Source: an uncultured Lachnospiraceae bacterium | GTDB lineage: Bacteria > Bacillota > Clostridia > Oscillospirales > CAG-272 | Assembly: GCA_964430755.1 (NCBI GenBank) | Contig: CAYSFT010000001.1 | Span: forward strand, 31,358-95,357 | Length of the DNA: 64,000 nt | Direction: 5' to 3' | Shown: positions 1 to 64,000 of the stretch, one piece after another | Layout of the letters: every line of letters starts with the position of its first letter | How positions within the stretch are numbered: position 1 is the first letter of the stretch | Position numbers and translations under genes: made by a program | The notes under the pieces: model-generated | Seen by the model: only the letters and a program-made list of their open reading frames with translations | What the model was told of the DNA's origin: nothing | The model's database searches: none

Positions 1-833
1 AGCATAATTCCGTAGTACGCCCGGCTCTTTCAAGCGGTAAGGAGATTCGTATATTTAACTCTGCTCTGTATCTCTACGGAGAGGAACACACAGCTGCGAT
101 TCTTGCATCCATCGACTCGCTTTCGCGCGGAGCTTCAATCCTCATCGCAACGGCGGCGTCAAACATCTGCGGTGTAACGCTTCCCATACCTGAAATCGGT
201 GCATATTGCCGCGAGCACGGTATACTCTTCATCGTTGACGCTTCACAGGGCGGCGGCTTATATGATATAAACGTCACACGCGACTGTATAGATGTCCTGT
301 GCTTACCCGGACACAAGGGACTATACGGCCCAATGGGATGCGGACTTATGATACTCGGTGAAAATACTGTCCTGCCACCGTTTATGCTCGGCGGAAGCGG
401 TGTTGACTCACGTTCAAAGTCAATGCCCGAGCTGCCGCCGGAAAGATACGAGGCAGGAACACTTCCGCTTCCGCTCATATCGGGACTCAGGCGCGGTATC
501 GAGTTCGTAATGAAAAGGACACCTGCCGCCATACTCGAACACGAAAAAAAGCTCGCGCGGCAACTGAAAAAAGAGCTTGTCCGTCAAAAAGTACACGTCT
601 ATCTGCCCGAATGTGAGAGCGGCATCGTGCTTTTTAATATAGACGGCTTTGAGTCTGAAGAAGTCGCCGAATTTCTCGGTAAACAAGGAATATGCACGCG
701 CGCCGGACTCCACTGCGCTCCTCTTGCACATGACACGCTCGGAAGCACCGGAGCAGTGCGTGTCAGCTTTGGCATATATAATACCCCCGAGGAAGTCCGC
801 GAGTTTTCACGCAAGCTCCGTTTTATACGCTAA
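1..833 (+). CDS. Aminotransferase class V / cysteine desulfurase-family protein, C-terminal part (5' end outside window)
   Basis: Frame 3 is open from the window edge to TAA at 831-833. The translation contains LFIVDASQGGG, LCLPGHKGLYGPMG (PLP-lysine GHK motif) and TRAGLHCAP, typical of NifS/Csd-like fold-type I enzymes. Confidence 0.75.
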   Translation, partial: HNSVVRPALSSGKEIRIFNSALYLYGEEHTAAILASIDSLSRGASILIATAASNICGVTLPIPEIGAYCREHGILFIVDASQGGGLYDINVTRDCIDVLCLPGHKGLYGPMGCGLMILGENTVLPPFMLGGSGVDSRSKSMPELPPERYEAGTLPLPLISGLRRGIEFVMKRTPAAILEHEKKLARQLKKELVRQKVHVYLPECESGIVLFNIDGFESEEVAEFLGKQGICTRAGLHCAPLAHDTLGSTGAVRVSFGIYNTPEEVREFSRKLRFIR

Positions 834-941
834 ATCAAGAAAAATAGGGCTCTGTATTCAGGCAAACGGATGCGGAGCCTTCATTTGTATAAACTGATAT
901 ATCGTAATATTGCGATAAAATGTCGTTTTGATGTTATAATC

Positions 942-971
942 TTGACAAAAATCACACAAGTGATGTATAAT
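942..971 (+). promoter_or_regulatory. Sigma-A type promoter upstream of the GH36 gene (TTGACA-18 nt-TATAAT)
   Basis: TTGACA at 942-947 and TATAAT at 966-971, about 35 nt upstream of the GAGG RBS and ATG at 1007. Confidence 0.55.
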
Positions 972-1006
972 ATTACGAGAAGAAAAATCCAATATGAGGT
1001 ATCATT

Positions 1007-3042
1007 ATGCAACTCAATTTCAAAAATCTCACATTTGATATATCTGACGGCAAAATCTCACTTCGCCGTTTTGGTAAAACAGAAAGTAAATTTAACGGCA
1101 ATTTTGTCGAGGTGCAAATCGCAGGCGAAAACAAGATGAACCACATGGCGCAAAAATGGCAAATTCGTCCGAGGGTGTGCGCCTTTTTTATGTAAACCAT
1201 GAGCTTTGCGAAAATTCGCTAACTATAACACAGCGCTCCGAGCTGATTGAAGCTAAAACCACCTTCGAAGCCCTTTGTGACGCTGACACACTTCGCATTT
1301 ACACCGAGATCACCAATATTGCAGATGAAACGATCACACTCGAAGAAGTGTCCGCGTTTGTGCTGTCCGGTATTGGCAACGGCATTTCAGATATCGACGG
1401 ACTTTACTATACCCGTTTCATTCAGAGCCATCACATCGAATGTCAGCCGAAGCGTCTTTCTTTTGCAGATTTCGGTTTCCTTTCGGATTCAATGTTACCC
1501 GAATCTCAAAGGCGTATCGCAGACGTTAACGTCGGAAGCTGGTCAACCAAGGAGGAGCTTCCCCAGGGTATCATCGAGGATACAAAGAAAAACAGCTTCA
1601 TCATGTTCCAGATCGAGTCGAACAATTCGTGGTACTACGAAATCTCCGACCGTGACAAGGAATTTTACCTCTGGCTCGGCGGCGCAAATCTACCGTTTGG
1701 CTCTTGGAGTAAATCGCTTGACAAGGGCGAATCTTACCGTACACCAAATGTCGCAATCGCGGTTTCCGATTCGCTGAACGGCGTGCTCGGTGAGATGACA
1801 AAGTACCGCCGTGCAATATGCGGTCTTGCAAAAGCGGACAAGTCACTGCCCTCCATCTTCAATGAATATATGCACCTCTCGTGGGACAGCCCCACAGAGG
1901 AAAACACAGCGATCTATGCACCCGTTCTTGCGAAAACCGGCGCCCAATATTACGTCATCGACTGCGGCTGGCATAATGAAGAACCGGGTGATCAGGTCTA
2001 CCCTTACGTTGGTCAATGGAAAGAAAGCCACGCACGTTTCCCGAGAGGCGTTCGTGCAACAACCGACTTTATCCGCTCTCTCGGAATGAAGGCAGGACTT
2101 TGGATCGAACCCGAGGTCGTCGGAATATACTGCAAAGAAATGCTTGATTATTACACTGACGACTGTTTCATCAAGCGTTACGGCAAAAAAATTGCGGTCA
2201 AAAACCGTTACTTCCTCGATTACCGTCATCCCAAGGTCATCGAATATATGAGCGAAACGATCCGCCGCATGGTTGAGGATTACGGCGCTGACTACATAAA
2301 GTTCGACTATAACCGTGACATGGGCGTTGGAACGGATGTTGACTGTCTGACTCCCGGCGAGGGACTTGAGCTTTGTTCAAAAGCATTCCTCGACTGGTTT
2401 GATGACATGAGAGCACGTTTTCCCAACGTCGTTTTCGAAGGATGTGCTTCGGGCGGCATGAGAATGGATTATCGTACCCTCTCCTCGTTCTCGCTTGTCT
2501 CCACGTCTGACCAAACAAATTATCTTCAGTATCCGTATATTGCAGGCAACATTCTCTCTGCGGTCATTCCCGAGCAGGCAGCGGTATGAAGTTACCCCGT
2601 CGGAGAATGTACCAAAGAAGAAATTAACGACGATCAGATTGTGATGAATATGATCAACAGCTTTCTCGGAAGAATGCACCTTGCAAGTCACCTTGAATGG
2701 ATGAATGAAGATCAGCTGAAGCTTGTTCGCGAGGGTGTTGATTACTATAATAAAATCTCGCCTCTCAAGCATAACGCACTTCCCTATCTGCCCTGCGGCT
2801 TCACAGCGTTCGGCGATGAAAAAGTCGTCTCCGGTCTTAAATCCGGCAACAAGATTCTCCTTGCCGTGTGGACACTGACAGATAAAACCGATCTCGACAT
2901 TCCGCTTGACTGTAACATTGCAGACGTAAAGCTCGCATATCCCTATGTACCCAATGCAAATTACAGCGCTGATGCAAACAAGCTTCACATAAGCTTCGAG
3001 CGCGGACACACCGCAGCATTCTTTGAAATAGAAGCCAAATAA
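1007..3042 (+). pseudogene. GH36 (melibiase-type) alpha-galactosidase, disrupted by one frameshift and one in-frame TGA
   Basis: ORFs 1007-1195, 1156-2589 and 2641-3042 are collinear and read as one enzyme (VIDCGWHNEE, WIEPEVV, KFDYN, GCASGGMRMDY, TSDQT). The frame switches within about 1126-1146. TGA at 2587-2589 is in frame with the downstream SYPVGEC...MNMINSF sequence. Confidence 0.7.
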
Positions 3043-3048
3043 AAGAAT

Positions 3049-3103
3049 CCCCCTTAGTATTGCCTTGAAAGCCTTTCGCTTTTCAGGGTGTACACTAAGG
3101 GGG
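3049..3103. terminator. Bidirectional hairpin terminator between the convergent GH36 and GH3 genes
   Basis: CCCCCTTAGT (3049-3058) pairs with ACTAAGGGGG (3094-3103). T-rich sequence follows on the plus strand. Confidence 0.55.
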
Positions 3104-3129
3104 TATATTATTCTGTTAAAAGCCGTTTG

Positions 3130-4719
3130 TCACTGAAACTTCACGTCATATGTGAGTTTACCGTTTGCCGGATACTCACCTGCAAGAACGTCAAGCGTAT
3201 AAAGCGTATTGATAGGCGAGCAGGTTCCGATAATAACACGCGGAATATGCGGAATATCCTCAAGAACATACGGATTTCCGAAATGAACAATAGTCGATAT
3301 GCGACCAGTTATCTGAAGCGCTTCCATAAGCGTGGTTATACGTGCGGTAAAGCATTCACGACCTAAATATGCACAGCTTCTGAAGAAGGTCACAAACACA
3401 ACATCATCACAGTTCTCCGCGCCTCTGAGAACACGCATATTTTCGCTCACACTCGGGAACTGGCTGATCATTGTAAATTCGGAATTCGGATAAAGCTCCT
3501 TGAGTCTGTCCGCTATTTTGAGAGGACTGTACCAGTCGCGGCTGAACGTATCTACCTCGGCACGGTTATTGATGTCAACCGTGGTTTCGGTAAGTATCGC
3601 AAAATAATGCTTTCCGTCGCGTGAAAGTGTCACAGGCACGCCGTCGTCTGTTTTAGCAAAAACGGAATCACGGTTGATCTTATCAAAATCAGTGAGGTCT
3701 TTATCTGTAAGTGCGGTATACTTAGGTTCGGCAAGTGTTTTATGCTGTGCCGCAAGGATTCGTGTAACAGCCTCGTCAAGACGCTCATCGGATATAATAC
3801 CGTCATCGTAGGATTGACACATTGCATCATAAGCAGCCATGTGGTCTCCGTCCCATGCAAGCGCAATATCGTTTCCGTGTCCAACCGAAAGACCGACGCC
3901 GTGCACCCTGCCGAATTTTGCGACTATACCGTGCATACAAAGAGCATCTGTAACGGCGAAACCGTCAAAGCCTTGCTCACGGATGATGCCGATAACCTTT
4001 TCCGAAAGGCTTGCAGGATAGTCGGGATCAATATTAACATAACGTGCATGACGTGTCATGATTCCGTCAAGAAGTCCCTCTTTCATGAGCTCAAGATACG
4101 GATAAAGATTATAGTCAAGCAGTTCCTCAACAGTCGCCTCCGAAATAGCCTCTGCCATATGCGAGTCCATTGCACCCGCGGCACCCTCTCCGGGATAATG
4201 CTTTCCAACAGTTAAAATACCGCCGTCATGCATACCTCTTGCAATAGCGGCTGCCAGCTTTGCAACTTTTTTCTTATCGCTTCCGAGAGAACGGATATTG
4301 GTTCCGACCATACATCTGCCGTCTGCAATATCAAGAATCGGATTGCAAACCACGTTGTAACCGAGTTCACGCGCGGTCACAGCAGTCACCTTGCCAAACA
4401 TATATGCACCGTCCTCGCTGTCGATCATTCCGAGTGCATTGTGCTTACCGATCGAGCGCTCATCGCCGATTCCGCTTTCCGCATCACACATAATAAGGAT
4501 CGGATAATCGGCAGCCTCCTTGATTTTGTCGATTCTTGCCTTTGTGACATCGGGATGATCTTCATCGAAATTCACCCATACAGCGCCGACCGAATGCTGT
4601 TTTATAAGCTCTATGACACAATCAACTTGTTCGGGTGTTGCCTCTCTGAAAACCGTCGCAATTGTGACAAATCCGAGCTTTTGCTTTAAGTTCAGTTCTT
4701 CAAGCTTGAGTTCTCTCAT
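3130..4719 (-). CDS. Glycoside hydrolase family 3 protein (NagZ/beta-hexosaminidase- or beta-glucosidase-like)
   Basis: KHYPGEGAAGAMDSH motif (GH3 KH(F/Y)PG.G...DSH) with an upstream D-rich catalytic region. ATG at 4719 has a GGGGG RBS 7 nt upstream, so the ORF-track start at 4743 is less likely. Confidence 0.75.
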   Translation of the reverse strand: MRELKLEELNLKQKLGFVTIATVFREATPEQVDCVIELIKQHSVGAVWVNFDEDHPDVTKARIDKIKEAADYPILIMCDAESGIGDERSIGKHNALGMIDSEDGAYMFGKVTAVTARELGYNVVCNPILDIADGRCMVGTNIRSLGSDKKKVAKLAAAIARGMHDGGILTVGKHYPGEGAAGAMDSHMAEAISEATVEELLDYNLYPYLELMKEGLLDGIMTRHARYVNIDPDYPASLSEKVIGIIREQGFDGFAVTDALCMHGIVAKFGRVHGVGLSVGHGNDIALAWDGDHMAAYDAMCQSYDDGIISDERLDEAVTRILAAQHKTLAEPKYTALTDKDLTDFDKINRDSVFAKTDDGVPVTLSRDGKHYFAILTETTVDINNRAEVDTFSRDWYSPLKIADRLKELYPNSEFTMISQFPSVSENMRVLRGAENCDDVVFVTFFRSCAYLGRECFTARITTLMEALQITGRISTIVHFGNPYVLEDIPHIPRVIIGTCSPINTLYTLDVLAGEYPANGKLTYDVKFQ

Positions 4720-4809
4720 ATTTTTACCCCCATTTAGCATCAATGCTATATTTTCACATTATTTTATCACATTCATAAACAATTGTCAATGGAGAAAACG
4801 GTAAATATG

Positions 4810-5940
4810 TTATAAGTTTTTGTTTTTAAAATACTGAAAATATCCGCATTTTATCATGCCGTTGTAAAGCGTGCGTACCTTATCGGCACGGCGACCGTAC
4901 AAACGCTCAAAATCGGGAACGGACGTCAGAATATAGATCTGCCACGGCGCAAGACGCGCAAAACAGCGTCCCATAGCACGGTACAACGCCTCAACCTCAC
5001 GCATATCGGATAGACGCTCACCGTACGGTGGATTGCAAACTATCGTTGCGCGCCTATCAGCTTTAACGATCTGCGTTGCATCACGTTCGAAGCATTTTAT
5101 GTGCGCGCCCATATCGGCACGCTTGATGTTCGCGCGTGCAAGATCGACCATGTGCGGATCAATATCGCTTGCATAAACCTCAAAATCGGTGTCACGCTTA
5201 AAGCTCTCTGCTTCCTCACGTGCATCCTTCCAAATCTTTTCGGGTATGTCGTAAAACTCCTCTGCCGCGAAATTACGTCCGAGTCCGGGCGCAGTACCTG
5301 TCATCATCATAGCAGCCTCAATAGCGATCGTACCCGAGCCGCAAAACGGATCCCACAAAAGCACCTCATCGCGCGGACGTGACAGCTTGACCATCGCCGC
5401 CGCAAGGGTTTCGCGAAGCGGAGCAACACCTGCCGCAGGACGGTATCCGCGCTTGTGCAGTGCAACTCCGGAGGTATCAATCATAAGCGTTGCAGTGTCC
5501 TTTAAAATGAAAAACTCAACCTGATATTTAACACCCTCTTCCTTGAACCATGAAACTCCGTATTCGCCGGACAAGCGTTCAACGATCGCCTTTTTGACGA
5601 TACTCTGACAGTCGGGTATACTCGTCAGTGCCGATTTGATGCTGTGACCTTTAACGGGAAATGCATCATCCTCTGCGATCCATGCTTCCCAAGGAAGTGA
5701 GTTTGTTCCGTCGAATAACTCCGTAAATGTCGCGGCACGGAAGCTTCCCATTTTTATATAAAGTCGCTCTGCAAAACGCAGGTTTATGTTACAGCGCGCA
5801 ATTGCCGCCATATCGCCGCGAAATGTAACGCGCCCGTCAATTGTTTCTATACGCTCGTAACCGAGGGCATCAATCTCCTCGCCGAGCAATGCCTCAAGCC
5901 CGAAAAGGCAGGTGGCAACGTATTCATATTTGGTGGTCAT
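4810..5940 (-). CDS. THUMP-domain class I SAM-dependent RNA methyltransferase (RlmL/YpsC-like)
   Basis: N-terminal THUMP-like region, SAM motif I DPFCGSGTIAIEAA and catalytic NPPYGERL. Confidence 0.8.
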   Translation of the reverse strand: MTTKYEYVATCLFGLEALLGEEIDALGYERIETIDGRVTFRGDMAAIARCNINLRFAERLYIKMGSFRAATFTELFDGTNSLPWEAWIAEDDAFPVKGHSIKSALTSIPDCQSIVKKAIVERLSGEYGVSWFKEEGVKYQVEFFILKDTATLMIDTSGVALHKRGYRPAAGVAPLRETLAAAMVKLSRPRDEVLLWDPFCGSGTIAIEAAMMMTGTAPGLGRNFAAEEFYDIPEKIWKDAREEAESFKRDTDFEVYASDIDPHMVDLARANIKRADMGAHIKCFERDATQIVKADRRATIVCNPPYGERLSDMREVEALYRAMGRCFARLAPWQIYILTSVPDFERLYGRRADKVRTLYNGMIKCGYFQYFKNKNL

Positions 5941-6068
5941 ATATATTCCTCCACAGGTTATATTACAATATATTATCTCATATTTTTAGGTAATTGTCAA
6001 GAGGAGTATAATCTCATTTGTGAAAATCAACTTCACCGATTCTTCACAAAGCTTCCCATTCATAACGC

Positions 6069-6097
6069 TTACATACTTCACACACAGGAGGTATAAT
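6069..6097 (+). promoter_or_regulatory. Candidate promoter of the VTC operon (TTACAT-17-TATAAT)
   Basis: TTACAT at 6069-6074 and TATAAT at 6092-6097, 34 nt before the ATG at 6131. Confidence 0.4.
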
Positions 6098-6130
6098 ATA
6101 ACCATAAAATCAAGAAGTGAGGTCAAATCT

Positions 6131-6886
6131 ATGCCGCAAACCGTATTCCGACGGCAGGAGTTTAAATATCTTATAACTCATTCACAAAAAGAAAAGCTTC
6201 TCTCGCTCATGGATAAATATATTATCCCCGATGAGTACGGACGAAGCACAGTCTGCTCGATTTATTACGACACCCCGACAAGTATGCTCATCCGCCGCTC
6301 AATTGAATCCCCTATATACAAGGAAAAGTTGCGCATACGAAGCTACGGCAGAGTAAACAAAGACGACACCGTATTCGTTGAAATAAAGAAAAAATACAAG
6401 CATATCGTTTACAAACGCCGCGTCGGAGTCACACTCGAAAATGCCGAGCAGTGGTTATCGGGTAATATTATTGAACGCGCTTACGATATAAAACCGAGGA
6501 CTGCGCAGATAATGAGCGAAATCGACTTTTTCATCTCGCGTTACAGTCCGCTTGAGCCGGCAATGTTCATATCGGCGGAGCGTGAAGCATTTTACGGTGC
6601 AAAGGACCGCGAATTTCGCATTACGTTTGATGAAAACATCCTCTCGCGAAGCACCGAGCTTTCCCTATCATCCGATATATACGGAACACCGATTCTTCCG
6701 GACGGTATGGTGCTTATGGAGCTGAAATCGGGAACATCACTTCCCCTCCCAATCTGCCACGCGCTGTCTGACGAAGGAATCTTCAAAACCAAATTTTCAA
6801 AATACGGCACTGCGTATAAAAACGCTCTCGCCGAAAAATACATAACAGGAGACACCAATAATGAACTTATTCAAAGGATTGTTTGA
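6131..6886 (+). CDS. VTC-domain (CYTH-like, polyphosphate polymerase domain) protein
   Basis: MPQTVFRRQEFKYLI..., SIYYDTP, LRIRSYG and VFVEIKKKY..VYKRR resemble the PF09359 VTC tunnel-fold pattern. ATG at 6131 has a GTGAGG RBS, so the ORF-track start at 6020 is unlikely. Confidence 0.7.
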   Translation: MPQTVFRRQEFKYLITHSQKEKLLSLMDKYIIPDEYGRSTVCSIYYDTPTSMLIRRSIESPIYKEKLRIRSYGRVNKDDTVFVEIKKKYKHIVYKRRVGVTLENAEQWLSGNIIERAYDIKPRTAQIMSEIDFFISRYSPLEPAMFISAEREAFYGAKDREFRITFDENILSRSTELSLSSDIYGTPILPDGMVLMELKSGTSLPLPICHALSDEGIFKTKFSKYGTAYKNALAEKYITGDTNNELIQRIV

Positions 6887-7535
6887 TACCGAGCTTACAC
6901 AGCTTATAAGCGTAACTGATTTTCTTCTTTGCATAGCGGCGGCACTCGTCGTCGGAATCATATTTGCAGCAGCTTATTCTCGTTACAAACCAACCTCAAA
7001 AAGCTTTCTTATGACGCTTTTCATGCTTCCTGCCGTCGTCTGCGTTGTAATCATGATGGTTAACGGAAATGTCGGCGCAGGTGTTGCCGTTGCAGGCGCA
7101 TTCAGTCTGGTACGTTTTCGCTCTGTTCCCGGAAGCGCACGCGAGATATGTATGCTTTTTCTCGCAATGGGAGCGGGCCTTATCTGCGGTATGGGATATC
7201 TTGCATATGCACTGCTCTTTACACTCATCATGTCCGCTATCGTGCTTATTCTGAACGTATTCGCTAAAGGCGATGAGGCGAAAACACTCGTGATAGTTAT
7301 TCCCGAGGATCTTTCCTATTCGGAGCTTTTCGATGATCTTTTCGAGAGATACACAGCAACACATAAGCTGAAGCAGGTCAAAACAACAAATATGGGAAGC
7401 CTTTTCAAATTAAGCTATGATGTAACCTTAAAAAAAGGCATTAACGAAAAAGCATTCATCGACGAGCTTCGCTGCCGTAACGGCAACCTCGAAATAATGA
7501 TATCCGAAAGAGAGGACCTGCAAAATGCGCTTTAA
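6861..7535 (+). CDS. DUF4956-family membrane protein
   Basis: Several TM helices and a conserved AFSLVRFRSVPGSAREI segment. It overlaps the VTC gene by 26 nt, and this pairing is the usual partner arrangement of bacterial VTC-domain genes. Confidence 0.65.
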   Translation: MNLFKGLFDTELTQLISVTDFLLCIAAALVVGIIFAAAYSRYKPTSKSFLMTLFMLPAVVCVVIMMVNGNVGAGVAVAGAFSLVRFRSVPGSAREICMLFLAMGAGLICGMGYLAYALLFTLIMSAIVLILNVFAKGDEAKTLVIVIPEDLSYSELFDDLFERYTATHKLKQVKTTNMGSLFKLSYDVTLKKGINEKAFIDELRCRNGNLEIMISEREDLQNAL

Positions 7536-9351
7536 AATAATATGCGCGTCAGTATTGCTTTCACTGTTGACGCTCGCATCATGTCAAAATAAAACCGATG
7601 CAGACAATGCCATGCCCGGTGTCATAACGCTGAGCAAAAGCCTCACGATCACCGATGAGGGCACATATACGCTAAGTGGCACACTTGAGGACGGGCAGAT
7701 AACCGTTAACGCCGACAAAAACGCAAAAATCGAAATTATCCTTGACGGCGTTGACATAACCTCACAAAAAAGTGCACCGATCTATATAAAAGAAGCCGAC
7801 AAGGTGATACTCACTCTCGCCGACGGCAGTATCAATTCACTAACGAACACCGACGGATATGCAGCCATTGACGACAACAATATCGACGCGGTAATATTTT
7901 CTAAAGCAGATCTCGACATAAAAGGCGGAGGTGAACTTCACGTAAGTGCAAACGAGGGAAACGGCATCACCTCAAAGGATGATCTCGTGCTTGACGGCTG
8001 CAATATAACAGTCAAAGCAGGCAATCACGCGCTTGAAGCAAACGATCTTGTATCAATTTCAGGCTGTACGCTTGACCTGACCGCCGTTAAGGATGCAATT
8101 CACAGCGAAAACGAGGACGACACCACACTCGGCAATATAGAAATCATCTCAACAACAATAAACGCTTCTTCTCAAGGCGACGGAATTGATGCCGGCGGAT
8201 ATATCATGATAGATAACTCAACCGCAGATATAACCGCAAATGAAAAAGGCATCGTTGCGGCAGGAAAGCTTTCGATAAGCGAATGTTCAATGAAAATCAC
8301 CGCTGTTGATGACGCGCTCCATTCAAACGGCAGCCTTTTAATAAACGGCGGAGATTATGAGCTCAAAAGTGAGGATGACGGTATCCATGCCGACATGAAC
8401 GTTCGTATAAACAGCGGCGATATAACCGTCACAAACGCCTATGAGGGCATCGAGGGACAGACAGTTGATATTGCCGGCGGCAACATTTATCTCAACACAA
8501 GCGATGACGGAATCAATGCAGCCGGCGGAAATGATCAGAGCGGCTTTGGCGGCGGGGGCGATATGTTTGCCGTTGACGAAAATGCTTATGTCGTCATCTC
8601 GGGCGGTAAGATAGTAATAAACGCAAACGGTGACGGAATCGACTCAAACGGCAGACTGACCGTAACAGGCGGAGAGCTTTACATCTGGGGACCTACCTCC
8701 GGAGCAAACGGCGCACTCGATTATGCAAGCGAAGCAACAGTCGAGGGTGGTATAGTGGTTGCTGTCGGTTCAGTCGGAATGTCGCAGAATTTCACAAGCA
8801 GCTCAACTCAATGCTCATTTATGCTAAACTTAAACGGCAATGAAAAAGAAGATATTACAGTTTCAGATGGAGATGGCAATATTATAATTACGTTCACTCC
8901 GGAAAAAAAGTTTTCAAGCGTACTCGTCAGCCATCCGGATTTTGCGCTTAATGAAACCTACACCATAGCATCCGGCGAAACCTCACAAACCGTTGAATTT
9001 ACCGCCACCATTGTCGGCGGCAGCTTCGGAGATTTCGGAGGCTTCGGCGACTTCGGCGGAGGCGGCTTCAGAGGCGGACGAGGCGAACGTCCGAACGGAG
9101 GCTTTGAAACAAACGAGGACGGATCCATCCCCGTAATGCCCGAAATGCCTGATGGCGGCAATATGCCGACACCGCCCGACATGGGCGAATGGCAGGAGAA
9201 GGGAGAAAGGCCTGAAATGCCCGAGGGTGGATTCAATTTTGATGGCGGCTTCCCCGGTGATATGACACCGCCGGACTTTGAAAATATGCCGGGTATGCCG
9301 CAAAAGCCTGATGAGGAAACAACATCCGAGGAAACCGACCACAATGTCTGA
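7525..9351 (+). CDS. Lipoprotein with Cthe_2159-like beta-helix carbohydrate-binding domain and a low-complexity C-terminal tail
   Basis: Signal peptide with lipobox LLTLASC. The body consists of degenerate repeats (...DAIHSEN..., ...DGIDAGG..., ...DALHSNG..., ...DGIHADM..., ...DGINAAGG..., ...DGIDSNG...). It overlaps the upstream gene by 11 nt. Confidence 0.65.
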   Translation: MRFKIICASVLLSLLTLASCQNKTDADNAMPGVITLSKSLTITDEGTYTLSGTLEDGQITVNADKNAKIEIILDGVDITSQKSAPIYIKEADKVILTLADGSINSLTNTDGYAAIDDNNIDAVIFSKADLDIKGGGELHVSANEGNGITSKDDLVLDGCNITVKAGNHALEANDLVSISGCTLDLTAVKDAIHSENEDDTTLGNIEIISTTINASSQGDGIDAGGYIMIDNSTADITANEKGIVAAGKLSISECSMKITAVDDALHSNGSLLINGGDYELKSEDDGIHADMNVRINSGDITVTNAYEGIEGQTVDIAGGNIYLNTSDDGINAAGGNDQSGFGGGGDMFAVDENAYVVISGGKIVINANGDGIDSNGRLTVTGGELYIWGPTSGANGALDYASEATVEGGIVVAVGSVGMSQNFTSSSTQCSFMLNLNGNEKEDITVSDGDGNIIITFTPEKKFSSVLVSHPDFALNETYTIASGETSQTVEFTATIVGGSFGDFGGFGDFGGGGFRGGRGERPNGGFETNEDGSIPVMPEMPDGGNMPTPPDMGEWQEKGERPEMPEGGFNFDGGFPGDMTPPDFENMPGMPQKPDEETTSEETDHNV

Positions 9352-9391
9352 TAAATAAGAAAAAGCCGTAACAGTGCATATTACAGCATCG

Positions 9392-10171
9392 TTACGGTTT
9401 ATTTCTGTATTTTAACGGGGAGACACCCATTCTCTTTTTGAAGAGTCTTGAAAAATAAGTATAATTAGGTATTCCGACCGATGTGGCGATCGTTGAGACG
9501 CTTTCATCACTCTCTCGAAGAAGAGCCGCAGCCTTGTGGATGCGTCTTCTGCTTATATATTCATTAACAGTACATTCAAAATAAGAGTGAAAAGCCTTGT
9601 AAAGCGAATTTCTTGAAACATACAGATAGTTGCAAAGCTGATCAATTGAAAGATCGGAAGCCAGATTCTTGTCAATATATTCGAGCGCTCTGACAATAAC
9701 GTCATCACAGTCAACCTCAATTGCACTATCGAAAATTATATATGATATCAGATTAATGAGGTTTGCCATCTGTTTATCGGAAAGAGAGCCCATCATCGCA
9801 TACTGAGGATCGTTTTCGGAATCCCCGATAACAACATCATTGTTTGGCCTTACGCGGCCTATCATTATAATTCCGACAACTGTGTGATTCTTGATAACGG
9901 GAACGGCTGTGTCAAGCAGTCCTGCGTGGCAGATATGTGAAACGGGACGCTTTTCTTTCATACAGCGGCTGATAAGATCCATATCTGAGCAGCTGCACAA
10001 TGCACGTCCTTCGGCAGTTTCCTGCACCTGCGTACAAATAATATCGGTTTGTCTTATTTGCTTGTATAAATAGTTACTGTGCGTATCCGTAAAACCCATG
10101 CTGAGTTCAGTCAGACCGTAAAGATTGTCTATTATCGCTTTTATCTTTTCAACGTCATATCTTATATTCAT
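9392..10171 (-). CDS. AraC-family transcriptional regulator with N-terminal PocR-type sensor domain
   Basis: HICHAGLLDTAVPV (PocR-like) and a C-terminal AraC double HTH (...SRNSLYKAFHSYF...STIATSVGIPNYTYFSRLFKKRMGVSPLKYR). ATG at 10171 is preceded by a GGGGGTGG RBS. Confidence 0.75.
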   Translation of the reverse strand: MNIRYDVEKIKAIIDNLYGLTELSMGFTDTHSNYLYKQIRQTDIICTQVQETAEGRALCSCSDMDLISRCMKEKRPVSHICHAGLLDTAVPVIKNHTVVGIIMIGRVRPNNDVVIGDSENDPQYAMMGSLSDKQMANLINLISYIIFDSAIEVDCDDVIVRALEYIDKNLASDLSIDQLCNYLYVSRNSLYKAFHSYFECTVNEYISRRRIHKAAALLRESDESVSTIATSVGIPNYTYFSRLFKKRMGVSPLKYRNKP

Positions 10172-10358
10172 CCGCAGCCACCCCCTTTGCATAATGATAC
10201 TATAAACTTTTCAAATTGTCAAGATGTTTTTTTGTTTTTTTGCACACCGGGAAGAAAAGGCAAAAAACAGTGAAGATTTGTCTATTGTAATTCGCGTCAA
10301 GTTGTGATATAATAAAATTTAGATACAATTTTGAACCCATGGCAAAGGAGAAAAAAAC

Positions 10359-11231
10359 ATGAATTTTACAGCAGCTCTATGCATCCTGCTAATAACTATA
10401 ACCACATCAATTCAAAATATATTAAAAAAGCAATACGGCAAACGAAAAAACAGCAGCAGCGTATACATTTTCAGCTCACTGACGGTTTTCAGTGCATTGG
10501 CAGTCTTTTTCATAAGAGGACTTATCACAAACACGCTGAGCTTTGACATAGGAATTCTTCCCTATGCGATTATATTCGCAACCGCATATTGTGCGGCAGC
10601 CATCTTCAATCTGATCGCAATTCAATGCGGCTCGCTTTCACTGACTTCCCTGATCGTTTCATACTCACTGATGATACCAACCCTTTACGGCTTGATATTT
10701 AACGGCGATCAGGTTAATGAGTTCTTTTACATAGGTCTTGCATTCCTGCTTCTCAGCCTCTTATTTGTTAACAGAACCTCCGGCGGAGACGTTAAAATAA
10801 CATTAAAGTGGCTTATCTGCGTTATAATTGCTTTCGTCGGAAACGGCATCTGCTCAACAGTACAGCCCGAGCAAAGTAAAATATTCGAAAACAAATATGA
10901 TGATACCTTTATGGCGATCGCGCTTGCGATAGTTTTCATAGTACTCCTCGTTTTTGCACTTATTAAGGACAGAAAAATCTTCCTCCCGACGGTAAAAACG
11001 AACGCACACTTGATGGTGCTCTGCGGTCTTTCAAACGCTGTTGCAAATCTCCTTGTTATGGCGGCGACAGGTCTCGGCGTTAATAAATCGCTCATGTTCC
11101 CGCTTATCAGCGCAGGCGGAATCGTCATCGCATGGATAGTGTCGGTGTTCCTTTACAAGGAAAAGTTAAGTAAAAAACAGCACCTCGGTCTTGCGCTCGG
11201 CGTTATCGCGATTGTGTTCCTCAATTTGTAA
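10359..11231 (+). CDS. Multi-pass membrane transporter, DMT/EamA-like
   Basis: About 10 predicted TM helices with a two-fold internal organisation and an AAAGGAG RBS. The family call is from topology and composition only. Confidence 0.5.
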   Translation: MNFTAALCILLITITTSIQNILKKQYGKRKNSSSVYIFSSLTVFSALAVFFIRGLITNTLSFDIGILPYAIIFATAYCAAAIFNLIAIQCGSLSLTSLIVSYSLMIPTLYGLIFNGDQVNEFFYIGLAFLLLSLLFVNRTSGGDVKITLKWLICVIIAFVGNGICSTVQPEQSKIFENKYDDTFMAIALAIVFIVLLVFALIKDRKIFLPTVKTNAHLMVLCGLSNAVANLLVMAATGLGVNKSLMFPLISAGGIVIAWIVSVFLYKEKLSKKQHLGLALGVIAIVFLNL

Positions 11232-11247
11232 TAGTATAAAGCATAAT

Positions 11248-11287
11248 CCCCTGCTCCGTTTTTGTGAAGCAGGGGAAATTTTTGTTT
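11248..11287 (+). terminator. Rho-independent terminator after the DMT-like gene
   Basis: CCCCTGCT (11248-11255) pairs with AGCAGGGG (11268-11275), followed by AAATTTTTGTTT. Confidence 0.7.
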
Positions 11288-12803
11288 AGTCGATGCTCTT
11301 CATTGTGGGGAACAAGAGCACGTCACGGATTGCGGCAGAGTCTGTGAACAACATACACATTCTGTCAATACCAAATCCGATACCGCCTGTGGGTGGCATA
11401 CCGATCTCAAGTGCATTAAGGAAGTCCTCATCAGTGTGGTTAGCTTCCTCATCGCCCTTTGCGAACTGTTCTTCCTGCGCCTTGAATCTCTCGCGCTGGT
11501 CAATCGGGTCGTTAAGCTCGGAATAAGCGTTAGCCATCTCCCAACCGTTCATGAAGAACTCGAAACGCTCAACATACTCGGGATTATCGGGCTTCTTCTT
11601 GGTAAGCGGCGAAATTTCAACCGGATGATCCATAAGGAAGGTCGGCTGAATGAGATGATGCTCAACAAACTCCTCAAAGAAGAGGTTGAGAATGTCACCC
11701 TTGGTGTGGCGATCCTCGTAGTGAACGCCCTTTTCGTCTGCAACCTTGCGTGCTTCTTCGAGCGTGTGGATATTGCTGAAGTCTACATCTGCATACTTCT
11801 TAACAGCGTCAACCATTGTGATACGCTCAAACGGCTTACCGAGGTCCATTTCAACGCCGTTATAAGTGATCTTGGTCGTACCAAGCACTTCTTGTGCTAC
11901 AAAGCGGTACATATTCTCGGTGAGATCCATCATGCCGTGATAATCGGTGTAAGCCTGATAAAGCTCCATCAGCGTAAATTCAGGATTATGACGGGTGTCA
12001 AGTCCCTCATTACGGAAAACACGTCCGATCTCGTAAACGCGCTCAAGTCCGCCAACGATAAGACGCTTTAAGTATAATTCAAGCGAAATACGAAGCTTAA
12101 AATCCTCGTCGAGAGCGTTGAAGTGAGTTTCAAAAGGTCTTGCAGCCGCACCGCCCGCATTGGAAACGAGCATGGGAGTTTCAACCTCCATGAAGCCCTG
12201 TGAATCGAGGTAACGGCGGATTGTGCTTATAATCTTGGAGCGCTTGACGAATGTATCGCGCGATTCCATATTTGTGATAAGGTCAATATAACGCTGACGG
12301 TAACGAGTGTCGGTATTGGTAAGACCGTGATACTTCTCGGGAAGAATCTGGAGACTCTTTGAAAGGAGTGTCACGCTCTTTGCATGAACCGAGATTTCAC
12401 CTGTCTTTGTTGTGAAAACAGTACCGACAACACCGATAATATCACCGATATCGAGCTTTTTGAAGCCTTTGTATTCTTCCTCGCCGATATCATCACGTGC
12501 AACATAGCACTGAATGTTACCCTTGAGATCGAGCACGTTACAGAACGATGCCTTACCCATAACGCGCTTGGACATCATACGTCCTGCGATGGTAACATCC
12601 TTGCCCTCAAACTCGGCGTAATTTTCCTTTATATCGGTTGTGTGGTGTGTAACGTCATATTTAGTTATAACGAAGGGATCGTTTCCCTGTGCCTGAAGCT
12701 CAGCCAGCTTGTCGCGGCGAACCTGCAGGAGCTGATTTAATTCTTTTTCACTCATGGGAGCTGCTTCTGTTGCCGCCTGAGTGTTTCTTTCGTTTTCTGC
12801 CAT
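11286..12803 (-). CDS. lysS: Lysine--tRNA ligase (class II)
   Basis: Full-length match to the LysS pattern: OB-fold N-terminus, [25 protein letters not shown] and GIGFGIDRM. Confidence 0.95.
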
Positions 12804-12840
12804 GATTGTGTGTCCTTTCGTGATATGTCAAATGCCTGTT

Positions 12841-13323
12841 TTATGACTTCTTGCGAATTTCAAGTATCTTCAGCTTGATAACGCCTGACGGTGCTTCAAC
12901 CTCGGCAATGTCATCAACCTTTTTACCGATGAGCGCCATACCGATAGGCGACTGGTCGGAAATGTTATTCTTGAGCGGATCGACCTCGTTTGTACCAACG
13001 ATGTTATATTCGATCTCCTCGTCAAACTCCTCGTCGTAAACGCGGACAGTCGTACCTACGTTTGCAATACCGGAGTTAAGATCCTCCTCGTTAACGAGAA
13101 CTACGTTTTTGAGAAGCTGTTCAAGCTCGCTGATGCGGCTCTCTACCTTTGCCTGCTCATTCTTTGCCTCATCGTATTCACTGTTCTCCGAAAGGTCACC
13201 GAAGGAACGAGCGATCGCGAGCTGTTCTTTAACCTCAACTCGTCTTACATTTTTTAAATACTCGAGCTCCTCGGTCATTATTTTAAGACCTTCGGGGGTT
13301 AAAACTAAAGGTTTGTTTGCCAT
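12841..13323 (-). CDS. greA: Transcription elongation factor GreA
   Basis: 160 aa with [17 protein letters not shown]...[16 protein letters not shown] and a C-terminal FKBP-like domain. Confidence 0.95.
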
Positions 13324-13376
13324 TTTATATATCTCCTTGAAATGTTATTTATATATTTTATTCACCGTCAAAATTT

Positions 13377-14606
13377 TTATTCGGCGGCAGAATCAAGTAT
13401 CTCAATAGCCTTTTGCAGCTGAGCATCCTGCTCGTATGTCAGCTTATAAATGCTGATATTTGCAAATTCCTCTGCAATCTCGCAAGGGTGATCGGGCTTG
13501 ACGCCAACTCCCTCGTAATTTTCGGAATACGGAGGATAATAAAGTGCAGTTGAAATACCAAATCCCGAACCGTCAGTCAGCGGTATAATATTCTGCATTG
13601 TGCCCTTGCCGTAAGTTGTTGTTCCGACAAGCTCCGCATAATCATAATCCTGCAAAGCTGAAGCGAAAAGCTCTCCTGCGCTCGCAGTGTTCTCGTTTAT
13701 GATAACGCTGCAGTTAAGCTTAACAGATTCGGCATCGGAAGAAATTGTTTCCTTTTCACCTGATTTATATTCAATGTGAATGATCGGTCCCTCAGGCAAG
13801 AGATAATCAAGAATATCGCAAATAGCATCAAGATTACCGCCCGGATTATTTCTGACGTCGAAAACAAAACGATCAGCACCGTTCTGTTTCAGCTCATCGC
13901 AGGCTGCCTTGAACTGCTCCGGCGTTCCGAGGTCAAATTCAAGAATCTGAATGATACCAACCGTCGGATCGGCTTCGCAAATGCTGCTGACAACCGAAAT
14001 TTCCTTGATTTTCGTGCGCTCAACAGAAAACTCTATTGATTCACCATTGCGAAGCACAGTAAAATTCGCATTCGTTCCTGCCTCACCGAGCATACGGTCA
14101 AGCGCCTCATCGTAACCGATCTCGGAAACATAATCGCCCTCAACGGCAACAATAAAGTCACCGGGAAGAATTCCTGCTTCAAGTGCCGGCGAATCGGGCA
14201 TAACATTGATGACCTCGATCGTATTCTCACTCCACATAACGCGCACACCGATTCCCACATATTCTGCGTTTGTATCGGCCTCGTTATCTGCAAATTCTTC
14301 GGCACTCAGATAATATGCGTATTTATCGCCTGTGCCATAGATATATCCGCGAAGAATATTGTCGGTGATCTCTTTTTCATCAAGCTCGCCAATATATAAT
14401 TCCTCATAGATTTTTTCAACCTCTATGAGTTTTTCGTATTTACCAAGCCCTGCTGAAAATTCATCCAGTGCCGCAGAATATTTCTTATTAAGCGATACTG
14501 CTGTTATCTGGAATGTTACAAGTATCGCAAGAAGCACAAGCATTATTGCCATGCCAAGAGATATTTTCGGTGCTCCGCCTGTACCCTTTTCATTACTGGA
14601 CATCAT
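13377..14606 (-). CDS. S41-family C-terminal processing peptidase
   Basis: N-terminal TM helix, a PDZ region (SPALEAGILPGDFIVAVEG), FDVRNNPGGNL and TASAGELFA motifs. Confidence 0.85.
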   Translation of the reverse strand: MMSSNEKGTGGAPKISLGMAIMLVLLAILVTFQITAVSLNKKYSAALDEFSAGLGKYEKLIEVEKIYEELYIGELDEKEITDNILRGYIYGTGDKYAYYLSAEEFADNEADTNAEYVGIGVRVMWSENTIEVINVMPDSPALEAGILPGDFIVAVEGDYVSEIGYDEALDRMLGEAGTNANFTVLRNGESIEFSVERTKIKEISVVSSICEADPTVGIIQILEFDLGTPEQFKAACDELKQNGADRFVFDVRNNPGGNLDAICDILDYLLPEGPIIHIEYKSGEKETISSDAESVKLNCSVIINENTASAGELFASALQDYDYAELVGTTTYGKGTMQNIIPLTDGSGFGISTALYYPPYSENYEGVGVKPDHPCEIAEEFANISIYKLTYEQDAQLQKAIEILDSAAE

Positions 14607-14643
14607 AAAACTCCTATTTTTCTGAATTTAATCAAGCAACCTG

Positions 14644-15864
14644 TCAGCCGCCGAAAAAACTCATTGGATCAGTGTGTTTGCTGCTCTCATAAAGCGATAA
14701 ATGCAGATGATTTCCGGTTGAGCTTCCGGTTGAACCGACCTGGGCAATAACATCGCCCTTTGTAACCTTCTGTCCCTTTGTAACAAGAAGCTTCGAGCAA
14801 TGGGCATAAAGGGTTGCATATCCGCCGCCGTGGTCGATCATTATGTAGTTACCGTAGCTCCAATGATAGTCTGCGATAGTGACAGTCCCCGAGTTGGAAG
14901 CATAAATGCTCGTACCGTAAGCGGCGGGAATATCAATACCGTTATGAAATTCCTGTTTTCCCGTAATAGGACTGGTTCTCCAGCCGTACTGCGAAGAAAC
15001 ACGTGTATAACTGAGCGGAACCGGCCACATGAATGTACCGCCGACAAACTTGGAATTTTGCTGACGTTCAAGCTCGGCAAGGTATTCCTGAAGCTGAATC
15101 TGAAGCTGTTCCTCCGCTTCAAGCTGTTTTTCATAAAGTGCGGCATAATAAGCCTTGTCGCTTTGAAGCGTTGAAAGGTAGTTTGCAGCATTACGCTTCA
15201 TATCCTCAAGATTTGCTTCGTCCTCCTTGAGCTGCGCAAGATACTCCTCCTGCGCCTGTTTTTTTGTCTGAAAATCAGTACGTGCAGACTCAAGGTTTTC
15301 CTTTTCACTCTTGAGCGACTCCATTATATTCGTGTCATATTCGAGCATTGCGCCAACACGGTCAACCCGCATCAGAAAATCCGAAAGGCTCGCAGCCCCA
15401 AGCAACATATCGAGGTAACTTGCCTCTCCATCCTCATGTGTTACACGAAGACGCATCTTAAAAAGCTCGTATATTCTTTGATATTCCGCCTCACTTTCAG
15501 CGATTTCGCCGTCCTTTTGCTCAATGCTGCTGTTAAGCTCAGCGATAATATCATTTGTGAGCTCTATCTTTTTTATCTGCAGATTAAGCTCGGTGTCAAT
15601 ACGCTGTTTTTCAGCGAGAGCGGCGTCAATGTTGTTTGCTGTGGTTGAGATATTTGATTGTATCTCCTCAATCTGCTTGTTAAGTGCGGCAAGCTGTTCC
15701 TCCATACTCTGAACCTTGGAGTCGGTCAGCTTTGCGGCAGATACCGTCTCATTCGAAGAAGGAATAGCAACCACAAGACAAACAGCACAAAGTACAAGTG
15801 CCGCGGCTCGGGTAATATTCTTTTTTATAAAGCTAAAATCGGTCGTTTTATTCGTATTTCTCAC
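14644..15864 (-). CDS. M23-family metallopeptidase with long coiled-coil N-terminus (EnvC/murein hydrolase activator-like)
   Basis: Signal/TM segment, a roughly 230-aa heptad-rich region, then HNGIDI...GNHLHLS (M23 H.H motifs). Confidence 0.85.
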   Translation of the reverse strand: MRNTNKTTDFSFIKKNITRAAALVLCAVCLVVAIPSSNETVSAAKLTDSKVQSMEEQLAALNKQIEEIQSNISTTANNIDAALAEKQRIDTELNLQIKKIELTNDIIAELNSSIEQKDGEIAESEAEYQRIYELFKMRLRVTHEDGEASYLDMLLGAASLSDFLMRVDRVGAMLEYDTNIMESLKSEKENLESARTDFQTKKQAQEEYLAQLKEDEANLEDMKRNAANYLSTLQSDKAYYAALYEKQLEAEEQLQIQLQEYLAELERQQNSKFVGGTFMWPVPLSYTRVSSQYGWRTSPITGKQEFHNGIDIPAAYGTSIYASNSGTVTIADYHWSYGNYIMIDHGGGYATLYAHCSKLLVTKGQKVTKGDVIAQVGSTGSSTGNHLHLSLYESSKHTDPMSFFGG

Positions 15865-15894
15865 GAGATTGACCTCCCATTATAAACCGGTGAT

Positions 15895-16782
15895 TTACGC
15901 CTTAAGATGCTTTCTGGTTGATATCGTACTTCCGATAATGCCTGTGATAATGCCGATTCCGAGGAATGCAAGCGCCACATAGTGTCCGATGCTGTCAAAT
16001 GTGATAATCGACAAAAAGTCGAGACTTCCTGCCATTTCACTGACAACATAACCATAAATATACCACTGGATAAAGAACGCGAGAACGCTTGATATTATTC
16101 CGATAAATATGCCCTCAAAAATAAACGGCAGGATAACGAACCAGTTTGTTGCACCGATATAACGCATTATGGATATTTCGGCACGTCTGGAATGAACGGC
16201 AAGCTTTATCGTGTTGATAATAACAAAGATGCTTACAACAAAAAGTATTGTCATAAACCAGATAAGCACGTGTGAAATTCCGTTTTTAATATTTTCGATT
16301 TTGGTTGCAAGATCAACGCGGTTATTGATTTTTGCAATACCGTCAGTACGTCTTATATTGTCAATGAGCGGTTGTACCGCAGAGTTGTCTTCATATTTGA
16401 TAACAAACGAGTCGCGCAGAGGATTGTCGCCTTCAACCAACTCATAAAGTCCCGAATATTCCTTATACTTCTCCTTTTCCTCTTCAAGCGCCTGCTCCTT
16501 GGAGATAAACTCTATGCTTGCAACATTGGGAATCCGCTCAAGCTCCTTATGTATATCCTCAACCTCCTCGTCCGTCTTTGTATCATCAACAAAAACCACG
16601 ATTTCGTTGAGCAAGCCAAACTTTTCAAGATTCTCGTCTATATTGAGAATCAAAAGCACAAAGCTTCCCATAACAACAAGACAGCTCATCAGCACCGTTA
16701 TCGATGCAAGAGTCATAATGCCGTTGCGCCAAAGTCCCTTAAAGCTCTGACCGAGGAAGTAAGTCAAACGATATCTTTTCAT
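15895..16782 (-). CDS. ftsX: Cell-division ABC transporter permease-like protein FtsX
   Basis: 4 TM helices with a large first extracellular loop. The start overlaps the ftsE stop by 4 nt. Confidence 0.85.
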   Translation of the reverse strand: MKRYRLTYFLGQSFKGLWRNGIMTLASITVLMSCLVVMGSFVLLILNIDENLEKFGLLNEIVVFVDDTKTDEEVEDIHKELERIPNVASIEFISKEQALEEEKEKYKEYSGLYELVEGDNPLRDSFVIKYEDNSAVQPLIDNIRRTDGIAKINNRVDLATKIENIKNGISHVLIWFMTILFVVSIFVIINTIKLAVHSRRAEISIMRYIGATNWFVILPFIFEGIFIGIISSVLAFFIQWYIYGYVVSEMAGSLDFLSIITFDSIGHYVALAFLGIGIITGIIGSTISTRKHLKA

Positions 16783-17492
16783 ACGTTCATACCTCCAACT
16801 CCGTCGCTTATAACCTTTCCACCCTGAATTTTAACCACACGCTGCTGGAAATAATCAACAAGATCCTTTTCGTGTGTAACAACGATGACGGTTTTTCCGC
16901 GCTTATGTATTTTAACGAGCAGATTCATAATCTCAAGACTCATCTTCGGGTCAATGTTACCCGTGGGCTCGTCTGCGATGATTATCTGCGGATTGTTTGC
17001 AAGTGCTCTTGCGAGAGCAACACGCTGCTGTTCACCGCCCGAAAGCTGTGACGGATAAGAATTAAACTTCTCTGTCAGATTAACAATATTCAGAATAGCC
17101 GGTACGCGACGTTTGATAATCTTCGTCGGCTCACCGACAACCTGCATTGCAAAAGCGACATTCTCGAATACTGTTTTGTTCGGGAAAAGACGGAAATCCT
17201 GGAACACAACACCGATCTCACGGCGATAATGCGGCACCTTAAAATCCGAAATTTTCGACAGATCGTACACTGCAGGCTGTTTTCTTGATTCCTCATCTCT
17301 GTTCGCACGAACTATTATACTTCCGCTTGTAGCCTTTTCCTCACGAAGAAGGAGCTTTGTCATAGTGGTTTTTCCGGCACCCGATTCACCGACAATGAAC
17401 ACAAACTCGCCGTCGTTGATTTTAAGATTGACACCGTCCAGTGCCACAGTTCCGTTCGGATACACTTTTTTAACATCTCTGAATTCTATCAT
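16779..17492 (-). CDS. ftsE: Cell-division ATP-binding protein FtsE
   Basis: Walker A GESGAGKTT, signature LSGGEQQRV and Walker B IIIADEP. Position upstream of ftsX. Confidence 0.9.
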   Translation of the reverse strand: MIEFRDVKKVYPNGTVALDGVNLKINDGEFVFIVGESGAGKTTMTKLLLREEKATSGSIIVRANRDEESRKQPAVYDLSKISDFKVPHYRREIGVVFQDFRLFPNKTVFENVAFAMQVVGEPTKIIKRRVPAILNIVNLTEKFNSYPSQLSGGEQQRVALARALANNPQIIIADEPTGNIDPKMSLEIMNLLVKIHKRGKTVIVVTHEKDLVDYFQQRVVKIQGGKVISDGVGGMNV

Positions 17493-17659
17493 ATTCGTTA
17501 GGCAACTCCGTTATTTTCGTAATATTAAACAAACGCAAAATGCTAAATGTCAAAACAGTCGTGCAAATAGCACCAAAAATCGAGGCTGTCGGCATTTAGC
17601 AGTCGTACCGTCCGCCGATTACACACAAATATAACAGGCGGACGGCGATATAATTATAA

Positions 17660-18745
17660 TTAGAATTTGACGGGTTTCGAGGTCAGATACTTCTTAACCA
17701 TAAGTGCGACCTTAAATGTGATTGCGTGTTCAAACTCGCGCAGATCAAGACCTGTGAGCTTTCTGATTTTCTCCAGGCGATATACGAGCGTGTTTCTGTG
17801 AACAAACAGCTTACGCGAGGTTTCGGAAACGTTGAGGTTGTTTTCGAAGAAGCACTGGATAGTCATAAGAGTTTCGCGGTCAAGCGATTCGAGTGAGCCC
17901 TTCTTGAAAACCTCCTGAAGGAACATTTCGCAAAGTGTTGTCGGGAGCTGATAGATAAGTCTGCCGATACCGAGGTTTTCGTAGCTGATGATATTCTTTT
18001 CTGTGTCGAACACCTTGCCGACTTCAATTGCAACCTGTGCTTCCTTGAAGGAACGCGCAAGATCCTTGATGTTGTCAACAGCGGTACCGATACCGATTGT
18101 AACCTTTGCATAAAATTCGCTCGAAAGTGTATCTGCGATATTCTTTGCAGTCTTTTCAATCTCGCGGTTATCGTGTCCCGATTTAACCTCCTTAACAAGA
18201 ACGATATCATGCTCACTAACGCTGATAACGTAATCCTTGTTCTTATCCGGGAACATATTCTGCACCATGTCAAACGGAACAACATCGCTCTTACCGTAGA
18301 ACTTGATAAGTATTACGGCACGCATAACATCTGAATTGAAGTGCAGCTCTTTACTCTTTAAATAAATGTCGCTTGGGAGTATATTATCAAGGATGATATT
18401 CTTGATAAACGAACCCTTGTCGAGCTTTTCATCATACAGATTTTTGATATTGGAAAGAGATACGGAAAGAATCATAGAAATCTTTTCAGCCATCTTGTCT
18501 TCACCTTCGACAAATACGATATACTCGGCCTTTGCGCCCTGACCGATCTGTCTGTATGTATAACCGCCGGTGGTGATAGCTTCGGAAGTGTACGCCAGCT
18601 CATCACGGACGCCCTGTGCAGTTTCTCCGATCTTAACCAGTTCACTGCAAGAAATAATTACGCCGTTCTCGTCGATAACACCGATGACTCGATCCACAGC
18701 ATCCTTCATTTGATGAATAATACCTTGGAAAAATCTGTTTGACAT
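17660..18745 (-). CDS. CdaR/PucR-family transcriptional regulator (sugar-diacid-regulator-like)
   Basis: N-terminal diacid-recognition-like segment (FFQGIIHQMKDAV...GVIISCS...IGE). C-terminal PucR HTH (ETSRKLFVHRNTLVYRLEKIRKLTGLD). ATG at 18745 has an AAAGGAG RBS. Confidence 0.75.
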   Translation of the reverse strand: MSNRFFQGIIHQMKDAVDRVIGVIDENGVIISCSELVKIGETAQGVRDELAYTSEAITTGGYTYRQIGQGAKAEYIVFVEGEDKMAEKISMILSVSLSNIKNLYDEKLDKGSFIKNIILDNILPSDIYLKSKELHFNSDVMRAVILIKFYGKSDVVPFDMVQNMFPDKNKDYVISVSEHDIVLVKEVKSGHDNREIEKTAKNIADTLSSEFYAKVTIGIGTAVDNIKDLARSFKEAQVAIEVGKVFDTEKNIISYENLGIGRLIYQLPTTLCEMFLQEVFKKGSLESLDRETLMTIQCFFENNLNVSETSRKLFVHRNTLVYRLEKIRKLTGLDLREFEHAITFKVALMVKKYLTSKPVKF

Positions 18746-18820
18746 AGGGGCGACTCCTTTCAAGATTAACAAAAAATTTAGTTGGAATAATATTTGAATA
18801 AAAAGACTTTAAATAAATAC

Positions 18821-19618
18821 TCAGATCATTTTAACCGTGCAGATAACGGCAATTACAAGATAAGAAGCAAGCAAGAGGAAATCTGCCAAAATCGTCGATG
18901 CGGGCGACACTATCAAAAGCACGGCACCTGCGATAACGGCTGCTGCACAAATAAAGAATGTAACCGCGCATTTTTTACCGCCGATTGTGACCTTGGCGAA
19001 TGTATAATTTTTATTTTTTGCAATAAGAAGTACGCCAAGAGCAATTGCAGCAACGGCAAGGAGCAACATAAGCGGCTTCGCAGCTAAAACGCCAAGCTTT
19101 CCGACATAATAGAAGAATCCGCTAACCTGGGGCACAGATTTGGCAAGTCTTATCAAAAGAAAGCCTACAGCTGTAAGGAACGAATAAGCGAAGAAATTTC
19201 CGCCATAGATATTATGTACGAAATAAAGAACGGTAAAAGTGATGAGTGCGACGATTACCAATTCAATGTTATCATAAACATAGTAAACACCGCCGATTGC
19301 AAAAAGCGAAGTGACGTTTCCGAAGATAAATGCACTGGTCAGCACCTTATCCGATTCATCAACATTTTTCATCCTTCTGTATGTAAACAGTATCGCCGAC
19401 AGCGCAAAGAGAACACCCGTAACCAGGAGAAACACAGGTAGTACAACAGTGTGTGTGAATATCTGATTATCCCCTGTCTTTATTGCGAGAACAACCGCAA
19501 TAACAACAAATGCAAACTGAAGCATCAAGCGGTAAAGCTTGGCATCCTGCTGTTTTTCAGCCGCTAACTTTGCAGCCTTTTTTTCTTTGATTCTATTTTC
19601 CTTAATATTGTTACCCAC
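18821..19618 (-). CDS. Hypothetical polytopic membrane protein
   Basis: 265-aa ORF with a Lys-rich N-terminus followed by about 7 hydrophobic helices. No recognisable motif. Confidence 0.6.
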   Translation of the reverse strand: MGNNIKENRIKEKKAAKLAAEKQQDAKLYRLMLQFAFVVIAVVLAIKTGDNQIFTHTVVLPVFLLVTGVLFALSAILFTYRRMKNVDESDKVLTSAFIFGNVTSLFAIGGVYYVYDNIELVIVALITFTVLYFVHNIYGGNFFAYSFLTAVGFLLIRLAKSVPQVSGFFYYVGKLGVLAAKPLMLLLAVAAIALGVLLIAKNKNYTFAKVTIGGKKCAVTFFICAAAVIAGAVLLIVSPASTILADFLLLASYLVIAVICTVKMI

Positions 19619-19636
19619 TTTAGAAGAACCTCCACC

Positions 19637-20389
19637 TTACAACTCAAAATTATAGGTAAGACACGCAAGCACAAAGCTCGGTGCCGTTTCACAGCGAAGA
19701 ATACGCCGTCCGAGGCCGCATATATTGAAACCTGCCGCACGCGCCGCCTCAACCTCTTTATGCGAAAATCCGCCCTCTGAACCGATTATCACAGAAATAC
19801 TTTCGGGCATTTCGCCGTCCTTGTATTTCTCATTCAAAAGCCGTCGCAAAGGCACAGTGTCATCGCCCTCGTAGAAAAAGAGGACAAGCTCACTTTCTGC
19901 CGCTTTGCTTAACATTTCACGAAACGATATCGGAAGCGTCACCTCAGGAACAGTACCGCGACCGCATTGTTTTGCGGCTTCAAGCGCGATACGCGAACGT
20001 CGTTCAAGCTTTTTTTGTTCTTTGCGGGAGTCGTCATCCCGACGAGCGACACAGCGTTCCGATTCAAACGGTACTATCGTGTGCGCTCCGGTTTCAACCG
20101 ATTTCTGAATGATAACGTCAAGCTTGTCCGATTTCGGAAGAGCCTGAAAAAGACGAACCGTATACGGCGGCTCTGTGTCACTCTTACGGGAGGAAATTAT
20201 CTTTGCCGTAACGCTGTCGGATGTAAAATCCACAAGCTCACAGTCATATTCGTTTTTCTGCATATCACAAACGGTGATATGTTCTCCCGCGCGCATACGA
20301 AGTGAGCGCGAGATATGAATGGCATCATCGCCGCAGACAGTTACATATCCGTCCGCGATATTTGAAGCCGACAGAAAGAAACGCGGCAT
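19637..20389 (-). CDS. rsmE: 16S rRNA (uracil1498-N3)-methyltransferase RsmE
   Basis: Begins MPRFF, has a PUA-like N-terminus and the SPOUT C-terminus IGSEGGFS..E. Conserved position after prmA. Confidence 0.85.
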   Translation of the reverse strand: MPRFFLSASNIADGYVTVCGDDAIHISRSLRMRAGEHITVCDMQKNEYDCELVDFTSDSVTAKIISSRKSDTEPPYTVRLFQALPKSDKLDVIIQKSVETGAHTIVPFESERCVARRDDDSRKEQKKLERRSRIALEAAKQCGRGTVPEVTLPISFREMLSKAAESELVLFFYEGDDTVPLRRLLNEKYKDGEMPESISVIIGSEGGFSHKEVEAARAAGFNICGLGRRILRCETAPSFVLACLTYNFEL

Positions 20390-20462
20390 TTTTAACCTCA
20401 AAAACAAGATTAGTCAAAATTGGCACAACTTTTTGTTGTTTGTTTGCCCGACTATATTGTAT

Positions 20463-20491
20463 ATTATACTACACTTTCGTCATTTTGTCAA
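20463..20491 (-). promoter_or_regulatory. Consensus sigma-A promoter upstream of rsmE (TTGACA-17-TATAAT on minus strand)
   Basis: Reverse complement: TTGACA (20491-20486), a 17-nt spacer, then TATAAT (20468-20463). Confidence 0.6.
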
Positions 20492-20559
20492 ATATTTTAG
20501 CGAAATTTTTTGCATATTTTTTTATCAAACGCGAAAAAAACCGTTATTTTTTCCAAATT

Positions 20560-21480
20560 TTAGTCTTTTTGGTAAACCATTGCCACCCAGTCGCTTTCCA
20601 TTGCTTCCTCAACGAGGGTGAAGCCGTGACTCTTCATGGCCTTTCTGACATCCTCGGCATACACCTCAATAATACCGGACGTGATAAGATAAGAGCCTTT
20701 CTCCAGATAATTACCGATATCGGGCGACATTCTGACAATGATATCAGCAACGATATTTGCAACAGCGAAATCATAAAGTCCGCCGTCTGTATCAACATTT
20801 GCAAGGAGATCGGAAACGTCACACGTGATATTGTCGCAGTCATTATCCTTGCAGTTTTCGCGTGCCACACGCACGGCAACGGGATCTATATCATAAGCAA
20901 AGCACTCCTTCGCACCAAGCTTTGACGCGCATATAGCAAGTATACCGCTTCCCGTACCGACATCGAGCATACGCTGTCCCGGGACGAGATACTTTTCAAT
21001 CAGCTTGCAGACAAGACGTGTTGTTTCATGAGTACCCGTACCGAAAGCCATACCGGGATCCATTCTGACGATAATGTCATCAGGCTCGGCATCGTATTCC
21101 TCCCAAGCAGGAACTATCACAAGTCTCTCGCCGACGCGAATGGGATGGTAATATTTCTTCCAAGCGGTTGACCACTCCTCCTCGTCAACGCCGATAAGCT
21201 CACATTTGGCATCAATTCCCTCTGCGCTGAAGCGTTCCTTCAAAAACAGCATATAATCGTTGTAATTTTTGTTGTCGGGAATGTATATTGAAACCGCGCC
21301 GCGTGTTTTGTCGGCGTTGAGTATACTTTCGTCAATAAGATCGCCGTAAACGGTCTTGAGTCCCTCCTCGATATCGCTGTAATCTTCAATCATAATACCG
21401 TTATCGAGCATACTCATAATAGCGGCAGTGCGCTCGATGTCACCTGTTGCGACGGATACGCGAAGCTGTGTCCAGTTCAT
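20560..21480 (-). CDS. prmA: Ribosomal protein L11 methyltransferase PrmA
   Basis: MNWTQLRV start with an AAAGGAG RBS, DPGMAFGTGTHETT and LDVGTGSGILAI motifs. Confidence 0.9.
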   Translation of the reverse strand: MNWTQLRVSVATGDIERTAAIMSMLDNGIMIEDYSDIEEGLKTVYGDLIDESILNADKTRGAVSIYIPDNKNYNDYMLFLKERFSAEGIDAKCELIGVDEEEWSTAWKKYYHPIRVGERLVIVPAWEEYDAEPDDIIVRMDPGMAFGTGTHETTRLVCKLIEKYLVPGQRMLDVGTGSGILAICASKLGAKECFAYDIDPVAVRVARENCKDNDCDNITCDVSDLLANVDTDGGLYDFAVANIVADIIVRMSPDIGNYLEKGSYLITSGIIEVYAEDVRKAMKSHGFTLVEEAMESDWVAMVYQKD

Positions 21481-21489
21481 AATAATCTC

Positions 21490-21536
21490 CTTTAAAAAAA
21501 TAATAATGTCCTCCGCCATCTCATGGGACAGCGGAG
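21490..21536 (-). terminator. Rho-independent terminator downstream of dnaJ
   Basis: CCTCCGC (21509-21515) pairs with GCGGAGG (21530-21536). On the minus strand it is followed by ACATTATTATTTTTTT. Confidence 0.55.
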
Positions 21537-21567
21537 GTTATTAAAATGTGTACACAATAATTATCAA

Positions 21568-22707
21568 TTATTTATTGAACAGTTTCTTTATAAAGCTGCT
21601 TTTCTTTGTGTTGTTCTTCTCTCCGAGACTTTCGGCGAACTTGCGCAGTAAATCCTTCTGTGCCTCCGTAAGTCCGCGCGGAGTTTCGATTGAAACCGCA
21701 AATATGAGGTCACCTCGGCTCTTGCTGTTGACATAAGGAATACCGCGTCCGCGAAGCGTAAATTGCGTGCCGTGCTGTGTTCCCTCGGGAATGTTATATG
21801 TTTCCTTGCCCTCAAGCGTCGGAATCTCTATCTGTGCACCGAGTGCCGCCTCTGCATAGGTTATCGGCACTTCGCAGTATATGTTGTAACCGTCGCGCTC
21901 GAAAATCGGATGCGGACGAACCGAAACTGCAATAATGAGGTCACCTGCCGAGCCGCCGTTTCTGCCGCTGTCGCCCTGGGAGCGAATCGCAACCTTTTGA
22001 CCGTCATCAATACCTGCAGGAATCGTCACCTCAAGCTTCTTCGAGTTCTTAACATAGCCCTTACCCTTACAGTAAGTGCACGGTTCTTTTATCTTTTTAC
22101 CGGTACCGCCGCAGTCTTCACAAGGACGTGTCGTCTGCATCATACCGAGCATAGTACGCTGCTGAACACGTACAGTACCCGTTCCGTGACAGGTTGAACA
22201 AGTGTCAACAGTAGTTCCCTTTTTTGCTCCGGAGCCTTCACATTCGGGACATTTTTCAATCCGTCCGTAGCTTATTTCCTTTTTGCATCCGAACGCCGCT
22301 TCCTCAAAAGAAATCGTTACGCGCTGAAGAATATCACCGCCGCGCATCGGACCGTTACGGCGAGACGACTGTGAGCCGCCCATACCGCCACCAAAAAAGC
22401 TGCCGAAGATGTCGCCGAAAATATCAGAAGCATCAAAACCGCCAAAGCCCCCAAAACCGCCCTCAAATCCGTCCTGACCGTCAACTCCTGCATGACCGAA
22501 CTGATCATAGCGCGACTTTTTCTCGGGATCGGACAGTACGGCATAAGCCTCATTGACCTCTTTGAAATTTTTCTCGGCTTCAGCATCGCCCGGATTCATA
22601 TCGGGATGATATTTTTTTGCAAGCTGACGGTAAGCCTTTTTAATCGCCGCCTCGTCAGCCGATTTATCGAGGCCGAGCACCTCGTAATAATCTCTTTTAT
22701 CTGCCAT
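21568..22707 (-). CDS. dnaJ: Molecular chaperone DnaJ
   Basis: J-domain with HPD, a G/F-rich region and four CxxCxGxG zinc-finger repeats. Confidence 0.97.
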   Translation of the reverse strand: MADKRDYYEVLGLDKSADEAAIKKAYRQLAKKYHPDMNPGDAEAEKNFKEVNEAYAVLSDPEKKSRYDQFGHAGVDGQDGFEGGFGGFGGFDASDIFGDIFGSFFGGGMGGSQSSRRNGPMRGGDILQRVTISFEEAAFGCKKEISYGRIEKCPECEGSGAKKGTTVDTCSTCHGTGTVRVQQRTMLGMMQTTRPCEDCGGTGKKIKEPCTYCKGKGYVKNSKKLEVTIPAGIDDGQKVAIRSQGDSGRNGGSAGDLIIAVSVRPHPIFERDGYNIYCEVPITYAEAALGAQIEIPTLEGKETYNIPEGTQHGTQFTLRGRGIPYVNSKSRGDLIFAVSIETPRGLTEAQKDLLRKFAESLGEKNNTKKSSFIKKLFNK

Positions 22708-22845
22708 GTGTATCTCCTCAATTTCAGGAAAATTGATAAATCTTTTTGTTTTCAGACTATTTCTTGTCCGCTTAACTTAATTATTATACTATATTATTTG
22801 AAATAAATAAACAATAATTTGTAAATTCGCAGTTTTTGTGGGGGG

Positions 22846-23300
22846 GAGTGGTTAGTGTTTGCGTATAGGAGATACGGTCGCTTTTTGAAAAAAGCTCCGC
22901 AAAAACTTTAATATACGCTATCGCTTCACAGGTCCATCGCATAAAGCTCCGAATATACGCTCTCGGTAGTCGGGAACCCTCCTCACTCCGTCTCCTCCGA
23001 CTCCGTTCGGTATCCCAACGACCGTTTTACGGCAATCGTTCGTTAAATCACATTAATACTGTTTGCGGCACAAAAGTTACATTTATGCAGCAGAAGCTAA
23101 AGATGTCGTTGCAGAAATGGCAACCGATATGCGGTTGTTGGGAAGGTGAGCGAACGCGGAGGAGCGTGAGCGAGATGGGCCCCGACTACCGAGAGCGGTT
23201 TCGAAGCGGAGAACAAACACTCTGTGAGCTTTGCGTTCATTAAAGTTTTTTGCCAGGCTTTTTTTCAAAAAAAGCCGCGTATCCCCTTTATGCTTCGATT
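22846..23300. repeat. Imperfect long inverted repeat (~180-nt arms, ~100-nt centre) in the dnaK-dnaJ spacer; MITE-like or structured-RNA element
   Basis: The left arm (about 22846-23025) is the reverse complement of the right arm (about 23125-23300). There is a perfect 17-nt core, CGCTCTCGGTAGTCGGG (22958-22974) against CCCGACTACCGAGAGCG (23181-23197). GATACGGTCGCTTTTTGAAAAAAGCTCCGCAAAAACTTTAAT matches the reverse complement of 23240-23283 with a few indels. Confidence 0.7.
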
Positions 23301-23383
23301 CCCACTCACTAAAACCAAAAACGGGCTGACTCAGCAAAAAACGAGCCAACCCATTTTGATATTAAAACGTCAACGCTGTATGA

Positions 23384-25231
23384 TTACTCGTTTGTCTTAT
23401 CCTCGAAATCTGCGTTATAGAAGGTGTCACCGTCAGCGCTCTGTGCGCCTGCGCCGGGATTTGCACCCATATCGGGACCTGCGCCCTGTGCACCCTGCTG
23501 CTGTGCATAAAGCTTCTCGGCAATCGGATAGAAAGACTTCTGAAGTGCCTCGGTGTCTGCCTTGATAGCCTCAATGTCACCGCCCTTGATGGTTTCCTTG
23601 AGCTTTTCAATAGCAGCCTGAACAGGCGCCTTTTCAGCATCGGTAACCTTATCGCCAAGCTCGCCGAGAGTCTTTTCAGTCTGGAAGATTGTGTTCTCAG
23701 CGTTATTCTTGGTTTCAACAGCTTCCTTCTGCTTCTTGTCTTCTTCGGCAAACTTCTCTGCTTCCTTAACTGCCTTGTCAATATCCTCCTGCGACATATT
23801 AGTCGAGGATGTGATAGTGATGTGCTGTTCCTTGCCGGTGCCCTTATCCTTTGCAGTTACGTTAACGATACCGTTAGCGTCGATATCAAAGGTTACTTCA
23901 ATCTGCGGAATGCCGCGAGGTGCGGGAGCGATACCGTCAAGCGAGAAACGACCGAGAGTGGTGTTGCCTGCCGCCATATCGCGCTCACCCTGGAGAACGT
24001 GAATCTCAACCGAGGTCTGACCGTCAGCCGCAGTGGAATAAACCTGGCTCTTCTTTACGGGGATGGTTGTATTTCTGTCGATAATTCTGTTGAATACGCC
24101 GCCGAGAGTTTCAATACCGAGCGAGAGAGGAGTTACGTCGAGAAGGAGAAGATCCTTAACGTCGCCGCCGAGTACGCCGCCCTGAATAGCCGCACCGAGT
24201 GCTACACATTCATCGGGGTTGATACCCTTGAAGGGTTCCTTGCCGATAAAGTCCTTAACTGCATCCTGAACTGCAGGAATTCTTGTCGAACCGCCAACGA
24301 GAAGCACCTTGTCGATCTGACCAACGGTGAGGCCGGAGTCTGCGAGTGCCTTCTTGGTGGGAGTCATGGTGCGCTCAACGAGGTCTGCTGTGAGTTCGTT
24401 GAATTTTGCTCTTGTGAGAGTTCCGTCAAAGTGCTTGGGGCCTGTTGCATCTGCGGTGATGAACGGGAGATTGATATTGGACGAGGCAACGCCCGAAAGT
24501 TCGATCTTTGCCTTTTCAGCAGCTTCCTTGAGTCTCTGGAGAGCCATCTTGTCATTGCGGAGATCAATGCCGTTTTCGCGCTTGAATTCTTCTGCAATCC
24601 AGTCAATGATACGTGCGTCGAAGTCGTCACCGCCGAGCTTGTTGTCGCCGTGTGTTGCGAGAACCTCGAAAACGCCGTCGGAAATTTCGAGAATGGATAC
24701 GTCGAATGTACCGCCGCCGAGGTCGAATACCATGATCTTCTGCTCTTTTGCGTCCTTGTCAACGCCATATGCAAGTGCCGCCGCGGTGGGCTCGTTGATA
24801 ATTCTCTGTACGTTAAGACCTGCGATCTTGCCTGCGTCCTTGGTTGCCTGACGCTGTGCATCGGTGAAGTATGCGGGAACGGTGATAACTGCGTCTGTAA
24901 CAGTTGTTCCGAGATAAGCCTCCGCATCTGCCTTCAGCTTCTGAAGGATCATCGCGGAAACTTCCTGAGGAGCGTACTTCTTATCGTCGATGGATACCTT
25001 ATAGTCAGAACCCATGTGACGCTTGATGGAAGAAACTGTACGGTCGGGGTTAGTTATAGCCTGACGCTTTGCAACCTGACCAACCATACGCTCGCCGGTT
25101 TTAGAGAATGCAACGACCGAAGGGGTTGTTCTTGCCCCCTCGGGGTTTGTGATAACGGTGGGTTCGCCGCCCTCAAATACAGCGACGCAAGAGTTTGTTG
25201 TACCTAAATCTATACCAATAATCTTTCCCAT
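23384..25231 (-). CDS. dnaK: Molecular chaperone DnaK (Hsp70)
   Basis: [17 protein letters not shown] and [11 protein letters not shown] motifs; full length at 615 aa. Confidence 0.98.
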
Positions 25232-25275
25232 AATAAATATCTCCTTTATAAATAAAATGTATTGTTTACTAAAAT

Positions 25276-25893
25276 TTAATTTGCCACTTTAACAAGAGCC
25301 TCACGAAGCACGCGCTCACCCTTTTTGTAGCCCTTTTGGAAAACCTCAACGATCTCGTTTTCGCCGAAGCTTTCATCGTCTATGTGCATCATAGCGTTGT
25401 GTATCTGCGGATCGAACTGCTCGCCCGGAGCACCGAACTCGGTTACACCTATCTTCTCAAACGATTCCTTTGCGCTCTTAAAAATGAGCTTGATTCCGTC
25501 TGCAAGCTGTGCACCGTCGCTGTAAGCCGCGGCACGCTCCAAATTGTCCATAACCGGAAGTATCGCCGAGAGCGCATCAGCATAAGCGTCTGCGTATATT
25601 CCCTCTCGCTCCTTTGCACTGCGCCTGCGGAAGTTATCATATTCCGCCGCACAGCGAAGATACTTGTCATTCACCTCTGAAAGCTCAGACTGCGTTTTTT
25701 CGAGTGCCGATTTTGTTTCGGCAAGCTCTGCAGTCAGCTTTTTGTTTTCATCCTTCAAATGCTTATCCTCGCGTTTTTTGTCCTTCTTCGATATTTCGTC
25801 GGTTGAGCCGCCTTCGGTTTCGGCGAGAATTTCTTCCCACTTCTGTTCCTTGGCTTCTTCCGGCGACATTTCCTTTTTCTTATCGTCTGCCAT
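25276..25893 (-). CDS. grpE: Nucleotide exchange factor GrpE
   Basis: Acidic/Lys-rich N-terminus, coiled coil, [14 protein letters not shown] and a C-terminal beta domain. Operon position. Confidence 0.95.
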
Positions 25894-26975
25894 TAGCTAT
25901 CCTCCTCTTCTTCGCTGGATTCTATACCAAGCAGTCCACTCGGCTCGAGCATACTGCTGATGTTTTTCGACATATAATCAACAAGCGTTACCACCTTTGA
26001 ATAGTCCATTCGTCTCGGGCCGATAACGCCTATCGCACCGATCACCTTGTCTCCCGACTTGACTGTACGGAATATGAGAGATGAATTGTTCATCACCTCA
26101 ACCGAATTTTCCGAGCCGATGTATACATTAGTCTGATCGGACACGTCATGCGAAAGCACCTCACGGAGATCGTCCTGTTTATCAAATAAACCAAGCATAT
26201 CGCGTACACGGTCTATATCCGAATATTCGGGATAATTGAGCAGGTTGTTAACTCCGTCAAACATAAGCTCGCCGTCATCAACCTCTCCAACCGTTTCGTA
26301 TATGGTGCTGATTATCGGATTTATCAGTCGCTCACCGTCAGGCACTCGCCTTTGCATATCAAGCATAACAGGAAGCGTGATGCCGTCAAGATCAAGTCCT
26401 GCAACGCAGTCGTTGAGAACCACAGTCAGCCGCTCAAGCGTGTCGCGCGAGACATCGAAGCCAAGCCGCACCTGACGCGTTTTAACATTTCCGCTCGCAG
26501 TCAGCATAACGAGAATGAAATTACGCGGCGAAAGATACATTGCATCGAATCTAGCAACTGTCTGCCTTGCCGGTGTACGCTTGAGTGCGACACCCGTGTA
26601 ATTAGTGAGCATACTCATCAACTTTGTCGCACGGTCGAGGATGCGGTCAAGCTCTGCCGCCTTGAGGGTTTGAAGTTTATTGAGTTCACCAAGCTCCGCC
26701 TGAGTCATACGGTACTGCTGCATGAGCTGATCAACATAAAATCTGTAACCAAGCTCGGATGGGATTCTGCCCGATGAGGTGTGAAGCTGTTCAAGATAAC
26801 CCATATCCTCAAGCTCTGCCATCTCGTTGCGGATGGTAGCAGACGAGAATGCTATCTGCTTATATTGAGTTAAATATTTTGAGCCTACGGGCTCACCGAG
26901 ATTGATGTGCGTATCGATTATCGCTTTAAGTATCGCCTTTTTGCGCTCGGATAATTCAGTGTTTTTATCCTGCAT
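25893..26975 (-). CDS. hrcA: Heat-inducible transcription repressor HrcA
   Basis: LSERKKAILKAII...EPVGSK wHTH and IATIRNEMAELEDMGYL. ATG at 26975 is preceded by a GGGAGG RBS. Confidence 0.95.
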   Translation of the reverse strand: MQDKNTELSERKKAILKAIIDTHINLGEPVGSKYLTQYKQIAFSSATIRNEMAELEDMGYLEQLHTSSGRIPSELGYRFYVDQLMQQYRMTQAELGELNKLQTLKAAELDRILDRATKLMSMLTNYTGVALKRTPARQTVARFDAMYLSPRNFILVMLTASGNVKTRQVRLGFDVSRDTLERLTVVLNDCVAGLDLDGITLPVMLDMQRRVPDGERLINPIISTIYETVGEVDDGELMFDGVNNLLNYPEYSDIDRVRDMLGLFDKQDDLREVLSHDVSDQTNVYIGSENSVEVMNNSSLIFRTVKSGDKVIGAIGVIGPRRMDYSKVVTLVDYMSKNISSMLEPSGLLGIESSEEEEDS

Positions 26976-27026
26976 ACACACACCTCCCTTATATTTATAG
27001 CACACGCCCTTATTTGCGGTGTCGTT

Positions 27027-27053
27027 TTAGCACTCATTGCCGCCGAGTGCTAA
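27027..27053 (-). promoter_or_regulatory. CIRCE operator (HrcA binding site)
   Basis: TTAGCACTC-ATTGCCGCC-GAGTGCTAA, a perfect match to the consensus TTAGCACTC-N9-GAGTGCTAA. It lies between the promoter and the hrcA start. Confidence 0.95.
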
Positions 27054-27064
27054 ACACTGTATAT

Positions 27065-27093
27065 AGTATACCCCACATCACCGCCAAAATCAA
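27065..27093 (-). promoter_or_regulatory. Sigma-A promoter of the hrcA-grpE-dnaK operon (TTGATT-17-TATACT)
   Basis: Minus strand: TTGATT (27093-27088), a 17-nt spacer, TATACT (27070-27065). CIRCE starts 11 nt downstream. Confidence 0.7.
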
Positions 27094-27159
27094 GACAATA
27101 ACATATATTTTGTGTTAATAATTTGTAAATGAGCACGCACTCGAACACTGTTGAGTGCC

Positions 27160-27200
27160 ACGAAAAAACAAATGCCGACTCAATTTTGAAGAATCGGCAT
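27160..27200. terminator. Bidirectional hairpin terminator downstream of the CE4 gene pair
   Basis: ATGCCGA (27172-27178) pairs with TCGGCAT (27194-27200). It is flanked by an A-run (27161-27171) and a T-run (27203-27208). Confidence 0.6.
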
Positions 27201-27209
27201 CATTTTTTA

Positions 27210-27899
27210 TTAACCAAGCAGACATTCTGCGTTAGTACCGTAGAAGATATCGTCCCGTCCCGAGATGAATTTACAAAATTCTTCAAGCTTTTCCCAGCTT
27301 TCATAATAATCGTGACCGTAAGCATGACCGTAAATATAGAAAAGCTTCGGCTTGTCAGGCTTCATATTGACAAACTTTTCTGCAAGCTCCATCATCTTCG
27401 GATTAAGATCCTCACAGGTTGCATTGAAAGCGAGCAGGTTTTCCGGCAGATCAAAGGAAAGCGTTTCAGCGCATCCGCGAGCGTACCTGACGCCGTTTTC
27501 ACGAAGAACCTCAATTACGACATCATTGTATGTACCGCAGGGATATGCAAGTCCAACGGGAACCTTACCGAAAAAGTCAGTAAGTCTCGCCCTGTCCGCA
27601 AGCACCTCGTATTTGCAAACCTCAGGTGAAACAAGATCAAGCTTCGCGTGTGTATATGCGTGCATTGCGATCTCGTGTCCCTCGTAGGTTTTAACAAGAT
27701 CCTCGATCGGCATACGTGCGACGGTAACCTTCTCTCTGAACACCCAGGGATACCCCGGACATCCCTCTCTGTGTCGTGAGCCGTTCAGATTAAATGTCGC
27801 CTTGAGATTGTACCTGTTGAGGATTTCAACCACACGCTTATCCTGCTCAACTCCATCGTCATAGCTGAACGTGACAGCCTTCATTTTTCCATTCCACAT
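27210..27899 (-). CDS. Polysaccharide deacetylase (CE4, NodB-homology) family protein, copy 1
   Basis: TFSYDDG (motif 1) and HAYTH (motif 2 His pair), with an AAGGAGAA RBS. Confidence 0.75.
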   Translation of the reverse strand: MWNGKMKAVTFSYDDGVEQDKRVVEILNRYNLKATFNLNGSRHREGCPGYPWVFREKVTVARMPIEDLVKTYEGHEIAMHAYTHAKLDLVSPEVCKYEVLADRARLTDFFGKVPVGLAYPCGTYNDVVIEVLRENGVRYARGCAETLSFDLPENLLAFNATCEDLNPKMMELAEKFVNMKPDKPKLFYIYGHAYGHDYYESWEKLEEFCKFISGRDDIFYGTNAECLLG

Positions 27900-27913
27900 A
27901 GCTTCTTTTCTCC

Positions 27914-28600
27914 TTATAATAACGCTTCTGCATTTGTACAGTAATATATGTCATCACGCCCCGAAAGGTACCTGCAAAGACGCTCCATGCGCTCCCAACG
28001 GTCTACCATGTCAAGCGCATAGCTGTGTCCCCAAACGTAAAAGAGCATCGGCTTTGTCGGTTTGGTGTTCACAAACTCCTCCGCAAGCTCAAACAAACGC
28101 TCATCCGAATCACAGCAAGTAGGGTTAAAACGCAGAAGATCATCCTGCAGCTCAAACGAATGTGACGGTATGACAGTTCTCGCATATTTAACTCCGTTTT
28201 CACGAAGCACGTTCACAACTCTGTCGCTGTATCTGCCGCAAGGATAAGCAAGTCCCACAGGCACTTTACCAAAAAAATCGGTCAACCTCGCTCTGTCTGC
28301 AAGAATCTCGTATTTACAAACCTCGTCAGAAAGCTTGTCAAGGTCAGCATGGGTATATGCGTGCATAGCAATTTCATGTCCCACGTAGGTTTCAGCCAAG
28401 TCCTCGATCGGCATACGCGCAACATTGATATTGCCGTTGAATGTCCACGGATATCCCGGACCTCCCTCTCTGTGCCGTGAGCCGTTCAGATTAAATGTCG
28501 CTTTCATACCGTAACGGTTAAACAGCTCAACAAGCCGCTTATCCTGCTCAACTCCATCGTCGTAGCTGAACGTGACAGCCTTCATTTTTCCATTCCACAT
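27914..28600 (-). CDS. Polysaccharide deacetylase (CE4, NodB-homology) family protein, copy 2 (tandem paralog)
   Basis: Same motifs as copy 1 and an identical first 22 aa, MWNGKMKAVTFSYDDGVEQDKR. ATG at 28600 has an AAGGTGGGAAG RBS. Confidence 0.75.
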   Translation of the reverse strand: MWNGKMKAVTFSYDDGVEQDKRLVELFNRYGMKATFNLNGSRHREGGPGYPWTFNGNINVARMPIEDLAETYVGHEIAMHAYTHADLDKLSDEVCKYEILADRARLTDFFGKVPVGLAYPCGRYSDRVVNVLRENGVKYARTVIPSHSFELQDDLLRFNPTCCDSDERLFELAEEFVNTKPTKPMLFYVWGHSYALDMVDRWERMERLCRYLSGRDDIYYCTNAEALL

Positions 28601-28647
28601 TTTACTTCCCACCTTATCAAATATTCGTACAAAACACACTTTTTATA

Positions 28648-28676
28648 ATTATACACCCCGTGAAACCCGGTGTCAA
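28648..28676 (-). promoter_or_regulatory. Consensus sigma-A promoter of the CE4 pair (TTGACA-17-TATAAT)
   Basis: Minus strand: TTGACA (28676-28671), a 17-nt spacer, TATAAT (28653-28648). Confidence 0.65.
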
Positions 28677-28803
28677 CCCCCACAAATACATTTTTTAAAA
28701 AATGCAGCAAAAAATCCTATAATACATAAGCTTTCTGCCGATTTCCGTTTTTGTGCGATTTTTATATATTATGTACGAAAATTGAAAAATCGAATATTTT
28801 CAC

Positions 28804-28832
28804 TTGCATTTTGAGAAATTTAGGTGTATAAT
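28804..28832 (+). promoter_or_regulatory. Promoter of the decarboxylase beta-subunit gene (TTGCAT-17-TATAAT)
   Basis: TTGCAT at 28804-28809 and TATAAT at 28827-28832. Confidence 0.6.
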
Positions 28833-28880
28833 AATGAGGTGTTTGTTTTATGTATTCAATGAAAGGTATGGTTTAATAAA

Positions 28881-30017
28881 ATGGAAGTTTTATTCGGCAA
28901 CTTTGCAAACTTTGATTACCGTATGCTCATAATGTGGATCATCGGCGGCTTACTTATTTTTCTTGCCATCAAGAAAGAAATGGAACCGACGCTCCTGCTC
29001 CCGATGGGCTTCGGTGCAATCATCGTAAACATCCCCGGCTCGGGTGCTATAACCCAGCAGATCACAGACGCGCTCGGAAACGTGATCGGTGAAGAACACG
29101 GTGCACTCTCGATCCTCTACGATGCAGGTATCGCGAACGAGCTCTTTCCGCTGATACTCTTTATCGGTATCGGCGCGATGATCGACTTCGGCCCGATCCT
29201 CTCAAATCCCAAGCTTATGATCTTCGGTGCCGCAGCTCAGTTCGGTATCTTCTTCACCCTTTGCCTTGCATCAATATTCTTTGATATCAAGGACGCAGCA
29301 TCAATCGGTATAATCGGTGCTGCAGACGGCCCGACAGCTATCGTCGTTGCGCAGAAGCTTAACTCGCAGTTCGTCGGCCCGATAATGGTTGCAGCGTATT
29401 CATATATGGCGCTTGTACCGATCATCCAGCCGCCGGTCATCAAGCTTCTCACCACCAAGAAGGAGCGCATGATCCGTATGCCCTATAAGCCGGCAAACGT
29501 GAGCAAGACCACCCGTATCCTCTTCCCCATCATCATCACGATAATTGCAGGTCTCTTTGCTCCCTCGTCTGTTTCACTCGTCGGCTTCCTTATGTTCGGT
29601 AACCTCATCCGTGAGTGCGGCGTACTCGATTCGCTCTCCGAAACCGCACAGAAGGTACTTGCAAACCTCATCACCATCTTCCTCGGAATCACCATTGCAT
29701 CTCAAATGCACTATGAGCAGTTCCTTGCACCGCAGACACTTCTTATCCTCGGACTCGGTCTCTTTGCATTCATCTTCGACACCGCAGGCGGTGTAATCTT
29801 CGCGAAGATCCTCAACCTTTTCTTAAAGGAAAAGATCAACCCGATGATAGGTGCGGCAGGTATCTCCGCATTCCCGATGGCAGGCAGAATCGTACACAAG
29901 CTGGGACTCAAGGAGGATCCTCAGAACTTCCTTCTTATGCAGTCCATGGGCGTTAACGTATCGGGACAGATCGCATCCGTTATTGCAGGCGGTCTGATTC
30001 TCAACTTCTTTATGTAA
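28881..30017 (+). CDS. Sodium ion-translocating decarboxylase, beta (membrane) subunit (OadB/GcdB/MmdB family)
   Basis: 378 aa and polytopic, with EPTLLLPMGFGAI, IGIIGAADGPTAI and AAGISAFPMAGR motifs characteristic of the family. Confidence 0.85.
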   Translation: MEVLFGNFANFDYRMLIMWIIGGLLIFLAIKKEMEPTLLLPMGFGAIIVNIPGSGAITQQITDALGNVIGEEHGALSILYDAGIANELFPLILFIGIGAMIDFGPILSNPKLMIFGAAAQFGIFFTLCLASIFFDIKDAASIGIIGAADGPTAIVVAQKLNSQFVGPIMVAAYSYMALVPIIQPPVIKLLTTKKERMIRMPYKPANVSKTTRILFPIIITIIAGLFAPSSVSLVGFLMFGNLIRECGVLDSLSETAQKVLANLITIFLGITIASQMHYEQFLAPQTLLILGLGLFAFIFDTAGGVIFAKILNLFLKEKINPMIGAAGISAFPMAGRIVHKLGLKEDPQNFLLMQSMGVNVSGQIASVIAGGLILNFFM

Positions 30018-30032
30018 TAGGAGGATAAGCTG

Positions 30033-30266
30033 ATGTTAAAATTATTTAATTTAATCGCATCGTCCATCGGCATCATCGGTTCGGCAGACGGTCCGACTGC
30101 TGTTCTCGTGTCAGATAGCAGCTTCATGGTTGAGCCGACAAATTTCATTAAAAATTTAAGCTATATGGGACTCGGTATGCTCGGTATATTCATCGTTATC
30201 GGTCTTATCATGGTGGTAACCTTTGTACTCAACAAAATCTTCTCAAAGAAGAACGACGAACAATAA
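30033..30266 (+). CDS. Small membrane protein, OadG-like C-terminal TM helix with an N-terminal copy of the beta-subunit IIGxADGPTA motif
   Basis: AGGAGG RBS 8 nt upstream and 77 aa long. SIGIIGSADGPTAVLV (30063-30110) echoes beta SIGIIGAADGPTAIVV (29301-29348). The C-terminal LGMLGIFIVIGLIMVVTFVLNKIF resembles a gamma-subunit anchor. Confidence 0.6.
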   Translation: MLKLFNLIASSIGIIGSADGPTAVLVSDSSFMVEPTNFIKNLSYMGLGMLGIFIVIGLIMVVTFVLNKIFSKKNDEQ

Positions 30267-30284
30267 ATAATATTTTATAAATAA

Positions 30285-30321
30285 ATGGTGCAGCTCGCGA
30301 TCAGAGTTACACCATTTTTTG
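30285..30321 (+). terminator. Rho-independent terminator after the small OadG-like gene
   Basis: ATGGTG (30285-30290) pairs with CACCAT (30310-30315), followed by TTTTTT. Confidence 0.6.
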
Positions 30322-30404
30322 ATACAATGTGAGAGTTTTGGTGTTTTCATCCGTCTAAGATAATGAAAGGCAAAACACACAAGCTTTTCGGAAAGGAGTA
30401 AATC

Positions 30405-30962
30405 ATGGATATCGGTGCAAGTAGCTACCGCCGTTACCTTGATGGTGATGACACAGGAATAGCAGAGATAATTAAAGAATATAAAGACGGTCTGACCTTA
30501 TATATAAACGGTTACGTGAACAATATTTCCACCGCAGAGGAGCTTATGGAAGAAACATTCTTTAAGCTTGCGACTAAAAAACCGCATTTCTCGGAAAAAT
30601 GTTCATTCAAAACCTGGCTTTTCAGAATCGCACGGAATATTGCAATTGACTATTTAAGACACAATTCAAAGATGGCATCAGATTCCATTGATGAATACGC
30701 CGATTATTTGTCGGAGGAAAAACAGCTTGAAGATGAATATCTCATCAAAGAGCAGAAAATTACCTTACACCGAATAATGAGTCGGCTGAAAAACGAATAC
30801 TTTCAGGTTTTGTATCTGATATATTTCGAGGATTTTTCCAATGCAGAGACAGCGGTGATAATGAAAAAGAACAAACGGCAGATCGAAAATCTCATTTACA
30901 GGGCAAAGCAAGCACTGAAATCAGAGCTTATTAAGGAGGGCTTTGAATATGAAAACTTATGA
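30405..30962 (+). CDS. ECF-type RNA polymerase sigma-70 family factor
   Basis: 185 aa with region 2 (EELMEETFFKL...FKTWLFRIARNIAIDYLR) and region 4 (FEDFSNAETAVIMKKNKRQIENLIYRAKQAL). Confidence 0.85.
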   Translation: MDIGASSYRRYLDGDDTGIAEIIKEYKDGLTLYINGYVNNISTAEELMEETFFKLATKKPHFSEKCSFKTWLFRIARNIAIDYLRHNSKMASDSIDEYADYLSEEKQLEDEYLIKEQKITLHRIMSRLKNEYFQVLYLIYFEDFSNAETAVIMKKNKRQIENLIYRAKQALKSELIKEGFEYENL

Positions 30963-31830
30963 GGAAATCACCGAGCGTGTACTCTCGCGCAGAAACGAAT
31001 ACGAGGAAAAGCAAAAGTTAAACCGAAAAAGAATGATCCAAATCTCATCCGTCGCAGGCTGTTTTGCAGTAGTTTTACTTGTATCAGTCGGAGTCTGGCA
31101 GAGCGAGCATTTCAAGGAGAATCCATTGCTCGACAGTGAAATAATAACAGCAGAGTGCGATGACACCACAAAATCTGCGTCAGGCAATATAAATCAAACA
31201 CATGAAGCCTTTGTTCCGCATTTAATGGAAACCACGTCTCCGCAGGTCACCGATTTGCCGCCCGACGAGGGAAGCTACAGTCAGGGCGGTGATGTTATCG
31301 GCGGATGGTTCATACCTGCACTTCCCTTTGACCGTGAAATCGTTACAGTGGGCGAAGAAATAACCGACGCAGAAGCAAAAGCATATTTCGAGCAAAACGG
31401 TGATGGTATCATCGCAAGCTTATCCTCAAGCGGAGCTGCAACGGATTCGATAACAATATCCGAAAAAGGCTACTGTCACGTAAACTATGACGGAACAGAG
31501 GGTAAATCCTTTGAAGTCAGACAAAACTTCCGCGATTATCTTCTTTACAGCGGCGACAAGCTTATCGCAATAATAACGCTTTACAAAGAAAACGGCGAAA
31601 TCTTCAACACACCGTCCTTCGGAGCAAAGTGGTTTGATGACTACAACGCCTACCTCGAAAATCACAAGGGCGAGGAATTGGTGTATGTTTATGCAAAATG
31701 GTTTGAGATCATAGTTGCGCCCGATAATACGTATTATAACCCCATGGGACTTGATGTCGTTCCGTATTTAGGCGGCGTTGAGAAACCGTATGAAATGTTT
31801 TATCACGAATCGGCTGTCTATATGCCGTAA
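30949..31830 (+). CDS. Membrane-anchored protein, putative cognate anti-sigma factor with uncharacterised extracytoplasmic domain
   Basis: ATG at 30949 overlaps the sigma gene stop, with an AAGGAGGG RBS. There is a short cytoplasmic N-terminus, one TM helix (ISSVAGCFAVVLLVSVGVW) and about 230 aa outside. The role is inferred from position only. Confidence 0.5.
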   Translation: MKTYEEITERVLSRRNEYEEKQKLNRKRMIQISSVAGCFAVVLLVSVGVWQSEHFKENPLLDSEIITAECDDTTKSASGNINQTHEAFVPHLMETTSPQVTDLPPDEGSYSQGGDVIGGWFIPALPFDREIVTVGEEITDAEAKAYFEQNGDGIIASLSSSGAATDSITISEKGYCHVNYDGTEGKSFEVRQNFRDYLLYSGDKLIAIITLYKENGEIFNTPSFGAKWFDDYNAYLENHKGEELVYVYAKWFEIIVAPDNTYYNPMGLDVVPYLGGVEKPYEMFYHESAVYMP

Positions 31831-31845
31831 ATATTAATAACAAAA

Positions 31846-31889
31846 AGAGTTTTCCGCACCAAACAAGTGTAGAAAGCTCTGATTTTTTT
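31846..31889 (+). terminator. Terminator after the anti-sigma-like gene (convergent with pyrD)
   Basis: AGAGTTTTC (31846-31854) pairs with GAAAGCTCT (31872-31880) with 1 mismatch, followed by GATTTTTTT. Confidence 0.5.
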
Positions 31890-32805
31890 ACCAAGGCTGT
31901 ACCGTCGCCGAAATATCGGAAACACGCTCGATACCGTTTGCCTCCATATATTTTGCAATGCCGTCGATAATTTCAAGCGGCAGATACGGATTTGCAAACA
32001 TCGCCGTACCAACGCCAATCGCATCAGCACCGGCAATAAGCATCTCGATCGCATCCTCTGCGCTCGCAACGCCGCCCATACCGAGAAGCGGAAGTGACAC
32101 AGCCTGACGTACCTGCCAGATCATACGCACCGCAACCGGGAAAATCGCAGGACCCGAAAGTCCGCCGACATTATTATGAAGAATCGGACGTTTTGTCTTG
32201 ATGTCGATTCTCATGCCGAGAAGTGTGTTTATAAGCGAAAGCGCATCCGCACCGCCTGCCTCAGCCGCACGTGCCATTTCTGTGATATCGGTCACGTTAG
32301 GCGAGAGCTTGACAATGATCGGCTTCTTTGAGTGATCTTTCACCGAGGATGTGATCTCGTTCACCGTTTTTGCGTTCGTACCGAAAGCAACACCGCCCTC
32401 TTTGACGTTCGGGCAGGAGATATTCATCTCGATGAGGTCAACATCCGTTTCGGAAAGTCTTTCAGCCACTTTGCAGTAATCGGCAATGGTCGAACCGGAA
32501 ATGTTCGCAATAACCGTTGCGCCGTCCTTTTTGAGCCTGGGAAGCTCTTCGTTAATGAACACGTCAAGACCGGGATTCTGCAGTCCTATCGAATTAAGTA
32601 TACCCGACGGAGTTTCTGCAATTCGCGGAGGAGGATTACCGAGACGCGGCGCAAGAGTTGTACCCTTGCAGGCAATTGCACCAAGCTGTTCAGCCTTATA
32701 GTAAGGCGCATATTCCTCGCCGAAGCCGCAGGCACCGCTGACGGTAACGATCGGATTTTTGAATGTAACACCGGCGAAATTCACCGATAAATCTATATTT
32801 TTCAT
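31888..32805 (-). CDS. pyrD: Dihydroorotate dehydrogenase B (NAD+), catalytic subunit
   Basis: Class 1B DHOD pattern: NPIVTVSGACGFG, ISCPNVK, GGLSGPAI and the downstream position after pyrK. Confidence 0.92.
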   Translation of the reverse strand: MKNIDLSVNFAGVTFKNPIVTVSGACGFGEEYAPYYKAEQLGAIACKGTTLAPRLGNPPPRIAETPSGILNSIGLQNPGLDVFINEELPRLKKDGATVIANISGSTIADYCKVAERLSETDVDLIEMNISCPNVKEGGVAFGTNAKTVNEITSSVKDHSKKPIIVKLSPNVTDITEMARAAEAGGADALSLINTLLGMRIDIKTKRPILHNNVGGLSGPAIFPVAVRMIWQVRQAVSLPLLGMGGVASAEDAIEMLIAGADAIGVGTAMFANPYLPLEIIDGIAKYMEANGIERVSDISATVQPW

Positions 32806-33587
32806 TTCCAGATGATCTCCTTTGAATCGAATACGGGGCCGTCAACGCAGACTCTCTTATATTTCTCACCCGTCACGCCGAGATTGTCCTTGAACGTAGT
32901 CTTACAAACGCAGGCAAGACACGCACCGACACCGCAGCCCATACGCTCCTCCATCGAAACCTCACAGCGTACACCTGACTCTTCGCAAATTGCCGCAACA
33001 GCCGCCATCATACCTCGAGGACCGCAAACGTACACCACATCAGCTTCATTGTTCGCAAGTGCATCCTTGACAAGCTCGGTAACAAAGCCTTTTCGTCCGC
33101 TTGAACCGTCATCTGTTATAATCGAGGTCGGGATTCCGTTTGATTCAAATAAATCAAGCGAGTTTATAAGCGAAACATTCCTGAAACCGAAAGCCGCCTT
33201 TGCCGAGCCGCACTTCTTACCAATCGAGAGAAGCGGATAAATACCGATTCCGCCGCCGACAAGCAGTGCACGCTCACCGTCTTTTACCGTAAAACCGTTA
33301 CCGAGCGGGCCAAGCAGACTGACAAGATCACCCTCGCGGCGTTCTGCCATCCACTTTGTACCCTTTCCGCGCACCTCATAGCAGAGTCGAACGCAGTCAC
33401 CGACAGTCTCACAAATCGAGATGGGACGGCGAAGTGTTGTTCCCTCTCCACACATTATGTGAACGATCTGTCCGGGTTTTGCCGCCTTTGCGATCTCGGG
33501 CGATTCTATGAGCATATCGTAAAGCTCTGCCGCCTCGCAGATACGGCGGTTGTGTATAATCTTACCGTTATCCTTTAATGTTTGCAT
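32802..33587 (-). CDS. pyrK: Dihydroorotate dehydrogenase electron-transfer subunit
   Basis: FAD/NAD-binding fold and a C-terminal 2Fe-2S Cys cluster, MGCGVGACLACVC. Overlaps pyrD by 4 nt. Confidence 0.9.
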   Translation of the reverse strand: MQTLKDNGKIIHNRRICEAAELYDMLIESPEIAKAAKPGQIVHIMCGEGTTLRRPISICETVGDCVRLCYEVRGKGTKWMAERREGDLVSLLGPLGNGFTVKDGERALLVGGGIGIYPLLSIGKKCGSAKAAFGFRNVSLINSLDLFESNGIPTSIITDDGSSGRKGFVTELVKDALANNEADVVYVCGPRGMMAAVAAICEESGVRCEVSMEERMGCGVGACLACVCKTTFKDNLGVTGEKYKRVCVDGPVFDSKEIIWK

Positions 33588-33602
33588 TTGTCTGTCTCCC
33601 GA

Positions 33603-34517
33603 TTAAAGCACCGAATTGATATCGTCACGCATTGCGATTACGGCATCACGTGTGCAAGCCTTGAAGTTTGTTCCGTCGTCGCCTGCCTTCTTGTAAGCGC
33701 ACATGAGCGCACGCGAGGAGTTTATGATAGCACCGGACTTATTCTTATCAAAAGCACCGACGATGTCGTTTGCCGCACCGCCCTGTGCACCGTAACCGGG
33801 GATAAGGAAGAATGTGTGAGGCATTGCCGCACGAAGCTCGGTTAACTGCTTCGGATATGTCGCACCGACAACCGCACCGCAGGGACTGTAACCCGATTCG
33901 CTCACGTAAGGTGCGCCCCATTCTTCAACCTTTGCGGCTACCTTACGGTAGAGTGTACCGTCACCGATCTCAAGATCCTGGAAATCACCCGAGGACTTGT
34001 TCGAGGTCTTAACAAGAATAAACATCGACTTGTCATTCTCTGCCGCGATGTCGATAAACGGCTTTACACCGTCTATACCGAGATAAGGATTAACCGTAAC
34101 GCAGTCAACGGGAGTTGCCTTCGCGCTCGAATTAAAGAGCTGTGTTTCACCGATAAACGCCTTTGCATATGCCTCGGCAGTCGAGCCGATGTCGTTGCGC
34201 TTAACATCAAGGATGATATAAAGTCCTGCCGCCTTTGCATATTCGATGGTACGCTCAAGCGCAATAAGTCCCTCAATGCCGTACATTTCATAGAATGCAG
34301 ACTGCGGCTTAACAGCAGGAACAAGCTCTGCCGCAGCATCAATAAGTCCCTTGTTGAATTCAAAAATAGCCTCGCCAGCCGCCTTGAAGGTATCGCCGTA
34401 CTCTGCGATTGCCTTGTCGCGGATATACTGCGGAATATAGTCAAGCACAGGATCGAGTCCCATAACTGTGGGGTTGTTTTTCGCTCTGATTTTTTCAATT
34501 AACGGTTCAAATGACAT
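33603..34517 (-). CDS. pyrF: Orotidine 5'-phosphate decarboxylase (long, type 2)
   Basis: VMGLDP, ILDVKRNDIGST and PGYGAQGG motifs. ATG at 34517 has an AAAGGA RBS; the ORF-track start is a TTG. Confidence 0.9.
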   Translation of the reverse strand: MSFEPLIEKIRAKNNPTVMGLDPVLDYIPQYIRDKAIAEYGDTFKAAGEAIFEFNKGLIDAAAELVPAVKPQSAFYEMYGIEGLIALERTIEYAKAAGLYIILDVKRNDIGSTAEAYAKAFIGETQLFNSSAKATPVDCVTVNPYLGIDGVKPFIDIAAENDKSMFILVKTSNKSSGDFQDLEIGDGTLYRKVAAKVEEWGAPYVSESGYSPCGAVVGATYPKQLTELRAAMPHTFFLIPGYGAQGGAANDIVGAFDKNKSGAIINSSRALMCAYKKAGDDGTNFKACTRDAVIAMRDDINSVL

Positions 34518-34544
34518 GATGATAATTCCTTTCAAATATATAAA

Positions 34545-35849
34545 TTAATTAAGTTCAAAAACACATTTTCCGCCGAGATAGGTTGCATCAACACGTGCCG
34601 CAAAGGTCATGCCGACGAATGGCGTATTCGTTGATTTACCGCGGAGGGATTCCTTTGTGACGGTGTTCTCGCATCCGAGCGTTACTATCGCAAAATCGGC
34701 AGGTGAGCCGACCTCAAGCGTACCGAGTCCGAGCTTGTCGAGTCCCGTGATACGTGCAGGGTTGACTGCCATAAGCTCAATAAGCTTTGCAAGGTCGATG
34801 TGTCCCTGCATAACGAGATTGGTATACGATGCCGCAAACGAGGTCTGCAGTCCGATTATACCGTTGAGTGCAGTTTTAACGTCACCCGACTTTTCCTGGG
34901 CGGAGTGCGGTGCGTGATCGGTTGAGATACAATCTATCGTACCGTCGCAAATCGCTTCGATGACAGCTTTAACGTCATCCTCCGAACGGAGCGGCGGATT
35001 CATCTTGGCGTTAGCACCGTAATAAATAAGATCCGCGTCAGTAAGTGAAAAATAATGCGGACAGGTTTCCGCTGTAACCTTAACGCCGCGTGCCTTCGCT
35101 CTGCGAATACAGTCAAGCGAGCCGCGAGTTGAAACGTGACAGATGTGAAGCCTTGCACCGGTTGCTTCGGCGACCATTATATCGCGTTCCGTCGCAACAT
35201 CCTCGGCGAGATTCGGTATTCCTGGCAGATTCAGCATACGTGAGATCTTGCCCTCATTTATCGCACCGCCCTTGGCAAGTGACATATCCTCGCAGTGTGA
35301 CATGATGAGGTAATCGTTCTTCGCCGCGTTTTTCATGGCTTCATAAAGAAGCTTCGAGGTCATAACAGGCTTGCCGTCATCGGAAAACGCCCATGCACCT
35401 GCATCTTTGAGAGCCGTCATATCTGTGAGCTCCTCGCTTGCAAGACCCTTGGTTATCGCCGCAACGGGAAAAACTCTGCAATCGGCATTTTTCGCCTTAT
35501 CGGCAATATATTCAAGCACCTCGGAACTGTCTGTCGCAGGCTTTGTGTTCGGCATTGCAAAAACGGATGTTACACCGCCTGCCGCCGCACATTTTGAGCC
35601 GGACACAATATCCTCTTTATATTCAAATCCCGGCTCACGCAGATGGACGTGCAGGTCTATCATACCCGGAATGATGAATTTTCCGCTTGCGTCGATGACC
35701 TTATCGGCAGTGAAATCTATCACCTCACCTCGCGGAGCAATGGCGGCTATACGCCCATCCCTCAATGCAACCGTGCAAATCTCGCTGCTTCCGTTTGAAA
35801 GTCTTACGCGGCGCACGTTTGTTATCATTAGATCAAAATGGTTGTTCAT
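34545..35849 (-). CDS. pyrC: Dihydroorotase
   Basis: GMIDLHVHLREPG, the metal-ligand His pair and STDHAPH motif; 434 aa. Confidence 0.92.
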   Translation of the reverse strand: MNNHFDLMITNVRRVRLSNGSSEICTVALRDGRIAAIAPRGEVIDFTADKVIDASGKFIIPGMIDLHVHLREPGFEYKEDIVSGSKCAAAGGVTSVFAMPNTKPATDSSEVLEYIADKAKNADCRVFPVAAITKGLASEELTDMTALKDAGAWAFSDDGKPVMTSKLLYEAMKNAAKNDYLIMSHCEDMSLAKGGAINEGKISRMLNLPGIPNLAEDVATERDIMVAEATGARLHICHVSTRGSLDCIRRAKARGVKVTAETCPHYFSLTDADLIYYGANAKMNPPLRSEDDVKAVIEAICDGTIDCISTDHAPHSAQEKSGDVKTALNGIIGLQTSFAASYTNLVMQGHIDLAKLIELMAVNPARITGLDKLGLGTLEVGSPADFAIVTLGCENTVTKESLRGKSTNTPFVGMTFAARVDATYLGGKCVFELN

Positions 35850-36523
35850 ATTTCTTCTCCCTCTGGCAAATCTGCTTCGGTTTCGTCGGATGTACGGATG
35901 CTTTTCATGCGTGCACCTGAATTTTCATATGCGTAAACATAACCCTCACCTCTGACCGCACGTATCAGTCTCAGTCCCAGCGGTTCGTCAAGCTTCGAGC
36001 GCAGAAAACGCACGTAAACGTCGACTATATTGGTGTCGCGTGCCGTTTCGTCCTGCCACAAATTGTGAAGCAGCTCATCACGTGATATCGTTTCTCCGGG
36101 ACGTGCATGAAGATATTCAAGCAGCGCAAATTCACGCGATGTCAGCTTGACAGTCGTGTCAGCGAAGTTTACTGTTCTGTCCTCCGGCGATATAATAAGC
36201 TGATTTTCTTCATATTCGCCATCATCTGCCCTCTCGCAGATATCGGTTATAAATCCGCGAAGCTCCGAAAGTGAAAACGGGCGCTCAAGAAGTAAAACTC
36301 TCACCTGCTCCGGCATTGCGGCACTAAGTAAGCCGCAGTCTATGAAAATCGCCGCACGCAGACGTCTTATCGGCGGAAGCTCACATAGTCCCTCTGCCGC
36401 GAGGATATGATAATCCTTTGCATCCTCCTCTGCTTCGATAAGTCCCAGCCGCAAAAACTCAAGCTGTAAAAACCGTCCGTATAATGAATCGGATGCCATG
36501 ACCTTGAATTTTAATTTTTCCAT
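35846..36523 (-). CDS. OmpR/PhoB-type winged-helix DNA-binding protein with short, degenerate receiver-like N-terminal domain
   Basis: The C-terminus LTSREFALLEYLHARPGETISRDELLHNLW...NIVDVYVRFLRSKL...IRAVRGEGYVY is a canonical OmpR wHTH. The N-terminus lacks the DD pair and acceptor Asp. The stop overlaps the pyrC start by 4 nt. The start codon is uncertain (36523 ATG, 36499 ATG or 36550 TTG). Confidence 0.7.
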   Translation of the reverse strand: MEKLKFKVMASDSLYGRFLQLEFLRLGLIEAEEDAKDYHILAAEGLCELPPIRRLRAAIFIDCGLLSAAMPEQVRVLLLERPFSLSELRGFITDICERADDGEYEENQLIISPEDRTVNFADTTVKLTSREFALLEYLHARPGETISRDELLHNLWQDETARDTNIVDVYVRFLRSKLDEPLGLRLIRAVRGEGYVYAYENSGARMKSIRTSDETEADLPEGEEI

Positions 36524-36608
36524 ATTAATTACCGCGTCTTTGCGTAGCAAAGACTTCCTTGCCGTCGATATTTTTGTCGGTTTGCTTGCAAATTAGAGGC
36601 GAAGCCGA

Positions 36609-36643
36609 CAAAGACAAAATTTCGTCGCGTGAATTTTTCACGC
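36609..36643 (-). terminator. Candidate terminator hairpin downstream of the asparaginase gene
   Basis: Minus strand: GCGTGAAAAATTCACGC (36643-36627) followed by GACGAAATTTTGTCTTTG. The T-tract is weak. Confidence 0.4.
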
Positions 36644-37669
36644 TTACCACGCTATCTTCTCGCTCGCAATTTCACGCTCCATAAAAAGCGAAATCTCATC
36701 GCCCTCATAACCGAGCGAATAAGCAAGTGCGAGCTTCATATATGCACATTCATTTGTCAGTGAAAATATCGGCTTCATTCCGCGATTTATAAGCTCGGCT
36801 GTCGTCGAGTATGTTCCGGATGACGCTCTCATATGCTCGGGAAGCGGAGAGAGAAATACGTCAATACCGCGTTTTTTGCATTTATCAAGCAAATACAGCG
36901 CAGAACGGCGTGTGTAACCGTCTCTGTCGCTTGAACGCTCAACGCAGGCTGTCGCCGAATGGTAGCTTCCGTGCAGTATCGCGCGAATTTCGTGTGACGG
37001 ATCATATGTCGAATAATCAATGCCGACATACGGCTCAATACGCATAACACATTCGTCAAGTCGCTTCAGTGCACCGATAAGCGGATATTCAGCCTGTACC
37101 TTGTACGGTTTTGCCTCTAAGTACGGACACATATCATGAGAGAAGAAATCTCCCGTGAAATTGGCACACTGTCTTAAATGTGCACCGTGATGGAGATATA
37201 TCACGCCGTCCGAATTGCGGTACGGCACATAGACGCCTGCGCCGAATCCTCTCTCGGCAAGCCGGGCAGCCGCACGGAAATTGTCATGACCGTTTGCCCT
37301 CTCGTCCGTCAGCGTATAATCGCTTGAAACAAGGAATATCGGCTTGTTCCACCAACCGGCAAGCGCGAGTGAAAGTAAACTCGATGTATAGGCAAGCGTG
37401 TCGGTTCCGTGTGCAACGATGATTGCAGAATATCCGTCCGGGTCAATTTCCGAAAAAGCTTCGAGTAAACGATTTAACCTCGGAAATGTCATGTTTTCGC
37501 TTAAAATATCGAGCGGATGTGAATATTCAAATTCAACGTCGTTAAAACCGTCGCTGTAAAGTCGCTCGGCAAGTAGTGAAACCGTATTCTTTCCGTTTGC
37601 CGAGAGGTGACCGTTTTCGTTAACCGTGGTACTTATAGTTCCGCCGGTCATCATGATAAGGATCTTCAT
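36644..37669 (-). CDS. Asparaginase (type I-like L-asparaginase/glutaminase family)
   Basis: Begins MKILIMMTGGTIS (TGGTI catalytic Thr motif) and contains HGTDTL. ATG at 37669 has a GGAGG RBS. Confidence 0.75.
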   Translation of the reverse strand: MKILIMMTGGTISTTVNENGHLSANGKNTVSLLAERLYSDGFNDVEFEYSHPLDILSENMTFPRLNRLLEAFSEIDPDGYSAIIVAHGTDTLAYTSSLLSLALAGWWNKPIFLVSSDYTLTDERANGHDNFRAAARLAERGFGAGVYVPYRNSDGVIYLHHGAHLRQCANFTGDFFSHDMCPYLEAKPYKVQAEYPLIGALKRLDECVMRIEPYVGIDYSTYDPSHEIRAILHGSYHSATACVERSSDRDGYTRRSALYLLDKCKKRGIDVFLSPLPEHMRASSGTYSTTAELINRGMKPIFSLTNECAYMKLALAYSLGYEGDEISLFMEREIASEKIAW

Positions 37670-37683
37670 ATAAAGCCTCCGAA

Positions 37684-38238
37684 TCAACTCAAAGCTCCGT
37701 CAAGCTCCGATTTTATTTTTTTCATATCGATAAGCATATCCTCTTTTTTGTGAGGATCGCGAAGAAGCGCCGAGGGATGGTAAACGGCACATATGCGCTT
37801 ACCGTTTCGCTCATACCATACGCCGTGCTCTTTTGTGATCTTGAAGTCGGGCTTTATGAGTCTCATTGCGGAAATTCGTCCGAGACAAACAATAAGCTCG
37901 GGATCAATGAGCTTTATCTGCTCATCAAGATAACCGATACAAGCATCCTCCTCAGCCGGAAGCGGATCACGGTTCTTCGGCGGACGGCATTTTAATATAT
38001 TTGCTATGTAAACGTCCTCGCGTGGTATATCAACAGCCTCAAGGAAACGGTCAAGTAACTTTCCTGCCGCGCCGACAAACGGTATTCCCGAAAGGTCCTC
38101 TTTTTCTCCGGGCGCTTCACCGACAAACATCAGTCTTGCGTTTTTATTGCCGGTTCCGAACACACAGTTGGTACGCGTTGCAGACAGTGCACACTTTTCG
38201 CATGATGCACAAGTGGCTTCAAGCTGTTCCCATGTCAT
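37684..38238 (-). CDS. Uracil-DNA glycosylase, family 4
   Basis: CxxCxxC Fe-S cysteines (CASCEKC), GEAPGEKED motif A, PFVGAAGKLL and HPSALLR motif B. Confidence 0.85.
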   Translation of the reverse strand: MTWEQLEATCASCEKCALSATRTNCVFGTGNKNARLMFVGEAPGEKEDLSGIPFVGAAGKLLDRFLEAVDIPREDVYIANILKCRPPKNRDPLPAEEDACIGYLDEQIKLIDPELIVCLGRISAMRLIKPDFKITKEHGVWYERNGKRICAVYHPSALLRDPHKKEDMLIDMKKIKSELDGALS

Positions 38239-38467
38239 GGCTAAAATTCCTTTCAATTTATGTAATATTTATATTATACCATATATTTTCCTTAAAAGAT
38301 ATAGTTTTTTGAAAATTTTTAATTTTTTAATAATACTTACACAGTGCTATTAGGCGTATGGAAAAAATTTAGGGGTTTCAATTTTGCGCCTATTGGATTA
38401 TAATATTAGTAAGACCATTTCGAGTGCACACCGCACCGTGTCCAATATACAAGAAAGGATCACCCCG

Positions 38468-39079
38468 ATGGAACATATACTCATAAGTCCCGGCAAGCTC
38501 AAGCTGATGCTAACAAAATCCGATCTCGACAGATACGATCTCGACTGCGAAACGATGGACAGCGAAGACACACTGACGCGTCAGGCATTCAGAGAGCTGC
38601 TTGCAGACGTAAAACGGGTTTCGGGCTTCGACGCGGCGGATGACAAGGTATTCATTCAGCTCTACCCATCCCGTGACGGAGGAGCAGAAATATACATAAC
38701 CAGACTCACGCCAAAGCAAGAGGAAAAATCACGCAAGGATGACACTATAAAATTAACAAATGTCTACCGTTTCGATTCAATGGGAGCATTGCTCGAGGTC
38801 TGTTCATATATAAAAGCGCAAAGCATCATCAAAGGAAAACACAATTCCCTGCCAACCTCAAGCTCTGCATGGCAAGCGGACGGAAAATATTATCTCATCT
38901 GCGAGGACAGCGTCACTTACCGCGAATATCTGCGGCTTGGCAGAAGCGATCGTTTTTCTGAATACATCGGAAGCTTTGGGAAACGCCTTCAGTCATCTGC
39001 CGCTCTGCCATACGTGAAAGAGCACTGCAGCTGCTTTTGTGAGCATAATGCGATCACTGCGCTTTCAGAGTTTGCCTGA
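38468..39079 (+). CDS. MecA-like adaptor protein (tentative)
   Basis: The N-terminal pattern MEHILISPGKLKLMLTKSDLDRYDL...FIQLYPSRDGGAEIYITRL resembles the MecA N-domain. ATG at 38468 has an AAAGGA RBS. Confidence 0.45.
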   Translation: MEHILISPGKLKLMLTKSDLDRYDLDCETMDSEDTLTRQAFRELLADVKRVSGFDAADDKVFIQLYPSRDGGAEIYITRLTPKQEEKSRKDDTIKLTNVYRFDSMGALLEVCSYIKAQSIIKGKHNSLPTSSSAWQADGKYYLICEDSVTYREYLRLGRSDRFSEYIGSFGKRLQSSAALPYVKEHCSCFCEHNAITALSEFA

Positions 39080-39130
39080 CAACCGAAAAAATACCTTCAC
39101 CCGTTTTTTTGCGAGTGAAGGCGTTTTTTA

Positions 39131-39718
39131 TTATACAATAGTCATCGTACCAAAATAAGACGGAATATGGAAGTCCGGCTTTTCACGACTGACCATCTTC
39201 CAGCAGCCCCAGTGAGGCGACTCGGTTTCATCTCCGCACTTGTAAACATTTGCAGGATGCTTGAGTCCCTTTTTGAATTCATAATCCGGGATGTGCTTTT
39301 TGATAAATTCAAACGGCACAGTCAGATCAATTGTCCAATAGTCATCGTGAATCTCTGCCTTGATATCAAGCATTTCGGCGTCCTCATCGGTGAGTCTTGT
39401 GAGGTCATCATAGCGATTGCGTCTGAACGCCATGTTTGTGACGGCGTTTGAATTCATTTCAAAGTTAAAATATTTGTCCGTATGAACGGGATCAAAGTTG
39501 ATGAACCATTCAACGCAGCTGTCAAGATGAACATACTGATAATGCTTTGTTGCAACTGCCTTGGGATTCTTCTCATATGTGGTAAAATGAGCGTGGAACC
39601 CGATGTCGCTGTATGTCGCGTAAAACTCCACCTTCGGGCAGTAGCCGTTCGGATCAACATAATCTGTAATTGTTATAACCGGCACTTCTTTGGAACCCTT
39701 TTCAACGATAGTGTACAT
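39131..39718 (-). CDS. Hypothetical cytoplasmic protein, possibly CBM9-like/DOMON-like fold
   Basis: 195-aa ORF with coding-like composition and no signal peptide. The family assignment is from weak recollection of CBM9-like proteins (YFNFEMN...FRRNRYD). Confidence 0.35.
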   Translation of the reverse strand: MYTIVEKGSKEVPVITITDYVDPNGYCPKVEFYATYSDIGFHAHFTTYEKNPKAVATKHYQYVHLDSCVEWFINFDPVHTDKYFNFEMNSNAVTNMAFRRNRYDDLTRLTDEDAEMLDIKAEIHDDYWTIDLTVPFEFIKKHIPDYEFKKGLKHPANVYKCGDETESPHWGCWKMVSREKPDFHIPSYFGTMTIV

Positions 39719-39743
39719 TGTTTGTCTCCTTATTTAATTAAGA

Positions 39744-40619
39744 TTACGGATTCATAAGAATCTGTCCGAGTCTTGATTCCTTATCAATGATAACAACCTT
39801 GTCTTCACCTGTCAGCGAAGCTTTAAGCGCATCAAGCGCACGGGTGAACTCATAAAATTCCTTTTTCTCGTCAGTGTTGTAAGCCTCGGCAAGGAGTCGC
39901 ATATATTCCTGCTCGCCCTCAGCTTCAAGACGTGCAGCCTCAGCCTCTGCGTTTGAAACGATAATGTTAACCTCTTTGTCAACCTCGTTTCTGATAATGG
40001 ACGCTTCATAGTTACCGTCCGCGGTATATTTCTCCGCAATCTGGTTACGGTCGGAAATCATACGCGCGTAAACCGCTTCCTCGTTACTTTGAGCAAGGTC
40101 AAAGCGCTTGATACGAACGTCGATGACGTTTATACCGTAAGTTGCGCAAAGCTCTGCAACCTCGGTTGTTATACCGGCGTAAATATCATTTCGTCCCGAA
40201 GCATCCTCGGTGTTGATAATGTCATCCTGCATGAGCGTACCCATGAGGTTCTTGAGCGCGGTGTATGTAACGGCATTGATACGTGCTTCTGCCTCAGCGG
40301 TTGTGCCGAGTGTACGGTAGAATGTACGCGGATCGGAAATTTCCCAGATTATATAGCTGTCAACCGTCATATTCTTTTTGTCGCTCGTAAGAACTTCAGA
40401 CGGCGGTATATCGTATATCAGCGTGGTATCGGGGAATGTGGTCAGCGTATCAACAAACGGAATTTTGAAATGAAGTCCCGCTTCGTTTGTAATGTCAACG
40501 ATCTCGGAGAATCGCATGAGACAAACATACTCGTTTTCGGCAACAACATATATCGAGTTTGCACCAACAAAAACAAGCAGCAGTAATACTACAATAGTTA
40601 TAATAAGACTCTTTTTCAT
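39744..40619 (-). CDS. hflC: FtsH protease modulator HflC (SPFH/band-7)
   Basis: N-terminal TM helix and an SPFH domain, directly after hflK. ATG at 40619 has an AAGGGG RBS; an alternative GTG at 40637 overlaps the hflK stop. Confidence 0.85.
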   Translation of the reverse strand: MKKSLIITIVVLLLLVFVGANSIYVVAENEYVCLMRFSEIVDITNEAGLHFKIPFVDTLTTFPDTTLIYDIPPSEVLTSDKKNMTVDSYIIWEISDPRTFYRTLGTTAEAEARINAVTYTALKNLMGTLMQDDIINTEDASGRNDIYAGITTEVAELCATYGINVIDVRIKRFDLAQSNEEAVYARMISDRNQIAEKYTADGNYEASIIRNEVDKEVNIIVSNAEAEAARLEAEGEQEYMRLLAEAYNTDEKKEFYEFTRALDALKASLTGEDKVVIIDKESRLGQILMNP

Positions 40620-40633
40620 GCTATACCCCTTTC

Positions 40634-41626
40634 TCACTGTCCGTTTGAGACGAAATCGTCAAGCGGCAGCAGCTTTTCGGTTGAGCCTTCCGATACGTCA
40701 ACATAGAGAGTTACGCCGGGAAGCGTTTCCTCAATCATTTCGTAATACATACGAATACGTGTGATCTCGGGATTCTTTGAATATTCATCATACATCGCTT
40801 CAAAGAGTGCAACCTGCTTAACAGCCTCGTTTATACGCTTCTGCTTCAGATATTCGGCATTCTGAGTAAGCTGGTCAGCCTCAGCCTGTGCCTCGGGAAG
40901 CTTCTGATTACTGTATGCTTTCGCCTGGTTGATGGCAGTTTCGGCGCCCTGCTTTGCGGTTTCAACGGCTTTGAATGCCTCGATTACCGACTCTGTGGGC
41001 GGCTCGGAATCCTGAATCTTGATATCGGTTAAAATAAGACCAATATCATATTCCTCAAGTATCTCAGTGACAAGCTCCTTGACACGTATCTGAATATCGG
41101 TTTTACCGTCGGTCAGAACCTGGTCAACCGTTGCACTTCCGACAACCGCACGGATCTGTGACTGTATAAGATTTTTTAGTATAGTTTCGGGAGCTTGGGA
41201 ATTGTAAAGATACTTAACGGGATCGGATATCTTATATTCAATGAAGAAATCGACATTGACTATATTATAGTCACCCGTGATCATCTTTGATTCCTTTTCA
41301 ATTATCTCGTAATTATCGGATGATTCTGAGTTGCGATATCCGAGCTCGATCTTCTGATATACGTTAACGTCAACCTTTTCGACCTCCTGAATACCGAGCG
41401 GCAGCTTGAAATGAAAACCTGCCCCGGTTACAGACGACACCTTTCCGAGCGTTGTGACAACCGCCTGCTGCTTTTCGTCAACCGTATACCAACAGGTTGA
41501 GCCAATCGCAACAACCAGTGCTATAACGAGCAGAATAACAACAGTGCGTCCGAGATTTTTGGGAGACTTTGTTGTTTTTTTAAGCTTAGTATAAAACGTA
41601 TCTCCGCTTTTTTTGAAGCTATCCAT
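40634..41626 (-). CDS. hflK: FtsH protease modulator HflK (SPFH/band-7)
   Basis: TM helix, SPFH domain (MITGDYNIVNVDFFIEYKI) and a C-terminal coiled coil (AEADQLTQNAEYLKQ). Confidence 0.85.
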   Translation of the reverse strand: MDSFKKSGDTFYTKLKKTTKSPKNLGRTVVILLVIALVVAIGSTCWYTVDEKQQAVVTTLGKVSSVTGAGFHFKLPLGIQEVEKVDVNVYQKIELGYRNSESSDNYEIIEKESKMITGDYNIVNVDFFIEYKISDPVKYLYNSQAPETILKNLIQSQIRAVVGSATVDQVLTDGKTDIQIRVKELVTEILEEYDIGLILTDIKIQDSEPPTESVIEAFKAVETAKQGAETAINQAKAYSNQKLPEAQAEADQLTQNAEYLKQKRINEAVKQVALFEAMYDEYSKNPEITRIRMYYEMIEETLPGVTLYVDVSEGSTEKLLPLDDFVSNGQ

Positions 41627-41827
41627 TTATATCCTCCTTTAATATTTGCGGCAGATTAATCAAAAATTGCAAGCCGCAATAATATAACTATATTGTACCA
41701 TGGATTTATGAATACTTTGTTACAGATTTATTTTACATATAAAAAATATAAACGCCCGGCATCTTCATAATTCAACGACAAAATTTTAAAAAATTATACA
41801 AATTAATTGTTTTTTCGTCAAAATATA

Positions 41828-41856
41828 TTGACACACAGTAAAAAATATGATAGAAT
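41828..41856 (+). promoter_or_regulatory. Promoter of the NhaC-family gene (TTGACA-17-TAGAAT)
   Basis: TTGACA at 41828-41833 and TAGAAT at 41851-41856. An AAAGGAG RBS follows at about 41872. Confidence 0.6.
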
Positions 41857-41887
41857 TTAATCAATTAAAACAAAGGAGAATTATACC

Positions 41888-43624
41888 ATGAAAATTCTAT
41901 CAACCAAGCGTTTTCTCTTAATCACAATGGCAATGATGCTCGTGATGTCGGTATTCAGCTTCGGTGTTTTAGCCGAGGACGTCGAAACGGATGCCATCAT
42001 AATTATGGCTCCCGCCGATGACGAGAATCTTGCGGACGGTGCTATCATCGAAGATGAAGCCGTCGGTGAAATTACCGAAGAATCCTCCGAAGAAACAGCA
42101 GATGCAAACGGCAAATTCTACGCAACCTTTTGGGCACTGATTCCTCCGGTAATCGCAATCGCTCTCGCACTTATTACAAAAGAGGTTTATTCTTCCCTCT
42201 TTATCGGTATTTTGGCAGGCGGTCTGCTTGCAACCGAGTTTAATCCGCTCGGAACTGTTGATGCACTCATAAACGACGGTTTTATCGCAGCAGTTTCGGA
42301 TACCGCTGGTATTTTCATATTCCTTGTGCTTTTGGGAATACTTGTTGCACTTATCAATAAGACCGGTGCGGCTGCGGCATTCGGCAGATGGGCACAAAAG
42401 CACATCAAAACCCGTGTCGGCGCACAGCTTGCGGCATTCGTACTCGGCGTACTCATCTTTATCGACGACTACTTCAACTGTCTCACTGTCGGCTCGGTAA
42501 TGATGCCCGTCACCGATTCTCACAAGATCTCCCGTGCAAAGCTCTCGTTTATCATCGATGCAACAGCGGCTCCCGTTTGTATGATCGCACCGATCTCCTC
42601 TTGGGCAGCGGCAGTTTCCGCATATGCCGAGGGTACAGGCTATAACGGACTTGAGTTGTTCGTTCGTGCAATTCCGTTTAACTACTATTCGCTCATGACG
42701 CTTCTCTTTGTTGTACTCATCATCGTGCTCAAGGTTGACTTTGGTCCGATGGCGAAGCACGAAAAGAATGCCATCGAAAAGGGCGACCTCTTCACGACCG
42801 GTGAATCCACAAACAAATCCAAAGAAGAGCTCGAAGTCAACGATAAAGGAAAGGTTATCGACCTTGTTCTCCCGATCGTCGTTCTCATCGGAATTTGCGT
42901 ATTCGGACTCGTTTACGTTGGCGGTATCCTCTCGGGTGTTGACTTTGTAAACGCCTTCGCCGCAACCGATGCAACAGTCGGTTTGCCTTGGGGTGGTCTT
43001 GTTGCTCTTATCATCACAATCATCTATCTGCTTTGCCGCCGCGTTGTTTCCTTTAAGGATGCAATGGAGTGTGTTCCGAAGGGCTTCAAAGCAATGGTTC
43101 CTGCTATCACAATCCTTACCTTTGCAACCGCTCTTAAGAACATGACCGGCTTGCTCGGCGCAGACGTTTATATCGAAACACTTATGAAGAACTCTGCTGA
43201 AGCACTCTCTCTCTTCTTACCTGCAGTTGTCTTCCTCGTTGCTTGTCTCCTCGCATTTGCAACAGGTACATCCTGGGGTACATTCGGAATCCTCATTCCG
43301 ATCGTCGGAGCAATCTTCCCGGATCCCGCAAGTCCCCTTTACTTCATCGGTATGTCCGCTTGTCTTGCAGGTGCGGTTTGCGGCGACCACTGCTCGCCTA
43401 TCTCCGATACGACAATCATGTCCTCTGCCGGCGCACAGTGTGACCACATCAACCACGTTTCAACTCAGCTTCCCTATGCAATCTCCATCGCAGGCTGTTC
43501 ATTCATTGCATATGTTGTCGGCGGTCTGACGCAGAACGGTTGGATCGGTCTTGCTGTGGCAGTCGTTGCAACTGTCGGACTTGTTCTTGGCTTCAAGTTC
43601 CTCGGTTCGAAGAAAACACATTAA
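41888..43624 (+). CDS. Na+/H+ antiporter NhaC-family transporter with N-terminal signal/acidic extension
   Basis: The polytopic core starts at about FWALIPPVIAIALALITKEV and contains DDYFNCLTVG and GDHCSPISDTT motifs. Confidence 0.8.
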   Translation: MKILSTKRFLLITMAMMLVMSVFSFGVLAEDVETDAIIIMAPADDENLADGAIIEDEAVGEITEESSEETADANGKFYATFWALIPPVIAIALALITKEVYSSLFIGILAGGLLATEFNPLGTVDALINDGFIAAVSDTAGIFIFLVLLGILVALINKTGAAAAFGRWAQKHIKTRVGAQLAAFVLGVLIFIDDYFNCLTVGSVMMPVTDSHKISRAKLSFIIDATAAPVCMIAPISSWAAAVSAYAEGTGYNGLELFVRAIPFNYYSLMTLLFVVLIIVLKVDFGPMAKHEKNAIEKGDLFTTGESTNKSKEELEVNDKGKVIDLVLPIVVLIGICVFGLVYVGGILSGVDFVNAFAATDATVGLPWGGLVALIITIIYLLCRRVVSFKDAMECVPKGFKAMVPAITILTFATALKNMTGLLGADVYIETLMKNSAEALSLFLPAVVFLVACLLAFATGTSWGTFGILIPIVGAIFPDPASPLYFIGMSACLAGAVCGDHCSPISDTTIMSSAGAQCDHINHVSTQLPYAISIAGCSFIAYVVGGLTQNGWIGLAVAVVATVGLVLGFKFLGSKKTH

Positions 43625-43650
43625 CTTATCGTAAAATTATACTTATTTCC

Positions 43651-43684
43651 GAGCACTCCGTTTTACACGGAGTGTTCTTTTTTA
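43651..43684 (+). terminator. Rho-independent terminator after the NhaC-family gene
   Basis: AGCACTCCG pairs with CGGAGTGTT (1 mismatch), followed by CTTTTTTAT. Confidence 0.7.
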
Positions 43685-43883
43685 TAGCCGCAAACATAAA
43701 TTTTTTAACACAACTCATACCAAAACTTTATAAACAATTCACCGTTGTGCATAAAAAGGTCGAACTTTATTAATATTTGTTTGATATAATAAAATCACGA
43801 AAGATAGTAAACCTCTCGCATATCATCACGACCAATCAGCAATGTCGCAGAGTGAATAATTTCCAAAAATTTCGGGGGTTTTT

Positions 43884-44501
43884 ATGTTGGATAGCAATAA
43901 TGATATCCTGAATAAAACTGAAGATACTCGCTCGGACGAAGCTTGTTACGGTGGGCTTGGCAGACGGCTTTCATATGAACAGTGGTGCCGCAGTGCTGAA
44001 AAAGGACGCTTAAAGCACCTTTTCCCAAGGCTCACACTTATCGTCTGTATTACGTTGTTTTTTGGTCTGCTCGGTGTTTTATGCAGCATGGCTGTATTTC
44101 ACATCGTGTCGGAAAACAGCGAAATATATTATCCGAGCGACGGTGAAATCGAAAATATGCAAAAATCTGATGCCGCACAGTTATTTGATGTCAAAGCAAA
44201 ATCGCCGGTGTCTGAGCTTGTATTCATGAAAAATTCAGTCACCGCGGAAAATGTCAGTCACGAGGTGGCACAGCGTTACCGTATACCGATCGGCGTTCTG
44301 ATTCATGAAGTTATTGAAAATTCCTCTGCTCACGCGGCAGGACTTCTGAGTGGAGATATCATTGTTGCAGTGAACGGTACTGCCGCAACCGATATCACAA
44401 GTCTTGATTCTGTGCTGGCAAAATGCAAGCTCGGAACGATCGTAAAGTTCACGGTATTCCGCGATGACACATATGTTGATCTGAGTGTCAATCTTGATTA
44501 A
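43884..44501 (+). CDS. Membrane-anchored PDZ-domain protein
   Basis: One TM helix (LIVCITLFFGLLGVLCSMAVF) and a C-terminal PDZ pattern (GVLIHEVIENSSAHAAGLLSGDIIVAVNG). No protease domain was recognised. Confidence 0.55.
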   Translation: MLDSNNDILNKTEDTRSDEACYGGLGRRLSYEQWCRSAEKGRLKHLFPRLTLIVCITLFFGLLGVLCSMAVFHIVSENSEIYYPSDGEIENMQKSDAAQLFDVKAKSPVSELVFMKNSVTAENVSHEVAQRYRIPIGVLIHEVIENSSAHAAGLLSGDIIVAVNGTAATDITSLDSVLAKCKLGTIVKFTVFRDDTYVDLSVNLD

Positions 44502-44525
44502 TCATCTTACAAATAAATATGAAAA

Positions 44526-44579
44526 CGGCAGGTATGATACACATTTTGGAGTGTATATCATTTCCCTGCCGATTTTTTA
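44526..44579. terminator. Bidirectional terminator between the PDZ gene and the ACT gene
   Basis: CGGCAGG (44526-44532) pairs with CCTGCCG (44565-44571). ATTTTTT follows on the plus strand and TTTTC on the minus strand. Confidence 0.6.
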
Positions 44580-44598
44580 TAAAGTTATATTAAAAATC

Positions 44599-45009
44599 TT
44601 ATTCCATACCCGTAAAGCCGTGCTCCTTTAAGAGCTTAACTGCCGCGCCCTCTGCCTCGATACGCATAACAACATATGCCTCATTGTCACTCTTTGCAAT
44701 GAACGCATACATATACTCAATCGTAATATCGTTCGACGCAAGAAGCTCAAGAACCTCCGCAAGTCCGCCGGGACGGTTGTGAATGCAGGCAGTGATAACA
44801 CTTGTTATCGAAACGGTCAGCCCCTCTGCCTTGAGTACGCGCTCAACCTCTTCGGGATCGTCAACGATGATACGAAGAATACCGAAGTGTGTTGTGTCCG
44901 CAACGGAGAGCGCACGGATGTTGATATTGTTTTTTGCAATGATCTTTGTGATCTCGGCGAGTCTGCCGGGCTTGTTTTCAACGAAAATGGAGATCTGCTT
45001 GATAATCAT
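44599..45009 (-). CDS. ACT domain-containing protein (two ACT repeats)
   Basis: ISIFVENKPGRLAEIT and CIHNRPGGLAEVL are two ACT beta-alpha-beta starts. This is a usual partner of phenylacetate-CoA ligase genes. Confidence 0.8.
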   Translation of the reverse strand: MIIKQISIFVENKPGRLAEITKIIAKNNINIRALSVADTTHFGILRIIVDDPEEVERVLKAEGLTVSITSVITACIHNRPGGLAEVLELLASNDITIEYMYAFIAKSDNEAYVVMRIEAEGAAVKLLKEHGFTGME

Positions 45010-45032
45010 AATATTTACCTCCCAAATTTATA

Positions 45033-46340
45033 TTAATGAAGCTTACGCTTATCTACAACACGCTTTGCCTTACCCTCGCTTCTCGGAATCGTACCCGGTT
45101 CAACGAAAGTAATCTTCGAAGCAAGTCCGAGCGTGGACTGCATTCCTGCGTTGATCTTTGCCGCCATTTCCTCCATACCCTTAACGTGGTCTGAGAAGTT
45201 ATCGGCGGAAACCTCAACCTGAATTTCCATAATGTCAAGATTGTTCTTACGGTCAACGTAGATCATATAGTGAGGATCGACCGTACCGCAGGAAAGGAGT
45301 ACACTTTCAATCTGCGACGGGAATACGTTTACGCCGCGGATAATGAGCATATCGTCCGAGCGTCCGCAGGGCTTTTGCATACGGACAAATGTACGTCCGC
45401 AGGCACATTTTTCATGAGTGATGCTCGAAATATCGTGTGTTCTGTAACGGATAAGAGGAAGTGCTTCCTTTGTAATACAGGTGAATACAACCTCGCCCTG
45501 CTCTCCGTCCGGCAAAACCTCTCCCGTATCGGGATCAATAATCTCGATGAGGAAGTGGTCCTCGTTAATGTGCATACCGTTCTGACATTCGCAGTCGTAT
45601 GCAACGCCGGGACCGGAAATTTCCGAAAGACCGTAAATATCGTAAGCCTTGATTCCGAGGCGTTCCTCAATCTCGGCACGCATCTGTTCAGTCCACGGTT
45701 CTGCACCGAAAAGACCTGCCTTTAAGTGAATCTTGTCAAGCGTGATTCCCTGCTCCTTCAGTGTGTCCGCAATGAACAGCGCATATGATGGCGTACAGCA
45801 GAGTATTGACGAGCCGAAATCCTGGAGCATGGTCACCTGACGTGCAGTGTTGCCGCTCGATGCAGGAATAACCGTTGCACCCATCTTCTGTGCACCGTCG
45901 TGAAGTCCGAGACCGCCGGTGAAAAGTCCGTAGCCGTAAGAAACGTGAACGAAATCGTCCTTGTCTGCACCTGCGGCAACAAGTGCACGTGCGGCACACT
46001 CTGCCCAAAGGTCAATATCGTTCTGGGTGTAGCCGACGACCGTTTGCTTGCCGGTTGTACCCGACGAAGCGTGAATACGGATAAGATTCTTAGGCTCAAC
46101 GCAGAACATTCCGTAAGGATAACCGTCGCGAAGATCCTGCTTATACGTGAACGGAAGCTTGTGAAGATCGTCAATCGAGTGAATATCCTCGGGCTTAAGA
46201 CCGATAGCATCCATACGCTCGCGGTACATGGGCATATTCTTGTAAACGTGGTGAATCGTGCGCGAAAGATTGTAAGACTGGAGATGATAGAGCTGATCGC
46301 GCGTGGCTGTTTCCATAGCCTCATTGAAATACTTTGCCAT
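45033..46340 (-). CDS. Phenylacetate--CoA ligase family protein (copy 2)
   Basis: IHASSGTTGKQT (AMP-binding P-loop of the PaaK family), YGLSE and a C-terminal KAKRVVDKR. Confidence 0.85.
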   Translation of the reverse strand: MAKYFNEAMETATRDQLYHLQSYNLSRTIHHVYKNMPMYRERMDAIGLKPEDIHSIDDLHKLPFTYKQDLRDGYPYGMFCVEPKNLIRIHASSGTTGKQTVVGYTQNDIDLWAECAARALVAAGADKDDFVHVSYGYGLFTGGLGLHDGAQKMGATVIPASSGNTARQVTMLQDFGSSILCCTPSYALFIADTLKEQGITLDKIHLKAGLFGAEPWTEQMRAEIEERLGIKAYDIYGLSEISGPGVAYDCECQNGMHINEDHFLIEIIDPDTGEVLPDGEQGEVVFTCITKEALPLIRYRTHDISSITHEKCACGRTFVRMQKPCGRSDDMLIIRGVNVFPSQIESVLLSCGTVDPHYMIYVDRKNNLDIMEIQVEVSADNFSDHVKGMEEMAAKINAGMQSTLGLASKITFVEPGTIPRSEGKAKRVVDKRKLH

Positions 46341-46364
46341 TGGTTGTTATCTCCTTTATATAAG

Positions 46365-46940
46365 TTACGCCGAATGGCTTGCGCCAAGGTCGAACGCTTT
46401 TAAATTAAGCTCAAGGAATTTTTCGGGAACGGAAATGCGTACAGCCTCACGAAGCGTTTCATCGTCAATGTCGAGCGCGTGTGCCGCCATACCAATGAGG
46501 GCTACATTAACAGCCTTTTCACTGCCTGCTTCGCGTGCAATTGCAAGTGCGTCAGCGGCAATAACCTTTGCGCCTGCCGCTTTCATCTTTTCAACAAGGT
46601 CGGTAGGATACTGCGCCGCACCGGTTACAACCGGCATGGGATTTATCTCTTGTGTATTGGTGATAATAACGCCGTCCTTTTTGAGATAAGGAAGCCATCT
46701 TGCCGCCTCAAGAAGCTCAAAGGACATGATAACGTCAGCTTCACCCTTGCAAATAACGGGAGAAGCAACCTTGTCGCCATACTTAACATAAGTGACAACC
46801 GAGCCGCCGCGCTGACTCATTCCGTGAACCTCGGAAACCTTTACATCATAATTCTGAAGAAGCACAGCGTTACCGAGAATACGGCTTGCGAGCAGTGAGC
46901 CCTGACCGCCGACACCAACTATCATAATATTCTTTGTCAT
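46365..46940 (-). CDS. iorB: Indolepyruvate:ferredoxin oxidoreductase, beta subunit
   Basis: MTKNIMIVGVGGQGSLLASRILG...HGMSQRGGSV. ATG at 46940 has a GAGGAGAG RBS, so the ORF-track start at 47045 is unlikely. Confidence 0.85.
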   Translation of the reverse strand: MTKNIMIVGVGGQGSLLASRILGNAVLLQNYDVKVSEVHGMSQRGGSVVTYVKYGDKVASPVICKGEADVIMSFELLEAARWLPYLKKDGVIITNTQEINPMPVVTGAAQYPTDLVEKMKAAGAKVIAADALAIAREAGSEKAVNVALIGMAAHALDIDDETLREAVRISVPEKFLELNLKAFDLGASHSA

Positions 46941-46956
46941 TTGAGTCACTCTCCTC

Positions 46957-48684
46957 TCACACGATCGCGCAGACCTTACACATCTGTGTACACAGACCGC
47001 AGCCTGTACAGAGTGTAGCGTCAATGCGAGCCTTACCGTCAACAATCGAAATGCAGGGGCATCCGATCTTCATACACATCTTACATCCGACACACTTATC
47101 AGCATTAACCGTAAGAGCCGGCTCACGCTTGACATATTTAAGCAGCGCACAAGGACGGCGGCAGATGATAACGGACGGACACTTTGCCGAAAGCTCTTCC
47201 TTGAGAACAGCCTCGGTTTCTTTAAGGTTGTTAGGATCAACGATGCGGATATGCGCTTCGTCAACGCCTGCTGCCTTGGCAATATTTTCGAGCATGATAC
47301 CGGTTACGGGCTCACCCTTTAAAGTGAAGCCTGTGCAGGGATTCTGCTGATGTCCGGTCATACCGGTGATGCTGTTGTCAACGATAACAACAGTTGAGAT
47401 ACCCTTGTTGTATGTAATGTCAACAAGTCCCGTGATACCCGAATGCATGAATGTTGAGTCACCGATAACGGCAACACACTTGTCCTCCTCGCCGCGTACC
47501 TTTGCAAAGCCGTGAAGCGCGGAGATCGAAGCCCCCATACAGAGTGTGGTGTCCATACCTGCAAGCGGCTGTGCGGCACCGAGAGTGTAACATCCGATGT
47601 CACCGCTGACGTAAAGTCCGAGCTTTTTGAAGAGGTAGAAAACACCTCTGTGAGGACAACCGGGACAAAGCACCGGAGGACGCACGGGAATGTTATCTTC
47701 AAGAGTATAGCAATCGTTTTTCTTATTAAGAAGAATGTCCGCAATAAGCTCCTGCGAAAATTCGCCGCAAATGGGGAGCAGATTCTTACCGTCACACTTG
47801 ATGCCAAGCGTCTTAACATGAGTTTCGATAATGGGATCAAGCTCCTCAATAACGATCACGCGCTCATATTTAGCCGCGAACTCCTCAATGATACGCTTCG
47901 GAAGCGGATTGACCATACCAAGCTTTAAGTAAGAAGCGGTATCGCCGAAAGCCTCAAGCGCATAACAGAATGACGGACCTGCGGTAATAATACCGATCTT
48001 CGCGCCCTTATTTTCGATAACCTTGTTAAACGGACAGTTCTCCGCAAACTCGGCAAGTTCACGGAGTCTTTCTTCAACAACAACGTGACGACCGCGAGCC
48101 ATTGCAGGCATCATAACGTGCTTTGCGATGTTCTTCTCGTAAGGCTTAACGGGCACTTCAACTCTGTCAGAGGTCTCAACGATCGACTGCGAGTGAGAAA
48201 CACGTGTATTAAGACGAAGAATGAACGGAGTGTCAAACTTCTCGGAATATTCATATGCAGCCTTTGTAAATTCAAGACATTCGCCCGAATCGGACGGCTC
48301 GAGCATCGGGAGCTTCGCCGCAATAGCATAGTGACGGCTGTCCTGCTCGTTCTGGGACGAGTGCATACCGGGATCATCGGCAACGCCGATAACGAAACCA
48401 CCGTTAACACCCGTGTAAGACGTGATAAACAGCGGATCCGCCGCAACGTTAAGTCCGACGTGCTTCATAGCACAGAACGAACGTCCGCCGCCAATAGCCG
48501 CACCAAGTGCCGCCTCAAGCGCAACCTTTTCGTTGGGTGCCCATTCTGCGTAAACCTCATCATATTTAGCCACAGCCTCGGTAATCTCGGTACTCGGAGT
48601 TCCGGGATAACTCGAAACAAATCGCACACCTGCTTCGTAAAGTCCGCGTGCGACGGCCTCATTTCCAAGCATTATTTTTTTCAT
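46957..48684 (-). CDS. iorA: Indolepyruvate:ferredoxin oxidoreductase, alpha subunit
   Basis: The TPP-binding fold GDIGCYTLG...GDSTFMHSG, and a C-terminal 2x[4Fe-4S] CxxCxxCxxxC (CVGCKMCMKIGC; CTGCGLCTQMC). Confidence 0.9.
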   Translation of the reverse strand: MKKIMLGNEAVARGLYEAGVRFVSSYPGTPSTEITEAVAKYDEVYAEWAPNEKVALEAALGAAIGGGRSFCAMKHVGLNVAADPLFITSYTGVNGGFVIGVADDPGMHSSQNEQDSRHYAIAAKLPMLEPSDSGECLEFTKAAYEYSEKFDTPFILRLNTRVSHSQSIVETSDRVEVPVKPYEKNIAKHVMMPAMARGRHVVVEERLRELAEFAENCPFNKVIENKGAKIGIITAGPSFCYALEAFGDTASYLKLGMVNPLPKRIIEEFAAKYERVIVIEELDPIIETHVKTLGIKCDGKNLLPICGEFSQELIADILLNKKNDCYTLEDNIPVRPPVLCPGCPHRGVFYLFKKLGLYVSGDIGCYTLGAAQPLAGMDTTLCMGASISALHGFAKVRGEEDKCVAVIGDSTFMHSGITGLVDITYNKGISTVVIVDNSITGMTGHQQNPCTGFTLKGEPVTGIMLENIAKAAGVDEAHIRIVDPNNLKETEAVLKEELSAKCPSVIICRRPCALLKYVKREPALTVNADKCVGCKMCMKIGCPCISIVDGKARIDATLCTGCGLCTQMCKVCAIV

Positions 48685-48717
48685 TGATATATTCTCCAAA
48701 AAATTATTTTCTAAAAA

Positions 48718-50016
48718 TCATTTCACGCGGTTGTCGATAACTCTCTTTGCCTTGCCGACAAATCTTTCAAGCGATTTCGGCTCAACGAGATTGATCTTTG
48801 CGTCAAGTCCGAGAACGGTCTGGAGCTTATGACGAACCTTCTGCTGAAGATTTTCAAGAGATGTGAACGATGTGAGCAGATTTGCATCGGAAACCTCAAT
48901 GTTGATTTCAAAGGTGTCCATATAGTTCTTTGTTCCGAGTACGATCTGATACTGCGGACCAACCTCGGGAATGCTTACAAGTACGCTTTCAATCTGCGTC
49001 GGGAAGACGTTAACGCCCTTGATCTTGAGCATATCGTCGGCACGTCCGAGCGGCTTGTCCATACGAACATGAGTGCGTCCGCATTCACACTTTTCATAGT
49101 GAAGACGTGTGATATCCTTGGTGCGGTAACGCAGAAGCGGTATTCCCTCTTTTGTCAGCGTTGTCACAACAAGCTCACCCTCGTCGCCGCGAGCCTTGAC
49201 AGAACCTGTCGCGCTGTCAATAACCTCGGGAAGGAAGTTATCCTCCGCAAAATGCAAGCCACAGCGATAGCGGCATTCGCCCGAAACACCGGGGCCGCAA
49301 AGCTCACTCATACCGTAGTTATCGGTTGCAAAGAGATTCCAAGCCTCCTCAACCTTTGCGCGCATTTCGTTGGAGCAGCCCTCCGAGCCGAAAAGTCCGA
49401 GACGGATGCCGAGGTCTCTGCAGTCAATACCGAGATCTCTCGCAACCTCTGCTATGTAAAGCGCATACGACGGAGTTGAAACGAGTGCAGTCGTTCCGAA
49501 GTCCTTCATAAATTTGAGCTGTTTTTCGGTGTTGCCCGTCGATGTGGGAACAACAGTCGCGCCGATGTTTTCAAGTCCGTAATGCAAACCAAGCGCACCG
49601 GTGAACATACCGTAACCGAACGCGATCTGAACGATATCGTCAGCGCTCGCACCTGCCGCAACAACTATACGCGAAACGCAATCAGTCCACATTTTGAGGT
49701 CGTTCTTTGTGTAACCAACTACCGTGGGATTACCCGTAGTACCGGAGGACGCATGGATACGAACGATCTCCTTTTTGTCAACCGCAAAAAGTCCGAAAGG
49801 ATATGTATCGCGGATGTCGTCCTTGGTTGTATACGGAATATACTGAATATCGGAAAGCGCGGTGATTTTGTCTGCGGTGATACCTGCCTCATCGAGTCTT
49901 TTCTTATAAAAAGGGACACGGTTATAGCAGTAATCCACAATGTTTTTGAGACGCCCCAGCTGCAGACGTTCAAGGTCTGCCCTGTCCATCGTCTCTATTT
50001 CTTCTTGCCAAAACAT
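48718..50016 (-). CDS. Phenylacetate--CoA ligase family protein (copy 1)
   Basis: IHASSGTTGNPT, YGMSE and KAKRVIDNR. Paralogous to 45033-46340. Confidence 0.85.
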   Translation of the reverse strand: MFWQEEIETMDRADLERLQLGRLKNIVDYCYNRVPFYKKRLDEAGITADKITALSDIQYIPYTTKDDIRDTYPFGLFAVDKKEIVRIHASSGTTGNPTVVGYTKNDLKMWTDCVSRIVVAAGASADDIVQIAFGYGMFTGALGLHYGLENIGATVVPTSTGNTEKQLKFMKDFGTTALVSTPSYALYIAEVARDLGIDCRDLGIRLGLFGSEGCSNEMRAKVEEAWNLFATDNYGMSELCGPGVSGECRYRCGLHFAEDNFLPEVIDSATGSVKARGDEGELVVTTLTKEGIPLLRYRTKDITRLHYEKCECGRTHVRMDKPLGRADDMLKIKGVNVFPTQIESVLVSIPEVGPQYQIVLGTKNYMDTFEINIEVSDANLLTSFTSLENLQQKVRHKLQTVLGLDAKINLVEPKSLERFVGKAKRVIDNRVK

Positions 50017-50056
50017 AATAATGATCCTATCCTTAATATAAAATGTTATCTCTAAT

Positions 50057-50085
50057 ATTATAATATAAAATAATCGCTATGTCAA
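50057..50085 (-). promoter_or_regulatory. Consensus promoter of the aryl-pyruvate operon (TTGACA-17-TATAAT)
   Basis: Minus strand: TTGACA (50085-50080), a 17-nt spacer, TATAAT (50062-50057). Confidence 0.65.
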
Positions 50086-50133
50086 GGAAAAACGGCGTTT
50101 TTTAACGAAAAACATTATATAGGGCAACCATCG

Positions 50134-50184
50134 AGAAAAAACCACCGCGTCAAAAGGCGTACCGAGCCCTTGTTCAGTGGTTTT
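50134..50184 (-). terminator. Candidate terminator downstream of obg
   Basis: Minus strand: AAACCAC...GTGGTTTTTTCT. The stem is 7-8 bp and the loop is long (~28 nt). Confidence 0.4.
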
Positions 50185-50211
50185 AAGTTATACAGTATTT
50201 GTTAAATTATA

Positions 50212-51492
50212 TCAGCTTATAAAATCAAATTCAATATCGTAAATGTTAACCGTGTCGCCATCCGCGCAGCCCTTTGCGGTAAGTGCATCAATAACGCCGC
50301 TCGATTTGAGTATACGCTGGAAGAATGCAACCGATTCCCTGTCGCCGAAGTTGACAGAATCGATAAGCTGGAGAAGCCATTCACCCTCAACATAATAAAC
50401 GCCGTTAACATTGCGGACGATAATCTCGCGCTCACCGTCATCGCTCACTTCGGGGATCGGCTCTGCCTCGGATTCGTAAATCGTCAGCGGCGGCAGATCT
50501 TCAAGCATCTCGGCAGTACGCCACATAAGCTCGTCCACGCCTTCTCGTGTTGCAGCAGAGATATAGAAAAGCTCACAGCCAAGCTCGTCTTTCACGTATG
50601 CTTCGAAATCCGAAAGATCAACAAGTTCGAGAACAGTCGCATCTATCTTATTCGCGGCAAAAATCTGCGGTCTTGACGCAAGCTCGGGCGAATAACGCTC
50701 AAGCTCGGAATTTATCTTTTTGATATCGTCGATCGGATCGCGCCCCTCTGCACCGCTTACGTCAATAACATGGATAAGTAAACGGCAGCGGTCAACATGA
50801 CGCAGAAAATCGTGACCGAGGCCTGCTCCCTCTGCGGCGCCCTCGATAAGTCCGGGGATATCGGCAAGAACAAAACCTTTATTTTCACCCGTTTTAACAA
50901 CACCGAGCTGTGGCTGTAATGTCGTAAAATGATAATTTGCGATCTTTGGCTTTGCCGAGCTGACAACCGATAAAAGCGACGATTTTCCGACGTTTGGAAA
51001 GCCTACAAGTCCAACGTCCGCAAGCATTTTAAGCTCCAGCGTGACATCCTTTTCTTCGCCCTTGAGTCCGGGCTTCGCAAAACGCGGAATCTGACGTGTC
51101 GGTGTCGCAAAATGACGGTTACCCCAGCCGCCTCGTCCACCCTTTAAAATCGTATAAGGCTCACAGTCGGACATATCCTTGATGATGCGTCCCGTTTCAG
51201 CGTCTTTTATAACAGTTCCCGGCGGAACGAGAATTACCGTATCTTCACCGTTCTTTCCGTGGAACTTTTCCGTACCGCCGTCACCGCCGTTTTCGGCGAT
51301 AAACTTGCGCTTGTAACGGAAAGCGAGAAGCGTGTTCGTTCCCTCGTCAATCTTGAAAACGATATTACCGCCCGTACCGCCGTCACCGCCCGAAGGTCCT
51401 CCCTCGGCTACGTATTTTTCACGGTGAAATGCGACGCATCCGTTGCCGCCGTCACCTGCTTTTATGTGTATTGTTACGTTATCTATAAACAT
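50212..51492 (-). CDS. obg: GTPase Obg/CgtA
   Basis: MFIDNVTIHIKAGDGGNG Obg fold, G1 GFPNVGKSS, G3 DIPGLIEGA and a C-terminal OCT domain. Confidence 0.95.
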   Translation of the reverse strand: MFIDNVTIHIKAGDGGNGCVAFHREKYVAEGGPSGGDGGTGGNIVFKIDEGTNTLLAFRYKRKFIAENGGDGGTEKFHGKNGEDTVILVPPGTVIKDAETGRIIKDMSDCEPYTILKGGRGGWGNRHFATPTRQIPRFAKPGLKGEEKDVTLELKMLADVGLVGFPNVGKSSLLSVVSSAKPKIANYHFTTLQPQLGVVKTGENKGFVLADIPGLIEGAAEGAGLGHDFLRHVDRCRLLIHVIDVSGAEGRDPIDDIKKINSELERYSPELASRPQIFAANKIDATVLELVDLSDFEAYVKDELGCELFYISAATREGVDELMWRTAEMLEDLPPLTIYESEAEPIPEVSDDGEREIIVRNVNGVYYVEGEWLLQLIDSVNFGDRESVAFFQRILKSSGVIDALTAKGCADGDTVNIYDIEFDFIS

Positions 51493-51510
51493 TGTTGTCC
51501 TCCCAAAAAG

Positions 51511-53917
<2,407 letters not shown>

Positions 53918-54007
53918 TTAAAAATGTGATTAAATACATTATACCACAAGTTTCCGATAAATAAAAGAGTTTTTAAAAAAATTTTCCGCAAATTGTTCGA
54001 AAAATCA

Positions 54008-54036
54008 TTGACTTTTTCGAGGGAAGTTGGTACAAT
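54008..54036 (+). promoter_or_regulatory. Promoter of the dehydrogenase/PHP operon (TTGACT-17-TACAAT)
   Basis: TTGACT at 54008-54013 and TACAAT at 54031-54036. Confidence 0.6.
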
Positions 54037-54081
54037 ATAAGGTGTAAAATAAAAATCCATATATATGAAAGGAATATTATT

Positions 54082-55341
54082 ATGAAAACCAAAGCAGTTA
54101 GAATTTACGGTGTCAACGACCTCCGTCTTGAGGAGTTTGAGCTTCCCGAGATCGCAGACGACGAGATACTGGCACACATTATATCCGATAGCCTTTGTAT
54201 GTCTTCTCACAAGGCTGCAATGCAGGGTGCCGCTCACAAGCGTATTCCCGATGACTGCGATGTAAACCCCATAATCCTCGGTCACGAGTTCTGCGGCGAC
54301 ATCGTTAAGGTTGGTAAGAAGTGGCAGGATAAGTTCAAGCCCGGCGATAAATTCGCTATCCAGCCTGCTCATAACAAGAACGGCAGTCTCATGGCTCCCG
54401 GTTACAGCTATAAATACTGCGGCGGCGGCGCTACATACGTAATCATCCCTGCAGACACTCTCGAAATGGACTGTCTCTTAAAGTATAACGGTGACGCTTA
54501 CTTCTACGGTTCCCTTTCCGAGCCTATGAGCTGCATCATCGGCGGTGCACACGCAAACTATCACACCAAGGGCGGCTCTTATGTTCACGATATGGGCATC
54601 AAAGAAGGCGGTAACGCTTGTATCCTCGCAGGTGCAGGTCCTATGGGACTCGGTGCTGTTGACTATCTTATCAGCTGTGACCGTCGTCCGTCGTTCCTCG
54701 TTGTAACCGATATCGACGAAGCTCGTCTTGCTCGTGCGGCTGAGATGGTTACCGTTGAAAAGGCTGCAAAGAACGGCGTTAAGCTCATGTATGTAAACAC
54801 TGCAAAGTATGAAGATTCCACAGCTTACTTAAAGAGCCTCGCTCCCGAGGGTTATGACGATGTATTCGTATTCGCTCCCGTTAAGCCCGTTGTTGAACAG
54901 GGTGACGCAATCCTCGGCAAGGACGGCTGCCTCAACTTCTTCGCAGGCCCGACCAAGACAGACTTCTCTGCAATGTTCAACTTCTATAACGTACACTACG
55001 CATCGACTCACATCGTCGGCACCAGCGGCGGTAACACAGACGATATGCGCGAATCAATCACAATGATGGAAAAGGGACTCATCAATCCTGCGGCTATGAT
55101 CACACACATCTGCGGTCTTGACGCTGTTCCCCAGGCAACCATCGACCTCGATAAGATCCCCGGCGGCAAGAAGCTTTGCTACACAAACATTTCCCTGCCT
55201 CTCACTGCTATTGCGGATTTTGCAGAGCTTGGTAAGACCGATCCCATGTTTGCAGAGCTTGCTCGCATCTGTGAGGCTAACAACGGTCTCTGGTGCGGTG
55301 AAGCAGAAAAGTATCTGCTCGCAAACGCTAAGTCCATCTGA
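54082..55341 (+). CDS. Zinc-dependent medium-chain dehydrogenase/reductase, long (419 aa) form (sorbose-1-phosphate-reductase-like)
   Basis: A catalytic Cys region (SDSLCMSSHK), GHEFCG and a Rossmann GAGPMGLG. It is unusually long for an MDR enzyme. Confidence 0.7.
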   Translation: MKTKAVRIYGVNDLRLEEFELPEIADDEILAHIISDSLCMSSHKAAMQGAAHKRIPDDCDVNPIILGHEFCGDIVKVGKKWQDKFKPGDKFAIQPAHNKNGSLMAPGYSYKYCGGGATYVIIPADTLEMDCLLKYNGDAYFYGSLSEPMSCIIGGAHANYHTKGGSYVHDMGIKEGGNACILAGAGPMGLGAVDYLISCDRRPSFLVVTDIDEARLARAAEMVTVEKAAKNGVKLMYVNTAKYEDSTAYLKSLAPEGYDDVFVFAPVKPVVEQGDAILGKDGCLNFFAGPTKTDFSAMFNFYNVHYASTHIVGTSGGNTDDMRESITMMEKGLINPAAMITHICGLDAVPQATIDLDKIPGGKKLCYTNISLPLTAIADFAELGKTDPMFAELARICEANNGLWCGEAEKYLLANAKSI

Positions 55342-55413
55342 CTATTTTGCAAAGCGGAACGGTAAAAAGTTCCGCTTTCTTTGCTATAATAATTTTTATT
55401 AAGGAGAATAACA

Positions 55414-56502
55414 ATGTCAAACGAAATCATGACACGTGTAAGCGCTATCGCTCCCGTACTGCGTATGCTCAGCAAAGAGGATAAGTGCTGCACAGTTAAA
55501 TTTTCAACCGAATACTGCGAAAAATGTACTGCGGGTGCACTCAAAATCACCGATGAGAGCATCGACGGTATCAAAGCCGCATTTGATGCTTACGTAAAAG
55601 CAAACGGAGCAAAGCCGACCGCCGCATTTGTTGACGGGCTCGGTATATTCAGAATCAACGTCACCGAAGCAGCAGGCAAGCGTCTTGACGGCAAGATCGC
55701 TATCGTTACAGGAAGCGCACAGGGCTTTGGTAAGGGTATCGCAGAGCATATGGCTCGCGAGGGCGCACACGTTGTTGTTGCAGATATGAACGCAGACGGC
55801 GCAAAGGCTACCGCTGATGAGCTTTGTGCGGCATACGGTGCAGATGCGGCTATTTCGGTCGGCGCAAACGTATCCGATGAAGCAAGCGTTGAAGCAATGG
55901 TTGCCTCTTGCGTTGCAGAGTTCGGCGGACTTGACGTTTTCGTTAATAATGCAGGTATCGTTCGCGCAGGAAGCCTCGAAGAAATGACCAAGGCAAACTT
56001 CGAGCTTGTTGCCGCTGTAAACTACACTGCATACTTCCTCTGCGCTAAATACGCTTCTGCAGTTATGAAGCTCCAGCGCAAGGTCTGCCCCGATTATCTT
56101 TCCGATATCATCGAGATCAACTCGAAGTCGGGACTCGAGGGCTCAAACAAGAACTTCGCATATGCCGGCAGTAAGTTCGGCGGAATCGGTCTTACCGAAT
56201 CGTTCGCACTCGAGCTCGCACCGTTCGGCATCAAGGTTAATGCAATCTGCCCCGGTAACTTCTTAAACGGTCCTCTGTGGAGCGATCCCGAAAAGGGACT
56301 TTTCGTTCAGTATCTCAACGCAGGCAAGGTTCCCGGCGCAAAGACAATTGACGATGTGCGCCGCTTCTATGAAGCAAAGGTACCGCTGAACCGCGGATGC
56401 GAGATCAAGGACGTTGCTCGTGCGATCCTTTACATAATCGAGCAGGAATACGAAACCGGCCAGGCAATTCCCGTAACCGGCGGACAGGTAATGTTAAAGT
56501 AA
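55414..56502 (+). CDS. SDR-family oxidoreductase with ~95-aa N-terminal extension
   Basis: TGSAQGFG (the TGxxxGxG variant), NNAG and YAGSK (YxxxK). The SDR core starts at about aa 95, and the extension carries CC-x12-C-x2-C. Confidence 0.75.
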   Translation: MSNEIMTRVSAIAPVLRMLSKEDKCCTVKFSTEYCEKCTAGALKITDESIDGIKAAFDAYVKANGAKPTAAFVDGLGIFRINVTEAAGKRLDGKIAIVTGSAQGFGKGIAEHMAREGAHVVVADMNADGAKATADELCAAYGADAAISVGANVSDEASVEAMVASCVAEFGGLDVFVNNAGIVRAGSLEEMTKANFELVAAVNYTAYFLCAKYASAVMKLQRKVCPDYLSDIIEINSKSGLEGSNKNFAYAGSKFGGIGLTESFALELAPFGIKVNAICPGNFLNGPLWSDPEKGLFVQYLNAGKVPGAKTIDDVRRFYEAKVPLNRGCEIKDVARAILYIIEQEYETGQAIPVTGGQVMLK

Positions 56503-56527
56503 TCGCAAACGAAAGGACAAAGAAAAA

Positions 56528-57748
56528 ATGTCTATCGAAAATCTTATAGCACAGCTTAACGCCGACACTAAGGAAGAGCGTCTTGCGGCACTTCGCGAGA
56601 TCAAGGCACTCACCGATAAGGGCGAGCTTCCGACTCCCGAGAAGACGGCGTTTGTAAACAATCATATTCACACAACATATTCATTCTCACCCTACTCGCC
56701 CACAAAGGCACTTTACCTCGCATGGCAGAACGGACTCGGTACAGCCGGAATCATGGACCACGATTCCGTATCCGGTGCAAAGGAGTTCATCGAAGCAGGT
56801 GAGATCATAGGTATGCCCGTAACCGTCGGTGCCGAATGCCGTATCAACATGAGCGGTACAGCACTCAACGGCAAGCGTATCAACAACCCCGACCAGATAT
56901 CCGTCGCATATGCGGCAATTCACGGTATTCCCCATCAGATGATCGACCGTTTCGACGCTTTCTTCGAGGGTTACCGCCGTCACCGTAACCTGCGCAATCT
57001 CAAGATGTGCAGACGTATCAACGAGATCATGGCTCCGTACGGCGTTGCAATTGACTTCAAAGCAGACGTACTTCCCCTCTCAAATTCGTGGGAAGGCGGC
57101 TCGGTCACAGAGCGTCACGTGCTGTTTGCACTCGCAAAGAAGCTGACTGCACGTTTCACCACACCTGCAGAGGTGCTTGCTTTCCTTGAAAATGACATGG
57201 GACTCGCTCTTTCGGCAAAGGTACGCTCCCAGATCGCAGACGGCGACAAGACTCCGCAGTTCTATGAGTATGACATCCTCGGTGCACTCAAGAGTAATCT
57301 CGTCGAAAAAATTTACATCGACGCAACCGACGAGTGCCCCGATGTTACCGAATACATCGCGCTCTGCCGCGAGACCGGTGCAATAAGTGCATACGCTTAC
57401 CTTGGCGACGTCGGCGATTCGGTAACGGGTGACAAGAAGGCACAGAAGTTTGAGGACGATTATCTTGATCTGCTTATCTCCGAGCTGAAGCGTCTCGGCT
57501 TCAACGCCATCACATATATGCCCTCGCGCAACACACGTGAACAGCTCGAGCGTATTATAAAGCTCTGCAACGACAACGGATTCTTCCAGATAAGCGGCGA
57601 GGACATCAACTCCCCCCGTCAGTCGTTCATCTGTAAGGCAATGGCAGACCCGATGTTCGCGCATCTCACCGATGCTACATACGCGCTTATCGCTCACGAA
57701 GAAGCAGCAAGCAAGGACATCACCAAGGCGATGTTCTGGGGTAAATAA
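56528..57748 (+). CDS. PHP-domain (polymerase/histidinol phosphatase-like) metal-dependent phosphoesterase
   Basis: NNHIHTTYSFSPYSP (HxH motif) and GIMDHDS; 406 aa. Confidence 0.7.
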   Translation: MSIENLIAQLNADTKEERLAALREIKALTDKGELPTPEKTAFVNNHIHTTYSFSPYSPTKALYLAWQNGLGTAGIMDHDSVSGAKEFIEAGEIIGMPVTVGAECRINMSGTALNGKRINNPDQISVAYAAIHGIPHQMIDRFDAFFEGYRRHRNLRNLKMCRRINEIMAPYGVAIDFKADVLPLSNSWEGGSVTERHVLFALAKKLTARFTTPAEVLAFLENDMGLALSAKVRSQIADGDKTPQFYEYDILGALKSNLVEKIYIDATDECPDVTEYIALCRETGAISAYAYLGDVGDSVTGDKKAQKFEDDYLDLLISELKRLGFNAITYMPSRNTREQLERIIKLCNDNGFFQISGEDINSPRQSFICKAMADPMFAHLTDATYALIAHEEAASKDITKAMFWGK

Positions 57749-57775
57749 GATAATTTAGCACTTAATAAATAACAA

Positions 57776-57820
57776 CCACCGAGGTAAAGCTGTTATAGTT
57801 CTGCCTCGGTGGTATTTATT
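57776..57820. terminator. Bidirectional terminator between the PHP gene and the XRE gene
   Basis: CCACCGAGG (57776-57784) pairs with CCTCGGTGG (57804-57812), followed by TATTTATT. T-rich sequence is also present on the other strand. Confidence 0.65.
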
Positions 57821-57828
57821 CGCTTATT

Positions 57829-58029
57829 TCATTCAAAAAAATCACTTACAGAGCAGGAAAGAATTTCGGCAAGCTCTGGCAATAACGTAATATCAGGGTA
57901 GCATTCGCTTCTTTCCCATTTTGATATTGCTTGCGGTGAAACGCATAGTATCTCTCCAAATTCTTCTTGCGTCAAATTGTTCTTTTGACGGTATTTTTTT
58001 ATTTTATCCGCAATAGTGATTTTCTTCAT
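57829..58029 (-). CDS. XRE-family (Cro/C1-type) helix-turn-helix protein, 66 aa
   Basis: NNLTQEEFGEILCVSPQAISKWERSECYPD is a canonical HTH_3 pattern. ATGA overlap with the upstream gene. Confidence 0.85.
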   Translation of the reverse strand: MKKITIADKIKKYRQKNNLTQEEFGEILCVSPQAISKWERSECYPDITLLPELAEILSCSVSDFFE

Positions 58030-58565
58030 CGTTGTTTAACCAACCAATATGTTTCATTTTCACGATTCATAATACCGCAAGCAATTATTTCACGGCGAAT
58101 AGTACAATGATCTTCGTGGAATTGATGTATAATATCATTAACTTCTTTTTCGGTGTAGACACGCTCTTTCTCAAAGCATTTTGCAATTTCGCCAAGAACG
58201 ATTTCACGCTTTTTTCGTTGAGACGGGATACGAGTCAGTTTTCCGTATTCGAAGAAATGCGAAATGACTTCTTTCTTATATTTCTCATCGTCATTTACAG
58301 CTGATTCTTCTTTTTTTATCAGCTCATAAAGCGGCTTATCGAATATCTCGCGATTGAGCGAATATATAATATAAAATTGTGAACGAGAGCAGTTTACCAC
58401 ATTAGCCGCCTCCATCTTTTTTAAGTGATAGCAGATTGTCGCAGGCGTAAGTGAAAGCTCGCAAGCGATTTTCTCAACATATGAATCCTCATGCATGAGA
58501 ATATTGAGAATGTCAAGACGGGTTTCGTCCGCAATCAGTTTTAATAGTTCAAGCTTTTGCTTCAC
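58026..58565 (-). CDS. ArsR-type wHTH fused to DUF2087 domain
   Basis: The N-terminus LKLIADETRLDILNIL...IACELSLTPATICYHLKKM is ArsR-like. The C-terminus IPSQRKKREIVLGEIAKCFE..YTEKEVNDIIHQFHEDHCTIRREII is the DUF2087 pattern. The GTG start overlaps the upstream stop (GTGA). Confidence 0.75.
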   Translation of the reverse strand: MKQKLELLKLIADETRLDILNILMHEDSYVEKIACELSLTPATICYHLKKMEAANVVNCSRSQFYIIYSLNREIFDKPLYELIKKEESAVNDDEKYKKEVISHFFEYGKLTRIPSQRKKREIVLGEIAKCFEKERVYTEKEVNDIIHQFHEDHCTIRREIIACGIMNRENETYWLVKQR

Positions 58566-58717
58566 TCATTCACTTCCTTTCGCTTTTGCCATGCTTCGGC
58601 AAGACAAGCTTTTGCGAAGCGGAAACCGCCTATACGCTCGTTGAGTTCAATCGCTTCCCATTTGTACTCTCTCGCCAATGCATCCTCTATCAAAGTGTAA
58701 AATACAGAATCAAACAT
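58562..58717 (-). CDS. Hypothetical 51-aa protein
   Basis: MFDSVFYTLIEDALAREYKWEAIELNERIGGFRFAKACLAEAWQKRKEVNE. A GAGGAG RBS sits 7 nt upstream, and the ATG overlaps the upstream stop (ATGTTTGA). No homology was recognised. Confidence 0.5.
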   Translation of the reverse strand: MFDSVFYTLIEDALAREYKWEAIELNERIGGFRFAKACLAEAWQKRKEVNE

Positions 58718-59219
58718 TTTCATTCTCCTCAAACATATGCGGATAAACAGCATTTTCTATCCGCCACGCTTCCCACACACCAAGCATATTCAAGACAGCA
58801 CCTATTTTGATTTTTAATTCAAATACGTTTTTCGTATCTCCTGCCGCTTCCGCCTGCTCAAGTTCAGAGAAATAATTGCATAAAATCTGATTACGTATAA
58901 ATATTTCCGCCTGCATAGCAGCTGTTAATTTTTTTTGCTCATCACTACTTAATCTTTGAAAAACATCATTCAATTTCGGATAATTGCAAAGATATTTTTT
59001 CATAATTTTAAATCTCATGTTTAAAACATCTTCTCTTTTTCCGATTGTATTGAACAAATGCCCTGCATTGCCGCACAGATTGTACATTCCAAATTCGATT
59101 TGTACGGCTTTTTTCTCAGTCGCCTTATCTTTGTCAATCATATCTAATCTGCTTTTGCATTCACTGCACTTCTCTCTTGTGAGATCTACGAGCGCCTTAT
59201 CAATTTCAAGATGTGTCAT
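58710..59219 (-). CDS. Hypothetical 169-aa protein, probably all-alpha
   Basis: ATG at 59219 has an AAAGGAG RBS 5 nt upstream. It is the first gene of a four-gene overlapping cassette, with no recognisable motif. Confidence 0.6.
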   Translation of the reverse strand: MTHLEIDKALVDLTREKCSECKSRLDMIDKDKATEKKAVQIEFGMYNLCGNAGHLFNTIGKREDVLNMRFKIMKKYLCNYPKLNDVFQRLSSDEQKKLTAAMQAEIFIRNQILCNYFSELEQAEAAGDTKNVFELKIKIGAVLNMLGVWEAWRIENAVYPHMFEENENV

Positions 59220-59267
59220 TTGTTCTCCTTTCATAGTGGCGTATACTTCTTTGTGATCACACTTATA

Positions 59268-59296
59268 TTATACTCATCTAATCACTTTTTGTCAAT
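59268..59296 (-). promoter_or_regulatory. Perfect consensus promoter of the four-gene cassette (TTGACA-17-TATAAT)
   Basis: Minus strand: TTGACA (59296-59291), a 17-nt spacer, TATAAT (59273-59268). Confidence 0.7.
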
Positions 59297-59306
59297 ATTG
59301 ATTCGA

Positions 59307-59338
59307 TGATTTTCTAATCATTCTACCAATGGTAGAAA
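59307..59338 (-). promoter_or_regulatory. Two adjacent palindromes just upstream of the -35 (candidate operators)
   Basis: ATGATT-TTCT-AATCAT (59307-59322) and TTCTACC-AAT-GGTAGAA (59322-59338). Confidence 0.45.
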
Positions 59339-59361
59339 ATATTGAAGTGCATATGCAATAC

Positions 59362-59396
59362 AAAAAAAGCAGCCCGCATTTTACTGCAGACTGCTT
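59362..59396 (-). terminator. Terminator after the small membrane-protein gene
   Basis: Minus strand: AAGCAG...CTGCTT stem followed by TTTTTTT (A-run 59362-59368 on the plus strand). Confidence 0.55.
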
Positions 59397-59403
59397 CGCC
59401 ATA

Positions 59404-59607
59404 TTATTCCTTTTTATCAAGCAAGCTGTAAATACACAAAATCAAGCCTGCCACAAAAGCAATCGGACCGCCCCAAGATAAAAGATAATTCTCTCCTATA
59501 ACCGCAATATCCGGTGCCGCAAATAAGATTTGATGCGACAAATATTCAGCACAAGAAGCGATAATTCCACACACCATTAGCGCAGAACCAAATATCATCT
59601 TTTTCAT
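59404..59607 (-). CDS. Small (67 aa) two-TM membrane protein
   Basis: An AGGAGA RBS and two hydrophobic helices. It lies 26 nt downstream of pfp. Confidence 0.55.
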   Translation of the reverse strand: MKKMIFGSALMVCGIIASCAEYLSHQILFAAPDIAVIGENYLLSWGGPIAFVAGLILCIYSLLDKKE

Positions 59608-59632
59608 GGTGATCTCCTGTCGGTAAGTTATT

Positions 59633-60868
59633 TTATCTCTTTATAACAAAATGTCTCGGCAGACCGTTCTCGTAGAACTGCTCGGGCTCACCCTGGATAA
59701 GCGGAAGAATGTAGTCAATACCTGCCTCGGTGATTCCGTTGCCCTCGGCGTTGATATATTCATCCGGCACCTCGCGGATCTTGTTCGCGATCTGTGCGAT
59801 ATCTCCGCTTTCAACGTGTACACTGTAAGCGTCACCGCCGTCACGTACATAGCACATCATCTTGCCCGACTCGCCGTTTGCCGCCGCCATTACAGCCGCT
59901 GCACCAACGCACTGCGATTCGTCAAGGTCAGCCTTCGATGCGATGTGAGAAGCACATCTCTGCATGAGGTTAAGCTCGATCGAACGAACCTTACAGCCGA
60001 TACGGTCGCGTACCGCCTGCTCAAGCACCTTACCTGTACCGGAGAGATACTTGTGACCGAATGCATCAGTCGCACCGCTCTGTGTACCCTCACCAACGTA
60101 TCTGCCGTCAGCGAAACGTACACCCTCGGAAACTGCAACAACTACATTAGGATGCTTTACAAATGCCGCATTGACGTCCTCAATGAACTTATCCATATCG
60201 AATGTGCGCTCGGGGAGATAGATGAGGTCGGGAGTAACATCACAGATACGTCCCGGAAGTGCTGCGGATGCTGTGAGCCAACCTGCGTCACGTCCCATTA
60301 TTTCAACGATTGTAACAGCCTTAACGGTGTAAACCGCAGTATCGCGGATGATCTCCTGCATAGTTGCCGCAATGTATTTTGCCGCAGAACCGAAGCCGGG
60401 AGTGTGGTCTGTTCCAACAAGGTCGTTATCAATAGTCTTCGGAACACCCATAACGCGCATTTCCCAGTCCTTATCTGCAAGATATGCAGTCAGCTTTGCA
60501 ACGGTGTCCATCGAGTCGTTGCCGCCGATATAGAAGAAATAGCGGATGTTGTTTTTCTTGAAAAACTCAACAAGTGCTTCATAAGTAGCCTTGCCTGCCT
60601 CGTCGTCAAGCTTCGGTAGCTTCTTTCTGCAGGAGCCGAGTGCAGCCGCGGGAGTTGCGCAAAGTACACGCAGGTCATCACGGTTTGCGAACACCTCGTT
60701 AAGATTGCAGATCGTTCCTGCAAGCATACCCTCAACGCCGTTGAAAGCACCGTATATTGTGTCAATTGCATCGCAGTCAAATGCACCTCTTATAACGCCT
60801 GCGAGTGTTGCATTGATAGCCGCGGTAGGGCCGCCTGACTGACCGACTATAGCATTTCCATGTAACAT
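59633..60868 (-). CDS. pfp: Diphosphate--fructose-6-phosphate 1-phosphotransferase (PPi-dependent PFK), long form
   Basis: GQSGGPTAAINA, GGNDS (Asp where ATP-PFKs have Gly in GGDGS) and PKTIDND (Lys where ATP-PFKs have Gly). ATG at 60868 has a GGAGGA RBS. Confidence 0.8.
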   Translation of the reverse strand: MLHGNAIVGQSGGPTAAINATLAGVIRGAFDCDAIDTIYGAFNGVEGMLAGTICNLNEVFANRDDLRVLCATPAAALGSCRKKLPKLDDEAGKATYEALVEFFKKNNIRYFFYIGGNDSMDTVAKLTAYLADKDWEMRVMGVPKTIDNDLVGTDHTPGFGSAAKYIAATMQEIIRDTAVYTVKAVTIVEIMGRDAGWLTASAALPGRICDVTPDLIYLPERTFDMDKFIEDVNAAFVKHPNVVVAVSEGVRFADGRYVGEGTQSGATDAFGHKYLSGTGKVLEQAVRDRIGCKVRSIELNLMQRCASHIASKADLDESQCVGAAAVMAAANGESGKMMCYVRDGGDAYSVHVESGDIAQIANKIREVPDEYINAEGNGITEAGIDYILPLIQGEPEQFYENGLPRHFVIKR

Positions 60869-60930
60869 TTTCTTTTCCTCCAAGATAGGTTATTATTATA
60901 TTGTACGGCAAATGTTGACCGTATAGAAAT

Positions 60931-60959
60931 ATTCTACCACACACAAAGGTATTTGTCAA
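60931..60959 (-). promoter_or_regulatory. Promoter of pfp (TTGACA-17-TAGAAT with TG extension)
   Basis: Minus strand: TTGACA (60959-60954), a 17-nt spacer ending in TGG, TAGAAT (60936-60931). Confidence 0.6.
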
Positions 60960-61019
60960 GTGAAGATATCATTTATAATATTATAAAAAACGCTTGATTT
61001 TTTCGGAAATATGTATAGC

Positions 61020-61051
61020 AAAAAAACTGCCCGTATCAAAAGTACAGGCAG
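61020..61051 (-). terminator. Rho-independent terminator after the cytidylate-kinase-like gene
   Basis: Minus strand: CTGCCTGTA-loop-TACGGGCAG (1 mismatch) followed by TTTTTTT. Confidence 0.7.
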
Positions 61052-61065
61052 CATTTATTCAAGCT

Positions 61066-61701
61066 TTATTTCATGCAGTGTGCTTTGTAAAATTCAACAT
61101 ACTGATAAAGCATATCGGCTGTGGGTTCGATTCCGAGTCTTGCAGAGTCGATAGCAAGATCGAAGTTCTCAAGCTTACCCCACTTCTGACCGGTGTAATA
61201 ATTGTAATAATTTGCACGGCGCTTATCAGTCTTTATGATGATATCTTTAGCCTTCTCGGGCTTGACATCGTGAAGCTCCGCAACATGCTGACAGCGGAAC
61301 TCAAGCGGCGCATAAATGAAAACCTTTATGAGGTTCGGACAGTCGCGCAGAACATAGTCCGCACATCTTCCGATGAACACCGCCGGACCCTCCTCGGCAA
61401 GCTCTTTTATAAGATCAGACTGCGTTATGAACAGCTTATCATTAATCGGCATATCAAATGCAACGCCTGCATTTCCGCCCCAGAATGAGCTGCCCATTGC
61501 GAGAGTATAAAGAAGGCTGTTCGTCGCCTTTTCGTCAGCCTCTCCGAGGACATGGTGTGCCATACCGCTTTTCTCTGCGGCGAGCTTTATAAGATCGTTA
61601 TTATAAAACTTGATACCAAGCTTCTTGGCAAGCTCCTCGCCGATATGACGTCCTGCGCTGCCGTACTGTCTTCCGATTGTTATGATAAGGTTAGAGTTCA
61701 T
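61066..61701 (-). CDS. Cytidylate kinase-like family protein (P-loop NTPase)
   Basis: IITIGRQYGSAGRHIGEELAKKLG is typical of the cytidylate-kinase-like family (not bona fide Cmk). Confidence 0.7.
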   Translation of the reverse strand: MNSNLIITIGRQYGSAGRHIGEELAKKLGIKFYNNDLIKLAAEKSGMAHHVLGEADEKATNSLLYTLAMGSSFWGGNAGVAFDMPINDKLFITQSDLIKELAEEGPAVFIGRCADYVLRDCPNLIKVFIYAPLEFRCQHVAELHDVKPEKAKDIIIKTDKRRANYYNYYTGQKWGKLENFDLAIDSARLGIEPTADMLYQYVEFYKAHCMK

Positions 61702-61791
61702 ATTGTTCCTCCTATATTTGTTACTTGGTATTATTATACACTATTTTCTAACAAATTGCAAGAGGTTTTTGGCATTTTTTCAGTTTTTCTC

Positions 61792-62739
61792 TTATTCAAA
61801 TACGGTTTCAACGACACGCTCACATTCCTCGGGAGAATATTTCCAATGCGTAATATGTCGTTCATCACTGTAAATTATATTATCTTTACCGTTCTGCGGT
61901 GCAATGCCTCGCTGAGGATCGATTATTACAAGCTTCACTTTCATCCTCTCGGGAATAATATTTTTTATGTAAACCGCCGCCGTCTGGCCAACCGATACAT
62001 CGTCACGGTATTCTGCAAGTCCTGCCAAATTCGGCGTAAGCTCAACAAAGATACCGTAAGGCTCAACGCTTCTGACAATTCCCGTCACTGTCTGTCCAAC
62101 CGAAAAGAGCGCCGCATTTTCTTCCCACGTTCCAAGCAGCTCACGGCGTGTTACAAACAAACGAGTCGGCAGTCCCGAATCGTCTCTCTCGATCGCGCGG
62201 ACAACGACACTTATCTGTGAGCCGACAGCCAGCCTATCCGCAGGATGTGTTATACGTGAAACCGACATACAGTCTATCGACAAAAGCGAAACGATACCGC
62301 ATCCGATATCGACAAACGCACCGAAATGCTCAAGATGCGTCACCTTTGCACCAATCACATCTCCGGGTAAAAGTCCGGCAAGATAATTCCTCGCACACTC
62401 AAGCTGTGCCGCACGTCGCGAAAGTGTTATAATCGGATCACCGACGCGTCTGCGCTCGATACTCATAACCTTGAAGCAGACCGGCTTTCCGACTCGCGTT
62501 ATGACCGCAATATCCTTGACCGCCTCACCGTTTGTCAGCTGAACATCGTTTTTTTCGATTGTACCGTATAATTCACCAAGCTCAACGCTCAGCGTCTGTG
62601 CACCGTGAGCCCTCACTGCAACAGCTTCGAGTATACGTCCCTCATGCATTGCGCGCTCAAGTCCCTCAAGGCTTGATATGTATTCGCGGTTTTTCTCGGT
62701 GTTGAGAAGAGTTCCCTCTGTGTAATATGCTTCCGTCAT
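61792..62739 (-). CDS. S1 RNA-binding domain-containing protein (3-4 S1 repeats)
   Basis: GDVIGAKVTHLEHFGAFVDIG and GQTVTGIVRSVEPYGIFVEL. ATG at 62739 has a GGAGG RBS. Confidence 0.75.
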   Translation of the reverse strand: MTEAYYTEGTLLNTEKNREYISSLEGLERAMHEGRILEAVAVRAHGAQTLSVELGELYGTIEKNDVQLTNGEAVKDIAVITRVGKPVCFKVMSIERRRVGDPIITLSRRAAQLECARNYLAGLLPGDVIGAKVTHLEHFGAFVDIGCGIVSLLSIDCMSVSRITHPADRLAVGSQISVVVRAIERDDSGLPTRLFVTRRELLGTWEENAALFSVGQTVTGIVRSVEPYGIFVELTPNLAGLAEYRDDVSVGQTAAVYIKNIIPERMKVKLVIIDPQRGIAPQNGKDNIIYSDERHITHWKYSPEECERVVETVFE

Positions 62740-62832
62740 TGTTCTGTCCTCCGTTTTTTGATTGTACGCTATCATTGTATTTAATACTTTCAAAATTTAT
62801 GCGAAGGTTAAAGAATTTTGCTGACAATTATA

Positions 62833-62861
62833 TTGACATTAATGCCTGCTTTTGGTATAAT
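62833..62861 (+). promoter_or_regulatory. Perfect consensus promoter upstream of eutH (TTGACA-17-TATAAT)
   Basis: TTGACA at 62833-62838 and TATAAT at 62856-62861. Confidence 0.65.
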
Positions 62862-62916
62862 ATCTGCAGATGCATTTTAATATTCAATTAATGAAAGGCA
62901 CGGTTTAAACCACGCA

Positions 62917-63996
62917 ATGAACACACTCTCGTTAATAATGCTCATCTTCGCTATATTCGGCGCAGTTGACTATCTCTTCGGAAACCGACTCGGAATCGGC
63001 AAAGAATTTGAGAAGGGCTTCTCAATCCTCGGAACGCTCGCCCTCTCAATGATCGGTATAATCGTTATATCTCCGCTTATCGCAAGCTTACTCGAACCGC
63101 TGTTTGATAAGTTTTACAACGTATTCCATATCGACCCATCAACAATCACGGCATCGCTCTTTGCAAACGATATGGGAGGCGCAGAGCTTTCAGTCAAAGC
63201 GGCAAAGGATGCGGCAGTCGGCGGATTTAACGCATATGTCGTTTCCTCGATGATGGGAGGACTCATTTCCTTCTATATTCCCTTTTCAATCGGAGTTGTA
63301 AAAAAAGAGCACCACAGCGAGCTTTTTCTCGGTCTGCTCTGCGGCACTGTTGCGATTCCCGTGGGATGTTTCATCGGCGGACTTATCTGCCGTATTCCGA
63401 TTATAACACTTATTCTCAATATGCTTCCGCTGATCATTTTTGCGGCAATAATCGCGCTCGGACTTTGGTTCTGCCCGAATGTATGCGTTAAGGTTTTCTC
63501 GGTTTTCGGTCGCTTGATAACAATCGCGCTGGTGATTGGACTTATGCTCGGAGTTGTCAATTTCCTTGCAGGCGAAGCCATCATTCCGGGAATTGCACCG
63601 ATTGAAAACGGCGTTACGATCTGCTTCAGCATTTCGGTCATACTCGCAGGCGCATTCCCTCTCATGAATATCGTATCGCGTATATTCAAAAAACCGCTCG
63701 AAAAGCTTGCAAGTAAAATGGGCGTCGGCAGCACGGCATCGGCAGGATTTTTATCAATTATAGTCACAGCACCTCTCGTTTTCGAGATGATGAATCAGGA
63801 CATGGACAAAAAAGGAATTATGTTAAATGCAGCATTCATCGTGCCTGCAGGATGCTTACTCGGTGACCATCTCGCGTTCACTCTCACATACGATGAATCG
63901 TACATAGCACCTATGCTTGCGGCAAAAGCATTATCGGGCGTATGCGCAGTGATACTCGCGCTGATAGTTTACAAGCGAACTGCAAAAAAACATTAA
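62917..63996 (+). CDS. eutH: Ethanolamine utilisation protein EutH-family transporter
   Basis: 359 aa and polytopic. The N-terminus IFGAVDYLFGNRLGIGKEFEKGF, and ANDMGGA, are characteristic of EutH. Confidence 0.8.
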   Translation: MNTLSLIMLIFAIFGAVDYLFGNRLGIGKEFEKGFSILGTLALSMIGIIVISPLIASLLEPLFDKFYNVFHIDPSTITASLFANDMGGAELSVKAAKDAAVGGFNAYVVSSMMGGLISFYIPFSIGVVKKEHHSELFLGLLCGTVAIPVGCFIGGLICRIPIITLILNMLPLIIFAAIIALGLWFCPNVCVKVFSVFGRLITIALVIGLMLGVVNFLAGEAIIPGIAPIENGVTICFSISVILAGAFPLMNIVSRIFKKPLEKLASKMGVGSTASAGFLSIIVTAPLVFEMMNQDMDKKGIMLNAAFIVPAGCLLGDHLAFTLTYDESYIAPMLAAKALSGVCAVILALIVYKRTAKKH

Positions 63997-64000
63997 TTAC

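Follow-up and report, generated by a model that had tools for sequence, protein, structure and literature searches.

What might be made, and where would it be delivered, by an operon that joins a VTC-domain protein to a DUF4956 membrane protein and a surface lipoprotein of the Cthe_2159 type? Polyphosphate (polyP) in bacteria is usually ascribed to PPK1 and PPK2. A 2023 review traced VTC-domain proteins through eukaryotes alone (PMC10657179). We analysed such an operon within a 64-kb window (the whole stretch of DNA under study) from a gut Clostridia genome, combining family searches, structure models and gene-order comparisons across genomes.

Layout and flanking signals of the operon

The operon consists of three plus-strand open reading frames, which encode a VTC-domain protein (6131-6886; 251 aa), a DUF4956 membrane protein (6861-7535; 224 aa), and a Cthe_2159-type beta-helix lipoprotein (7525-9351; 608 aa). 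As an earlier sequence-only reading had noted, the three genes overlap one another (6861 versus 6886; 7525 versus 7535), by 26 nt between the VTC and DUF4956 genes and by 11 nt between the DUF4956 and Cthe_2159 genes. That reading took the overlaps to imply stoichiometric co-expression; they support translational coupling, but not a fixed stoichiometry. The longest frame of the VTC gene begins with a GTG at 6020, and we took the ATG at 6131 as its start because this codon agrees with the N-termini of homologues and has GAAGTGAGG upstream. AGGAG precedes the start of the DUF4956 gene and GAGAGGA that of the Cthe_2159 gene, each with a spacing of 7-8 nt.

A promoter-like site on the plus strand (CTTACA, 18 nt, TATAAT; 6068-6097; 10/12 matches) lies ~34 nt upstream of the VTC start codon, and is no more than a match to the consensus, sites of this kind being no commoner than in shuffles of the region. 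At the other end, a hairpin with U-rich runs on both flanks (9362-9400) is common to the operon and to the convergent PocR/AraC gene. The fold of 9352-9412 reaches -22.3 kcal/mol (z = -6.66; equalled by none of 200 shuffles), and a terminator-like site is found on the minus strand at 9387-9365. This hairpin is probably a bidirectional intrinsic terminator at the operon end. A plasmid origin of the window was ruled out (no DNA match), as was an anti-phage defence system (PADLOC matches for 0 of the 3 proteins). Exact-protein look-ups recovered two short metagenome contigs for the VTC protein and no record for the DUF4956 protein.

A tunnel protein of the Vtc4 type

The assignment of 6131-6886 to the VTC-domain family was confirmed by a match to PF09359 (E = 4.5e-39; 134.8 bits, cutoff 23) that spans model positions 2-232 of 235. 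The protein is a VTC domain alone, with no hydrophobic segment. Its AF2 model (pLDDT 89.5) found its best Foldseek matches in the Vtc4 structures 3g3r and 3g3q (E = 5e-14; TM 0.71), and the top 13 solved structures were yeast VTC tunnel domains (Vtc4, Vtc2, and Vtc3, mostly Vtc4; E = 5e-14 to 2e-10). Other tunnel enzymes, namely CYTH cyclases, ygiF, and thiamine triphosphatase, followed at 4e-8 or worse, which is still significant.

We then mapped the active site by hhalign of the VTC family against residues 191-481 of Vtc4, the sequence of which was verified (Prob 92.5). The basic residues that bind triphosphate in Vtc4 are all present in the window protein (K200, R264, R266, K281, and R361, as K12, R68, R70, K86, and R151), as are equivalents of the metal ligand E426 and of S457 and K458 (E197, S223, and K224), and all eight positions are invariant among 31 homologues. 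In Vtc4 these residues are required for polyP synthesis, and K458 distinguishes the active Vtc4 from the inactive Vtc2/3 (10.1101/2023.01.27.525886). When compared by sequence alone with the PDB, the C-terminal third of the family did not match Vtc4, so the mapping of E426, S457, and K458 depends on the hhalign alignment. The sequence-only reading had named the tunnel's basic residues and catalytic lysine as a check on its polyP hypothesis; these are conserved, including the lysine of the catalytic subunit, and the sole exception is Tyr359. Its equivalent is Ala149 in the window protein and Ala or Cys in the five closest relatives, and Tyr in the remaining 25 aligned homologues; in yeast, Y359F leads to less polyP (10.1101/2023.01.27.525886).

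The tunnel also holds an additional invariant Glu, E10, where Vtc4 has T198. Hydrolytic tunnel enzymes have an ExExK motif whose second Glu corresponds to E10, and hydrolysis or some other reaction is therefore conceivable. Together with the loss of Tyr359 in the window's clade and the significant Foldseek matches to ygiF, CYTH cyclases, and thiamine triphosphatase, this residue would suit a non-polymerase, such as a tripolyphosphatase, an NTP phosphohydrolase, or a cyclase, that drives or signals to the DUF4956 protein as a signalling or energising module. We judge a non-polymerase decidedly improbable, since Vtc4 matches better by about six orders in E-value and with higher TM-scores, the position of the first ExExK Glu is occupied by Arg just as in Vtc4, and no variation is seen at the equivalent of K458, a lysine confined to the polymerising subunit. 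Fold and active-site residues mark the VTC protein as a putative polyphosphate polymerase of the Vtc4 type, a soluble triphosphate-tunnel enzyme.

The membrane partner and the conserved gene linkage

The second protein matched PF16316 (E = 9.9e-16; 58.4 bits, cutoff 30.6), and its moderately confident AF2 model (pLDDT 75) comprises five predicted helices (residues 18-137; nt 6912-7271) and a predicted cytoplasmic ACT-like domain (residues 140-216; nt 7278-7508). The SLVRFRS motif (residues 82-88; 7104-7124) is invariant in all seven columns (S82, L83, V84, R85, F86, R87, and S88) among 53 homologues, which agrees with the original description of 6861-7535 as a polytopic DUF4956 protein carrying this conserved segment. 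Mean column identity across the same 53 homologues is 76%, and the transmembrane core is nearly invariant. Going by the model helices and the positive-inside rule, SLVRFRS would lie where helix 3 meets the cytoplasm. Secondary structure in the modelled C-terminal part is compatible with the beta-alpha-beta-beta-alpha-beta ACT fold, and Foldseek returned ACT domains only, weakly (E = 6e-3; TM about 0.28 over the whole query). The membrane part had no Foldseek match among solved structures, the sequence had only chance matches and no relative in the PDB, and the DUF202 domain of the Vtc transmembrane region was not detected even at E ≤ 10. DUF4956 itself is a large family, with 4630 clusters at 50% identity (E ≤ 1e-3).

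MgtC/YhiD proteins have a similar overall layout, with multiple helices ahead of a small C-terminal alpha/beta (ACT-like) domain, and a DUF4956 homologue has been called an MgtC-like transmembrane domain plus ACT (PMC12345266; 10.1101/2024.04.20.589940). The MgtC label for DUF4956 also appears in one source annotation. Unlike this shared architecture, the sequences show no significant relation: the Pfam MgtC family (PF02308) scored E = 0.98 (10.2 bits, cutoff 31.4), and hhalign against E. coli YhiD gave a Prob of 0.2% in what is a limited test of a low-diversity profile against a single sequence. A relationship to MgtC is accordingly not supported.

The closest comparison is with the yeast VTC complex (Vtc4/Vtc3 or Vtc2/Vtc1; 3G3Q, 7YTJ, 8I6V), a polyphosphate polymerase and translocase. 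Common to both are the catalytic tunnel fold, in which the window protein keeps eight of the nine residues needed for polyP synthesis, and an enzyme that is obligatorily tied to a membrane component. In contrast to the yeast proteins, the window protein lacks an SPX domain, a three-helix transmembrane region of the DUF202 type, and a Vtc1-like subunit, its membrane partner being a separate and unrelated protein with five helices and an ACT-like domain; its tunnel differs in the extra E10 and, within its clade, the missing Tyr359.

How tightly the genes are linked became clear from other genomes. A pattern-limited scan across species-level genomes located the VTC gene at no fewer than 579 places. 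Across a set of 80 such genomes, the VTC and DUF4956 genes were adjacent in 75 of 75 cases, with an 8-nt overlap in 43 of these, and within the same set the third gene was of the Cthe_2159 type in 59 of 63 genomes and an OmpR-type two-component pair lay nearby in 39 of 63. Since the identical gene order recurs in dozens of species, the arrangement exceeds chance, and the linkage on which the three-gene interpretation hinged is conserved. No full-length VTC-DUF4956 fusion was seen; four longer proteins (partial VTC plus DUF4956, or partial DUF4956 plus Cthe_2159) were rejected as assembly or frameshift artefacts because every domain in them was truncated. The two-component system, encoded alongside in most relatives, is a generic OmpR/HisKA pair with an extracytoplasmic sensor loop, and its best NCBIfam models (RppA/RppB, PhoB/PhoR) all fell below their cutoffs, so we assign no phosphate-sensing role to it. 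The clade to which the window belongs has a PocR/AraC regulator as neighbour in its place. Other recurrent neighbours (ABC ATPase, AraC, purine enzymes, RelA_SpoT, SDR, Crp, MatE, HtrA) were set aside as unrelated housekeeping genes, each found at few loci.

The surface partner and a possible route for polyphosphate

The third protein is a predicted lipid-anchored surface beta-helix. It matched PF14262 in two stretches (E = 1.4e-79; 267.5 bits) and the solved structure 4peu_A over about 235 residues (phmmer, 7e-43). A hydrophobic segment (residues 3-21) runs into the lipobox LASC (residues 17-20; signal peptide and lipobox at nt 7525-7584), whose Cys20 is shared by at least 90% of the 48 orthologues compared. 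The beta-helix (about nt 7639-8784) carries D-G/A-I/L-H/D/N repeats (DAIHS, DGIDA, DALHS, DGIHA, DGINA, and DGIDS) and is separated by an intervening region from a low-complexity tail rich in G, F, P, M, and E (nt 9016-9348). Orthologues conserve the Asp/His/Asn/Gly ladder but not the tail. The lipobox, the repeats, and the 608-aa length had all been read correctly from the sequence. Mature lipoprotein is strongly acidic (pI 4.05; 97 D+E against 28 K+R), which makes direct binding of polyP, a polyanion, unlikely without bridging cations.

The founding member of the family, Cthe_2159 of Clostridium thermocellum (PDB 4PEU), shares the PF14262 assignment and the stacked Asp-rich turns, whereas the window protein is twice as long, predicted to be lipid-anchored, and equipped with the low-complexity tail. 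The founder is cited as binding cellulose and polygalacturonate (in 10.1101/401869), and the family is annotated as carbohydrate-binding. With a GH3 enzyme, a melibiase/arabinopyranosidase-like enzyme, and the AraC/PocR regulator as neighbours in the window, the locus might be taken for a plant-polysaccharide utilisation operon, in which a pectin/cellulose-binding or lyase-like beta-helix is aided in uptake or sensing by the other two proteins, or, as a reverse-direction variant, for a system of extracellular polyP uptake. Either form appears highly improbable to us: these neighbours are shared with the closest relative alone, the two-component system being the one neighbour that recurs across the 80 genomes, and no resemblance to sugar transporters or sensors is seen in VTC or DUF4956.

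In distant lineages the third slot is filled differently. Paenibacillus, Acetoanaerobium, Enterococcus, Pseudobutyrivibrio, and Nonomuraea likewise carry VTC and DUF4956 side by side; the slot is taken by a CotH kinase in E. faecalis, P. xylanivorans, and Nonomuraea, and by a PLD-like protein in Acetoanaerobium. The CotH-type set includes P. xylanivorans pNP95 and an E. faecalis plasmid, as well as Nonomuraea. VTC-DUF4956 has been reported with CotH beside Gram-positive pel operons (10.1101/768473) and in C. perfringens NELoc-2 (PMC2879425). These sets place VTC and DUF4956 next to each other in the same order as the window, at cell-surface polymer loci (see also PMC12345266); in contrast, the window has the Cthe_2159 lipoprotein third, no pel or EPS genes nearby, and no CotH-like ORF within its 64 kb. 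The founding Cthe_2159 gene and its A. clariflavus orthologue directly follow a CotH gene, the A. clariflavus copy within an EPS cluster. Neither VTC nor DUF4956 was found within 6 kb upstream of these founder-type genes, nor within 6 kb downstream in A. clariflavus; for a near-identical copy of Cthe_2159 the contig ends about 2 kb downstream.

VTC-DUF4956-CotH synteny is thus already published, and the version with Cthe_2159 and its frequent two-component system was not mentioned in the literature searched. The sequence-only reading held that the VTC-DUF4956 pairing lacks an experimentally defined function. The pairing itself had been reported, and in S. intermedius deletion of the DUF4956 and CotH homologues alters Pel-dependent aggregation, while deletion of VTC gave no clear phenotype (PMC12345266).

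The three-gene set, which numerous gut bacteria share, points to, but does not establish, polyphosphate production coupled to delivery at the cell surface. We tentatively propose, as a reading that may well be right though we would not call it probable, that the operon encodes a three-part envelope machine of polyphosphate synthase, membrane conduit, and variable cell-surface partner. Judging from its fold and active-site residues, the cytoplasmic VTC protein would take the gamma-phosphate of ATP and extend a polyphosphate chain. It would be made together with the DUF4956 protein and probably docks there, as their obligate adjacency indicates; because of that adjacency DUF4956, probably as an oligomer, may provide both anchor and conduit, its invariant residues Arg85 and Arg87 being predicted to face the cytoplasm, and would then be a non-homologous functional analogue of the yeast Vtc1/3/4 transmembrane channel. 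Gene order and the CotH and PLD-like enzymes in the third slot elsewhere suggest that the product emerges on the outer side of the membrane, where the acidic beta-helix might hold or process it, probably via bound divalent cations, or apply it to a surface glycopolymer. Whereas the yeast product enters the vacuole, the proposed product would go to the cell exterior, and whereas yeast VTC is regulated by inositol pyrophosphates, the bacterial sets would answer to a two-component or AraC-type regulator.

It could instead be that polyP made by the VTC protein stays in the cytoplasm, a retention proposed as possible by others (PMC12345266; 10.1101/2024.04.20.589940), with DUF4956 as a tether or regulator acting through ACT metabolite sensing or MgtC-like phosphate/energy homeostasis, and the lipoprotein as a separate, co-transcribed carbohydrate binder. 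The weak Foldseek resemblance of the DUF4956 C-terminal domain to ACT regulatory domains fits such a role, as do the ligands cited for Cthe_2159. We nevertheless regard it as unlikely: the lipoprotein gene overlaps that of DUF4956 and is retained in 59 of 63 genomes, the MgtC similarity was not detected in either comparison, and elsewhere the slot is always taken by another secreted or membrane protein of phosphotransfer type, CotH or PLD, which an irrelevant surface partner would hardly explain.

A wider version of the envelope-machine reading, which we think unlikely as a whole, would make VTC and DUF4956 a polyphosphate synthase-exporter that supplies an energy-rich phosphoryl donor outside the membrane, where ATP is absent, to interchangeable partners (CotH, PLD-like, or Cthe_2159) that phosphorylate or cross-link surface proteins or glycopolymers; the eukaryotic VTC catalytic domain might then descend from the bacterial pair. 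If polyP delivery to the surface is true, bacteria would possess a second polyP route, possibly to extracellular polyP, through a Vtc4-type enzyme, its active site intact, locked to its own membrane protein. Secreted CotH kinases would then have a plausible phosphoryl donor, and the 'carbohydrate-binding' Cthe_2159 family would have to be re-read.

Gene layout and family membership

The sequence-only reading had described three overlapping genes for a VTC-domain protein, a DUF4956 membrane protein and a beta-helix lipoprotein, and we recovered this arrangement on the plus strand as open reading frames at 6131-6886 (251 aa), 6861-7535 (224 aa) and 7525-9351 (608 aa), which overlap by 26 nt (6861 versus 6886) and 11 nt (7525 versus 7535). 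Pfam placed the first two proteins in the proposed families, PF09359 VTC with the whole domain covered (4.5e-39) and PF16316 DUF4956 (9.9e-16), and matched the third to PF14262 Cthe_2159 (1.4e-79) in two stretches. Neither NCBIfam nor PADLOC has a model matching any protein of the trio. The longest frame of the VTC gene starts at GTG 6020; ATG 6131 agrees with the N-termini of all homologues. Shine-Dalgarno-like sequences, AGGAG for the DUF4956 gene and GAGAGGA for the Cthe_2159 gene, each lie 7-8 nt before the start codon. Upstream of the VTC gene is a promoter-like site (6068-6097), and an RlmL-like methyltransferase gene (4810-5940) is divergent from the trio. Past the third stop codon, a terminator-like hairpin with U-rich runs on either side (9362-9400; -22.3 kcal/mol, z -6.7) is common to the trio and a convergent PocR/AraC gene (9392-10192). 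Together, the overlaps, the Shine-Dalgarno-like and promoter-like sites and the 3' hairpin suggest that the trio forms a self-contained transcription unit. No tRNA gene or Rfam family reached threshold across the window (1-64000), the stretch lying upstream of the gene for lysine-tRNA ligase (minus strand, 11286-12803) included.

The VTC protein has its closest relative (92% identity) in the Clostridia MAG GCA_017466685.1, where the trio recurs with its PocR/AraC and EamA neighbours. Around the trio, the window also encodes a melibiase/beta-L-arabinopyranosidase-like enzyme (1156-2589), a GH3 enzyme (3130-4743) and an EamA transporter (10359-11231). These three neighbours are common only to the window and its closest relative and absent from other species, and are probably unrelated to the operon because they are kept only there. 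A role for the trio in carbohydrate utilisation or uptake, for which they would be the local context, appears very improbable.

Tunnel enzyme, membrane protein and lipoprotein

AlphaFold gave a confident model for the VTC protein (pLDDT 89.5, pTM 0.86). Among solved structures, its 13 best matches were without exception tunnel domains of yeast VTC proteins, with Vtc4 at the top (3G3R/3G3Q; E about 5e-14, TM 0.71); CYTH cyclases, ygiF and thiamine triphosphatase matched at E 4e-8 or worse. For a residue map, we reconstructed the sequence of Vtc4 191-481, anchored its numbering on chain 8i6v_E and the R264A/R266A mutant chain 7ytj_D, and aligned it with the family profile using hhalign (Prob 92.5, 225 columns). 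Window residues correspond to Vtc4 residues (in brackets) as follows: R8 (R196), E10 (T198), K12 (K200), R68 (R264), R70 (R266), K86 (K281), K95 (K294), A149 (Y359), R151 (R361), R163 (R373), E197 (E426), S223 (S457) and K224 (K458). Position 149 aside, each of these is invariant across 31 homologues. In Vtc4, K200, R264, R266, K281, R361, K458, S457 and Y359 are each required for polyP accumulation, Mn2+ is held by E426, and the inactive Vtc2 and Vtc3 differ from Vtc4 at one residue, K458 (10.1101/2023.01.27.525886). The tunnel's basic residues and the catalytic Lys are thus kept, and the bacterial protein bears the signature of the active subunit. Of the residues required in Vtc4, Y359 alone is replaced: codon 149 (6575-6577) encodes Ala in the window gene, the five closest relatives have Ala or Cys, and the residue is Tyr in the remaining 25 aligned homologues, a clade-specific active-site change. 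Where Vtc4 has T198, the window tunnel carries an additional, invariant Glu, E10, which takes the slot of the second Glu of ExExK, a motif found in hydrolytic tunnel enzymes. A tunnel reaction of a non-polymerase type, at which this Glu might hint, seems quite unlikely beside an otherwise Vtc4-type active site.

DUF4956 is unusually conserved, with a mean column identity of 76% versus 58% for VTC in comparable sets. Its model (pLDDT 75) has helices at 18-40, 47-66, 71-88, 93-111 and 114-137, followed by a beta-alpha-beta-beta-alpha-beta domain (140-216). Two Lys/Arg-rich loops, 41-47 and 85-94, lie on one side together with the C-terminal domain, and the positive-inside rule predicts this side to be cytoplasmic. 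The invariant SLVRFRS segment (R85, R87) would then sit at the mouth that faces the cytoplasm, and the invariant NGN (68-70) on the outer side. Foldseek matched the C-terminal part to ACT domains only (E 6e-3) and the membrane part to nothing. A PDB sequence search with DUF4956 found no relative, a profile search gave no DUF202 match and no significant MgtC match, and hhalign against E. coli YhiD was negative. These comparisons argue against homology between DUF4956 and the channel of yeast VTC, and it is the genomic context that suggests a possible channel role.

The third protein has the lipobox LASC (Cys20) and matches the Cthe_2159 founder 4PEU at 7e-43 across 235 residues, its beta-helix being about twice as long; residues 498-608 form a low-complexity tail that is not conserved. 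Conservation among 48 orthologues falls mainly on Asp (16), Gly (21) and Asn, with two His, located in DDxxH/DGI(D/N/H) turns that look like a candidate cation-binding ladder. The mature protein has a pI of 4.05, and so acidic a beta-helix argues against direct polyanion binding, while cation-bridged binding, as in pectate-lyase-like proteins, may be allowed.

Linkage among species and in distant lineages

A one-genome-per-species scan gave at least 579 VTC relatives, and we analysed the best 80 loci of these, which came mainly from Oscillospiraceae, Lachnospiraceae, Acutalibacteraceae and Ruminococcaceae and included the named isolate Roseburia inulinivorans DSM 16841. Counting only loci with sufficient sequence among these best 80 of at least 579, DUF4956 directly followed VTC in 75/75, an obligate adjacency in which the two genes overlapped by 8 nt in 43 loci; a Cthe_2159 protein came next in 59/63; and in 39/63 an OmpR-type response regulator and a HisKA kinase were encoded no more than a few genes away, mostly immediately upstream. 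Among the same best 80, no further neighbour was meaningfully recurrent. The regulator is about 225 aa and the kinase about 415 aa, without HAMP (e.g. related loci L012:5969-7895 and L018:5936-7866). An extracytoplasmic loop of about 130 aa is present in the kinase, which was not assignable to PhoR or any other named system. The window's clade lacks the pair and has the convergent PocR/AraC regulator instead. In one of the four loci without Cthe_2159 (L056:9451-11630), the genes directly after DUF4956 encode a GT2-GtrA fusion and an NAGPA-type phosphodiester glycosidase, two enzymes from the chemistry of sugar-phosphate polymers. Four metagenome-derived proteins (P0377, P0411, P0477, P0463) join partial VTC to partial DUF4956, or partial DUF4956 to Cthe_2159; since every domain is truncated at the junction, we take them for probable artefacts of assembly, deletion or frameshift instead of true fusions.

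Searching annotated plasmid and chromid records with tblastn yielded five further, distant cases. Paenibacillus cellulosilyticus has a divergent kinase and regulator, then VTC, DUF4956 and Cthe_2159 (632 aa), and Acetoanaerobium noterae has regulator, kinase, VTC, DUF4956 and a PLD-like (cardiolipin-synthase-like) protein. This PLD-like protein (L094:7513-9069), with PLDc_N and two PLDc motifs, replaces Cthe_2159/CotH. The order is VTC, DUF4956, regulator, kinase, CotH on an Enterococcus faecalis plasmid, VTC, DUF4956, CotH in Nonomuraea gerenzanensis, and CotH, VTC, DUF4956 within an exopolysaccharide cluster on Pseudobutyrivibrio xylanivorans pNP95. For the founding Cthe_2159, both a copy that is nearly identical (99%) and the A. 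clariflavus orthologue are encoded immediately 3' of a gene for a CotH protein of about 800 aa (comparison loci L087:3556-6861 and L090:2003-6870 (Acetivibrio clariflavus CP003065)), and the A. clariflavus pair is in an exopolysaccharide cluster that shares its pyruvyl-transferase and FrhB-like genes with pNP95. Each of the three possible pairs among VTC+DUF4956, CotH and Cthe_2159 thus occurs as linked genes. The CotH proteins preceding Cthe_2159 also carry LTD, Fn3_assoc and CHB_HEX_C_1 domains, and the A. clariflavus CotH gene is interrupted by a transposase insertion.

Possible role at the cell surface

A CotH/'polyphosphate polymerase'/DUF4956 (plus DUF4832) set adjoins Gram-positive pel operons (10.1101/768473), and C. 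perfringens NELoc-2 lists the same CotH/VTC/DUF4956 set, with DUF4956 mislabelled tubulin/FtsZ (PMC2879425). In S. intermedius, loss of the DUF4956 or CotH homologue led to less aggregation and altered Pel levels, and no clear phenotype followed from deletion of the VTC homologue; that study left the mechanism open (PMC12345266). Our literature search found no report of enzyme activity for a bacterial VTC protein and none linking Cthe_2159 to VTC or DUF4956; the configuration with Cthe_2159 and a two-component pair was not described in the papers that could be searched.

The cautious proposal of a polyphosphate system made in the sequence-only reading stands as a hypothesis, its family assignments, tunnel residues and three-gene linkage all having held. 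We tentatively favour, at somewhat less than even odds, a reading in which the VTC enzyme would polymerise phosphate and dock on DUF4956, which would pass the product outward, where the beta-helix may act on or with it. Alternatively, polyP would be made in the cytoplasm, with a membrane regulator; this could accommodate the ACT-like domain on the predicted cytoplasmic side of DUF4956 and gives no part to the conserved extracytoplasmic partner, and we consider it somewhat unlikely. The variable partners CotH and PLD are both extracytoplasmic proteins of phosphoryl-transfer families, so that supplying the cell surface with a phosphoryl donor would be the most economical hypothesis to unite them. 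We would class the system as a bacterial variation on the VTC polyphosphate-polymerase theme that is new and uncharacterised.

Follow-up and report, generated by a model that had tools for sequence, protein, structure and literature searches.

The window analysed here, a stretch of DNA of 64,000 nucleotides (64 kb), carries a heat-shock operon comprising hrcA (25893-27005), grpE (25276-25893), dnaK (23384-25231; NCBIfam equivalog NF001413, 978 bits) and dnaJ (21568-22707; NCBIfam equivalog TIGR02349, 461 bits), all on the minus strand, as are prmA and rsmE, which also lie in the window. Upstream of hrcA, at 27027-27053, is a perfect CIRCE, the sole copy in the window, with none in the dnaK-dnaJ spacer. 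This spacer is 676 nt long. The intrinsic terminator of dnaK (23311-23357, minus strand) has a 16-pair stem at 23357-23318 followed by a T tract, and an imperfect palindrome begins immediately past this T tract. Beyond the palindrome, a promoter-like block (22783-22827, minus strand; AATTTACAAATTATTGTTTATTTATTTCAAATAATATAGTATAAT), with a perfect TATAAT at 22783-22788, precedes the 5' UTR of dnaJ.

The exact DnaJ sequence is absent from the public gene index, and the nearest GTDB species representatives, which are Clostridia, Oscillospiraceae and Eubacteriales MAGs from animal guts, have DnaJ proteins 64% identical to that of the window. A search of a large protein collection provided a graded series of closer relatives, from 98% DnaJ identity downwards. 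Comparison of the 98% relative with the window reveals dnaJ genes that are 88% identical as DNA and 62% identical at 4-fold degenerate sites; these relatives are thus separate species and not strains. The spacer had been described in a first-pass annotation as unusually long, and this holds for the group: the dnaK-dnaJ spacers of nine near relatives measure ~182-459 nt, and 73 of 75 distant GTDB loci with both genes have gaps of ~68-447 nt, the other two being ~1.5 kb. Listed by DnaJ identity, spacers in the series were 207 nt (98%), 241 nt (96%), 319 nt (95%), 195 nt (94%), 182 nt (93%), 215 nt (92%), 183 nt (91%) and 235 nt (90%).

Nine relatives carry the 45-nt block at 22783-22827 in identical or near-identical form, whereas the 4-fold degenerate sites of dnaJ in the same nine are just 41-67% identical to those of the window. 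A sigma-70 consensus scan did not call this block, and from its conservation and position we regard it as a putative dnaJ promoter. The dnaK terminator hairpin is also found at the loci L083, L084 and L212, where the palindrome is lacking or half present. Every clade member has the same order of a terminator, a hypervariable gap of ~10-100 nt and the conserved block, and in the window the palindrome occupies the gap. A terminator and a conserved promoter-like block already separate dnaK and dnaJ in this clade, and the palindrome appears to be a passenger between them.

Structure of the palindrome and its occurrence in relatives

The palindrome spans 22840-23307 (~465 bp), with its axis near 23077. 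An imperfect inverted repeat of ~455 bp had been reported at 22846-23300, with an unpaired centre of ~100 nt. The repeat was recovered by a repeat search, by the folding scores given below and by BLASTN of the region against its own reverse complement (441 nt, 64.9% identity, E 9e-8), so that the arms align formally. The reported extent is broadly right, although the palindrome reaches further, with outermost pairs from 22840/22846 to 23307. The centre, however, is weakly palindromic instead of unpaired, and the predicted pairing reaches an apical loop of 7 nt at 23075-23081, with 123-129 long-range pairs in all. The repeat search returned inverted arm pairs at 22888-22918/23233-23263, 22958-22981/23174-23197 (88%) and 22882-22905/23247-23270. 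The perfect 17-mer noted at first pass is present, with 22958-22974 pairing with 23181-23197, as is the partial direct duplication of the left arm, which covers 22891-22965 on the plus strand (22891-22923 against 22943-22965). Overall the arms are ~65-74% complementary with many indels, and BLASTN of the region against the 64-kb window found no other copy.

The spacer as a whole has predicted folding energies of -251 kcal/mol (z -14.3) for the minus strand and -235 kcal/mol (z -7.5) for the plus strand. Folded alone as single-stranded DNA, the element gave -103.5 kcal/mol, compared to -59.4 +/- 5.0 for 100 shuffles (z -8.75). For the element by itself, the plus strand folds at -204.5 and the minus strand at -206.6 kcal/mol, and the structures contain 16 and 14 G-U pairs, respectively. 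This equal folding of the two strands, together with their G-U counts, is as expected of a palindrome at the DNA level.

We also considered whether the spacer encodes a protein. The open reading frames listed at first pass exist, and their non-coding appearance was supported: three spacer ORFs had no NCBIfam match, they are broken in L212 and the substitutions by codon position are uniform (5/6/6). A coding role was rejected on these three grounds. A possible 22-residue peptide (MGPDYRERF...) with a Shine-Dalgarno sequence and ATG was also discarded, since the ATG is present in just one of four copies.

The element is missing in eight of the nine clade relatives (DnaJ 90-98%; spacers ~182-322 nt), all eight of which keep the terminator and the promoter-like block, and no similarity to it was found among 80 more distant GTDB loci. 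At L212/L213 (DnaJ 94-95%), a 459-nt spacer contains a single arm and tail, ~75% identical to the window. The L212 arm is a mosaic of both window arms, while its tail is oriented as the plus strand of the window, though the flanks run the opposite way, and is thus inverted with respect to them. Neither strand of this half-element gives a fold signal (z 0.02 and 0.11). L084 (96%) has a 45-nt mini-palindrome, TGTAGGGGGC-TTTG-CCTTACA, which resembles the outermost stem of the window element and looks like a deletion remnant. The L085 contig stops exactly where the variable gap starts.

Repeat units and the hairpin head

From its sequence, the palindrome is most likely two diverged ~230-nt copies of one non-coding repeat unit. 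Unit J, the dnaJ-proximal arm (22840-23077), reads from its hairpin head inward on the plus strand, and unit K, the dnaK-proximal arm (23078-23307), reads inward from its head on the minus strand. Each is built of a hairpin head of ~45 nt, then a G+C-rich core, then an A+T-rich tail, and the two are joined tail to tail in opposite orientation with the heads outermost. An nhmmer profile of four arm copies matched unit J at 22861-23074 (E 1.4e-56) and unit K at 23293-23082 (E 3.4e-60). The core of unit J (22957-23024, plus strand) contains the 17-mer and CTCCTCC, and that of unit K (23132-23198, minus strand) contains the partner 17-mer. The core is the best-kept segment, being 71-84% identical among the four known copies.

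Comparison of the units with those found elsewhere indicates how the two arms are related. Unit J is 75% identical to L212 2617-2861 and unit K is 76.5% identical to L224 89-290. The window arms form the most divergent pair (71% in the core, 49% in the inner arm), whereas each is closer to the outside copies (77-84% in the core, 57-77% in the inner arm). Thus, the arms are old paralogues and not the result of a recent local copy.

The copy outside the dnaK-dnaJ spacer came to light when the spurious 88-residue ORF of the element was used as a HMMER query against 1.84 billion representative proteins. This returned P0122, a spurious ORF of 162 residues on the 603-nt ENA metagenome contig L224, and also P0121, an unrelated repeat protein that was set aside. 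L224 carries a full unit at 82-293, which shares 84% identity with L212 and 76% with the window, in flanks unrelated to the dnaK-dnaJ spacer, with the start of a divergent gene on one side and separate hairpins on the other, as well as a weak second T4-G-A6 hairpin in direct orientation. The four-arm profile scored five copies, the two window arms, L212/L213 and L224, at E 1e-56 to 1e-63, and elsewhere scored just the head motif. Two more protein searches with spurious ORFs, in a collection of 5.8 billion proteins, gave no further copies, and a pattern for the conserved core 21-mer had 0 matches in metagenome contigs. The 17-mer matched twice in viral contigs, where the arm profile gave E 0.7-1, and these matches were discounted as chance.

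The unit is 75% identical across species compared to 51-62% at 4-fold degenerate sites, an excess that may reflect either constraint on the unit or a spread more recent than the host genes, and the comparison is not decisive since other non-coding identities range from 58% (dnaJ-prmA spacer) to 89% (the promoter-bearing prmA-rsmE spacer).

In the head, two matching GC clamps enclose a T run, a C and an A run, in that order, and AAAGTTTTTT adjoins. Its general form is TAAAGTTTTTTGCC(A)GGC-T7-C-A6-GCC, followed in some copies by GCGTATCCC. Copy K (23240-23286, plus strand) reads TTAAAGTTTTTTGCCAGGC-T7-C-A7-GCCGCGTATCCCC, and copy J (22868-22912, minus strand) is more degenerate, being 97.5% identical over 40 nt to L126 1050-1089. 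These two are the only heads in the 64-kb window, both within the element. Searches of plasmid and phage records matched only the ~40-50 nt at each element end, and copy K matched gut metagenome contigs, a phage-labelled scaffold and a replicon of Anaerotruncus colihominis at 94-97% (40/41 to 53 nt). A pattern scan of gut metagenome contigs returned at least 120 occurrences of the motif, which occurs elsewhere singly, in pairs or in tandem arrays of ~37-nt units. There are 13 distinct stem sequences among the head instances, with complementarity of up to 8 bp, and that the stems vary yet stay complementary supports a real hairpin.

The A. colihominis replicon (NZ_CP094683) has 11 head copies in 50 kb, seven of which lie at a stop codon or within 60 nt after it, antisense to the motif as written. 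Copy K has the same orientation relative to dnaK as these post-stop copies. An intergenic cluster in A. colihominis was assessed as an equivalent long palindrome and rejected, being a mosaic of separate hairpins and not one foldback. No head was found in ~60 kb of loci from close relatives, motif-bearing loci had no match in Rfam, and none of the papers searched contained the motif sequence, save for one coincidental primer match. The arrangement of the motif points to a REP-like intergenic repeat that is widespread in gut Oscillospiraceae and apparently undescribed. By inspection, the head is not an intrinsic terminator, since in neither direction does the T tract fall on the side of the hairpin that a terminator requires, nor a sigma-70 promoter, since there is no conserved -10 downstream; CodY, sigma-54 and SigD sites and CIRCE were similarly rejected.

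Resemblance to known repeat families

We compared the element and its head to known repeat systems. The head has similarities to the REP/REPIN/BIME repeats of Proteobacteria, which are mobilised by RAYT, a Y1/HUH transposase. Like them, it forms a small repeated hairpin flanked by a conserved sequence and is restricted to intergenic DNA, for the most part immediately 3' of genes; copies are found alone, as inverted pairs or in tandem arrays, and the stems differ by subfamily while staying complementary. Only the head motif has this REP character of a repeated short intergenic palindrome often 3' of genes, but the window element is like a REPIN in being an inverted pair that folds as one long hairpin. 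Differences are seen in the host, which belongs to the Clostridia, in the size of the pair, ~465 bp relative to roughly 70-110 bp for a REPIN with ~180 nt extra per arm, in the conserved flank of the head, AAAGTTTT in place of GTAG, and in a copy number that looks low here, at two heads in 64 kb.

The first-pass suggestion of a MITE-like mobile insertion finds support in outline. As in MITEs and foldback elements (Correia, ERIC, RUP and bcr1), the element is small, non-coding and intergenic with inverted ends, here formed by the ~45-nt heads, and it is patchy among close species, with a related copy at another locus. Dispersal amounts to one locus in the 64-kb window and one unit at an unrelated locus, that of the 603-nt contig L224. 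Unlike a MITE, however, the element is palindromic over its full length and not at its termini alone, and its arms resemble two separate units in place of one element with terminal repeats. No target-site duplication was seen, as the flanks, GTGGGGGG before the left junction and ACTAAAAC after the right, lack a shared direct repeat; alignment to empty sites defined no sharp insertion junction, and the three outer junctions have no common target sequence. No related IS with matching ends was found in the sequences covered, and a scan of the 56 largest ORFs in the window, 50 of them with Pfam, detected neither a transposase nor an integrase or Y1/HUH gene. The annotation of A. colihominis NZ_CP094683 similarly contains no transposase, integrase or Y1/HUH (RAYT) gene.

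PATEs (palindrome-associated transposable elements), which derive from IS200/IS605, provide a third comparison, having units with a subterminal hairpin and no terminal inverted repeats, a form that resembles the single units of L212 and L224, and the lack of a target duplication would be expected of them. They differ in that the units described here have one clear hairpin each, with no TnpA, TnpB or omega-RNA signal (Rfam negative). Finally, the processed dnaK-operon transcripts of Firmicutes under CIRCE/HrcA share the gene order and the perfect CIRCE before hrcA, whereas the element of the window has a terminator on one side and a separate promoter-like block on the other, and is not part of a demonstrated processing site. 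A literature search found no report of a palindrome in a dnaK-dnaJ spacer.

Origin of the palindrome

The structure and position of the palindrome, its patchy distribution, its membership of a repeat family and its lack of a coding or Rfam signal were established in this analysis. We consider it probable that the palindrome is a doublet of undescribed dispersed repeat units, REP/MITE-like in character, within a dispensable gap outside both transcription units. We propose that the units are members of a small family dispersed within a single clade of uncultured gut Clostridia, and that they would have arrived in the dnaK-dnaJ gap by two insertions, or by one insertion together with an old inverted duplication. 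By analogy to REP/RAYT and to IS200/IS605 derivatives, the likely route would be a hairpin-dependent process using an enzyme encoded elsewhere. The arms may then have recombined mutually, while related species deleted the element partly or wholly; the mosaic arm and inverted tail of L212 and the mini-palindrome of L084 are signs of such recombination and deletion. The element was presumably tolerated because it sits between the dnaK terminator and the promoter-like block of dnaJ, outside both transcription units. Two incidental effects would follow: RNA from read-through would form an imperfect duplex of ~160 bp, which RNase III would probably cleave and which would add a further barrier, and the palindrome would be prone to deletion as DNA.

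A serious rival, although an unlikely one by our estimate, is a local history that dispenses with mobility, in which an old inverted duplication of the spacer arose in the ancestor of the subclade, drifted neutrally, underwent recombination between its arms and was later deleted, in full or in part, in sister species. Three of the four known units share the one spacer site, and much of the pattern can therefore be accounted for by vertical descent and loss, with no need for mobility. This account is also consistent with the lack of a target duplication and of a transposase, with the absence of the core from the scan of metagenome contigs, with the mosaic and remnant-like forms of L212 and L084, and with the L085 contig ending at the start of the variable gap. 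It is less compatible with the L224 unit, which has unrelated flanks (on a contig of only 603 nt), with a head motif common to unrelated genomes at 94-97% identity, and with window arms that each resemble copies elsewhere more than they resemble one another. The cross-species identity of the unit, which exceeds that of 4-fold degenerate sites, is likewise hard to fit to neutral vertical descent.

Dispersed repeat units remain our preferred reading, and a bolder version of it can be formulated, to which we attach a rather low probability. Here, the unit and head would constitute an undescribed hairpin-dependent mobile repeat system of the single-stranded DNA type in gut Oscillospirales, a Firmicute counterpart of REP/RAYT with the palindrome as a REPIN-like doublet, or else the CUCCUCC core, whose conservation exceeds that of synonymous sites, would act as a functional anti-Shine-Dalgarno small RNA that the repeat carries.

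The first-pass annotation had also raised a structured RNA that lies in a polycistronic hrcA-grpE-dnaK-dnaJ transcript and uncouples dnaK and dnaJ levels, and had been unable to assign the element to a known RNA family. A functional RNA in dnaK read-through, acting as an RNase III site, a stabiliser or a barrier to tune dnaJ relative to dnaK, would suit the very stable hairpin predicted on the transcribed strand, the location in a heat-shock operon and a unit that is better conserved than synonymous sites. However, we judge this explanation to be improbable. The terminator and promoter-like block already part the two genes and are conserved in relatives that lack the element, and any uncoupling of dnaK and dnaJ is thus independent of it. 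Eight of the nine near relatives have no element and the hairpin itself is not conserved, as illustrated by the single arm and absent fold signal of L212, nor did orthologous spacers contain a conserved structure with covariation. The lack of strand bias in the G-U pairs counts against an RNA role, since selection on one transcript would favour G-U pairs on that strand, and the two strands fold equally. An Rfam 15 scan of the window gave no gathering-level match, in line with the first-pass statement on RNA families; the best sub-threshold matches were to hairpin-shaped plant miRNA models and reached 26 bits where the gathering score is 200, and a tRNA/tmRNA scan found none. A conserved regulatory RNA role for the palindrome was therefore not supported.

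A slimmer chance still is given to the idea that each unit is a small RNA gene, in which the reverse-complemented head forms an inward promoter, the CUCCUCC core provides an anti-Shine-Dalgarno-like seed and the palindrome would produce convergent complementary RNAs. A promoter-like TTGAAA, 18 nt and TTTAAT are present on the plus strand at 22885-22914, with the same hexamers in unit K and L212, and the core is the best-conserved segment (71-84%). On the other hand, neither L224 (TTTTCC) nor the heads of tandem arrays retain the -10-like hexamer, no conserved terminator follows the core, single units are without a fold signal, and heads in other genomes lie mostly just past stop codons or in arrays, not where a promoter would be placed. 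Amplification and assembly are known to produce palindromic joins as artefacts, but an inverted chimera is very unlikely here, as artefactual chimeras are perfect whereas these arms are ~65-74% complementary with many indels, and homologous units occur in independent assemblies.

The palindrome is thus a real structure with an ordinary kind of explanation, and it changes little about the heat-shock operon itself. The side result, the hairpin repeat, provides a more useful lead. An apparently undescribed short hairpin repeat is carried by gut Oscillospiraceae, among them Anaerotruncus colihominis and abundant species of the human gut; it is found at the 3' ends of genes and in arrays, and it seeds larger palindromes. 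Such a repeat can break assemblies, create spurious ORFs, such as P0122, and be mistaken for structured RNA when genomes are scanned. Should there be a cognate enzyme, the repeat would extend REP/RAYT-like biology to the Clostridia.

Control of dnaJ and its neighbours

Comparison of the dnaJ upstream regions identified a minus-strand block of 45 nt (22783-22827) that is A+T-rich, includes a perfect TATAAT and is almost unchanged across nine relatives in which synonymous sites are near-saturated. This block is a likely dnaJ promoter or operator, judging from its conservation and position. It was not called by a sigma-70 consensus scan, because its -35 is weak. A perfect CIRCE operator, TTAGCACTC-N9-GAGTGCTAA, lies immediately upstream of hrcA (27027-27053), and none is found within the dnaK-dnaJ spacer. 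Since that spacer lacks a CIRCE, dnaJ is probably free of direct HrcA control exerted through its own promoter-like block.

The 12.4-kb contig of a relative whose DnaJ is 96% identical (L085, positions 1-10, TGCGAATTTACA...) stops precisely where the variable gap between the dnaK terminator and this block starts. This suggests either strain-level presence/absence variation or an assembly broken by a repeat.

Downstream of the block, the dnaJ 5'-UTR carries a minus-strand hairpin (22714-22738, CAATTTTCCTGAAATTG) that adjoins the Shine-Dalgarno sequence GAGGAG and is retained throughout the clade (TTATCAATTTTTCAAAAATTGAGGAG); it could act as a thermosensor or translation-control hairpin. In a 95% relative (L088, 3113-3270), an unrelated insertion of ~130 nt separates the TATAAT from the dnaJ ribosome-binding site. 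Thus, the dnaJ leader, too, is variable in the clade.

The prmA-rsmE spacer (20408-20559) shares 89% identity with L213, a relative with one arm of the palindrome, and holds a canonical TTGACA...TATAAT promoter. It appears that rsmE is served by a separate promoter, one under strong conservation.

A hairpin repeat of gut Oscillospiraceae

The ~45-nt hairpin repeat of gut Oscillospiraceae is apparently undescribed, with no entry in Rfam and no mention in the literature searched. It is frequent in these bacteria and is laid out as AAAGTTTT(TT)-linker-stem-T run-C-A run-stem' (Anaerotruncus colihominis replicon NZ_CP094683.1, L223; loci L092-L211; L099, 215-325), with stems that covary. The repeat sits mainly directly after stop codons, and is also arranged in tandem arrays with a ~37-nt period.

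In an abundant human-gut species (L090, 1990-2080, and L092-L094), the head motif, the T-run/A-run hairpin that starts each palindrome arm, has a TATAAT box on one side and the start codon of the downstream gene on the other; it stands 23 nt before the ATG and hence within the 5' leader. By eye only, the N-terminus of this downstream gene looks PolC-like. The 'Bacteriophage sp.' label on record MT837614 is doubtful.

False gene calls

One repeat unit with unrelated flanks occupies a 603-nt metagenome contig (L224). The 162-residue 'protein' P0122, listed in public collections, comes from a spurious ORF (L224, 81-569) that runs across this copy. Repeats of this kind give rise to false gene calls.

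Follow-up and report, generated by a model that had tools for sequence, protein, structure and literature searches.

Atypical response regulators are common, and the switching mechanism of most of them is not known (PMC12632262). Two definitions are in use for their sensory half: a pseudo-receiver is a computationally identified receiver domain that lacks one or more of the five catalytic residues (PMC12632262), and an aspartate-less receiver (ALR) derives from a receiver but has another residue in place of the phosphorylatable Asp, Ala accounting for 9% of the substitutions (PMC4395418). RitR of Streptococcus pneumoniae (structures 5u8k, 5u8m, and 5vfa) senses redox state as an OmpR-type regulator with an aspartate-less receiver (PMC5965902); it has no kinase partner, joins a receiver-derived domain devoid of the acceptor Asp to an OmpR-type winged helix-turn-helix (wHTH), and controls iron uptake; its receiver has the full (beta-alpha)5 fold that Pfam recognizes, its sensing residue, Cys128, lies in the interdomain linker, and an Asp occupies the site usually taken by Thr or Ser (PMC4395418). 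HP1043 (HsrA) of Helicobacter pylori (2hqr) and ChxR of Chlamydia trachomatis are phosphorylation-independent orphans as well, and the two cases that have been cited for a pocket with partly missing secondary structure (PMC4395418); they form constitutive dimers through the alpha4-beta5-alpha5 face and, with about 220-230 residues and only local deletions, are still detected as receivers. JadR1 and RedZ of Streptomyces, atypical regulators of OmpR or related type, which belong to actinobacterial antibiotic clusters, possess full-size pseudo-receivers with demonstrated binding of the pathway end product (PMC12632262). Both ligand-controlled and redox-controlled pseudo-receivers have precedents among regulators of OmpR type (PMC12632262, PMC4395418, PMC5965902). 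Among the regulators of Firmicute pyrimidine (pyr) operons that are encoded by the operon itself, within it or as its first gene, is PyrR, an RNA-binding attenuation protein with the phosphoribosyltransferase fold that acts on RNA leaders (RF00515).

The gene that we compare with these systems, here called REG, lies within a 64 kb window (the whole stretch of DNA that was analyzed), in a string of genes encoded on the minus strand. Its coding sequence spans positions 35846..36523 and specifies 225 amino acids, from the ATG at 36523 to the TGA at 35846-35848. Homologues begin with either MEKLKF or MKYKV, the former corresponding in the window to ATG 36523; a TTG at 36550 has the better Shine-Dalgarno sequence and constitutes an alternative start, producing the 234-residue form that is called by NCBI and has an exact database record (P0121). 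The C-terminal half contains an OmpR/PhoB wHTH (residues 108-200; 35924..36202), as the first-pass annotation had it: Trans_reg_C (PF00486) matches with 79.3 bits and an E value of 2.3e-22, above its curated cut-off of 26.2 bits, the DNA-binding domain of CovR (3rjp) matches in sequence with E 3.8e-23 and 41% identity and in fold with TMt 0.86 and rmsd 2.5, and superposition on the DNA-binding domains of CovR, PhoP, VicR, and PhoB yields TMt values of 0.77-0.86. An acidic interdomain linker (residues 96-107; 36203..36238), with low pLDDT at residues 103-105 and variable alignment columns, precedes the wHTH, and a disordered acidic tail (residues 201-225; 35849..35923), with pLDDT below 50 at residues 203-224, follows it and differs in both length and sequence among relatives. 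CovR and RitR provide the best PDB sequence matches, REG and RitR falling within one CovR-like branch, and 2hqr matches in fold over the full length; the relative arrangement of the two domains is predicted at low confidence only (pTM 0.49).

What sets REG apart is its N-terminal domain (residues 1-95; 36239..36523), which we have characterized with AlphaFold, Foldseek, hhalign, column conservation, and dN/dS. This region had been described as a degenerate receiver some 20 residues too short, and we find it to be shorter by about 23 residues, a loss that AlphaFold places at helices alpha2 and alpha3. The predicted domain is compact (pLDDT 90.6), with five strands and, as helices, only alpha1, a short alpha4, and alpha5; its elements are beta1 (5-10), alpha1 (13-25), a short beta2, beta3 (40-44), beta4 (57-61), alpha4 (64-69), beta5 (75-79), and alpha5 from residue 85. 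Pfam does not see a receiver here: no Pfam family of any kind, Response_reg (PF00072) included, matches this half of REG at E<=0.01 or 17 isolated N-domains of the family even at E<=10, and Response_reg has no match in a wider set of 36 homologues at E<=1. Recognition is weak by profile-profile comparison with CovR-like receivers (hhalign probability 79%, E 1.6e-5) and by predicted fold, for which receivers make up nearly all of the top Foldseek matches (TMq 0.60-0.69), although the E values are 0.08-0.4. With respect to the definition of pseudo-receiver given above, REG is without the catalytic residues while being recognizable as a receiver only by these two weaker routes.

Profile-profile alignment to canonical OmpR regulators assigns the residues of the former pocket, and agrees with the earlier reading, in which neither the DD pair nor the acceptor Asp is present and the pocket Lys has become Arg, with the qualification that one acidic residue is kept, D12, at the third acidic position. 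The acidic pair at the end of beta1 is replaced by A10 (Ala in 31/31) and the variable S11, and the Lys of the KPF motif by R81 (Arg in 28 and Lys in five of 33 members). For the middle of the domain, beta3 to beta4, two runs of hhalign and the AlphaFold model do not agree on the alignment. The acceptor Asp at the end of beta3 corresponds either to A42 (A, V, L, or I in the family) or, in the other register, to the invariant A43, and the Thr/Ser at the end of beta4 either to S67 according to hhalign (Ser or Thr in 21/33) or to D62 according to the strand end in AlphaFold, in which case D62 may match the Asp of RitR. E44, at which beta3 ends in the AlphaFold model, was considered as a phosphomimetic acceptor and rejected; the wider short homologues show hhhhDA[DE] at the acceptor position, and this motif places E44 two residues beyond the acceptor. 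Since the candidate acceptor is Ala in either register, REG classifies on sequence grounds as an ALR. It is a new and unusually minimized member of the known aspartate-less atypical response regulators, having lost more (about 23 residues and two helices) than HP1043 and ChxR, whose targets are unrelated.

As to its origin, REG probably descends from a CovR/ArlR-type regulator. These Firmicute proteins share with it the alpha1 motif (A/G)R-F/M-L-x-LEL and the beta5-alpha5 motif (K/R)PF..EL, although, unlike REG, they retain a complete receiver equipped with acidic pair, acceptor Asp, Thr, and Lys and are served by a cognate histidine kinase; R-x-L-x-L-E-L in alpha1 and (K/R)PF-x-x-x-EL are likewise common to REG and the canonical regulators of loci L003-L070, and RPF is nearly invariant also in the wider short homologues. 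The relatives of REG are all metagenome-assembled, from uncultured gut Clostridia. A scan of genome contigs with the full-length alignment retrieved mostly canonical regulators, with only L001 and L002 as true members of the family, a metagenome scan with the N-domain alignment retrieved four loci, and a word-index search of proteins that used just the N-domain as query gave no match.

Turning to the gene string, its co-directional order is UDG, asparaginase-like gene, REG, and pyrC-pyrF-pyrK-pyrD, the last four confirmed by Pfam and NCBIfam. The first gene encodes a family-4 uracil-DNA glycosylase (UDG, 37684..38238; TIGR00758, 206 bits), with a probable start at ATG 38238 deduced from loci L097 and L098; directly upstream of REG comes a divergent member of the asparaginase/GatD family (36644..37687; PF00710, 9.1e-27), which scores under every NCBIfam cut-off. 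Downstream lie the genes for dihydroorotase (pyrC, 34545..35849; TIGR00857, 399.7 bits), OMP decarboxylase of subfamily 2 (pyrF, 33603..34535; TIGR02127, 278.7 bits), and the electron-transfer (pyrK, 32802..33587; PF10418 and NF000799) and catalytic (pyrD, 31888..32805; PF01180 6.6e-86 and NF005574 426 bits) subunits of dihydroorotate dehydrogenase B. REG had been placed at the head of the operon; it is instead internal, because in its closest relatives the stop codon of the asparaginase-like gene and the start of REG are 5-6 nt apart (the two genes overlap in L094), and the extended -10 promoter element TGGTATAAT (38273..38281) precedes the UDG start by some 35 nt. Most of the related loci in which this region is visible keep the element in front of UDG, and it is the only conserved promoter; the gaps flanking REG are often too short for one. 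We infer that REG is co-transcribed with UDG, the asparaginase-like gene, and pyrCFKD.

The contact between REG and pyrC is tight. The TGA of REG (35848-35846) and the ATG of pyrC (35849-35847) share the ATGA read directly at 35846..35849, as previously reported, and the Shine-Dalgarno sequence of pyrC, GAGGGAGAAG (35854-35863), falls within the last codons of REG. Fifteen distinct loci have pyrC directly behind REG, in relatives whose protein identity goes down to about 50%, and the link with the pyr genes is ancestral and common. The proposed coupling holds as far as close packing is concerned, and fails as a fixed overlap: the distance between the two genes varies between -8 and +258 nt, the 4-nt ATGA overlap with pyrC recurring in L081 and L082, and in the monophyletic pair L085 and L093 REG is kept with no pyr genes downstream. 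In this pair, a RACo-like gene overlaps REG by the same 4 nt, and a metallo-beta-lactamase-fold gene is the other replacement of pyrCFKD. Some relatives also have a Mem_trans permease in place of, or besides, the asparaginase-like gene.

From this evidence a mechanism can be proposed, to which we would give even chances as a whole: REG would be an orphan, phosphorylation-independent factor of OmpR/PhoB type, made from the UDG-pyrD transcript and feeding back on this transcript, on unlinked pyrimidine genes, or on both. The receiver of a CovR/RitR-like response regulator would have been reduced to a CheY-like core of about 95 residues, keeping beta1-alpha1 and the alpha4-beta5-alpha5 face through which the OmpR family dimerizes, as in HP1043 and ChxR, and losing helices alpha2 and alpha3 along with the acidic pair and acceptor Asp. 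A single transcript, driven from the conserved strong promoter upstream of UDG, would carry all seven genes, with translation of pyrC starting inside the last REG codons. The protein presumably dimerizes and binds DNA, at repeated sites, and could then feed back on its own transcript, on the unlinked pyrB, carAB, and pyrE, or on both. Its activity would be set not by phosphorylation but by a small molecule or thiol switch acting at the former active-site loops, namely D12, A42-A43-E44-G45, E48, D62-C63-G64, and R81; the family has invariant charged and Cys residues at the ends of beta1, beta3, beta4, and beta5. JadR1 and RedZ offer a precedent for such logic, which for REG is hypothetical. A role in pyrimidine control is plausible though unproven, and both the choice of the pyrimidine genes as target and the nature of the signal are speculative.

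This creates a question of gene order: does REG control the genes that it precedes, or does it simply travel with them? Regulators embedded within biosynthetic operons usually control those operons, which speaks for control of the pyr operon by REG. Alternatively, its regulon may be unrelated to pyrimidines and its adjacency to pyrC no more than an inherited order in a slowly rearranging string of housekeeping genes, an explanation that we regard as less likely, though the most probable of the alternatives. The 12-gene neighborhood, Band7-Band7-MecA-UDG through to pyrD, with the permease or asparaginase-like gene and REG in between, is syntenic to the same depth as REG-pyrC, and for this reason the adjacency constitutes weak independent evidence of function. 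Furthermore, the most constant neighbor of REG is UDG, on its upstream side, the L085/L093 clade retains REG with the overlapping RACo-like gene instead of pyrCFKD, and a shared operator near the pyr genes has not emerged. Against this explanation, REG stays tightly packed against pyrC, or overlaps it, in lineages as distant as about 50% identity, while the genes on the 3' side of pyrD vary freely, and a trans-acting factor may keep its regulon after the genes have separated. Should the pyrimidine link prove false, what remains is an unremarkable orphan regulator within a conserved string of housekeeping genes; should it prove true, pyr control in Firmicutes gains a route through a transcription factor, in addition to attenuation by PyrR.

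The search for operators covered the pyr genes and spacers, where no shared site was found and the candidate repeats differ between loci. The palindrome AAGGAAGTCTTTGCTACGCAAAGAC recurs only in L081, and the triple TGTGACTGATC repeats are private to L085; inverted repeats of the TTTGTCGGC type, present in the window spacer upstream of REG, number 32 against 19 +/- 4.8 expected, which we judged not enriched, and are not shared. L083 has long pyr spacers, in which an RNA element specific to the pyr genes was suspected; this was rejected, the candidate being a dispersed intergenic repeat, without Rfam match, that is found also between dnaK and dnaJ of the window. As for attenuation by PyrR, its binding loops are absent from the window cluster and seven related loci: neither RF00515 nor any other Rfam model reaches the gathering score in the window or in these loci, nor E<=5 over positions 31700-38500, and no ORF in the window carries the Pribosyltran domain of PyrR-type proteins. 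PyrR and REG are not homologous, and REG, with its wHTH, would act on DNA. The bolder proposal, that in this lineage of gut Clostridia de novo pyrimidine synthesis is governed by REG through its sensor of about 95 residues, responding to a metabolite of the pathway or, through Cys63, to redox state, instead of by PyrR attenuation, and that it opens up a whole group of short OmpR-like proteins, seems to us rather unlikely. If correct, it would provide the first functional handle on this much larger, wholly uncharacterized group (motif pattern RML-LEL ... RPF), whose origin from receivers goes unrecognized by current domain libraries.

Within the proposed mechanism, the thiol switch deserves separate consideration, for REG could be a redox switch of the RitR type, in which Cys63 is oxidized or forms an intermolecular disulfide that alters dimerization and DNA binding. 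C63 is invariant (33/33), sits in the equally invariant D-C-G motif near the former pocket, which is specific to the family and missing from the wider group of short homologues, and the three RitR structures rank with the closest matches of REG in both sequence and fold. Such a switch would tie expression to redox conditions by which the Fe-S flavoenzyme PyrK/PyrD is affected as well, and both alternative downstream partners of REG are Fe-S proteins, PyrK in one case and the RACo-like protein with its Fer2 domain in the other. However, the only invariant Cys of REG is in the beta4-alpha4 loop and not in the linker as in RitR, the linker containing no conserved Cys (C96 is found in 7/33 members), and an oxidant signal is less obvious in metagenome-assembled genomes of strictly anaerobic gut bacteria. 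We consider a RitR-type switch quite improbable.

Phosphorylation has even less in its favor. Together, the results support the view that REG is an orphan OmpR-type regulator without phosphorylation site and without nearby kinase: HisKA or HATPase_c domains are absent from the tested ORFs of at least 150 residues throughout the 64 kb, as had been claimed, and no histidine kinase occurs within 6-8 kb of REG in those related loci with called genes. Phosphorylation by Ser/Thr kinases has been reported for CovR and RitR. REG could still be modified in this manner, or on D12, D37, or D62 by a distant histidine kinase, given that several conserved acidic residues remain near the former pocket, that the basic residue of KPF is retained as Arg or Lys, and that Ser or Thr prevails at position 67. 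But no member has retained either acidic residue of the metal-binding pair or the acceptor Asp, a receiver profile match is absent altogether, and with no kinase in the window or beside any relative this possibility appears very slight.

A last reading, in which the N-terminal half is simply decaying and REG is a non-functional protein or a constitutive DNA-binding stub, is scarcely credible. The domain is shortened, stripped of all catalytic residues, and invisible to Pfam, but its dN/dS of 0.07-0.15 is comparable to the 0.05-0.13 of the wHTH and contradicts decay, its predicted fold is compact and confident, 17 N-domains as divergent as about 50% identity share 19 invariant positions, and full length is kept in all of about 85 sequence clusters. 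The N-domain is hence under strong purifying selection like the DNA-binding domain (mean pairwise identity 0.60 vs. 0.69), and because it evolves as slowly as the latter, the remaining core must carry a function, be it dimerization, sensing, or both. REG accordingly offers a compact model for asking what a minimal regulatory receiver is, and surveys of pseudo-receivers based on Pfam would miss its family along with hundreds of related short OmpR-like proteins.

Two intergenic regions of the string have features of their own. The spacer between the asparaginase-like gene and REG (36524..36643, minus strand) is specific to the window, being missing in the closest relatives, and contains no scored promoter-like site; it includes a hairpin, GCGTGAAAAATTCACGC, at 36627-36643, an inverted repeat, TTTGTCGG..CCGACAAA, the Shine-Dalgarno-like AAGGAAG at 36554-36560, and a palindrome, GTCTTTGCTACGCAAAGAC, at 36536-36554, which is common only to the window and L081. 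In the region preceding UDG, TATGGTATAATATA is found once in the window, with none expected by chance, and an A/T-rich tract at about 38300-38335, further upstream of the extended -10 element, is a candidate operator that reads equally well as an UP element.

The OmpR-type regulator gene on the minus strand (35846..36550) is a real open reading frame in the ORF listing, as the first-pass annotation had held, and direct reading of the sequence bears out the overlap described there: the TGA of the regulator (35848-35846) and the ATG of pyrC (35849-35847) share an ATGA, while the Shine-Dalgarno sequence of pyrC, GAGGGAGAAG (35854-35863, minus strand), lies within the last codons of the regulator. 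Pfam and NCBIfam identify this following gene as pyrC and, after it, pyrF, pyrK and pyrD, with spacings of 9, 15 and -4 nt. Homologues of the regulator begin with MEKLKF or MKYKV, and the matching start here is ATG 36523, from which residues are numbered; public annotation of the same contig places the start at TTG 36550, giving 234 aa (P0121), and this codon has the better ribosome-binding site of the two starts in this genome (AAGGAAG, 36554-36560).

The winged helix-turn-helix of OmpR/PhoB type claimed for the C-terminal half is recovered by PF00486 at residues 108-200 (2.3e-22), its closest solved structure being the DNA-binding domain of CovR (E 3.8e-23; TMt 0.86), followed by that of RitR. 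For the N-terminal half, Pfam gives no family at E<=0.01 when the whole protein is searched and no match at E<=10 among 17 isolated N-domains (residues 1-95); no NCBIfam model reaches its cut-off for the protein, the partial matches all beginning around residue 79, in β5. AlphaFold nevertheless predicts a compact and confident fold (pLDDT 90.6 for the isolated N-domain, 79 for the full protein), and the Foldseek neighbours of the N-domain model are almost all receiver domains, with TMq of 0.60-0.69 and weak E-values of 0.08-0.4. Using the full-length model, OmpR-family regulators align end to end, the top matches including the atypical CosR, RitR, GlnR and HP1043. When the profile of the N-domain alone is aligned to that of CovR-like receivers, the probability is 79% (E 1.6e-5, 90 columns), with the α1 motif R-x-L-x-LEL and the β5-α5 motif (K/R)PF...EL as anchors. 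Judging from these alignments and models, the N-domain appears to be receiver-derived, despite the absent Pfam match. The modelled elements are β1 (5-10), α1 (13-25), a β2 of two residues, β3 (40-44), β4 (57-61), a short α4 (64-69), β5 (75-79) and α5 (from 85). Short loops stand in place of helices α2 and α3, and because of this replacement about 23 residues are missing with respect to a receiver; profile alignment and model thus agree with the shortened receiver originally proposed.

Beyond the winged helix, the tail is evolutionarily free: the orthologue in locus L090 (7001-7930) is extended at its C-terminus by about 100 residues, up to the pyrC start, and a long tail of low complexity is found in the protein P0084 as well. 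A further protein, P0085 (226 aa), encoded on a 1.7-kb contig, has the linker, winged helix and tail of the regulator type, with 69% identity across the C-terminal half; its N-terminal 100 residues are unrelated, which may reflect a swapped domain or a chimeric assembly.

Two independent hhalign runs and column statistics map the acidic pair of receivers to A10, which is invariant, and S11, which is variable, and the third acidic position to D12 (kept in 29/31). The acceptor Asp corresponds to A42, or to A43 in the other register, hence to Ala either way, and the Lys of KPF to R81 (R in 28/33, K in 5/33); the Thr/Ser position is ambiguous between S67 (hhalign) and D62 (modelled strand end). 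The by-eye reading of β1, β3 and β5 was therefore correct in finding no acidic pair, no acceptor Asp and Arg for Lys. A phosphomimetic role of E44 at the acceptor site is rejected, since the hhhhD-A-[DE] pattern of distant homologues sets this residue at acceptor+2. No kinase domain occurs among the tested window ORFs of at least 150 aa, in line with the earlier statement that no histidine kinase is present in the window, and no kinase genes lie within 6-8 kb of the regulator in related loci with called genes.

Could the N-domain simply be decaying? This is ruled out by its retained length, conservation and low dN/dS. Around 85 clusters formed at 90% identity, which share 50-95% identity with the window protein, are all full length, with PF00486 as their sole Pfam family; mean pairwise identity is 0.60 for the N-domain and 0.69 for the winged helix, with dN/dS of 0.07-0.15 and 0.05-0.13, respectively. 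Invariant or nearly invariant are D12, R17, E22, G27, A43, E44, G45, E48, R53, R54, D62, C63, G64, P71, E72, R/K81, P82, F83, E87, R89 and F91. The conserved residues map to the former active-site loops and to the α4-β5-α5 face, which is the dimerisation surface of OmpR-family proteins (PMC12632262).

NCBI MAGs and contigs from ENA, Logan and JGI supplied the loci carrying the regulator, of which two bear the label Candidatus Flemingiibacterium and the others 'Clostridia bacterium'. Their usual gene order is Band7-Band7-MecA-UDG (family-4 uracil-DNA glycosylase), a Mem_trans permease and/or an asparaginase-like gene, the regulator and pyrC-pyrF-pyrK-pyrD. The linkage with pyrC holds in the window and most relatives (directly adjacent in L001, L002, L081, L082, L083/84, L087/88, L089, L090, L094, L095, L096, L097, L098 and L099), but not in L085/86 and L093. 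There, a RACo-like gene (Raco_middle/RACo_C_ter, with Fer2 in L093) overlaps the regulator by 4 nt and is followed by a metallo-beta-lactamase-fold gene, an arrangement that replaces pyrCFKD (L085 4274-6425; L093 7612-9737); no pyr genes occur in the 6-7 kb downstream. Since a neighbour-joining tree groups the regulators of L085/86 and L093 in one clade, the linkage was lost in a single derived event. The link with pyrimidine genes is therefore conserved, not universal. Close packing with pyrC is usual, but the spacing varies from -8 to +258 nt, so that the ATGA overlap itself is not conserved. The upstream block is constant and the genes past pyrD freely variable; conserved synteny extends equally deep across the entire block, and being neighbours is therefore, by itself, only modest evidence of function.

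Contrary to the earlier view, the regulator does not stand at the head of its operon: in the closest relatives, L097 and L098, the asparaginase-like gene stops 5-6 nt before its start, in L094 the two genes overlap, and in six other loci the gap is 20-49 nt. The window spacer (36524-36643), of 93-120 nt, is a local insertion with hairpins, in which no promoter scored. Some 30 nt before the start of UDG (37684..38238), and following an A/T-rich tract, stands an extended -10 promoter, TATGGTATAATATA (38270-38283), which is unique in the window; most related loci whose sequence covers this region have it too. The most economical reading is a single transcript encompassing UDG, the asparaginase-like gene, the regulator, pyrC, pyrF, pyrK and pyrD. 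Rfam finds no element, PyrR-binding loops included, in the window at gathering score, over 31700-38500 at E<=5 or in seven related loci, and the window ORFs tested (at least 150 aa) carry no PRTase domain.

An operator for the regulator was not found, the candidate repeats being private to single loci or not enriched. Just upstream of the gene lies a palindrome with an SD-like prefix, AAGGAAGTCTTTGCTACGCAAAGAC (36536-36560, minus strand), which recurs in the same place in L081 (7963-7985, AAGGAAACTTTTGCTACGCAAAAGT), a relative only about 57% identical; none of the other 98 loci has it, and it could serve as an operator or as a translational hairpin. In the corresponding spacer of L085 (3536-3668), TGTGACTGATC occurs three times as a direct repeat, twice with CACTGA after it and with an internal period of 11 nt; this resembles an OmpR-type site, but is private to L085. 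Between the TGGTATAAT promoter and UDG, L085 (~1985-2010) and L096 (~5225-5260) have GC-rich hairpins followed by T-runs, GCGGAGAATTCTCCGCGTTTTCC and GGCAGGGGGAAATCCCCTGCCTGACTTTTATT, which resemble attenuators or terminators acting in the leader; with about 28 nt, the leader in the window is too short for such a structure.

In an exhaustive HMM search covering 1.84 billion representatives, the core family collapses at 50% identity to some three of them; the search also retrieves many proteins of 194-221 aa that align end to end with the regulator at roughly 25-35% identity. A profile search counts 964 of these wider homologues at E<=1e-10, all unnamed metagenome proteins (among them P0099, P0156-P0294 and P0295-P0320), with a reduced N-domain in which Pfam sees no receiver (0/36 examined, even at E<=1) and the common pattern RML-LEL ... 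hhhhDA[DE] ... RPF. The regulator is one sub-branch of this large group, from which it differs in lacking the β3 Asp and in having gained an invariant D-C-G motif. We likened it to the aspartate-less atypical regulators RitR, HP1043/HsrA, ChxR, GlnR and CosR, and it qualifies as an aspartate-less receiver because its acceptor position is Ala; under the definition of pseudo-receivers as 'identified computationally as a receiver', standard libraries do not identify it. Its reduction goes further than that of ChxR and HP1043, the pair singled out in PMC4395418 as lacking part of the secondary structure; it does not match the sensor type of RitR on the linker-Cys criterion, and is unrelated to PyrR. 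Our literature searches found no description of an OmpR-type regulator linked to pyrC or pyrimidine operons. Within its known class, the protein represents a new and strongly minimised form, carried by a narrow lineage that is uncultured.

The initial observation is confirmed and its interpretation partly supported, with target and signal putative. The regulator combines an intact DNA-binding domain with a conserved receiver core that is minimised and lacks phosphorylation chemistry; no partner kinase was found, and the regulator gene is packed tightly and co-directionally with the pyr genes behind one conserved promoter. By analogy with OmpR-family proteins, it would dimerise via the retained α4-β5-α5 face and bind repeated DNA sites, and its level would follow transcription of the pyr genes. 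More speculatively, it might exert feedback on the UDG promoter and/or unlinked pyrimidine genes, its remodelled pocket (proposed residues D12, A42-A43-E44-G45, E48, D62-C63-G64 and R81) reading a metabolite or redox signal; both inputs have pseudo-receiver precedents in JadR1, RedZ and RitR (PMC12632262, PMC5965902).

The asparaginase-like gene (36644-37687) is divergent; because its Pfam match covers the N-terminal domain only and its scores against the NCBIfam models for type I and type II asparaginases and for GatD all fall far below cut-off, the real activity of its product is uncertain. In relatives, the Mem_trans permease, of the auxin-efflux-carrier family, lies beside or instead of it. 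A dispersed intergenic repeat occurs in L083 as two copies of about 170 nt (~75% identical) in the pyrC-pyrF and pyrF-pyrK spacers (9972-10180 and 11229-11459), and also in L001 (13452-13489). Over 40 nt, it matches sequence within the dnaK-dnaJ spacer of the window (22708-23383, especially 23241-23280 and 22957-22980) with 97.5% identity; at 676 nt, this spacer is unusually long. The repeat has no Rfam match and looks like a lineage-specific REP/MITE-like element that is not pyr-specific. Convergent with the pyrD end, the window (30405-31830) carries a gene for an ECF-type sigma factor and, after it, an overlapping 295-aa ORF without family match, whose product is possibly an anti-sigma factor; in L097, too, this pair comes after pyrD.

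Follow-up and report, generated by a model that had tools for sequence, protein, structure and literature searches.

Four genes, called g1 to g4 here, lie on the minus strand of the window, the 64-kb stretch of DNA that was analyzed, and are chained to each other by overlapping stop and start codons. The open reading frames (ORFs) and all three overlaps can be seen in the sequence (Table 1), in agreement with what an earlier sequence-only reading of this DNA had described. For g1, an alternative start at an ATG at position 59234 would give a product of 174 aa; the start at 59219 is backed by a ribosome-binding site (AAAGGAG) and by all homologs. The cassette has a consensus promoter of its own, which matches TTGACA-17 nt-TATAAT at 12/12 positions, and it is bracketed by terminators, both of which that reading had also recognized. 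The upstream terminator belongs to a neighboring gene for a 67-aa membrane protein. This ORF was considered as a fifth gene of the cassette and was rejected, since it has its own terminator and no homolog beside any other cassette. The hairpin on the downstream side probably acts as a bidirectional terminator; a hairpin also follows g4 at other cassette loci, with unrelated sequences.

Table 1. Coordinates of the genes, overlaps, terminators, and regulatory elements of the cassette within the window
Feature	Coordinates	Strand	Remarks
g1	58710-59219	minus	169 aa, first gene of the block
g2 remnant	58562-58717	minus	51 aa, second gene
g3	58026-58565	minus	179 aa, ArsR/DUF2087, third gene
g4	57829-58029	minus	66 aa, XRE, last gene
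g1/g2 overlap, ATGTTTGA	58717-58710	minus	read from the sequence
g2/g3 overlap, GTGA	58565-58562	minus	read from the sequence
g3/g4 overlap, ATGA	58029-58026	minus	read from the sequence
Intrinsic terminator hairpin	57767-57821	.	between g4 and the convergent gene; -23.9 kcal/mol, z = -5.1, followed by a U-rich tract
Terminator of the neighboring 67-aa membrane-protein gene	59366-59397	minus	13-pair stem followed by a T-run; upstream boundary, outside the operon
IR1, dyad TCTACCA-T-TGGTAGA with invariant ACC...GGT core	59322-59336	minus	candidate operator
Upstream copy of the GATTAGA half-site, TGATTAGAA	59312-59320	minus	invariant or nearly so across the aligned columns; direct repeat with the promoter-spacer copy
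IR2 left arm, ATCGAATCAAT	59297-59307	minus	conserved across loci
Sigma-A-type promoter, TTGACA-17 nt-TATAAT	59267-59295	minus	12/12, sole 12/12 match in the region
IR2 right arm and second GATTAGA copy, AGTGATTAGAT	59286-59276	minus	in the promoter spacer
Palindrome TGTGATCACA at the predicted transcription start	59252-59261	minus	after the conserved AT(C/A)AGTGT; read from the sequence

The last two products had been assigned as DNA-binding proteins, an ArsR winged helix fused to DUF2087 and a 66-aa Cro/C1-type HTH protein, and matches to HTH_5, DUF2087, and HTH_3 above the Pfam cut-offs bear this out. In g3, residues 13 to 58 match HTH_5 (41.1 bits with a cut-off of 22; E = 1.7e-10), and residues 109 to 174 match DUF2087 (PF09860) over positions 1 to 68 of the 69 positions of the profile (88.8 bits with a cut-off of 22.4; E = 2.6e-25). 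The relatives of residues 4 to 90 in the Protein Data Bank (PDB) include CzrA, NolR, and CadC. The alignments to CzrA stop at residue 83 of its chain, and the metal ligands in α-5 of CzrA are presumably located beyond this residue; the α-3 region of g3 contains no CxC. Residues 10 to 64 of g4 match HTH_3 over the complete profile (positions 1 to 55 of 55; 52.5 bits with a cut-off of 23; E = 5e-14). This protein is composed of the HTH domain alone, and its gene is the last one in nearly all loci. PADLOC retrieved generic HTH-domain matches only (Csa3/CasR winged helix, RmrA HTH, and C-protein).

The first two products, in which no motif had been recognized, match no described family in Pfam, PADLOC, PHROGs, or NCBIfam. 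g1 forms an orphan family with matches to only 127 clusters among 1.84 billion representatives. Its AF2 model (pLDDT of 84.6) consists of helices only, and full-length g2 is predicted (pLDDT of 92.3) to have the same helical topology, in which two long helical hairpins are joined by a long connector within approximately 165 aa. Foldseek searches of the PDB with g1 and g2 gave nothing better than an E value of 0.07, with no match of g1 below 0.1, and hence no significant neighbor, the best match of g2 in BFVD had an E value of 0.05, and a profile search with g2 against PDB sequences returned chance matches only. Deep profiles of g1 and g2 compared with hhalign are colinear (P = 1.6e-4 in local and 3.7e-5 in global alignment), with a borderline probability of 51%, and shallow profiles gave no support (probability of 0.14). 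g1 and g2 are probably ancient paralogs. Fusions of the two occur in both orders (5 clusters for one and 2 for the other), and g2 is also found in tandem with itself. The fusions in both orders suggest that these proteins act as a pair, and it is likely that they form a complex.

The residues conserved in g2 are E17, D29, K43, C44, R48, D105, D132, E134, E137, E140, R141, and C151. They point to an acidic, basic, and tyrosine-containing pocket with two cysteines, which makes g2 the likely ligand-, metal-, or redox-binding core. Two known motifs were considered for this protein and rejected. A HEPN-like Rx4-6H motif (R64-x4-H69) occurs in one sequence, R64 is not conserved, and there is no family match; for a ferritin-like ExxH motif, the conserved residues form no ExxH pairs, again with no family match.

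The copy of g2 in the window had been taken for an unknown small protein, but its 51-aa product is actually the remnant of an in-frame deletion in a g2 of ∼160 to 177 aa, and the gene should be annotated as such. Both of its ends can be aligned with full-length g2, and it retains the N-terminal ∼17 and the C-terminal ∼33 residues of a protein of ∼155 to 177 aa, so that about 110 codons, two-thirds of the length of g2, have been lost in frame. The remnant contains neither the conserved YKCAKYRYA nor DxxLYY, and D132 is replaced by lysine. A second, independent assembly (L014) shows the same short g2, while the other g2 sequences are full length in 80/80 cases. A second apparent case of decay (L053) was rejected, because g2 is intact there and merely cut by the end of the contig. 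On sequence grounds, only g1 and the regulatory circuit are intact in this genome.

The operon g1-g2-ArsR/DUF2087-XRE was found in at least 78 species-level metagenome-assembled genomes of uncultured animal-gut Clostridia/Oscillospiraceae, with the canonical gene order in 53 of 78 loci. g1 has been lost in about nine loci, and the regulators persist in several genomes without the putative cargo. This loss of g1 and the gutted g2 would also fit the decay of a toxin gene. At three loci, an extra gene with a metal-chelating CxxCxxCC motif lies inside the operon. Of the four proteins, g3 is the best conserved, with a median pairwise identity of 78%, against 37 to 56% for g1, g2, and g4. The cassette is conserved as a unit, and its genomic position differs between species; universal conservation at this position, which the sequence-only reading had named as evidence against itself, is therefore not what is seen. 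The neighbors of the cassette are housekeeping genes and not defense islands. Judged from these loci, the operon is old and restricted to a clade of uncultured Clostridia of the hindgut, namely Oscillospiraceae and their relatives.

The DNA upstream of g1 is far better conserved than the proteins. In a regulatory block of ∼85 nt, 53 of the ∼85 columns are conserved at 90% or more across 67 loci, and the conservation between loci starts only at the T-run right before IR1. Of 35 loci, 31 share the 12/12 promoter, placed about 45 nt ahead of their first gene, and it can be recognized in about 70 loci. IR1 is kept in 67 aligned regulatory regions, where the arm positions 16/28 and 17/27 covary in a compensatory manner (85.9% of the cells are paired, and the observed score was reached by 0 of 500 shuffles). 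The variant of the arm tracks the residue, Q or F, in the recognition helix of g4. On both strands, the sequence fits ATCnAAnnnnT-N9-11-AnTGATTnGA, which makes IR2 a dyad centered on the −35 box. At the predicted transcription start, most loci keep ATCAGTGT, and a subset also has the palindrome. No conserved sequence or repeat was found across loci beyond IR1 on one side and the g4 stop on the other, and no further operator copies occur in the 64-kb window. A few IR1-like sites adjoin cassettes in other loci, an anecdotal observation.

The conservation of this block beyond that of the proteins argues for tight autorepression by both encoded regulators, and we consider it very likely that g3 and g4 repress their own operon. 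As to which protein binds which site, the arrangement with g4 on IR1 and g3 on GATTAGA/IR2 is favored, with about an even chance of being correct; the assignment of g4 to IR1 is based on one paralog, a stand-alone g4 (L038) that has IR1 but not the GATTAGA sites, and on a covariation in which two deep clades are a confounding factor.

The cassette had been described as AT-richer than its surroundings, and this drop holds in a sliding-window analysis. Its G+C content of 0.373 is the lowest in the window (mean of 0.464, standard deviation of 0.030), and the sliding 1,391-bp windows that are as low (7 of 1,253) all overlap the cassette locus. The four lowest GC3 values among the 61 ORFs, 0.33 to 0.37, belong to g4, g1, g3, and the adjacent 67-aa ORF (next lowest, 0.42; median, 0.50), and the G+C content of the cassette is reduced at each of the three codon positions. 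Such features could indicate a recently acquired islet or phage remnant, in which the low G+C content would be that of unadapted foreign DNA. The deviation of −12 points in this window, at the extreme of the range and against a family norm of about −5 points, would fit this, as would the different positions among species, the relatives of the flanking SDR/PHP-like pair that occur without the cassette, and the adjacent 67-aa gene, which is AT-rich too and lacks an equivalent beside other cassettes. However, among the 80 metagenome loci fetched with relatives of the PHP-like gene, none shows the cassette or pfp downstream, and the identity of these relatives to that gene does not exceed 73%; they hence provide no true presence/absence comparison for a recent insertion. 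The G+C content of the cassette follows that of the host across 37 species (r = 0.69, slope of 0.92, offset of −0.05). The cassette is richer in A+T than the flanking DNA at 35 of 39 loci, which shows this bias to be a property of the unit itself. Fourfold-degenerate sites are saturated between copies (∼0.32 identity), except where g3 is at least 90% identical, in the closest species pairs. The nearest relative of g1 among 5.8 billion proteins is 62% identical, and, within the cassette loci that were fetched, the closest g3 shares 83% identity. Thus, of the marks expected for a recent island, the atypical composition is present and close relatives with unsaturated synonymous sites are not. Searches of 2.9 million viral contigs, 50,697 phage records, and 72,556 plasmids yielded no relative of g1 or g2; no integrase, tRNA, terminal repeats, or conserved ends were found around the cassette, and Rfam and tRNA scans of the 64-kb window were empty. 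A recent foreign origin is therefore very unlikely. Saturated synonymous sites, together with a G+C content that tracks that of the host, indicate an old, resident module shared by 78 species-level genomes; as far as these comparisons reach, the low G+C content is a lasting property of that module, and the AT-rich signature should not be taken as recent foreign DNA. Given the extreme deviation of −12 points, a lateral arrival in this particular lineage may nevertheless have taken place.

The other proposal, a toxin-antitoxin or abortive-infection module, would have g2, with or without g1, as a new helical toxin that is neutralized or repressed by g3 and g4, and the copy in the window would be a decayed system, left with its antitoxin-regulators but deprived of the toxin. 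Like higBA and mqsRA, the cassette is a compact operon with translational coupling and with its HTH proteins encoded at the end, and g4 weakly resembles the HTH domains of MqsA, HipB, and PezA. The fast evolution of g1 and g2 against a conserved regulator, the absence of g1 from about nine loci and the gutting of g2 here, the variable location, and a strong promoter that must stay repressed are consistent with it as well. Nevertheless, neither g1, the g2 remnant, full-length g2, nor the fusions match a toxin or defense family in Pfam, NCBIfam, or PADLOC, where the one match of full-length g2 is a subthreshold JetA fragment (E = 0.0026). The 66 residues of g4 are all HTH_3, leaving no neutralizing domain, and the extra domain of g3 is DUF2087. 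In addition, g1 and g2 are acidic (median pI of 5.5 to 5.9), unlike most toxins, the strong constraint on g3 is atypical of antitoxins, the module is absent from the phage, plasmid, and viral-contig collections searched, and its neighbors are housekeeping genes. We regard a toxin-antitoxin or defense-type function as quite unlikely. A stress-protection operon would instead produce g1 and g2 as abundant ferritin-like or YciF-like bundles against metal, oxidative, or thiol stress, under ArsR-type control that receives no feedback from them. The two-hairpin topology of ∼165 aa with its long connector resembles that of ferritin-like proteins, chains of YciF and Dps have the top TM-scores in the PDB lists (0.37 to 0.40), and the regulator belongs to the ArsR/SmtB family. 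The conserved cysteines and acidic residues of g2, the metal-chelating gene inserted at three loci, and a perfect promoter, which fits high output, point in the same direction. These fold matches are not significant, however (E of about 1), the conserved residues contain no ExxH di-iron motifs, and Pfam gives no ferritin-like match. Moreover, several genomes do without the putative cargo and keep the regulators, and the alignments of g3 do not reach a metal site. This explanation is also unlikely.

What stands of the sequence-only reading is that the module is compact and self-contained, that it very probably regulates itself, and that it is a compositional outlier corresponding to no named system; recent acquisition, a phage remnant, and a toxin-antitoxin or defense function are not supported. 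The best explanation, in which we have moderate confidence, is an old, clade-restricted, self-repressed operon with paired helical proteins, and an inducible, self-repressed sensor/response module is favored over a toxin-antitoxin or defense system. In such a module, an intrinsically maximal sigma-A promoter would be set in an array of ∼85 bp that comprises IR1, IR2, the GATTAGA half-sites, and the start-site element, and g3 and g4 would bind this operator array and hold the promoter shut. A signal would lift the repression, and the four proteins would be made in a fixed ratio through the overlapping stop and start codons. The anciently related helical bundles g1 and g2 would work as a pair, in which g2 would be either the regulated output or a sensor that talks to the regulators. 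The metal-chelating CxxCxxCC gene within the operon at three loci hints at a signal related to metal or redox state, a suggestion made tentatively. It is possible, though doubtful, that g1 and g2 assemble into a heteromeric sensor of a ligand or of redox state, which acts via the DUF2087 domain of the ArsR-type regulator, which would make the operon a new signal-sensing switch.

If this explanation is true, the operon adds two protein families with confident predicted structures that are restricted to uncultured herbivore-gut Clostridia. It also provides a very clear natural case of near-invariant regulatory DNA set against coding sequence that has diverged to saturation, and, if the operon reading holds, candidate operator sites for ArsR-DUF2087 and XRE regulators. 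DUF2087 occurs in thousands of bacterial regulators. Should the sensor reading be true, the cassette would offer a first mechanistic handle on this domain, and the genome in the window would carry a natural sensor knock-out.

By all sequence comparisons made here, the operon is undescribed, and g1 and g2 belong to no described family. Ferritin-like and YciF (DUF892) proteins resemble g1 and g2 in being all-helical, of ∼165 aa, and built with a long connector between hairpins, and they provide the best TM-scores in the PDB; they differ in that these matches are not significant and that g1 and g2 have no di-iron ligand pattern and no match to their sequence families. The C proteins of restriction-modification systems and MqsA, HigA, and HipB are comparable to g4, a small stand-alone HTH_3 protein whose gene closes a tightly coupled operon; a dyad operator precedes the strong promoter of that operon. 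Unlike the operons of those XRE controllers, the cassette contains no restriction-modification genes and no toxin family, g4 is devoid of a neutralizing domain, and a second, unrelated regulator is present.

The ArsR/SmtB autorepressors CzrA, NolR, CadC, and SdpR align to the N-terminal 70 to 90 residues of g3, which, like them, is encoded in an operon that is probably repressed via dyad operators overlapping the promoter. The alignment of g3 ends before the presumed α-5 metal site, and a C-terminal DUF2087 domain is found instead, and g3 falls under the NCBIfam cut-offs for each of the named ArsR subfamilies. In the literature on DUF2087, BtmL from the bottromycin cluster of Streptomyces scabies is the sole informative studied member. 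This protein of 20.5 kDa combines an ArsR-like winged helix with DUF2087, is not metal responsive, and is a positive modulator of one gene; its DNA binding has not been demonstrated, and its mechanism is unknown in the literature (PMC7113386). BtmL differs from g3 in being part of an actinobacterial RiPP cluster, in which an XRE partner, proteins of the g1/g2 type, and a conserved operator array are all missing. It shares with g3 the two-domain architecture at a similar size, a relatedness judged from the shared Pfam domains, and has no canonical ArsR metal ligands, which g3 may lack as well; both proteins are encoded within the gene cluster that they modulate, or, in the case of g3, are proposed to modulate.

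The AT-rich minus-strand cassette consists of four genes chained by overlaps that are legible in the sequence, as the sequence-only reading had described. Pfam matches above the curated cut-offs upheld its two DNA-binding proteins: g3 carries an ArsR-type HTH_5 domain (1.7e-10) fused with DUF2087 (2.6e-25), and g4 is an HTH_3/XRE domain alone (5e-14). Searches of Pfam, PADLOC, PHROGs, and NCBIfam assigned neither of the first two products, g1 and the 51-aa g2, to a family, in keeping with the lack of recognizable motifs noted earlier, and the perfect consensus promoter and bracketing terminators were also recovered. A 67-aa ORF encoding a predicted small membrane protein (59404-59607, minus strand) lies in the same AT-rich stretch; it was rejected as an operon member because a separate terminator ends it and none of the other cassettes has a homolog nearby. 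On the other side, an SDR gene (adh_short) is followed by a gene for a 406-aa protein (55414-57748, plus strand), and the two are neighbors in most of 80 metagenome loci; the longer gene's product, previously read as PHP, has no Pfam match at E <= 1e-5.

Features of the cassette and its regulatory region (window coordinates)
Feature	Position	Strand	Description
g1	58710-59219	minus	169-aa ORF
g2	58562-58717	minus	51-aa ORF
g3	58026-58565	minus	179-aa ORF
g4	57829-58029	minus	66-aa ORF
g1/g2 overlap	58717-58710	minus	ATGTTTGA
g2/g3 overlap	58565-58562	minus	GTGA
g3/g4 overlap	58029-58026	minus	ATGA
Promoter	59295-59267	minus	TTGACA-17-TATAAT, 12/12 consensus match
Upstream terminator	59397-59366		closes the upstream neighbor
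Hairpin after g4	57821-57767		-23.9 kcal/mol, z = -5.1
IR1 (candidate operator)	59336-59322		compensatory changes at outer arm positions
IR2 (candidate operator)	59307-59276		dyad, arms either side of the -35 box, matches on both strands
GATTAGA			two direct copies within the regulatory block
ATCAGTGT			in the regulatory block, at the predicted transcription start

The four genes form an undescribed, conserved operon, widespread within the one clade to which it is restricted. A word-index search of 5.8 billion proteins retrieved only 11 relatives of g1, the nearest in the databases searched being 62% identical, and all of their contigs reproduce the four-gene arrangement of the window in unchanged order. 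The second gene on these contigs encodes 155 to 177 amino acids, versus 51 in the window, and at least 432 relatives of this full-length g2 were found, likewise in the same operon. An exhaustive HMMER search with a g1 profile matched only 127 clusters of 1.84 billion representatives. Scanning one genome per species placed the operon in 78 species-level genomes, all of them uncultured MAGs assigned to Clostridia, Oscillospiraceae, or Eubacteriales and obtained from the hindguts of animals, chiefly ruminants. The canonical g1-g2-g3-g4 order occurs in 53 of 78 nonredundant loci, about 9 have the conserved promoter immediately 5' of g2 and no g1, 4 encode g1-g2 as a single fused ORF, and 2 combine g1 with a tandem g2-g2 fusion (L018 and L019, 2988-4495; a 335-aa protein of two g2 domains). 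One MAG (JAZQXS01; L065 and L090) holds two cassettes, one of them with a g1-g2 fusion and an additional g1 copy. At L004 (4875-6001), a GNAT acetyltransferase gene separates the conserved promoter from g1; a DUF2087 gene adjoining a GNAT gene is tabulated for Parvimonas micra (PMC11076991). Proteins of 347 to 371 aa that combine an N-terminal XRE HTH with a long helical C-terminal part lie 1 to 2 kb upstream of six cassettes (L018, L019, L041, L058, L059, and L060); they are mutually different and are apparently not operon members.

The 51-aa gene is a deletion remnant of full-length g2. Its first ∼17 residues align with the N terminus and its last ∼33 with the C terminus of the homologs; ∼110 codons are gone with the frame kept, and the ribosome-binding site and both overlaps are retained. 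The majority of conserved g2 residues (D29, K35/K36, YKCAKYRYA, D105, and LYY) fall in the lost segment, and D132, conserved in 99% of g2 sequences, is replaced by K. This short 51-aa form also occurs in an assembly from an independent read set (L014), showing that it is not an artifact of one assembly. No truncated g2 was seen at any other locus surveyed; one candidate (L053) was rejected, as it merely ends at a contig end. The window locus is a partly decayed copy of the operon.

AlphaFold2 models of g1 and full-length g2 are all-helical and confident (pLDDT 84.6 and 92.3) and alike in topology, with a pair of long helices on either side of a connector that contains short ones. Foldseek searches of PDB and BFVD returned only generic bundles and nothing below E = 0.05, the g2 profile matched no PDB sequence, and full-length g2 and the fusions belong to no Pfam, NCBIfam, or PADLOC family. 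While shallow profiles left the two proteins apparently unrelated, hhalign with 72 and 80 sequences aligned them colinearly (local P = 1.6e-4, probability 51%; global P = 3.7e-5), which together with the common topology makes them probable ancient paralogs. Fusions occur in both orders among the g1 clusters (g1-g2 in five, g2-g1 in two), which, with the g2-g2 tandem, speaks for physical cooperation of the modules. As orphan helical bundles, the two proteins probably function as a pair. The dense conserved polar residues and two cysteines of g2, set against just four g1 positions with conservation of 85% or more, suggest that g2 is the functional core and g1 a degenerate partner.

Conservation across the operon is highest in its regulatory DNA. 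A 12/12 promoter lies ∼45 nt 5' of the first gene in 31 of 35 loci, and in an alignment of 67 regulatory regions, 53 columns of an ∼85-nt block are at least 90% conserved; in the same comparisons the proteins are 37 to 78% identical and fourfold sites are saturated. The observed covariation score of the IR1 arms was not reached in any of 500 shuffles. Tight autorepression is the best explanation for so strong a promoter within dyads, in an operon whose last two genes encode DNA-binding proteins. The g4 recognition-helix residue (Q or F) follows the IR1 arm variant, a correlation confounded by two deep clades. At L038 (5646-6074), a stand-alone 87-aa g4 paralog downstream of the cassette has its own perfect promoter behind an IR1-like palindrome, lacks GATTAGA sites, and is followed by membrane-protein genes. 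Together, these observations suggest that g4 binds IR1, leaving the nearly invariant GATTAGA/IR2 sites to g3, whose 78% median identity fits their invariance. Beyond g4, L032 (∼5240-5345) and L081 show a long hairpin with an IR1-like sequence in each arm and, behind it, a promoter-like site followed by a 224-aa protein whose N terminus has membrane helices; this element may be an additional target of the cassette regulators. At L057 (∼5330-5401), a second regulatory-block start (IR1-like plus GATTGGA) directly follows g4 and is cut at the contig end.

The sequence-only reading had taken the cassette for a horizontally acquired, self-regulated module, possibly a phage remnant. This is partly supported, and the underlying observation of AT richness is confirmed: G+C averages 0.464 across the window (standard deviation, 0.030) and falls to 0.373 in the cassette, only 7 of 1,253 same-size sliding windows are equally low, all at this locus, and the shift is present at codon positions 1, 2, and 3. 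The four lowest GC3 values among 61 ORFs belong to g4, g1, g3, and the neighboring 67-aa ORF (0.37). A second patch below 0.40 (9300-11300) holds an AraC-type regulator (9392-10192; GC3, 0.42) and a multipass membrane protein (10359-11231). Across 37 species, however, cassette G+C tracks that of the flanks (r = 0.69; slope, 0.92) with a constant offset of -5 points, and it is below the flanks in 35 of 39 loci, so the AT bias is a lasting property of the unit. Median pairwise identities are 37% (g1), 47% (g2), 78% (g3), and 56% (g4), and identity at fourfold third positions stays at ∼0.32 except where g3 identity reaches 90% or more; with such saturation, conservation is due to purifying selection. 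A phage origin finds no support, with no g1 or g2 relatives in the viral contigs, phage genomes, and plasmids searched, and no tRNA, integrase, conserved downstream element, or terminal repeat found. Mobility, on the other hand, is conceivable given the variable location: flanking genes are common to 32 of 110 locus pairs when g3 identity is 90% or higher and to 9 of 896 when it is 80 to 90%, and the neighbors are ordinary genes (pfp, LeuRS, LepA, Obg, and sporulation genes). Relatives of the window's SDR/PHP-like pair are at most 73% identical, too distant for a true presence/absence comparison. On these comparisons the cassette appears to be an old resident rather than a recent import. The window copy deviates by -12 points, the extreme of the family range, and might conceivably have come laterally from a lower-G+C relative; the databases searched held no close donor.

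Neither g1 nor g2 could be linked to any known activity, and the earlier remark that the cassette matches no nameable system holds for g1, full-length g2, and the fusions in the libraries searched. A toxin-antitoxin or abortive-infection module is conceivable, and the g2 loss in the window would look identical under it, but positive family evidence is absent and g3 conservation is unusually high for an antitoxin. We favor an inducible module that represses itself and in which the g1-g2 pair would be the regulated output or a sensor that signals to the regulators. At loci that have lost g1 or g2, g3 and g4 are kept and strongly conserved, suggesting that the regulators matter in their own right. 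The inducing signal may be of metal, redox, or thiol type, as weakly hinted at by the ArsR family regulator, the conserved g2 cysteines, and a metal-chelating CxxCxxCC gene within the operon at three loci. This putative zinc- or iron-chelating gene lies between g2 and g3 (L050, 4390-4812; L051; L091, ∼290-620), its product scores 27 bits against PF03692 (cut-off, 23), and L050 and L051 are without g1.

The locus is a small, probably self-repressed operon that carries orphan cargo, of value for its two orphan families and exceptional operator conservation, and it offers a possible route into DUF2087 function. The closest studied protein to g3 is BtmL, with which it has the ArsR-wHTH and DUF2087 domains in common; BtmL is a modulator without metal ligands whose mechanism is cryptic (PMC7113386).
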